This document shows positions 1-34,986 of a stretch of 34,986 bases of DNA, one piece after another (position 1 is the stretch's first letter; the number at the start of each line of letters is the position of its first letter). Below the pieces are notes generated by a model. That model was not told the origin of the DNA. It ran no database searches and worked only from the letters and a program-made list of their open reading frames with translations. The DNA is taken from contig NIVC01004792.1 of assembly GCA_002269645.1 (NCBI GenBank), forward strand, positions 1 to 34,986. Reading direction: 5' to 3'. The translations under genes and the position numbers were made by a program. Origin of the DNA: Macrostomum lignano (taxonomy: Eukaryota).

Positions 1-1034
1 TTGCATAAGTAGTCCTCGAGACGCCCTGCAGATGTTAAATCGTTTTATTTATGACAGACTCTGATGTACTTTACGTAGCACTCGTAGATCAATAGGTATC
101 GTGAGAGCGCTGCAGGACTGGATGATCGGCCCATTCGAACTGCGGAACCGCACCCGTGCCGATATTTTCCAGCTCTCACCAGGAGCTTCGCTACCCTGTG
201 CCAAAGTACGAGAATCTTGACTCTTAAAAGGAGCTCACACAAAGTACTTGTTTGATGCCGGCGCAAATCCTCGATCTGTTTCAGCTTTGTCGACCTAATA
301 ACCAGTCTGTGCATCTTTGACAGGATGAACTGAAGTTGTGCACGATTCGGCCGAACAGATTCAGCTGCATGATTGAGAAATTACCAGCTATGGACTCAAT
401 TGACAGCTTCCAATGGTTTACCATGAATCAGCACAGCAGTTTGCAACGGCTTTACCACAGACAACTTCCTTAAGACAACTTAAGGAATCTTCAGTAGCCA
501 ATCGGTGCAACGGTGCTTCTCGGAGCAAAATTGCACCCCATATTGAAGGCAGACGATCAAATAGCTCCATTCATTCATGATGAATGAACTGACAGATTGG
601 AATTTTAGGAACAAGTTTTGGATTGGAACATTGGACCCACCCGCTTGACAAGCGAATTATATGAATTTTTTGTAAATTAGGTAATCGTTTTTTTAATTAA
701 ATAGACCTGCGGAGAACATACTGGCTGTCAAATACTTCAATAGATTCGAAATTCGACCAAGCTAAGCTACTGGACCTGAACGCTAGCAGCCTTTCGTGCG
801 TGCGTTCTCGTGCGCAAATCCCAAACGCCATCGTTTTAAAACAAAAATGCTAAAAATTGTCAACAACCAATGCAAAATTTCTGAATTGCAAAAGCACAGA
901 TTAGCGGAGAAAGAGCTGTTTATTTATAAATTATTGCAGCTGCCACCAGCAAGAGCAGGCGGCCAAAGTGCAGCGTGCGCGTCAGGGTGAACAGGAAATG
1001 CTCAAGTGTAAATGTTTGCGCTGGTGCGTGGCCT

Positions 1035-1217
1035 CAGACAGACAGACTGATAGACAGACAGACAGACAGACAGGCAGACAGACAGACAGATAGCCCTAAG
1101 ACAGACAGACAGATAGCCCTAAGACAGACAGACAGATAGCCCTAAGACAGACAGACAGATAGCCCTAAGACAGACAGACAGATAGACAGACAGACAGACA
1201 GACAGACACAGACACTA

Positions 1218-1254
<37 letters not shown>

Positions 1255-1257
1255 CTA

Positions 1258-1295
<38 letters not shown>

Positions 1296-1329
1296 TCAGA
1301 CAAGCAGACAGACAGACAGACAGACAGAC

Positions 1330-1372
<43 letters not shown>

Positions 1373-1451
1373 GTCAGACAGACAGACAGACAGACAAGCA
1401 GACAGACAGACAAGCAGACAGACAGACAAGCAGACAGACAGACAGACAGTC

Positions 1452-1484
<33 letters not shown>

Positions 1485-1505
1485 CAGACAGACAGACAGA
1501 CAGAC

Positions 1506-1580
<75 letters not shown>

Positions 1581-1634
1581 GACAGACAGACAGACAGACA
1601 GACAAGCAGACAGACAAGCAGACAGACAGACAGT

Positions 1635-1666
<32 letters not shown>

Positions 1667-1683
1667 CAGACAGACAGACAAGC

Positions 1684-1720
<37 letters not shown>

Positions 1721-1745
1721 CAGACAGACAGACAGACAGACAGAC

Positions 1746-1792
<47 letters not shown>

Positions 1793-1807
1793 CAGACAGA
1801 CACAGAC

Positions 1808-1842
<35 letters not shown>

Positions 1843-1941
1843 GTCAGACAGACAGACAGACAGACAAGCAGACAGACAGACAGACAGACAGACAGACAGT
1901 CAGACAGACAGACAGACAGACAAGCAGACAGACAGACAAGC

Positions 1942-2016
<75 letters not shown>

Positions 2017-2121
2017 CAGACAGACAGACAGACAGACAGACAAGCAGACAGACAGACAGACAGACAGACAAGCAGACAGACAGACAGACAGACAGACAAG
2101 CAGACAGACAGACAGACAGTC

Positions 2122-2164
<43 letters not shown>

Positions 2165-2195
2165 CAGACAGACAGACAGACAGTCAGACAGACAG
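1035..2195. repeat. Interrupted (CAGA)n/(GACA)n microsatellite, about 1.16 kb
   Basis: Continuous cagacagaca tract with recurrent interruptions (CAAG, GTCA, CACA, GACACTAA, GATAGCCCTAA). It accounts for the VCLS-repeat ORFs in the track. Confidence 0.98.
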
Positions 2196-2815
2196 TGACG
2201 CATCAAGGTCAACAGAAAATGCTTAAGCGTAAAAAGATACTCGTAGGCCCAGCTCGAGACAAGCAGCTGGCTGGAGACTCAGACGATTACGGAAAATGGA
2301 GCACCGCGGTCAAATGCATTTGTGGTGAAAACTAACCGCACCGTCATATGCTACTCATAGACTGCGGTATGCCTGGATCATGCTGCTCACAGAAGATATC
2401 AGCTATTCATCTATCAAATAGCTTGTCAGCATTGGATAGTGCTGATATACCAACTTGAATTTGACACTTGTATCACTCACTACCTGCATCAGATTGCACC
2501 CACGCATGCATACTACTAATACTAGTAGTAAAATTTGAATTGAAAAAACAGCAAATAAAAAATCGATTGAAATTTAATTGCGTATTGTGCAAATTTTGCA
2601 TACAATAAAAAATAAATCAGAGAGGAAACAAGATCAGAGTGCAAAGAATGCAAAATCATTTTTAATCCTATTTTGACAGCGCATGTACATTGTAGCATTG
2701 CAGACGCCAATCAGACTGCTTACAGAGCTGTAGCAGCCAGTAGTAGGATGTGAATACTGAATCGTACCGCATGTTCGTCAGTGGAAAGCAGAAACAATTG
2801 GAGCTGGTCAGCGGC

Positions 2816-13279
<10,464 letters not shown>

Positions 13280-13358
13280 TTTGGCAGGCGATTGAAGATG
13301 AGCAGCCCAGGTCTTGTCAGAGATGCCGCAGCATAAGGAGCAACTCGGAGCACCGCTG

Positions 13359-13619
13359 CAAGCTAATGGCGACTCAGCTAGTGCAAGCTAATGGCGACTC
13401 AGCTAGTGCAAGCTAATGGCGACTCAGCTAGTACAAGCTAATGGCAACTCTACCAATACAAGCTAATGGCAACTCTACCAATACAAGCTAATGGCAACTC
13501 TACCAATACAAGCTAATGGCAACTCTACCAATACAAGCTAATGGCAACTCTACCAATACAAGCTAATGGCAACTCTATCAATACAAGCTAATGGCAACTC
13601 TACCAATACAAGCTAATGG
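13359..13619. repeat. 25-bp minisatellite (CAAGCTAATGGCAACTCTACCAATA), about 10 copies, just upstream of POLQ
   Basis: Tandem copies forming two sub-arrays of variant units. Confidence 0.95.
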
Positions 13620-14036
13620 GCTGACACTTCACCCACTTTGGAAAGCTAAAAACTCCGGACTAAACGCAACCCTAAAAAAGCCAAGCAAAGACTGCAGCAA
13701 TTCTGAAATATTAATAAATAATTATATTTCAAAATACCGCAAAATTTAGCGCTGCAAAAGCAGAAAAGCACAACAAGCCATCAGAGCGACGTGTCTGCTA
13801 GTAAAAAAAAACTATCGAAGCAGACACGCAGCTTCTGACCTTCCGTTTGGAAAGAAAGCACCTCAGCCACCTGAATCTCAACGAAATATTAATAAATAAC
13901 CTTGGGGAAAAACAAAACAGAAAAAAAGAAAAAATAACAAATGCAAACAAGCTGAACATTGCAGAAACTGAAGCCCGAAAACAAAGTAAAACAAACGCTG
14001 GTCAAAAATCATGCTGTGCTGAGCTGGTTCAGACTC

Positions 14037-15716
14037 TCAAAAACGACGACCGCTGTCTTTGCGATGCTTGGCCTGGAGGTCCCGGACAGCCGCGGCTTTG
14101 CGGCCGGAGCCTCCTGGACCCGCCTGCTGCTGTCCGCGCCCACGCCGACCCTGGCCGCTCGGTCTCGGATTGCGGCGAGCGCGGCTCGGGCCGGCAGCCC
14201 CCTGCTCCCGATGACCGCGGCCGGCCGTGGCTGGAAGACCCCGGCCCAACGTCTTCAGAGCACGAATATGGGCGCCCTTAGCCTTCAGCTCGTCATAGCG
14301 ATCCAGTTGAGCATGCTTTTTATTGCGACGATCGACCGAAAACAGTCCACGCTTGCGCTGGCTCTTCGGAGGACGCTTCTTAAGACCACGACGGCCCAAC
14401 AATGAGTTCTGCCCACGCTCGTGGCGCTTTGTCAAACCAAGCTCACGCTCGAGCTCAAGGCCTGGCGAACGACGGTTACGGCTAGTCATCGGCTCAAGCC
14501 GCTCGAGCTCAAGGCGGTCGGACGGACGACGGTCTCTGCTAGTCATTGGCTCAAGCCGCTCGAGCTCAAGGCGGTCGGACGGACGACGGTCTCTGCTAGT
14601 CATTGGCTCAAGCCGCTCAAGCTCTAGGAGGCCTGGGAAACGATGGTTACGGCTCGTCATCGGCTCAAAAGTAGGATTGCGCCAGTTCATCGCAAGTGGC
14701 TCCTGCTCACTACGGTCCCGGTGCCTAGTTGCACCGGGTGCGCGCTCATAACGCCCTATCGCTCCAAGTCCTTGCTCTCGGTGACCTACAGCGCCGAGTC
14801 CATGCTCACGGTGACCTAGAGTACCAAATCCATGCTCTCGGTGACCTATAGCGCCGAGTCCATGCTCACGGTGACCTATAGCGCCGAGTCCATGCTCACG
14901 GTGACCCACAGCGCCGAGTCCATGCTCACGGTGACCCACAGCGCCGAGTCCATGCTCACGGTGACCCACAGCGCCGAGTCCATGCTCACGGTGACCCACA
15001 GCGCCGAGTCCATGCTCACGGTGACCCACAGCGCCGAGTCCATGCTCACGGTGACCTACAGCGCCGAGACCATGCTCACGGTGACCCACAGCGCCGAGTC
15101 CATGCTCACGGTGACCCACAGCGCCGAGTCCATGCTCACGGTGACCCACAGCGCCGAGTCCATGCTCACGGTGACCCACAGCGCCGAGTCCATGCTCACG
15201 GTGACCTATAGCGCCGAGTCCATGCTCACGGTGACCCACAGCGCCGAGTCCATGCTCACGGTGACCCACAGCGCCGAGTCCACGCTCTCGGTGACCTAGA
15301 GTACCAAATGCACGCTGACGGTCTCCCATTGCACCGAACCGATAGTTGTTGCGGCGTTGCGCCATAGCAGCAAAATCTGGCCCATAAACAGCCCGATTCA
15401 AAGGCTTATCAACCCAGTCAAGACTGCGAATGATGCCGGTCAACTTTTTCTTGTCTAATATACTTTCCTTGTCTCTGCGAGCGAGCATTCTATCGACAGC
15501 TGACAGCGTCATGCTTTCGTTGAGGCTGCTATCGCTTGACTCGAGGCCGCTCTCGCAGTCACGGCTTATCAGGCTGTCACTGAGCAGTGTTTCCTGGCCC
15601 CGACTGGCAGATGAGGCCACGCCAGACTCCGAGTAGCCGCCAAAAAGGCGAGGCGAGAGATGGCGGTAGCGGGCTAACGGACTGCGCTGGCGATGCATCG
15701 CGTGAGCGGGAAGCAT
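14037..15716 (-). CDS. Intronless orphan protein (about 559 aa from the first ATG): Ser-rich N-terminus, His/Gly decamer repeats, 19-aa repeats, basic C-terminus
   Basis: Long ORF with non-repetitive flanks. Most variants among the core repeat units are synonymous or conservative in this frame (GTG/GTA/ATA, GGA/GGT). The track starts at GTG 15752; the first ATG is at 15716. Confidence 0.7.
   Translation of the reverse strand: MLPAHAMHRQRSPLARYRHLSPRLFGGYSESGVASSASRGQETLLSDSLISRDCESGLESSDSSLNESMTLSAVDRMLARRDKESILDKKKLTGIIRSLDWVDKPLNRAVYGPDFAAMAQRRNNYRFGAMGDRQRAFGTLGHRERGLGAVGHREHGLGAVGHREHGLGAIGHREHGLGAVGHREHGLGAVGHREHGLGAVGHREHGLGAVGHREHGLGAVGHREHGLGAVGHREHGLGAVGHREHGLGAVGHREHGLGAVGHREHGLGAVGHREHGLGAIGHREHGLGAIGHREHGFGTLGHREHGLGAVGHREQGLGAIGRYERAPGATRHRDRSEQEPLAMNWRNPTFEPMTSRNHRFPGLLELERLEPMTSRDRRPSDRLELERLEPMTSRDRRPSDRLELERLEPMTSRNRRSPGLELERELGLTKRHERGQNSLLGRRGLKKRPPKSQRKRGLFSVDRRNKKHAQLDRYDELKAKGAHIRALKTLGRGLPATAGRGHREQGAAGPSRARRNPRPSGQGRRGRGQQQAGPGGSGRKAAAVRDLQAKHRKDSGRRF
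14440..14680 (-). repeat. Coding 57-bp repeat (EPMTSRDRRPSDRLELERL), about 4 copies
   Basis: Visible in both DNA and translation. Confidence 0.88.
14761..15330 (-). repeat. Coding 30-bp repeat (GAVGHREHGL), about 19 copies
   Basis: Exact 30-nt periodicity with a near-identical core and degenerate edges. Confidence 0.96.
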
Positions 15717-16304
15717 GAAAAAATTGATGAGCTCTCTGTAATACAACTCCACGTTTAATCAACGCCAACTATAAAACCCTGATCCCGCACACAAGCTTGG
15801 GATTTACAATGCACACAAAAGCCTCTAAAACTACCGACCTTACACAAGCTAGAATTAAAAAATAACTGAACACGAAAGACTGCCGCGATTTTCACAAGCT
15901 CGCAGATGTACAAATGCAGCTGCGCCACGGGCGAGCTCAAACTCGCGCGGGAATCCCGCGGCGCACTCGCAAATTGATCTGTTCTTCTTCAAGGGTCTCT
16001 TTTTTGAGTCAGCTTTCTTCTCTGCCAAAGACCAACAATTTGGTATTTATTTATTTGCAAATACAGCGCAACACAATGACAAGCAACTGCACAGAGTAAT
16101 AAATCATTTTAGCTAGCAAGGTGGCCAAGCCCTTTAAAGCAATTTTCAAATTTAAAACCACCTTTACTACTTTCGAGTAGTTCCCTTCACCCAGGCCACC
16201 CCGCTGCCAGTGCAGGGCCATCGCAGTACCGTACACAGTTGACAACAATTGGAAATGCCAGGCCGCCCATAAAAACCCGGAGACGCGGGGCTCCCCCCCC
16301 CCGC

Positions 16305-18036
16305 TCAAGCCTCCTCGTCATCATCGACTTCCTCGTCACCGCTCGCCATTTCCGCGTCGTCGTCACTGCTGCCGCCATCGTCGGGATCGTCGTCAAGCAG
16401 CTCGGGCACAAAGTAGGACAGGCCGTCGTCCAGCACGGTGGAGGTCAGGCGCACCCTGCCGGGGGCTTCGGCGGCGGCCTTGGCCGCAGTCTCGCTGAGA
16501 AGGTCGTCGGTAAGCCGGCCGCCGGCCGCCTTGTCCCAGCAGGCGACGGGCCGCACCCGGAACTCGGCCATCTGGTACTGGCACAGCTTCAGCACCTCGC
16601 ACTGCTCCGGGGTGAGGCGGCGACCCCGCCGGCAGACCAGATGCGGCCGCTCCAGGTGGATGACACCTTTGACCAGGCGCACAGGCAGGCCCAGCTTCCG
16701 CAGCGCGGGCTCCATCGAGTGCTGCCACTGCGGGCAGGCGCCGGGCATCAGTTCAACGCTGTTCACCGCGGCAAAGCCGGACCTGGCGAAGTCGGCGTCG
16801 GTGAGGCCGGCCAGGAGCTCCGACACTGCGGCCAGGCTCCGGTTGGTGAACAGCAGGGCCTTCTGGTTGCGCAGCAGGCGGCTCAGCCGGTGCAGATTCG
16901 GCTGCAGCTCGTCCCCGGGCGTCAGGCCCAGCGCCTTGGCGATGAGGCGGTTCTTGCCTAGCAACAGCTTGCTGTCCTTCAGCTCGGCTCGCAGCATCTG
17001 AGGGGCGAATTCGGGGTGCAAATTTTGAGACGGATATTCCAGCGCGGTGAAAACCCTACATAGGCACTAAGCAGGTGAAATAGGAAAGTGACTTTAAACG
17101 ACTTTAAAACGACGCCGATGAAACGACGCTCAAGAGAGTCACTCTGAAGCGTCTTATTGTCTGCGACTCGTTTGCGTACGACGCATTTGCGTCGCTTGAT
17201 GAATTCGAGTCGCATCACTAGCGAAAGTTGAGCGCCAACCACAGATACTAGAAGAATAACAAGATGTGCCAGTCAAGCATATACACTTAGTAAAACAGCT
17301 TTCTATTTTCAGTTCAGTAGCAAAGAAGAATACATAAGCTATTTTATAAAAAAACAAAGCCAGCTGAAATGACTTCGATAAGCTTAGAAGCCCAAGCTTG
17401 CAGGCGTAAACAGTTAATTGGCTCAGCAATAATGTACATTAGCCAGTCCACTGAAATGTACATAGCAGCTTTAGGCTGGAATTCCAAGAAAGGCAATAAA
17501 AATTGGGTCCGGGCTGGGGGTGTGGAAAGGCGCGGTTGGAGGGTTAAAGCCGGGGGTAAAAGCCAATAAATGAGCATTGCCTTTAAAAATAAATAAAAAT
17601 GCTTCAGTTGAACCTACTACTGAGCAAAAAGTAGCTTGCACGCAAATGTGCTGAGCGGCCCCTCTAGTTATTCTAGTATCTTTGGCGACAACACAACGAT
17701 TCTTGGACAAGTCTTTTGCGACTTTTTTACGATTCTACAACTCACGTGACGCGCTTGTGACGCAACAGTCGCCTCTCCGTCGCATTAGACGCGTTTGAGT
17801 AGTCTGAAAAAAGTCACAAGAGTCGCCCCAGGGTCGCTAGTGCAACAATAGCCAAGACACCCGATTCTCACCTGCAGCTTGGAGCTGCGCATGTTGTCAA
17901 TGCACAGCACCAGAATCCTATCGTAGGAGTTCACCAGATCCCTGACGCGCTCCATCAGCTGGGATTTGACATCCTGACTGCGCCGCTTCTTGGTCTTGGT
18001 GAGCGGCACTGGCCGGTCTCGCTTCGACTTGGGCAT
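16305..18036 (-). CDS. MRTO4: mRNA turnover protein 4 / ribosome assembly factor Mrt4 (P0-like); 2 exons (18036-17872, 16997-16305), about 285 aa
   Basis: MPKSKRDRPVPLTKTKK N-terminus, NMRSSKL, LGKNRLIAKALG, ALLFTN, DFARSG, HSMEPALRKLGLP, GRRLTPEQCEVLKL and an acidic tail. Junction CAG|GTGAGA ... cctcag|ATG is phase 0. Confidence 0.95.
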
Positions 18037-19953
18037 TTGAGGCGCTCAGCTGCGGGTCATCAGAGCCAAGGACTTTTATTCACTTAGATTGTTGAATTCC
18101 ACTGTCACTAATCCAGACAAAAATGTATTGAATAGATACCCCTGGCCAATCCATCATATTCTATACAATAAGAGTAGGGCACAAGATGGAGGCTCACAAG
18201 CCACAGCTTCCAATGGAGTCCATAAGGAGCTGAGCTCAACAATTGACTGCCTACAATTGGATGGCAGTTATGTCTGGCAGTGAAATGTCTTGTACCCAAT
18301 TACATGACCCCCTGAGGAACAGCCAGCCATATGGTTAATGAAATTTTAATGTGTCATTAAAAAAATAAACAAAACAAAACAACAAAGTGATAAAAAACAA
18401 AATACAACTTAGGCTTTGAATCAAATCACCTAATCATAAAAATTGTTTAGTTGACTAGAACAAATAATTATTTATGAATTACCCATTCTTAATATCATTT
18501 TGCCTTAAGTGTATAATGTGTAGTTTGTGTATACAATTAAGAAAATTCTGTTTATTTACACAAAAGTCAAGATGCATTAACCATTGTCAAGCTACAACTA
18601 TAATATAAGTCGAGTGTTGTGCTTAGGGCCGGATTTCAACTCTAGGTATCTCAGTGGACGAGCCCAAAGATGGCATCAGTTAACTGGGCAGACTGACTTC
18701 GGACTCTGAGCATGGGATCGCATTAGGAGACTTGATCCGCCTGTCCCTATGACACAAATTAAGCCCAGCCAGCCCCTCAAATGAGAAAGACATGTGACTC
18801 ACTCTCTTATCTTCATGTAGCAGTGCAGGTGGCAGCAGGGGCAGCTTCTCTCAACTTCTGGCAAAAGTTCTGAGTAAAGACTGGCTTCTGAGTAAGTTCA
18901 GTTTTGGTTGTAGAAGAGCTTGTAGCTGTGTCTGGATCAACACAAAAGAGTGGCCTCCTCTACCGCCACTCCTGCATACTTTTATATTTACACTACCTGG
19001 TTAAGCCCTGGGATATTGCTACCCCAGGCCCAGCTAGCTAAAATTACAAGTCTTAAAAGTTACAAAGTGTGCCAGGGTCACAATTGGAGGAGGGAGAGTA
19101 CACAAACTGATTGGCTGGACTGCCAGCCAATTATAAGGCAAGCGAGGGGGTGCACTGGGGTGCAGCCAGCCAAAGCCGGCTGGCCCATATAGACAGTGGG
19201 GTGGGTGCAGCTGGATGAGTTAGACGCAGGCAAAGCAGGGAGTTTATGCAGACAGAATAGGGGGTTGATGCCAGTGTTATGCCAACCATTATCCTAGGCA
19301 GAAAAGTATTTGGCTGAATAATTTTGGATGCATTATTTTATTTGGGCCCAGTCATACCAAGCGCACTCCTAGGCTGATTTCTTTCTGGGGTTTATGAGAT
19401 TAAAGACCTATCCATAATCACAGTTTAAGTAATGATCTGATATCATCTAAATGAATACTGCCAAATTTTTTATAGCCGCGCATTCTTGTCCGCAAGTCTG
19501 TTAACAAAATTTCAAAGTTCTCTGACTTTCGGTACATCTAAATCTAGACAGTACCAGTATATGTACAATTGTACATTTTGTTATGCAAAACTTAACTATA
19601 AATAACTGCAAGTTTAAACATATCAACTACACTGAAGAGACATAAGCATGTCTGCTGCATATTTGGATATAAAACTTTACTTGCTTAGTGGCACATACAA
19701 ACGACATACTTGCATCTTTGACAACAACCAAGGAGAAGAACAACTTCAACAGCAAGGTTTGACAAAAGGAGCACAACTTTAGGTACGAGGCCCAGTAGCT
19801 GTTCCATGATGTCAGAAGAAGCGCCATCAGTCAACAGAGCATCGCCTGCAGGTGGAGGATCAAAGAGATCTGTCAACTGATCTAAGAAGATCATACCTCT
19901 GCGACTGGAGAAGCTCATCAGGGGATTAAGTCCATCCCATCAAAGCTGCAGGG

Positions 19954-20247
19954 GTGATTTCACTGGGATGGCAGGACAAAATTTGTGCAAGCTTACACTT
20001 GTATGTTCAGAAGTATGCCTCTGCCAGCAGCCTCAGCCTTAGAGTTGGTGACAAGGTGCTGCTGCGGAACTTTGTCCATGACAATTGGAAATGCGACGAA
20101 CTGAAGACACTGTGGTGTACCAAGATATACATGGTTGAAGGTGTTGTCCTAAGCAACAACCTATATGGACTCAAGAGGGAAGTGCACAGCGATCAATGGC
20201 CACCACCTGAAGAAATACCACAAATAGGTGATTTCAATAATTTCTAA
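19954..20247 (+). mobile_element. Degenerate Ty3/Gypsy-like integrase C-terminal remnant
   Basis: LRVGDKVLLRN...K...W...Y.V..V...LY.LKRE resembles the integrase C-terminal segment of Gypsy pol. No RT, RNase H or LTRs were recognised. Confidence 0.5.
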
Positions 20248-22414
20248 TATTTTAAGAGTAATTTTAGGCTCTTATAGAATAATATTAAAGTTCAAGTTCA
20301 AATTGGCGTCATCTAAAGTACTTGGTATGAACTAGAGACTAAAAAAGGTTTCTAACTTGACTAACTAAAAACTTTGTGATTTAGAGCAATATAAACTTAA
20401 TGGAAGATCTAGAAAATAGGACTTAAATGATTGATAATTTGATAATTTGATAATTCAATTATCAATTAATTGCAAACAATTGATTGCAAGTTTGATAATT
20501 CAACATATGCTCAAAATTTATTTGCGTATCTTTAAATGTGCAGGATTTATCTCAAGGACAGGCTAAATTAGTTATTTGCAGTTAATTTACTTTTCATATC
20601 AAGTCTTATAAAGTGCATTAATTAATTTTATGTATGACGAGTACAATTCATTCAGTTCTGAATTGTTGTCTTTTTGTTGAAAAGTACTTTGCAGTAATGA
20701 TTTATTGTCTACTTGCAATGTTGTTGGAATATTTTAGGATGAATAAAATAAGGCATAAGATACTCATAGTTTCTGCTCAGTGAGTGAGAGAATTCAAGAT
20801 AACCAAATGAGTTTAGATAATTGAAAAGTATTTGGCCAAATACATTTGTTGTCTTTTTTCATTCAGCCTTCGCCAAATTTGTCCATGTTGAATTTCTGTC
20901 GCCGAATTTGCATGCATCCATTAACTATTATGATTATTTCAATAAAATATATGCAAAAATAGTTCCAATGATTATAATTTAACAGGTTCAACATCCAAAA
21001 TGTGCAGGTTTCAATAGCTTGTTATCTTATAATGATGGTATTGCTTTAAAAATTTGAAACTATATTAAATTGATACTTTCTTTCTTTTTACTAAAGGCTA
21101 CCCACTAGTTTTATAATCAAATACATTTGATACATTTTGATACATTTGATTAAAACATTTGATGTGATACCCTAAATTATGTCAGAAGTACAACCACAAT
21201 GTACAATTTTTATTAGAAAAAGATAGTGGCTATCCTAAAGTGAATTCTATAAATATAAAATTAAAAATAATATGTAGGCCTATGTTCATATAAAGTTTTG
21301 TCTATATCAAAAAATCTATAAAATCTACAATATAAAAGCTGTTGCCAGATCATCTGTTTCTAATTTGACTGCCACTGGATCATCTGTCACTAAATTGTCA
21401 AGTCACCAGATTGACTAGAAGCCAATCTTTATTAGGCCTATATAATGACATTGTATATAATATATAATCACCTAATATAGTATCCAAGGCAAAAAAAGAA
21501 ATGAATTGTAGACATAAGACATAGACATGGCAATGAGAAGTAGTAGGTAGGCCCTAGGTATGAGTTATGAAAAAATTTAATATTAATATAAATTTATAAT
21601 TATATAGGCCTATTATTTTTTGGTAGTAGGCCTAGGAGTCTAGGACAAAATGATAAAGCTTTAATCAATTTTCTTTAAGTTCAAGACAACTATTATGAAA
21701 TGGTTTAAATTATGCCTAAAAATACCAAGTAGGCCTATATTTAGTATAAGCTTAGTTAAGCCAACCAAAGTTTTATTGAAAAAATATATACATAACACAT
21801 TGTACCCGTACAATTGATTGCTCAGTTCAACTAGTTCAATTTTCAGTGCTTTTTAATTTTTCGTACCAATCTGGGTCTTAGACTCAGAATTAGTTAGTTC
21901 TGGTGTTGACTGGGTTTTCAACATCTGGACTGGACTGGTTTGACTGGATTTGACTGAATGGTGTCAGTGTGTCGTGTCGTGTCACGTGCGTCAAGAAATT
22001 GACATCCATTTTTATACTAATTCAAAATAAAGTAAGTTTCTCTGAATTTTGACGTTTAATTGCAGTTATTAAAACACTGGATTTACATGTAAAATTTAAC
22101 AAACATCTCAAGACAGTATTAGCAAATACAGTTGATTAAGTGTCTTTTTACGATAAGCATCGATGCGTAAGCAGAGTATACTTTATTAATTAATATACTC
22201 AACTTCTAAGCGTAGCAAGGTCCAAAGAAATCTTTTTTAAATATTGCTTTGTATAGCTTTTCTAGACGGTTTTTCTCCACTCATTTTATCTACGGCGCTT
22301 GTACTTGTACGTCAAATTTATTGTAAAATTCTATAATGCTTCAATATTTACAAAAACTAAGCAAAATCTGAACTATTATTGATCACTTTCACAAGGACTT
22401 CTAGACTAGACTAA

Positions 22415-22529
22415 GGGGTCGTACTATAAAGCTATAAAGCGTAAGTTGTATCGTACGTCGGAACTTTTACACTGCGGAGATAGGGGCTAAGAACGATCTT
22501 ATCTTACGATGGCTTTATAGAATGGGGCC
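22415..22529. mobile_element. Putative PIF/Harbinger (Tourist-like) MITE, 115 bp
   Basis: TAA on both flanks (22412-14, 22530-32), GG...CC termini, imperfect TIRs sharing CTATAAAGC (13/18 identical), plus an inner inverted CGTAAG/CTTACG. Confidence 0.5.
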
Positions 22530-23103
22530 TAAGTCTGGAAGTCCTTGCACTTTCATTTGGCGAACACAACAGCTAGTATAATTTGCATTTTGCCGGGGAC
22601 TTCAAGTGTAGATTAGTCACTCATTGTCAGCCAATCATGTATGTCAGCGTTACCTAGCTAACTTTAATTGGCCCTGTTTTGGAGTGGGGTGGTGGGGCAG
22701 AGGATTGGCAGTGGGTGCAGCAGGGTTGGTATAGCTGTGGGTGGCTCTTTATACCCGAGTTTTTTGTTTGCAGGCTTGTACTTCGCTCTCTCGTTCATCT
22801 AATTTTTTTTGCCTTTGTCTCTATCTACACTGTACCGGAATAATTCTTTTTTAATCAGATCTAACGTTATTCCTAGATAAATTCATAATGCATGCAAGTT
22901 GATATCTTTATTATCTTTCCATACATGTATATATTCTTTAGAAATATTTCATTACAGCTGCTTATAAACGTTACAAAACGCTTCTTCTGTCTTCAAAATA
23001 CTTTTTGCATCAATTGATGTATTGGGGGGGAATAGCTAATGTAAAATTTACACACAGCAGGGAATGATGCTGAGAGGGACTGTATTCAAAGATACATGTA
23101 ACA

Positions 23104-23622
23104 ATGAGGGCTCTTTGCGTCTGCCTGTTGGTGTCTCTGGCCCTGTCCGTGAACTAAATTAACTCCGCCGTGACGCCTCGCAGTGCGGCAGACAACAGGC
23201 AAGAGGTTCGGATCTGATCTACAGCGTTGCAAATGGCGATTATTTGTTCGTCAGCAAGGACAAGAGGGGCAGCGCGCCGGACAATTTGGTCAAGAGAACA
23301 TCGTTGAGAACATCGGCGAGTCGAGCAAATCGGTTCCTCCTGCAGCACGGCGGCAATAACCGCTACGGCATCTACAACCCGAGCTCCGATGGCTCACGTG
23401 GTCCTGCCTCACCCAAGAGAAGCCATCAAGCAGAGGAACGAGTTCGTATTTGAGAGCGTCGGGCACAATCGCTCTGTGATATTCAACCCCAGCTATGGTA
23501 AATATCTGTTTGCGTCAAAAAGCCTTCACAACGTAGACAATAACCTTGTGCTCAGTCATAAATCTTGGTTCGATTGCCGCAACAGGTTCACTCTGATTCT
23601 GCACGACGAGCCTTGTTCCTAG
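23104..23622 (+). pseudogene. Decayed secreted protein gene: signal peptide plus three-repeat beta-trefoil-like domain
   Basis: ATG 23104 reads MRALCVCLLVSLALSVN then TAA (23155-57), followed by two frameshifts. The repeats are IYSVANGDYLFVSK..DNLV, IYNPS (truncated) and IFNPSYGKYLFASK..DNNLV; TAG at 23620-22. The fold is inferred from repeat spacing. Confidence 0.65.
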
Positions 23623-24881
23623 TCTGTATAAATGAGAGAACTTCATTAAGTGCACCTGAGCTCTCGCACCTGATCAGAGACCGAACGATGCATCTGATAA
23701 CTTTCAGATTGGGTTAAATCCAGGACTAATTAATGACTTAATTGATTTAACAATTTTTTGATACCTACATGTAAGCAAGTTAAGATGACTACTTTGATGC
23801 AGTGTAATGTAGATTGATCTGATACGTTGTCTACGGTATAGAGCTTCTCGATGAATTTAGGCTCAATTAGTTCGCTTTTATACCGAGTTGTTGCAAACAG
23901 AACGAAGATTTGCATGGATTACACGTCTGTATTGGCTCCTGCTGCTTTTCCAGAATATACATGTAGGGAACAGCTTTTTGTCTATGGGGAGTCTGGAGAG
24001 CAGCAGAAATGCTTGAGTTCGATGTCTGATTCAAATAGAACCAAATGTTGGTCTTAACCTACCTGTTTCTGATTCAGGAAAAAAGAACACAGCTACTATA
24101 TACGTTATAATTAGGCAGTTTCCGTTTTTTATTCACAAAAATCAACAAAATCTTACCTTTAGAACTCTTGTGGATCGCAACTGGCTTTACTATGACCAGG
24201 TGGCAATGCTGACAAATGTTTAATTTGTTTCCTGAAACTTCGTTTGGCTTGTACAAGCTGGCCCTTGGCGGGTTTGGCCCATAGATTTTTGGGCACTGGA
24301 AGCAATATATAGATATGTCTATGCTTCCTAGGCCGAAACGCGGCACAAATACCTTATGGTAACATATGTAATTTGTCAATGCAACAACAGCATCAGCAAC
24401 AACAATAACAACAACAACATCACAATATACTGTCAGGTCTTATAAAATACGCGTCTCTGGACTGGGTCGTCTAGATCTTTAGTCTTGTAGTCCTCCGTAA
24501 ATACAGAAGACAACGACAGGCAACACGAGCCGTTTGGGCGGACAGATAAGAGGGCTCTGGGTGTGCAGGACGGGCGGTGTGCAGAAGAAGAATTGCATTC
24601 AATTAAAGATTAATTGAAATCTTGAACCTAGAATTTACATGCGCATCTACGAGATACATTAATTTCGTAGTTTTTGTTTACTACTACTTTCTAGTCATGC
24701 AGTAGGCGGGATCGCTTAAAACGGTAAAATGAATGCTGGTTAAATACCACAATACAATTAAACTGCTCAGTCAGCCAGCACGCGGAGGCGAAATAATATA
24801 GACACTACTTAGTCATCGTATGATTATTCACGGTTATCAACCCATCCCATCCAAAAACCTGATTTGATCTGTCTATCTATC

Positions 24882-25052
24882 CTAGCTTCAGCAAAAAAAT
24901 TATGCTATTTACGTTTCTTGCTTTGAGAACTATTGTTCTTTTTAGTAAATATACCATCGAATCCTTCTAGCTTCAGCGATAAAAATATTTTATGCAATTT
25001 ACGTTTCTTGCTGTGAGAACTATTGTTCTTTTTAGTAAATATACCATCGAAT
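24882..25052. repeat. Tandem duplication of an about 81-86-bp unit
   Basis: Two copies of ctagcttcagc...tttacgtttcttgc..gagaactattgttcttttta gtaaatataccatcgaat starting at 24882 and 24967. Confidence 0.92.
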
Positions 25053-25293
25053 TGTACAATTTTGCAGACTATTAGCAGAGCCTTTCAAACGGATGCTTGA
25101 AAAAAAATAGTCGACGATATAGAATCAGAATCAACGATACACTATTTGTGGGATAATGTACAAATTAAATCCAGAATGAATTTCTTCGATAAAACTTGGT
25201 CTTTGCCTAAAACTAGCAAAAATAAAGTTGCAAGCCACTGAACGCGCAAAGGAGTTGCTAGAATTGTAGCAGTCGATTACGAAGCTATTAGTA

Positions 25294-25299
25294 TTTATT
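25294..25299 (-). terminator. Polyadenylation signal AATAAA of the Cys-rich peptide gene
   Basis: Lies about 105 nt downstream of the stop codon on the coding strand. Confidence 0.5.
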
Positions 25300-25402
25300 T
25301 TGGTACCAAATTAATTGACAATTAAAACCATAAAACTGAAATGGATGATGCATCGTTCAGCCTCTGATCAGGTGAGAGCCGCCCGGGTCAGTCAGCGAGC
25401 GC

Positions 25403-25612
25403 TCAGGTGCAGCGGTACATGCGGGGATTGTAGCAGTGCGTGCCGCACTTGCGATGACCGACCGGGCACAGGAAGTAGCCATTGATGCAAGTGTGCGTCC
25501 TCGGGCTGTAGCAGGTGCCGCCGCAGGACCGGTCGCCGCCACCGCAGGCGTCAGTAGAGTTCACAGACACGGCCAGCAGAACCAGCAGGCAGACGCAGAG
25601 AGCCTTCATCAT
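25403..25612 (-). CDS. Secreted 69-aa cysteine-rich peptide resembling carbohydrate-binding module family 52 (Carb_bind)
   Basis: Hydrophobic signal peptide, then CGGTCYSPRTHTC-INGYFLCP-VGHRK-CGTHCYNPRMYRC. It has 8 mature Cys, GC-rich codons, an upstream TATA box and a downstream AATAAA. Confidence 0.8.
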   Translation of the reverse strand: MMKALCVCLLVLLAVSVNSTDACGGGDRSCGGTCYSPRTHTCINGYFLCPVGHRKCGTHCYNPRMYRCT

Positions 25613-25752
25613 CTTGAGTAGAGGTGTTGATGCGGTGAGTAGTGGAATGCTGCAGAACCGATGCGGACTTTTATTCTGTAGGGCCTCTGGTCGGTGCTTG
25701 CTGAGTTGCTAAGTGGCTGCTGGCTTGCACCGTCGCCTCAGTCCGCCGCTTG

Positions 25753-25760
25753 TATTTATA
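25753..25760 (-). promoter_or_regulatory. TATA box (TATAAATA) of the Cys-rich peptide gene
   Basis: Consensus TATA in a GC-rich context about 140 nt upstream of the ATG. Confidence 0.6.
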
Positions 25761-26186
25761 GACTGCGGCCAGAGGCTTGGGGTTGAAGGGTGGAGTGGGG
25801 TGGGGGCCATCAGAACACGAAAAACCCCCTCTGTGAAACCCGCCAGCCAATCAAATTTTGTTTTAAAGACAAGAGCAGACTGTGGTGAGGGGGCGGGGTG
25901 CTGGGTCAGCTAGTAATTGATCCAAGCCCCTGGTGTGTGTGCACATCTACAAATACTATAGTAAAAGCTTATCTTGGTTGGTTAGTACAGCCCTGGCTTA
26001 AGCGTTGACGATCGCGTTTTCATTCTCTGCTAAGTAAATATTGATAGTTTGCAAACGTAAACAAGCTCGTCATTCTTGCATTCAGCTCAATATAATTATA
26101 GCTGATACTCGTATTACGCAATAGTCACCCCAAGTTAGGCTTCGCAAATTCAGAATGCTCTATATGATAATAAATAAATGCAGCTA

Positions 26187-26454
26187 CACTCAGCAACATC
26201 GAAAAGTCGCCATCACAGAAGATTCCTTTTTGAGAGGGCGGCAGGTAAAGTCTCTCAATCTTTGCGAGTGACGCAACTCAGCTACGCCGCGGCAGACTTG
26301 AGTTGAGGAATGAAGTGGGGGGGGGGAGCGGTGTGCGAGGGTTGGACGGATCAAAGCTACCCCGATCAGTTTTCTCGTCTATTTTATTTCATAATAGTCC
26401 AAGAGAAATTGCTCACTGGCGCATAGAGTGGCGACTTTTCAACGTTGCTGAGTA
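26187..26454. mobile_element. MITE, 268 bp, with 26-bp TIRs and TA target duplication
   Basis: Left end CACTCAGCAACATCGAAAAGTCGCCA; reverse complement of the right end TACTCAGCAACGTTGAAAAGTCGCCA (23/26 identical). TA at 26185-86 and 26455-56. Superfamily (Tc1/mariner or CACTA-like) is uncertain. Confidence 0.8.
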
Positions 26455-26625
26455 TACATGTATATTTAAACCCAACGACAGGACAAGATTGTTGCCAATT
26501 TCAAAGATCAAAGTCCAGCGCAGATGGTATATGCAGCTGATGCTCAGCTCGTTCTTCATCAAAACATTTCTCATCGGATTCACTGGATTCTTCGTTACTT
26601 ATTTTATAAGATGAATATAGTGGAA

Positions 26626-26907
26626 CGAAGGGATCGGGGTGATGGGATGAAGGGGATCAGAGTCAGTGGATGAAGGAATCAGAGTCCGTGGATGAAGGAA
26701 TCAGGGTCCGTGGATGAAGGGATCGGGGTGATAGGATGAAGGGGATTAGAGTCAGTGGATGAAGGAATCAGGGTCCGTGGATGAAGGGATCAGGGTCCGT
26801 GGATGAAGGGATCAGGGTCCGTGGATGAAGGGATCAGGGTCCGTGGATGAAGGGATCAGGGTCCGTGGATGAAGGGATCAGGGTCCGTGGATGAAGGGAT
26901 CAAGGTC
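26626..26907. repeat. 22-bp minisatellite (GATGAAGGGATCAGGGTCCGTG), about 12 copies
   Basis: Tandem copies, homogeneous on the right and degenerate on the left. Confidence 0.93.
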
Positions 26908-27928
26908 AGCGGGTGAGGGGCACGTTAGCGCCTCTCTGAAGCACATTTAAGCGCCAACTGAAGGTCATCACAGCATAATTAGAAAGGGCCCGTCGTGCGC
27001 TTTCTAAGAAAGTTTGAAATCTGACATTACAACCGTAATTTTTCTTTTTGAGTTTGGAATCAAAATTTTCACTTTCCAAGAAAGGCGCTGAGAAATCGAT
27101 AAAACAATTTGGAGCGGACAGCGAGTGCGCGTCTGTCCGCGCCGGAAGGGTGCCTGCATCAACAGCGGCAGCACCGATGACGCAACAGGTCGCTTGGACG
27201 TACCAGCTGCCGGCGCGGCGCAGCGTCCAATTCTGGGTGTCGATGAGCCAGATGGCGTCTTCTTTTTTCAGAGCTGCAAACTTTCAGAAAATTGAAACGA
27301 GTCCACTGCGCCACTCCATTGCTAATCAACGAAATTGCTTTTTTTTACTTTTCGTAATTAAGAAAGCGAATTGAGGCCAACTACGCCGTGCTGTGCAGCG
27401 GAGAGGAGCTGAAGGGCGAATCAAATTAGCTCATAATTAAAACATGCCCGAACTGCCATCGGGCCAGCCGGTAGGCCCAATCGCTAATTGATGCAGTCCT
27501 AAAATGGCGGATTAAGCAAAAAAGGTCCTGAGAATTCGGAGATCCATTTTGCATAATTGAAACTCGCTCGAGCTGTCACTCTGGCTGATCGCCCCGAGAC
27601 TTGGTCGACCTTTCGCTGCCGACAGACTCCATTGCTCATCTGCTCAGCCTGCAGTGTGCTCAGGTGGCGCCGGCTGCAAGCAAAGCCGATGCGATGGCGA
27701 CATGGGCTGTAAATGCAGCTGGGGAGCAGCTTATCGTAATTCGCAGGTAGAGCTCTGAAAAATTGCATGTCACCGGCTCTGCTCGAAATCGGGGGCAGCT
27801 GAACGGCTCGCTTTGTGGCCGGCAATTCAAAAGGCGCTGATGGGCTTTGACGGGCGAGCTGAGAGTCCGCTGTGCTCAGTTCTGGAGCGATGCGGCGTTT
27901 GCTCAGGGGTAGCAGGTGGGATTCCAGA

Positions 27929-30900
27929 ATGATGCTGTGTTGTTTGAGCTGTAGAGATGATGCTGTGAGCTGTAGAGATGATGCTGTGTTGTTTGAGCAG
28001 TAGAGATGATGCTGTGTTGTTTGAGCTGTAGAGATGATGCTGTGAGCTGTAGAGATGATGCTGTGTTGTTTGAGCAGTAGAGATGATGCTGTGTTGTTTG
28101 AGCAGTAGAGATGATGCTGTGAGCTGTAGAGATGATGCTGTGAGCTGTAGAGATGATGCTGTGAGCTGTAGAGATGATGCTGTGTTGTTTGAGCAGTAGA
28201 GATGATGCTGTTTGAGGTGTAGAGATGATGCTGTGTTGTTTGAGCTGTAGAGATGATGCTGTTTAAGCTGTAGAGATGATGTTGTGTGAGCTGTAGAGAT
28301 GATGCTGTGAGCTGTAGAGATGATGCTGTGTTGTTTGAGCAGTAGAGATGATGCTGTTTGAGGTGTAGAGATGATGCTGTGTTGTTTGAGCTGTAGAGAT
28401 GATGCTGTTTAAGCTGTAGAGATGATGTTGTGTGAGCTGTAGAGATGATGCTGTGAGCTGTAGAGATGATGCTGTGTTGTTTGAGCAGTAGAGATGATGC
28501 TGTGTTGTTTGAGCAGTAGAGATGATGCTGTTTGAGCTGTAGAGATGATGCTGTGAGCTGTAGAGATGATGCTGTGAGCTGTAGAGATGATGCTGTGTTG
28601 TTTGAGCAGTAGAGATGGTGCTGTGTTGTTTGAGCAGTAGAGATGATGCTGTTTGAGCTGTAGAGATGATGCTGTGTTGTTTGAGCTGTAGAGATGATGC
28701 TGTTTGAGCTGTAGAGATGATGTTGTGTGAGCTGTAGAGATGATGCTGTGTTGTTTGAGCAGTAGAGATGGTGCTGTGTTGTTTGAGCAGTAGAGATGAT
28801 GCTGTTTGAGCTGTAGAGATGATGCTGTTTGAGCTGTAGAGATGATGCTGTGTTGTTTGAGCAGTAGAGATGATGCTGTGTTGTTTGAGCAGTAGAGATG
28901 ATGCTGTTTGAGCTGTAGAGATGATGCTGTGAGCTGTAGAGATGATGCTGTGAGCTGTAAAGATGATGCTGTGTTGTTTGAGCTGTAGAGATGATGCTGT
29001 TTGAGCTGTAGAGATGATGCTGTGTTGTTTGAGCTGTAGAGATGATGCTGTGTTGTTTGAGCTGTAGAGATGATGCTGTTTGAGCTGTAGAGATGATGTT
29101 GTAAGCTGTAGAGATGATGCTGTGTTGTTTGAGCAGTAGAGATGATGCTGTGTGAGCTGTAGAGATGATGCTGTGAGCTGTAGAGATGATGCTGTGAGCT
29201 ATAGAGATGATGCTGTGAGCTGTAGAGATGATGCTGTTTAAGCTGTAGAGATGACGCTGTGAGCTGTATAGATGATGCAGTGAGAGCAGTAGAGATGATG
29301 CTGTGTTGTTTGAGCTGTAGAGATGATGCTGTTTGAGCTGTAGAGATGATGTTGTGAGCTGTAGAGATGATGCTGTGTTGTTTGAGTAGTAGAGATGATG
29401 CTGTTTGAGCTGTAGAGATGATGCTGTGAGCTATAGAGATTATGCTGTGTTGTTTGAGCTGTAGAGATGATGCTGTTTGAGCTGTAGAGATGATGTTGTG
29501 AGCTGTAGAGATGATGCTGTGTTGTTTGAGCAGTAGAGATGATGCTGTGTGAGCTGTAGAGATGACGCTGTGAGCTGTAGAGATGATGCTGTGAGCAGTA
29601 GAGATGATGCTGTGAGCTGTAGAGATGATGCTGTTTAAGCTGTAGAGATGACGCTGTGAGCTGTATAGATGATGCAGTGAGAGCAGTAGAGATGATGCTG
29701 TGTTGTTTGAGCTGTAGAGATGATGCTGTTTGAGCTGTAGAGATGATGTTGTGAGCTGTAGAGATGATGCTGTGTTGTTTGAGCAGTAGAGATGATGCTG
29801 TGTGAGCTGTAGAGATGATGCTGTGAGCTGTAGAGATGACGCTGTGAGCTGTAGAAATGATGCTGTGAGCTGTAGAGATGATGCTGTGAGCTGTAGAGAT
29901 GATGCTGTTTAAGCTGTAGAGATGACGCTGTGAGCTGTAGAGATGACGCTGTGAGCTGTAGAGATGATGCTGTGAGCTGTAGAGATGACGCTGTGTTGTT
30001 TGAGCTGTAGAGATGATGCTGTTTGAGCTGTAGAGATAATGTTGTGAGCTGTAGAGATGATGCTGTGTTGTTTGAGCAGTAGAGATGATGCTGTGTGAGC
30101 TGTAGAGATGATGCTGTGAGCTGTAGAGATGACGCTGTGAGCTGTAGAAATGATGCTGTGAGCTGTAGAGATGATGCTGTGAGCTGTAGAGATGATGCTG
30201 TTTAAGCTGTAGAGATGACGCTGTGAGCTGTAGAGATGACGCTGTGAGCTGTATAGATGATGCTGTGTTGTTTGAGCTGTAGAGATGATGCTGTGTTGTT
30301 TGAGCTGTAGAGATGATGCTGTTTGAGCTGTAGAGATGATGTTGTAAGCTGTAGAGATGATGCTGTGTTGTTTGAGCAGTAGAGATGATGCTGTGTGAGC
30401 TGTAGAGATGATGCTGTGAGCTGTAGAGATGATGCTGTGAGCTATAGAGATGATGCTGTGAGCTGTAGAGATGATGCTGTTTAAGCTGTAGAGATGACGC
30501 TGTGAGCTGTATAGATGATGCAGTGAGAGCAGTAGAGATGATGCTGTGTTGTTTGAGCTGTAGAGATGATGCTGTTTGAGCTGTAGAGATGATGTTGTGA
30601 GCTGTAGAGATGATGCTGTGTTGTTTGAGTAGTAGAGATGATGCTGTTTGAGCTGTAGAGATGATGCTGTGAGCTATAGAGATGATGCTGTGTTGTTTGA
30701 GCTGTAGAGATGATGCTGTTTGAGCTGTAGAGATGATGTTGTGAGCTGTAGAGATGATGCTGTGTTGTTTGAGCAGTAGAGATGATGCTGTGTGAGCTGT
30801 AGAGATGACGCTGTGAGCTGTAGAGATGATGCTGTGAGCTGTAGAGATGATGCTGTGAGCTGTAGAGATGATGCTGTTTAAGCTGTAGAGATGACGCTGT

Positions 30901-32892
30901 GAGCTGTATAGATGATGCAGTGAGAGCAGTAGAGATGATGCTGTGTTGTTTGAGCTGTAGAGATGATGCTGTTTGAGCTGTAGAGATGATGTTGTGAGCT
31001 GTAGAGATGATGCTGTGTTGTTTGAGCAGTAGAGATGATGCTGTGTGAGCTGTAGAGATGATGCTGTGAGCTGTAGAGATGACGCTGTGAGCTGTAGAAA
31101 TGATGCTGTGAGCTGTAGAGATGATGCTGTGAGCTGTAGAGATGATGCTGTTTAAGCTGTAGAGATGACGCTGTGAGCTGTAGAGATGACGCTGTGAGCT
31201 GTAGAGATGATGCTGTGAGCTGTAGAGATGACGCTGTGTTGTTTGAGCTGTAGAGATGATGCTGTTTGAGCTGTAGAGATAATGTTGTGAGCTGTAGAGA
31301 TGATGCTGTGTTGTTTGAGCAGTAGAGATGATGCTGTGTGAGCTGTAGAGATGATGCTGTGAGCTGTAGAGATGACGCTGTGAGCTGTAGAAATGATGCT
31401 GTGAGCTGTAGAGATGATGCTGTGAGCTGTAGAGATGATGCTGTTTAAGCTGTAGAGATGACGCTGTGAGCTGTAGAGATGACGCTGTGAGCTGTATAGA
31501 TGATGCTGTGTTGTTTGAGCTGTAGAGATGCTGTTTGAGCTGTAGAGATGATATTGTGAGCTGTAGAGATGATGCTGTGTTGTTTGAGCAGTAGAGATGA
31601 TGCTGTTTGAGCTGTAAAGATGATGCTGTGAGCTATAGAGATGATGCTGTGTTGTTTGAGCTGTAGAGATGATGCTCTTTGAGCTGTAGAGATGATGTTG
31701 TGAGCTGTAGAGATGATGCTGTGTTGTTTAAGCAGTAGAGATGATGCTGTGTGAGCTGTAGAGATGATGCTGTGAGCTGTAGAGATGATGCTGTGTTGTT
31801 TGAGCAGTAGAGATGATGCTGTGTTGTTTGAGCAGTAGAGATGATGCTGTTTGAGCTGTAGAGATGATGCTGTTTGAGCTGTAGAGACGATGCTGTGTTG
31901 TTTGAGCTGTAGAGATAATGCTGTTTGAGCTGTAGAAATGATGTTGTGTGAGCTGTAGAGATGATGCTGTGAGCTGTAGAGATGATGCTGCGTTGTTTGA
32001 GCTGTAGAGATGATGCTGTGTGAGCTGTAGAGATGATGTTGTGAGCTGTAGAGATGATGCTGTGAGCTGTAGAGATGATGCTGTGAGCTGTAAAGATGAT
32101 GCTGTGTTGTTTGAGCTGTAGAGATGATGCTGTTTGAGCTGTAGAGATGATGCTGTGTTGTTTGAGCTGTAGAGATGATGCTGTTTGAGCTGTAGAGATG
32201 ATGTTGTGTGAGCTGTAGAGATGATGCTGTGAGCTGTAGAGATGATGCTGTGTTGTTTGAGCAGTAGAGATGATGCTGTTTGAGCTGTAGAGATGATGCT
32301 GTTTGAGCTGTAGAGATGATGCTGTGTTGTTTGAGCAGTAGAGATGATGCTGTGTTGTTTGAGCAGTAGAGATGATGCTGTGTGAGCTGTAGAGATGATG
32401 CTGTGAGCTGTAGAGATGATGCTGTGAGCTGTAAAGATGATGCTGTGTTGTTTGAGCAGTAGAGATGATGCTGTTTGAGCTGTAGAGATGATGTTGTGAG
32501 CTGTAGAGATGATGCTGTGCTGTTTGAGCAGTAGAGATGATGCTGTGTGAGCTGTAGAGATGATGCTGTGAGCTGTAGAGATGACGCTGTGAGCTGTATA
32601 GATGATGCAGTGAGAGCTGTAGAGATAATGATGTGAGCTGTAGAGATGATGCTGTGAGCTGTAGAGATGATGCTGTGAGCTGTAGAGATGATGCTGTGTT
32701 GTTTGAGCAGTAGAGATGAGGCTGTGAGAGCTGTAGAGATGATGCTGTGAGCTGTAGAGATGATGCTGTGAGAGCTGTAGAGATGATGCTGCGTGAGCTG
32801 TAGAGATGATGCTGTGTGAGCTGTAGATGATGCTGTGAGCTGTAGAGATGATGCTGTGAGCTGTAGAGATGATGCTGTTAGAGCTGTAGAGA
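27929..32892. repeat. About 5-kb compound minisatellite (core AGCTGTAGAGATGATGCTGT; 21, 22, 23 and 28-bp variants) with higher-order duplications
   Basis: Continuous array; rare variants recur at a fixed 1243-bp offset. Confidence 0.98.
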
Positions 32893-33510
32893 CTTCTCCA
32901 ATCGCACACATTTCGGAGATAGAGTGAGATGCAGATTGGAGTTGGTCTGAAGTAAATTTTGCACCTACAAATGCTGAGCAGCAGCTGACAAGGCTCGATG
33001 CCAGCCTCTGCATGGCAAACCCCATTCTGCATGGGTTTAAGCACCGCTTAAAGAATGCAAGAAGTCGTGGCGGCGCGAGTTGCTTGCTGACACAGAAGGA
33101 ACAAGAACGAGCAGTTTTTTATTAACTGAAGCGATAGACTCGGCCGCAGGGGACCGAGGAAGGAAAAGTGCGTCATCGGTCGAACACAGAGTGAAATAAA
33201 TTAAGGTCTGCGAATGTGGGTAATTCTGCTTCAAAATAAGCACAGATCTGCAGTAGCAACAAGAAGAGATCGGACACAAAAAGCACAAAACAACGAATCT
33301 TCTGCTGCGTCACTCTGAAGATTGGAACAACAGTCGGACAAAAGCGAAGCTCAGAGGAATTCCAGCTTCAGCCGCTCCTGACTCAGCTGGTCTATCAGGT
33401 GGTAAGCGGCGATTTTGGGCGATTTTAAAGTTTGCAGTCTTTGGGTAACATCAAGTTTACGACAGCTGGTACTGATTTAGTTGAGTGACGAATGTCTGTT
33501 GCCATAGCAA

Positions 33511-34443
33511 TTAGCCCAGAGGCCTGTCAGACCCGGCATCCTGGACGACGCGGGCTCCGTCGCGATGCTCGCCGCCAAGCCGCTGGTCCCCGTCCTCCTC
33601 CGCGTCTCCGGCCTTCCCGCCAGCTCCGCGCCGCGCGCGACAAAAGCCGAACAGCCGGCGCTGCAGCCGGACGTGCAGGTTGGGGTTGGCCAGGATGTAG
33701 ATGAAGAAGTTCATAGCCGAGTCCAGGATAGTCATGATGTTCGCCAGCTTCATCAGGCAGGCGCTGGCCGGAGCGCTGGGATCCAGGATGACGAAGGCGG
33801 CGTCCAGCTTGGACAGGAAGGTGGGGAACTCGAACAGGAAGAACACAATGGACAGCGCCACCACCGTGCGGTTGGCCGGCGAGATGGAGAAGCGGCGACG
33901 ACGCTGGCGACGAAGGCCAGACGCGATGCTCTCGGAGTCGGCTGACACGGAGGCTGCGCCGGAGGCGGCGGCAGCGGCGGCGGCGGCGGCGGAGACCTGC
34001 AGCTGGCGCTGGCGCCTCCTGTCGGCGCGGATGACGGCCCAGGAGATGACGGCGGAGGAGGCGGAGACGATGATGATGGGGCCGCCGGACTGCAGCAGGA
34101 ACAGCAGCACGGTCAGGTAGGCCACCGAGTAGGCGGGGCTGAGCAGCAGCGGCGAGGGCAGCTGGTCCGCGAACTGGCCCGAGTCCAGGCAGAACACGTA
34201 GACGAACTCGAAGGCCCGCGGCAGCCCCAGGAAGAAGGCGAGGCCGGTGGCCAGGGGGAACACCGGGCAGTTGAGCCGGCGGCTCCAGGTGTGGTACAGG
34301 CGGTGCGGCGATGCCACGGCGGCCAGGCGCAGCAGGGCGATGAAACACCACCGTCCAGTTGCGGAGGCACTGCGACCAGGCGACCAGCGGCACGCTGAGG
34401 CTCATCAGCACGGCCAGGAAGCGCGCCAAGCGGATGAGGGCAC
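33511..34443 (-). CDS. Class A (rhodopsin-like) GPCR, likely peptide-receptor type; last exon covering TM3-TM7, apparent 1-bp insertion at 34343-34345
   Basis: Acceptor gccgcag at 34444. Reads QCLRNWTVVF / IALLRLAAVASP (TM3), FFLGLPRAFE (TM4), TM5, NRTVVALSIVFFLFEFP (TM6) and LDSAMNFFIY (TM7). Confidence 0.85.
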
Positions 34444-34919
34444 CTGCGGCGTGTGCGTGGCTTAGTGACATGTACTTTACGTTGCGCATGCTCTAGGCAT
34501 TAGAAAGTGTTCACATCGAACTTTTGCTCTTTAATCGCACCCGAAGCTACGCAACGATAAGCGGATTTTGCATGATAGGCTTCAACAGTACATGTACCGA
34601 TATATGTTGCATAGTGCAGTTTTGCAGCTCTAGGTAGATAATTCTAAGTAAGGTGGCTTATTGAATGGACCAATGCTCTACATGCAGTCTAAGTCAGTAC
34701 TCTCTGGTTCTCAGCCAATGTCCTGTATGAGGAAAATCCACCTCTCCTCCAAGGCTGAGCTGCAATTTCGCATTTTATTCATTTTCCCTAAGGCCCGGCC
34801 TCCCATATCATGGATGAAAACTGCTGATACGTGTCTGGAACCATGCGTTTGGAGTGACTTTTCAATTTCACAGAAGACAACCCCAAGCTAAGCATAATAA
34901 TTTAGTAATTCTTCACAAC

Positions 34920-34986
34920 CTGAAGCCGCTGCGTGAGCAGCAGCAGGTAGAGGAAGAAGTGCAGGAACAGCGCGCCAGGTTGAAGG
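34920..34986 (-). CDS. Probable upstream exon of the GPCR (TM2-like), truncated by the window edge
   Basis: GC-rich hydrophobic frame ALFLHFFLYLLLLTQRLQ followed by CAG|GTTGTG. The phase does not simply match the next exon, so the junction is unresolved. Confidence 0.5.

What the first reader, a model, noticed from the sequence alone, without database searches (positions are those of the whole stretch)
23104..25612. Payload-swapped secretion cassette: two convergent genes share signal peptide and stop/3'UTR but have unrelated mature domains
Seen: the signal peptide at 23104 (+), MRALCVCLLVSLALSVN, is 42/51 nt identical to that of the peptide gene at 25609 (-), MKALCVCLLVLLAVSVN. Similarity fades at the likely cleavage site. 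Seen: downstream of the trefoil-like ORF, 23651-23694 reads TGCACCTGAGC..ACCTGATCAGAG..GAACGATGCATC. The same three blocks occur in the same order at 25411-25347 (-), where TGC ACC TGA is the peptide's last two codons and stop. The middles are unrelated (Cys-rich CBM-like versus beta-trefoil-like). Established: toxin and antimicrobial precursor families such as conotoxins keep signal and UTR sequences while the mature region diverges, usually by mutation. Inference: a duplicated gene shell had its mature domain replaced wholesale by another putative carbohydrate-binding fold, suggesting a domain-swapping route for secreted defence or adhesion effectors.
Basis: partly seen in the sequence, partly recalled or inferred. 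Interest (0 to 1): 0.82.

Follow-up and report, generated by a model that had tools for sequence, protein, structure and literature searches.

The report
Chimeric pseudogene beside a secreted-peptide gene

Summary
The window is Macrostomum lignano contig NIVC01004792.1. The two convergent loci share a 63-nt 5' arm (ATG and signal; 42/51 nt in the signal) and a 3' block (TGC-ACC-TGA plus UTR; 17 nt at 94% and 32 nt at 91%). Each block occurs exactly twice per locus.

The minus-strand gene (25612-25403) is an intact 69-aa signal peptide plus CBM52/PF10645 peptide. The plus-strand middle (23166-23607) is 76% identical in DNA to an intact three-repeat beta-trefoil gene from a metagenome contig. 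That gene has its own, different signal and 3' UTR. hhalign finds no homology between the two payloads.

The plus-strand locus is not a gene:
- a TAA follows the signal directly;
- there is a net +5 nt shift near 23200;
- a 35-nt deletion removes the core of trefoil repeat 2 and shifts the frame again.

These lesions are shared by all three assembly copies, and each copy has added its own indels. TGC-ACC-TGA encodes the last Cys of the CBM52 domain, so the trefoil fragment entered a CBM52-gene copy, not the reverse. The searches that were possible found no further loci with this shell.

Verdict: a chimeric pseudogene. The mosaic is confirmed. The "cassette system" is not supported.

The parts
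25403..25612 (-). Intact gene for a 69-aa secreted peptide precursor: a hydrophobic signal (MMKALCVCLLVLLAVSVNS) plus an 8-Cys CBM52-type (Pfam PF10645 Carb_bind) domain. It ends ...RCT, with stop TGA at 25405-25403.
   Evidence: ORF. PF10645 scores 36.3 bits against a cut-off of 25, covering residues 29-69. The protein is identical on contig NIVC01001342.1, and the gene is called there with PF10645. The DNA is identical in all 3 copies except for one G lost in L003.
25347..25411 (-). 3' block of the peptide gene: the last two codons, the stop, and the proximal 3' UTR that is shared with the chimera. AATAAA lies at 25299-25294 (read from the sequence).
   Evidence: and the sequence.
23104..23157 (+). 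Shell 5' part of the chimera: ATG plus 17 signal codons (MRALCVCLLVSLALSVN), followed directly by the stop TAA (23155-23157).
   Evidence: 42/51 nt identical to the peptide gene's signal. The stop is seen and is present in all three contigs.
23166..23607 (+). Fragment derived from a beta-trefoil gene, running from the linker (AVTPRSAA...) to the last strand (RNRFTLIL). It is 76% identical in DNA to the intact gene on L004 and carries multiple lesions.
   Evidence: DNA alignment 317/419 and tblastn E = 1.4e-24. HMMER gives 23 relatives, the best P0003 at E = 9e-28. Family alignment. Fold of the intact relative: pLDDT 95.1, and Foldseek beta-trefoil matches with TM 0.75-0.9.
23195..23215 (+). 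Lesion 1: a net +5 nt relative to the intact relative (about +6 at 23202-23207, -1 after 23213). This moves the trefoil reading from frame 1 to frame 3.
   Evidence: The sequence is identical in L001 and L003.
23388..23394 (+). Lesion 2: the site of a 35-nt deletion. It removes the codons for GLWLFVSNDREEP, the core strands of trefoil repeat 2, and moves the reading from frame 3 to frame 1.
   Evidence: Shared by all three contigs.
23295..23326 (+). Probable -1/+1 indel pair that puts about 30 nt of repeat 1 out of register. This is inferred from the alignment and is less certain.
   Evidence: DNA alignment.
23423..23424 (+). Window-specific in-frame 12-nt deletion. L001 and L003 keep CGGGGCTGAGCG, which matches the intact relative.
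23608..23650 (+). End of the trefoil reading (stop TAG at 23620-23622 in the window copy) plus about 28 nt of unassigned sequence before the shell's 3' block. L001 and L003 carry +1 nt near 23584 and +1 nt at 23634, which let their frame run on to TGC ACC TGA.
23651..23694 (+). Shell 3' part: TGCACCTGA (non-coding in the window copy) plus the shared UTR block. Weaker similarity runs to about 23770. The peptide gene's AATAAA has no counterpart here.

Best explanation
The plus-strand locus (23104 to about 23770) is a chimeric pseudogene.

Shown:
- It is a diverged inverted copy of the neighbouring CBM52-type secreted-peptide gene. It keeps that gene's ATG and signal and its last codons, stop and proximal 3' UTR.
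- Most of the mature-peptide coding sequence (about 140 nt, everything between the first few codons after the signal and the last two codons) has been replaced by about 450-490 nt copied from an unrelated beta-trefoil (lectin-type) gene, running from its linker to just past its stop.
- The locus cannot make a secreted trefoil. A TAA follows the signal, there are two uncompensated frame shifts, and a 35-nt deletion removes the core of repeat 2. These lesions predate the split of the three assembly copies, and each copy has since gained further indels.

Inferred:
- The replacement was a DNA-level event (ectopic recombination, gene conversion or template switching). Its 5' junction lies in a patch of about 25 nt (23166-23194) where the two parent genes happen to resemble each other.
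- The first trefoil-derived codons are in frame with the ATG, so the fusion may once have encoded a secreted trefoil before it decayed.

The functional unit in the region is the minus-strand peptide gene. By family membership, it probably encodes a secreted glucan- or carbohydrate-binding peptide.
For: - Mosaic structure: 5' arm of 63 nt at 78% and 3' pieces at 94% and 91%. The middle is 317/419 nt identical to the intact trefoil gene on L004. The payloads are unrelated, with hhalign probability 0.15%.
- Direction: TGC-ACC-TGA lies inside the PF10645 match of the peptide (residues 29-69). In the window's chimera it is out of frame and follows the trefoil's own TAG. The intact relative has a different signal (MLLSQVACTIALSAALLAFSG), a linker of about 55 aa, and no 3' block.
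- Non-functionality: the ORF from the ATG is 17 codons in all three contigs. Even removing a hypothetical 35-nt GT..AG segment gives only 97-104 aa ending out of frame. Lesions are mapped against the intact relative. The family alignment shows that the YLFVSND..GD core of repeat 2 is missing.
- Real, not an artefact: the same lesions occur on NIVC01004792.1, NIVC01001342.1 and NIVC01005137.1, and the assembly is known to contain >=95%-identical duplicated blocks (PMC5730564).
- Continuing decay: the window has a 12-nt deletion, and L001/L003 have +1 nt at 23584. Copy-to-copy change in the chimera is 5-10 events/kb against 4-7/kb in the intergenic DNA, while the peptide gene has 0 substitutions.
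- Junction: 23171-23194 resembles the peptide gene (score 22 vs 12.4 +/- 2.2, 0/1000 shuffles) and also the trefoil gene (19/23 ungapped, read from the alignment).
- No gene is called at the chimera in any of the three loci.
Against: - No transcript data could be consulted, so transcription or unusual processing of the chimera is not excluded.
- The intact trefoil comparator comes from an unidentified metagenome contig, not from the M. lignano assembly. Some lesion positions, especially the -1/+1 pair and the exact 5' junction, therefore depend on an alignment at 76% identity.
- The 5' fusion is in frame, and the signal shows 4 synonymous against 3 non-synonymous codon changes. This is compatible with a period of function.
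- In L001 and L003 the last part of the locus is an open 94-aa ATG-ORF that ends at the shared TGC-ACC-TGA.
- The copy-divergence numbers are small counts.
Confidence: 0.8

Rival explanations
1. One reading: the plus-strand locus is a functional secreted protein, made of the signal peptide plus a beta-trefoil lectin domain and created by payload swapping. It would be expressed from the shared shell, perhaps with a mini-intron that removes the TAA.
For: A GT(23149)...AG(23183) segment of 35 nt would join the signal to the frame-3 reading, and L003 has GTAAAC there, which is a better donor. The first trefoil-derived codons are in frame with the ATG.
Against: The putative intron covers sequence homologous to coding sequence of the intact trefoil gene (AVTPRS = AVTPGS). 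The average M. lignano intron is 1.1-1.4 kb. No GT-AG pair of suitable length repairs the second shift; this was judged by reading the sequence, not by a computed enumeration. The 35-nt deletion removes essential strands of repeat 2. The best-case product is 97-104 aa with an out-of-frame tail. The copies differ by frame-shifting indels. No gene is called there.
Confidence: 0.06
2. A genome-wide cassette system: many loci reuse this signal and 3' UTR shell around different payloads, in the way some toxin or antimicrobial-peptide superfamilies do.
For: One shell carries two unrelated payloads at adjacent loci.
Against: Only 2 proteins among 5.8 billion share words with the precursor, and both are copies of the same gene. 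Each block occurs exactly twice in each of the three fetched loci. Neither block has an exact match in 241 million metagenome records. The whole M. lignano genome and transcriptome could not be searched at the DNA level with these tools, so this is only a partial test.
Confidence: 0.04
3. Reverse direction: the signal and 3' block belonged originally to the trefoil gene, and the CBM52 peptide gene is the derived chimera.
For: Sequence similarity alone is symmetric. The trefoil locus is the more decayed of the two and so could be older.
Against: TGC-ACC-TGA encodes the last conserved Cys of the PF10645 domain. In the window's trefoil locus it lies after the trefoil's own stop and out of frame. 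The intact trefoil relative has a different signal, a long linker that the chimera lacks, its own stop and an unrelated 3' UTR.
Confidence: 0.04
4. Assembly or sequencing artefact: a chimeric contig, or PacBio indel errors, created the apparent mosaic and frameshifts.
For: Mlig_3_7 is a long-read assembly of a repetitive, partly polyploid genome. Some of the copy-specific differences are single-base indels in short homopolymer runs, for example the missing G in L003's peptide gene.
Against: The mosaic, the TAA, the +5 shift and the 35-nt deletion are identical on three contigs that otherwise differ by substitutions and indels. A 35-nt deletion and a stop codon are not typical read errors.
Confidence: 0.02
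5. The trefoil fragment arrived by a mobile element or by retroposition, as a piggyBac-type insertion or a processed cDNA.
For: TTAA lies at both edges of the insert (23159-23162 and 23646-23649, read). The insert contains the end of the coding sequence plus a short stretch past the stop, as a cDNA fragment would.
Against: There are no terminal inverted repeats at the insert ends (read; none reported). There is no poly(A) tract and no spliced-leader remnant. The insert starts inside the linker, not at a transcript 5' end.
Confidence: 0.04

Closest known systems
Chimeric (fusion) pseudogenes and chimeric genes formed by ectopic recombination, gene conversion or template switching between non-homologous genes
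   Same: The sequence is a mosaic with two identifiable parents. The junction lies in a short patch of fortuitous similarity. The recipient's regulatory and targeting ends are retained. The locus later decayed through stops and frameshifts.
   Different: The structure is a three-part sandwich (recipient 5' end, donor middle, recipient 3' end) lying directly beside its intact parent in inverted orientation. The donor parent has not been located in the same genome.
Conotoxin and amphibian or invertebrate antimicrobial-peptide precursor superfamilies: conserved signal and UTR with a hypervariable mature region (from general knowledge, not tested here)
   Same: The signal and the 3' end are conserved between paralogues while the mature region differs.
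   Different: In those families the mature regions are homologous and diverge by accelerated substitution across many functional paralogues. Here the middles are non-homologous folds, only one pair exists, and one member is dead.
Secreted signal-peptide plus CBM52 (PF10645) glucan-binding proteins of fungi, e.g. Magnaporthe oryzae GBP MGG_05232 (bioRxiv 10.1101/2025.07.03.663104)
   Same: The minus-strand peptide has the same architecture, a secretion signal plus a single PF10645 domain.
   Different: It comes from a flatworm and is only 69 aa. Its ligand and biological role are untested.
Beta-trefoil lectin-type domains (RicinB_lectin_2 PF14200, Bombyx 30K lipoprotein C-terminal domain, MytiLec/Mitsuba, fungal lectins such as BEL and SSA)
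   Same: The intact relatives of the payload have the three-repeat beta-trefoil fold. Some reach PF14200 and are fused to aerolysin/ETX-MTX2, PI-PLC-X or other effector domains, as lectin targeting modules are.
   Different: The family motif is YLFVSND..GDNVVEAH..RNxF rather than (QxW)3. The closest relative, P0003, and the window copy match no Pfam model. The window copy lacks the core of repeat 2.

Membership tests
CBM52 / Pfam PF10645 Carb_bind (minus-strand peptide) | Score above Pfam's gathering cut-off over most of the model | tested here: met
   36.3 bits against a cut-off of 25; residues 29-69 match profile positions 1-45 of 49. The precomputed PF10645 annotation appears on the called gene.
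CBM52 / Pfam PF10645 Carb_bind (minus-strand peptide) | Binding of beta-1,3-glucan | not testable with these tools
   This needs a binding assay with recombinant or synthetic peptide.
Secreted precursor (both loci) | N-terminal signal peptide with a predicted cleavage site | not tested
   No signal-peptide predictor was available. The hydrophobic stretch ALCVCLLVLLAV after M-(M)-K/R is read from the sequence only.
Beta-trefoil fold (payload family) | Three tandem repeats of about 45 aa that fold as a 12-strand trefoil | tested here: met
   Met for the intact relative P0003: AF2 pLDDT 95.1, pTM 0.90; Foldseek against the PDB gives probability 1.00 and TM 0.75-0.9 to Symfoil, ThreeFoil, Mitsuba and 30K lipoprotein; the family profile hits PDB trefoil sequences at E = 7.7e-4.
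Beta-trefoil fold (window copy itself) | All three repeats intact in one reading frame | tested here: not met
   The core of repeat 2 is deleted (35 nt), there are two frame shifts, and a stop follows the signal.
Ricin-B / R-type lectin (PF14200 RicinB_lectin_2; (QxW)3) | Pfam score above the cut-off, and QxW motifs | tested here: not met
   The window payload and P0003 match no Pfam family. Only some distant relatives pass (P0018 27.9 > 25.6; P0012 24.1 < 25.6). The repeats end in RNxF, not QxW.
Conotoxin-like hypervariable precursor superfamily | Homologous mature regions that diverge by substitution, and many paralogues sharing the signal | tested here: not met
   The payloads are non-homologous (hhalign probability 0.15%). 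No further protein shares the signal words. Each block occurs only twice per locus.
Processed pseudogene / retrocopy | Poly(A) tract, target-site duplication, and a start at the transcript 5' end (spliced leader) | tested here: not met
   There is no poly(A) tract after the 3' block and no leader-like sequence before the ATG (sequence). Homology to the peptide gene starts at the ATG.
Unitary or duplicated pseudogene | Recognisable coding homology with disabling lesions that are shared by independent copies, plus further lesions accumulating | tested here: met
piggyBac-type insertion | TTAA target duplication plus terminal inverted repeats | tested here: not met
   TTAA is present at both edges (23159-62 and 23646-49), but the insert ends have no inverted repeats (none).

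The most novel reading that the evidence does not exclude
The chimera was created as an in-frame graft of a complete beta-trefoil lectin-type domain onto the secretion and expression shell of a CBM52-peptide gene. It then worked for a time as a secreted lectin, or still works in other M. lignano lines or other Macrostomum species. That would be a natural case of one carbohydrate-binding fold being swapped wholesale for another inside a fixed signal/UTR frame. The three DV1 copies would be its recent wreck in a redundant neopolyploid genome.
Probability: 0.15. Interest if true: 0.5.

Novelty: new member of a known kind. Interest (0 to 1): 0.25.

Why it matters
The locus is a clean, datable example of how a secretion "shell" (start codon, signal, stop, UTR) can be recombined with a foreign domain at the DNA level. 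The 5' junction is in frame and sits in a short patch where the two parents look alike. As it stands, it is a dead relic in a genome full of redundant copies, so it says little about effector evolution in general.

Three practical points follow:
- This locus should not be annotated as a lectin gene.
- The neighbouring 69-aa CBM52-type peptide is the real gene. It is an unusual find for an animal and could be tested for glucan binding.
- The payload's relatives define a widespread beta-trefoil subfamily (YLFVSND..GDNVVEAH..RNxF), whose closest members match no Pfam model and which is often fused to pore-forming or hydrolase domains.

Tried and rejected
- A 35-nt mini-intron (23149-23183) to remove the TAA. 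Rejected: it would delete sequence homologous to coding sequence of the intact trefoil gene, and it still leaves a truncated product.
- A second small intron to repair the shift at about 23390. Reading the sequence, I found no GT-AG pair of workable length and phase. This was not enumerated by script.
- A leftover 'C-I-N-G' piece of the CBM52 coding sequence at 23625-23650. Rejected: alignment score 10-12 against a shuffle mean of 12.4-12.5.
- Word-index protein search with the payload: no hit. The exhaustive HMMER search was needed to find relatives.
- Search for an intact M. lignano trefoil parent with the family profile. None of the 44 hits is named M. lignano, and two of the three unnamed NCBI-sourced hits (P0046, P0055) come from other assemblies; the third, P0032, was not traced.
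- Exact DNA scans of JGI metagenome contigs for the 3' block and for the signal block: 0 hits each.
- Literature search for Mlig018268 and for Macrostomum trefoil lectins: nothing found.
- Direct PDB sequence searches with either payload alone: only chance-level hits.
- The bacterial-type promoter and terminator scan is uninformative for this eukaryote and showed no enrichment.
- TTAA at both insert edges as a piggyBac signature. Rejected for lack of terminal inverted repeats.
Full report
**Source and context**

An exact look-up of the 69-aa peptide places the window on NCBI assembly GCA_002269645.1. It is the whole 34,986-bp contig NIVC01004792.1. The only named relative is 'BOX15_Mlig018268g3 [Macrostomum lignano]'. 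[quoted passage not shown]

The rest of the window fits a flatworm nuclear contig:
- a multi-exon POLQ-like gene (POLQ_helical, Helicase_C);
- an MRTO4/L10P-like gene;
- a sub-threshold 7tm_1 fragment;
- many tandem arrays.

**Checking the observation**

- The signal stretches are 42/51 nt identical.
- Ungapped inverted homology runs 63 nt, from the ATG to 23166 (78%).
- The 3' similarity consists of TGCACCTGAGC(T/G)CTCGC (17 nt, 94%) and CTCGCACCTGATCAGAG..GAACGATGCATC (32 nt, 91%), separated by a 21-nt indel. Its local score is 53 against 17.4 +/- 2.5 for shuffles.
- Each block occurs exactly twice in the window and is not expected by chance. No other substantial inverted homology joins the two loci.

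**The two payloads**

The minus-strand ORF (25612-25403) is an intact 69-aa precursor. Its 8-Cys mature part passes Pfam's cut-off for PF10645 Carb_bind, which is CBM52 (36.3 vs 25 bits). Signal peptide plus a single CBM52 is the architecture of a secreted fungal glucan-binding protein (bioRxiv 10.1101/2025.07.03.663104).

The plus-strand middle matches no Pfam model and gave no word-index hit. An exhaustive HMMER search found 23 relatives. They share three repeats of Y-N-P-x-Y-x-x-Y-L-F-V-S-N-D...G-D-N-V-V-E-A-H...R-N-x-F. Some reach RicinB_lectin_2, and some are fused to aerolysin/ETX-MTX2, PI-PLC-X, EEP or LysM-C39 modules.

Several results identify the fold as a beta-trefoil:
- The family profile hits beta-trefoil sequences in the PDB (Symfoil, Mitsuba-1, Bombyx 30K lipoproteins).
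- The closest relative models at pLDDT 95.1 and pTM 0.90.
- That model matches beta-trefoils at TM 0.75-0.9.

hhalign finds no relation between the trefoil family and the CBM52 peptide (probability 0.15%).

**The plus-strand locus is not a gene**

Its ORF from the ATG is 17 codons and then TAA. The closest relative, P0003, lies on a 1-kb metagenome contig (L004). The full ORF there has its own signal (MLLSQVACTIALSAALLAFSG), a linker of about 55 aa and three intact repeats. It ends ...RNRFTLVLP*, and its 3' UTR lacks the shared block.

DNA homology between the window and L004 runs from 23166 to 23607 (317/419 identical). Relative to L004, the window has:
- a net +5 nt at about 23195-23215 (frame 1 to frame 3);
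- a probable -1/+1 pair at 23295/23326;
- a 35-nt deletion at 23388-23394, which removes GLWLFVSNDREEP, the core of repeat 2, and shifts frame 3 to frame 1;
- a 12-nt in-frame deletion after 23423.

The sequence that a hypothetical 35-nt GT..AG mini-intron would remove is homologous to coding sequence in L004. Even with that removal, the product is only 97-104 aa with an out-of-frame tail.

**Three copies**

The whole convergent pair is present on two more contigs: NIVC01001342.1 (L001) and NIVC01005137.1 (L003). All three copies share the TAA, the +5 shift and the 35-nt deletion, so these lesions are real and older than the split between the copies.

The copies have since diverged:
- The window lost 12 nt that L001, L003 and L004 retain.
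- L001 and L003 gained 1 nt near 23584, where the window still matches L004. They also carry one more G at 23634, so their terminal ORF happens to run on to the shared TGC-ACC-TGA.

Between copies the chimera changes at 5-10 events/kb. That is at least as fast as the intergenic DNA (4-7/kb). The peptide gene shows no substitutions and only one G lost from a GG run in L003. That lost G explains the 84-aa read-through protein annotated as BOX15_Mlig018268g3. These are small counts, but they are consistent with neutral decay of the chimera.

**Direction and mechanism**

TGC-ACC-TGA encodes the final Cys-Thr-stop of the CBM52 domain. In the window's chimera it is out of frame and lies 28 nt past the trefoil's own TAG. 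Together with the different signal and UTR of the intact trefoil gene, this shows that a trefoil-gene fragment was placed into a copy of the CBM52 gene, not the reverse.

At the 5' junction, 23171-23194 resembles the peptide gene (score 22 vs 12.4 +/- 2.2) and also the trefoil gene (19/23 ungapped). This suggests recombination or template switching in a patch of fortuitous similarity. That step is an inference.

The first trefoil-derived codons (AVTPRSAA) are in frame with the ATG. The signal shows 4 synonymous against 3 non-synonymous codon changes. A once-functional fusion therefore cannot be excluded. There is no poly(A) tract, no spliced-leader remnant and no terminal inverted repeat, so retroposition or transposon capture is not supported. 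The TTAA at both insert edges is probably chance.

**Is it a cassette system?**

No evidence supports one.
- Only two proteins among 5.8 billion share words with the precursor, and both are copies of this gene.
- Each block occurs exactly twice in every fetched locus.
- Neither block has an exact match in the metagenome collection.
- No M. lignano trefoil paralogue surfaced.

The tools could not search the complete M. lignano genome or transcriptome at the DNA level, so this remains the main untested point.

**Verdict**

The hybrid is a chimeric pseudogene lying next to its intact CBM52-peptide parent, in a genome known for redundancy. It is a new example of a known kind of event. Interest is modest unless an intact, expressed version turns up elsewhere.

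Noticed in passing
L003 10001-10255 (window equivalent about 25459-25460): The third copy of the peptide gene lacks one G in a GG run (CGGTCGGTC becomes CGGTC-GTC). This gives the annotated 84-aa read-through protein BOX15_Mlig018268g3, which ends inside the shared 3' block. It could be a long-read assembly error or a real pseudogenised homeologue.
   Followed up: partly
window 23159-23162 and 23646-23649: TTAA sits at both edges of the trefoil-derived insert. No terminal inverted repeats were found, so this is probably chance, but it is the piggyBac target motif.
   Followed up: partly
window about 23958-23960: There is a sharp change in similarity between the window and L001: 94.9% (many indels) to the left against 99.8% to the right. 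L003 stays at about 98.6-98.7% on both sides. This suggests a recombination or gene-conversion boundary between the copies.
   Followed up: no
window 23059-23074 (L001 and L003 upstream of the chimera's ATG): The 16-nt unit AGGGAATGATGCTGAG is tandemly duplicated in L001 and L003 but single in the window. A 15-nt TTTCAGATTGGGAAT duplication follows the 3' block in L001 and L003.
   Followed up: no
window 3541-13000 (-): A large multi-exon POLQ-like gene (helicase plus polymerase; POLQ_helical, Helicase_C, HTH_61). Its introns are filled with tandem repeats of 14-, 21-, 25-, 26- and 30-nt units.
   Followed up: partly
window 27941-32892: A tandem array of about 5 kb (21-23-nt unit TGTTTGAGCTGTAGAGATGATGC, about 210 copies, GC skew about 0.6). 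It is also present in L001. Its long minus-strand ORFs are artefacts of the repeat.
   Followed up: no
window 1035-2195: A (CAGA)n microsatellite of about 296 units. Similar TGTCT-rich repeats flank the trefoil gene on the metagenome contig L004 (830-1018), which hints that L004 comes from a macrostomid-like genome.
   Followed up: no
window 16305-17021 (-) and 33511-34317 (-): An exon of an MRTO4/ribosomal L10P-like gene (RL10P_insert 60 bits) and a sub-threshold rhodopsin-type GPCR fragment (7tm_1, 22.9 bits against a cut-off of 30.5).
   Followed up: partly
window 24882-25052: A 90-nt unit is duplicated in tandem (91% identical) in the spacer between the two convergent loci.
   Followed up: no
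proteins P0003-P0063 (family of the payload): The payload's relatives form a widespread beta-trefoil subfamily found in actinobacteria, marine eukaryote transcriptomes and metagenomes, with the repeat motif YLFVSND..GDNVVEAH..RNxF. Many members, including the closest relative P0003, match no Pfam model. Some are fused to aerolysin/ETX-MTX2, PI-PLC-X, EEP or LysM+C39 domains.
   Followed up: partly

Follow-up and report, generated by a model that had tools for sequence, protein, structure and literature searches.

The closest described system is the CBM52 module (Pfam PF10645, Carb_bind) of S. pombe Eng1, which is described, in work cited in PMC6980582, as binding beta-1,3-glucan and directing the enzyme to the septum. 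It was for this binding activity that CAZy established the family. Attachment to a glucanase is typical of CBM52 and not obligatory. Stand-alone members are known in fungi: MGG_05232 of M. oryzae, named GBP, consists of a signal peptide and CBM52 and is a putative glucan-binding protein (bioRxiv 10.1101/2025.07.03.663104), and in Trima_00904 of T. matsutake CBM52 is the only recognised domain (PMC6980582). The CBM52 repeats are likewise the sole recognised domain of KAJ7452615.1 from Mycena latifolia, the only fungal stand-alone protein that we compared by sequence. Invertebrates recognise beta-1,3-glucan with proteins of another kind, GNBP/betaGRP, which are about 50 kDa in size and carry an N-terminal CBM39 and a GH16-like domain.

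We describe here a new, minimal animal member of the CBM52 family, a known family that is poorly characterised in structure and function. The gene lies in a stretch of 34,986 nucleotides, referred to below as the window, which is contig NIVC01004792.1 of assembly GCA_002269645.1; the NCBI product of an allelic copy carries the name Macrostomum lignano. It is a real gene encoded by the flatworm itself, with an intact reading frame, a match to the family profile, animal genes around it, a confidently modelled fold and a repeat that is widely spread among other organisms. The ORF list of the whole window gives its product as 69 aa from the ATG start, MMKALCVCLLVLLAVSVNSTDACGGGDRSCGGTCYSPRTHTCINGYFLCPVGHRKCGTHCYNPRMYRCT, and the gene is laid out as follows.

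25403..25612, minus strand: coding sequence of the CBM52-family mini-protein, single exon, 69 codons plus stop (ORF list)
25556..25612, minus strand: predicted signal peptide, residues 1-19, MMKALCVCLLVLLAVSVNS (hydrophobicity profile; small residues at -3/-1)
25469..25546, minus strand: repeat unit 1, residues 23-48, CGGGDRSCGGTCYSPRTHTCINGYFL (Cys spacing 6-3-7-6; alignment A2)
25406..25468, minus strand: repeat unit 2, residues 49-69, CPVGHRKCGTHCYNPRMYRCT (Cys spacing 6-3-7)
25755..25760, minus strand: TATAAA, putative promoter motif, 143 nt upstream of the ATG (motif scan)
25294..25299, minus strand: AATAAA polyadenylation signal, 104 nt downstream of the stop codon (motif scan)

The preliminary description of this DNA had spoken of an intact, intronless gene with a TATA box and a polyA signal, and this holds: the ORF is exactly as listed and both motifs are present. 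Upstream of the ATG, the reading frame is closed by a stop at a distance of 33 codons, and the motif scan found no GTRAGT donor-like site inside the ORF. The AATAAA is the sole AATAAA/ATTAAA on the minus strand within 25100-25410. Both it and the TATAAA are kept in all three genomic copies of the gene, the TATAAA being identical in each. The third-codon-position GC content (GC3) is 0.83, compared with 0.74-0.89 in neighbouring genes. The 210-bp gene is called identically on two contigs, with PF10645 precomputed for both. A locus tag exists for an allelic copy, and because the GenBank annotation of GCA_002269645.1 was built on an RNA-seq-guided transcriptome (PMC5730564), a transcript has been seen. 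For expression by tissue or condition, the identifier 'Mlig018268' was absent from the searchable full texts and from two supplement sets. About 350 bp downstream of the poly(A) signal, the DNA is AT-rich and contains two copies (91% match) of a 90-bp unit at 24882-25052.

Kyte-Doolittle means of 2.4-3.3 across residues 1-17 of the precursor point to a signal peptide, which would be cleaved at the small-residue site between VNS and TD. The pattern C-x6-C-G-x2-C-Y-x-P-x4-C-x6, a unit of 26 residues, then occurs twice in the predicted mature peptide, giving an overall Cys spacing of 6-3-7-6-6-3-7; the two units are identical at 10 of 21 comparable positions. Both units contain CG-x-x-CY-x-P-x-x-x-x-C, with INGYFLCP between them, so that the arrangement noticed in the preliminary description (this motif twice, with an NGYFLCP linker) was found exactly. 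The stand-alone secreted architecture proposed there also agrees with the product, which is made up of the signal peptide and the two units only, with no GH81 or other catalytic domain. The mature peptide has 50 aa, 5.5 kDa, 8 Cys, a pI of 8.7 and a net charge of about +3.6. Together with the signal peptide, this is the general make-up of defensin-like molecules, and a CBM52 module would naturally be aimed at wall glucan. The peptide might thus be a cationic, Cys-rich antimicrobial or antifungal effector that is targeted to cell walls through the CBM52 scaffold and inhibits growth directly. We consider this improbable, as the charge is modest and no known antimicrobial peptide was similar in sequence or in structure (Foldseek against the PDB returned only E > 1).

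Family membership was assessed by hmmscan against Pfam. PF10645 matched the peptide with 36.3 bits (gathering score 25, E = 6.6e-9) over residues 29-69, which correspond to window positions 25406-25528 and to profile positions 1-45 of 49. Carb_bind was the sole Pfam model above threshold. IGFL (PF14653) reached 11.1 bits (cut-off 25, E 0.43) and fell short of its gathering score, Nodulin_late and ATE_N gave less than 10 bits, which is noise, and the galaxin model PF24748 gave no match to the peptide at E <= 10, while the same library's PF24748 matched six relatives. The preliminary description had called the product CBM52-like, proposed the PF10645 comparison, and named two outcomes that would speak against it, namely the lack of a CBM52 match or a better galaxin match; neither came true, with PF10645 above its cut-off and PF24748 silent. 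In alignment A2, which comprises the peptide and 33 relatives, five Cys are invariant, and conservation reaches 90% or more at two further Cys, one Tyr and one Pro; the flatworm peptide has every one of these residues. The alignment also shows that the peptide has the family signature CG..CY.P....C-(x)-LCP-(x)-CG..CY.P..Y.C. Judged by its sequence, the flatworm peptide is a member of the CBM52 family.

The signature and the HMM match above the gathering score are what the peptide shares with Eng1-type CBM52 of S. pombe; it differs in having no GH81 or other catalytic domain, only two units and an animal host. Since stand-alone CBM52 proteins are known in fungi, the missing catalytic domain is no bar to membership and its absence does not exclude the peptide from the family. 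Like the flatworm peptide, the M. oryzae and Mycena proteins have a reported or evident signal peptide. The fungal stand-alone proteins presumably work on the wall of the fungus itself or where it meets its host, unlike the flatworm peptide, and the Mycena protein is longer, at 149 aa, and has the long-spacer form of the repeat. With GNBP/betaGRP the likeness is one of proposed role only, the secreted recognition of beta-1,3-glucan in an animal; fold and sequence are unrelated, and no homology of the flatworm peptide to these proteins was detected.

We then consider how widely the repeat occurs. When 1.84 billion cluster representatives were scanned exhaustively with phmmer, 187 proteins passed E <= 1e-3, of which 34 passed E <= 1e-10. 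PF10645 matched 112 of the best 149 as well. The Pfam E-value of 6.6e-9 and the 187 representatives indicate that the Cys pattern is not a product of chance. Other domains among the best 149 relatives were Fasciclin (6), CBM96 (4) and Astacin (2), along with GH64 beta-1,3-glucanase, GH16, papain-type protease and ricin-type lectin. Organism names were available for only some of the matches. The named carriers include the tardigrade Hypsibius exemplaris, with a 664-aa protein containing 16 matched stretches and a repeat-bearing astacin protease; the bdelloid rotifers Adineta ricciae and Didymodactylos carnosus; a protist, represented by one EukProt protein; the chytrid Chytriomyces hyalinus; the rumen fungus Piromyces finnis (Neocallimastigomycota), whose protein is named ConA-like lectin/glucanase; and the mushroom Mycena latifolia. 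Two small metagenomic matches of high GC content (P0067 and P0049) had 54-61%-identical relatives in four genomes of Nannocystis (Myxococcota) in a contig search, located as follows.

Positions 3001-3330: Nannocystis relatives (L006-L009) in N. pusilla, N. sp. RBIL2, N. punicea and N. bainbridge

These proteins of predatory myxobacteria are small and conserved, and consist of a signal peptide and three CBM52-type units, C-x6-CG-x-CYDP-x4-C. A looser match was found in an Acidobacteriaceae MAG (L010), and a genome-contig search with another relative, P0011, as query gave no match. With the repeat present in a tardigrade, rotifers, a protist, fungi and Nannocystis, CBM52 is not essentially a fungal repeat. 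The view of the preliminary description that it is known mainly from fungi therefore has to be revised in favour of animals, a protist and Nannocystis bacteria as further carriers.

The multi-repeat members from animals (Hypsibius OWA54156.1, the astacin fusion OQV15023.1, Adineta CAF1132197.1 and the Didymodactylos carnosus protein) all come from micro-invertebrates. They are long, with about 5-18 recognised units, and some are fused to proteases; the flatworm peptide, with its two units, is minimal by comparison. PF10645 matched the tardigrade and Adineta proteins, two above the cut-off and one just below, and the Didymodactylos carnosus protein had no Pfam match. The C-x6-C spacer of the flatworm is the commonest form, occurring in 429 of 537 recognisable units, and is common to the flatworm, tardigrade, protist, Piromyces-like and Nannocystis-like members. 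It is also found in the Didymodactylos protein, and Adineta has C-x5-C. In contrast to the regular flatworm spacing of C-x6-C-x3-C-x7-C-x6, Mycena and 14 similar matches mostly have a spacer of roughly 10 residues, and in many of these fifteen the first half-unit is one Cys short. Judging by the resemblance of these matches to Mycena, the only named protein of the fifteen, the spacer of about 10 residues may be typical of higher fungi (Dikarya).

The preliminary description had also suggested that the gene was possibly acquired horizontally. Transfer from a fungus or another microbe would agree with the intronless gene and with the so far patchy distribution in animals, namely the flatworm, the tardigrade and the bdelloid rotifers, the last two of which feature often in discussions of horizontal gene transfer. 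The best single-domain matches scored 40-48 bits and were mostly unnamed proteins from metagenomes or run assemblies, and among the named ones the top scores were fungal, if marginally so (Mycena 42 bits, a Piromyces relative 40 bits, Hypsibius 33 bits). On a Cys scaffold of 50 aa, a gap between 40-42 and 33 bits is too small for phylogenetic placement, and such a scaffold carries too little signal to call a donor. Domain-level identity to the best matches was only about 45-56%, with no match above about 56% and none that indicates a donor. The Cys spacing is unlike that of the Mycena-like matches and the same as in tardigrade, protist, chytrid and bacterial members, the GC3 matches that of host genes, and the promoter and poly(A) motifs are of animal type. 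We therefore regard transfer or contamination of the contig as very improbable. Recent transfer is unsupported, given the host-like codon bias, the animal-type promoter and poly(A) motifs and the lack of a donor-like close match, and an ancient transfer of the gene is possible. The commonest Cys spacing, the host-like GC3 and the absence of a close donor thus do not bear out the suggestion of horizontal acquisition.

The remainder of the window was examined for its gene content, which is given here together with its tandem repeats.

16305-18036, minus strand: homologue of MRT4 (mRNA turnover 4 / ribosome assembly factor), BOX15_Mlig003157g1 (homologue search)
about 3541-12870, minus strand: POLQ-like gene with DEAD, Helicase_C and DNA_pol_A domains
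3143-3509, 8375-8530, 9498-9897, 11701-12051 and 12745-13050: short tandem arrays
13359-13619, 14446-14668, 14767-15296 and 26627-26907: further short tandem arrays

The MRT4 homologue adjoins the CBM52 gene on its downstream side and on the same strand, and its closest relatives with a name come almost entirely from metazoans. Its Pfam domains had at first suggested RPLP0; the homologue search identified MRT4 instead. In the POLQ-like gene, the DEAD exon (12220-12870) and the Helicase_C+HTH_61 exon (9965-10771) both precede a 1488-aa ORF (3541-8007) with DNA_pol_A at its end. This large ORF contains in-frame tandem repeats of 21, 30 and 63 bp (4159-4275, 6374-6628 and 7367-7782), and its central region is repetitive. 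Tandem arrays with units of 14-57 bp are numerous in intergenic DNA as well as among and next to the exon ORFs of the POLQ-like gene, and a (CAGA)n microsatellite of about 296 copies occupies 1035-2195. A minisatellite of 5 kb at 27941-32892 consists of about 211 copies of a 21-23-bp unit (consensus TGTTTGAGCTGTAGAGATGATGC), can also be read at a period of 72 bp, has a strong GC skew of about +0.6 and occurs in both sister loci with differing length. Two ORFs of 526 aa and 438 aa inside it (31445-33044, minus strand) had no Pfam match and are probably spurious. These arrays are consistent with the 15% of the M. lignano genome that is made up of simple and tandem repeats (PMC5730564). The animal-type genome recognised in the preliminary description is that of Macrostomum lignano, and the metazoan-type MRT4 and POLQ-like genes, the repeat-rich introns and three loci with conserved synteny rule out contamination of the contig.

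The three assembly copies of the CBM52 gene are in the window, in NIVC01001342.1 (a 310-kb contig) and in NIVC01005137.1. Over about 750 bp, comprising the CDS and about 540 bp of non-coding flanks, they are identical save for one 1-bp deletion; the wider flanks are about 95-99.6% identical, with gene order kept. The deletion is in NIVC01005137.1 (L003, 10001-10255), where GGTCGGTC becomes GGTC-GTC. It causes a frameshift after residue 51 and the loss of the second repeat unit, and the resulting product is the 84-aa 'hypothetical protein BOX15_Mlig018268g3' in GenBank. The deletion could be a true null allele or a long-read indel error. The assembly is known to be redundant, with 180 Mb in blocks at least 95% identical, and the line carries extra chromosomes (PMC5730564). 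The three-copy locus fits this redundancy, so the copies are alleles or homeologues, and because the 5' and 3' non-coding sequence is identical too, they are uninformative on constraint or selection. No tandem paralogues of the gene were found by tblastn in the window or the two sister loci.

Searches for an orthologue sharing sequence words, with the single peptide and with the 34-sequence alignment as queries, returned none from another species, only the peptide itself and the frameshifted allele. Word-indexed searching is too insensitive for Cys repeats of 50 aa, for which the full HMMER scan is required. For the MRT4 homologue, a Logan sequencing-run assembly contains a protein of 82% identity, which may belong to another species of Macrostomum; in that case the CBM52 gene would be lineage-restricted, fast-evolving or weakly expressed.

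We modelled the mature peptide with AlphaFold2, using a 34-sequence alignment of two-unit segments. The model has a mean pLDDT of 93.4, with 43 of 50 residues at 90 or above, and consists of six short strands forming three beta-hairpins; four disulfides are predicted. The family profile matched no PDB sequence even at E <= 10, and Foldseek of the model against the PDB and BFVD gave nothing at E < 1, and the CBM52 family thus appears to be without a solved structure. Among small PDB entries the granulin-like conotoxin MiXXVIIA (6ppc) came closest, but weakly (rmsd 1.7 A over 26 columns, E 4.5, probability 0.15), which gives no more than a hint of likeness between the modelled peptide and granulin-like hairpin stacks.

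Galaxin-like (PF24748) and IGFL (PF14653) repeats are, like CBM52, short extracellular repeats rich in Cys, Tyr and Pro. Galaxin-like repeats each contain CC dicysteine pairs, which are absent from the sequence of the flatworm peptide. Within the HMMER set P0003-P0150, Galaxin_repeat cross-matched six relatives and IGFL five, and one relative (P0068) has galaxin-like CC pairs within CG..CYNP....CC units. On these sequence similarities, CBM52, galaxin-like and IGFL repeats may form one superfamily. The same cross-matches, together with the peptide's own faint IGFL match (E 0.43), bear on the possibility that the peptide is a disulfide-rich extracellular repeat of a generic kind whose ligand is not glucan, as in a matrix, adhesive, seminal-fluid or signalling peptide, and that its CBM52 label records scaffold ancestry only. 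In the animal relatives the fusion partners are astacin or fasciclin domains and not glucanases, and the invariant positions of alignment A2 are mostly the scaffold residues Cys, Gly and Pro. Set against this, only Carb_bind passes its threshold and the galaxin model is silent on the peptide, aromatic residues typical of sugar-binding platforms are conserved alongside the scaffold in alignment A2, and several relatives are part of glucanases. We find it somewhat doubtful that the label reflects ancestry alone.

The reading that we favour, at a probability of roughly 45%, is that the peptide is a small secreted lectin that would bind beta-1,3-glucan through the CBM52 fold. After cleavage of the signal peptide, it would be secreted and would form a stack of hairpins held by four disulfides. 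Exposed aromatics could then offer a platform for beta-1,3-glucan, namely the tyrosines of the two CY-x-P motifs, the Y/F that precedes LCP and the Tyr preceding the final Cys. Since the flatworm has no beta-glucan wall or polymer of its own, the ligand must be external. Diatoms store the beta-1,3-glucan chrysolaminarin. Candidate ligands are thus the chrysolaminarin of the diatoms eaten by the worm, or the walls of fungi and oomycetes, and the peptide may serve in digestion or capture, or in microbial recognition and defence. The culture food of M. lignano is the diatom Nitzschia curvilineata (PMC5730564).

Glucan binding is supported by the relatives that carry GH64, GH16 or CBM96 and by the Piromyces member, a ConA-like lectin/glucanase. 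Weighing against it are the distant relationship of the flatworm peptide to Eng1, the sole module with shown binding, the sub-threshold overlap of the family with repeats that do not serve to bind carbohydrate (galaxin-like and IGFL), and the presence of only two units in the peptide. Eng1 has more repeats and is said to require long glucan chains. A wider proposal can be framed, which we hold to be unlikely: the CBM52 repeats of micro-invertebrates (flatworm, tardigrade and rotifers) would be an unrecognised class of animal beta-1,3-glucan receptors or lectins unrelated to GNBP/betaGRP or Dectin-1, with the Macrostomum peptide as its minimal two-unit form of about 5.5 kDa, capturing gut chrysolaminarin or flagging fungal and oomycete walls, and CBM52, galaxin-like and IGFL repeats would belong to one ancient superfamily of extracellular hairpin stacks.

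What we report annotates a small, uncharacterised gene by homology and will not surprise specialists, since Pfam already detects the peptide. The survey of relatives corrects the common picture of CBM52 as something fungal: bacteria, protists and several animal phyla carry the repeat too, and it shades into those of the galaxin-like and IGFL types. If the peptide does bind beta-1,3-glucan, it would be among the smallest natural glucan-binding modules and might serve as a compact beta-glucan probe. Animals would then be using the CBM52 scaffold as well, a point that would matter for innate immunity in invertebrates and for the way in which a worm living on diatoms deals with its food.
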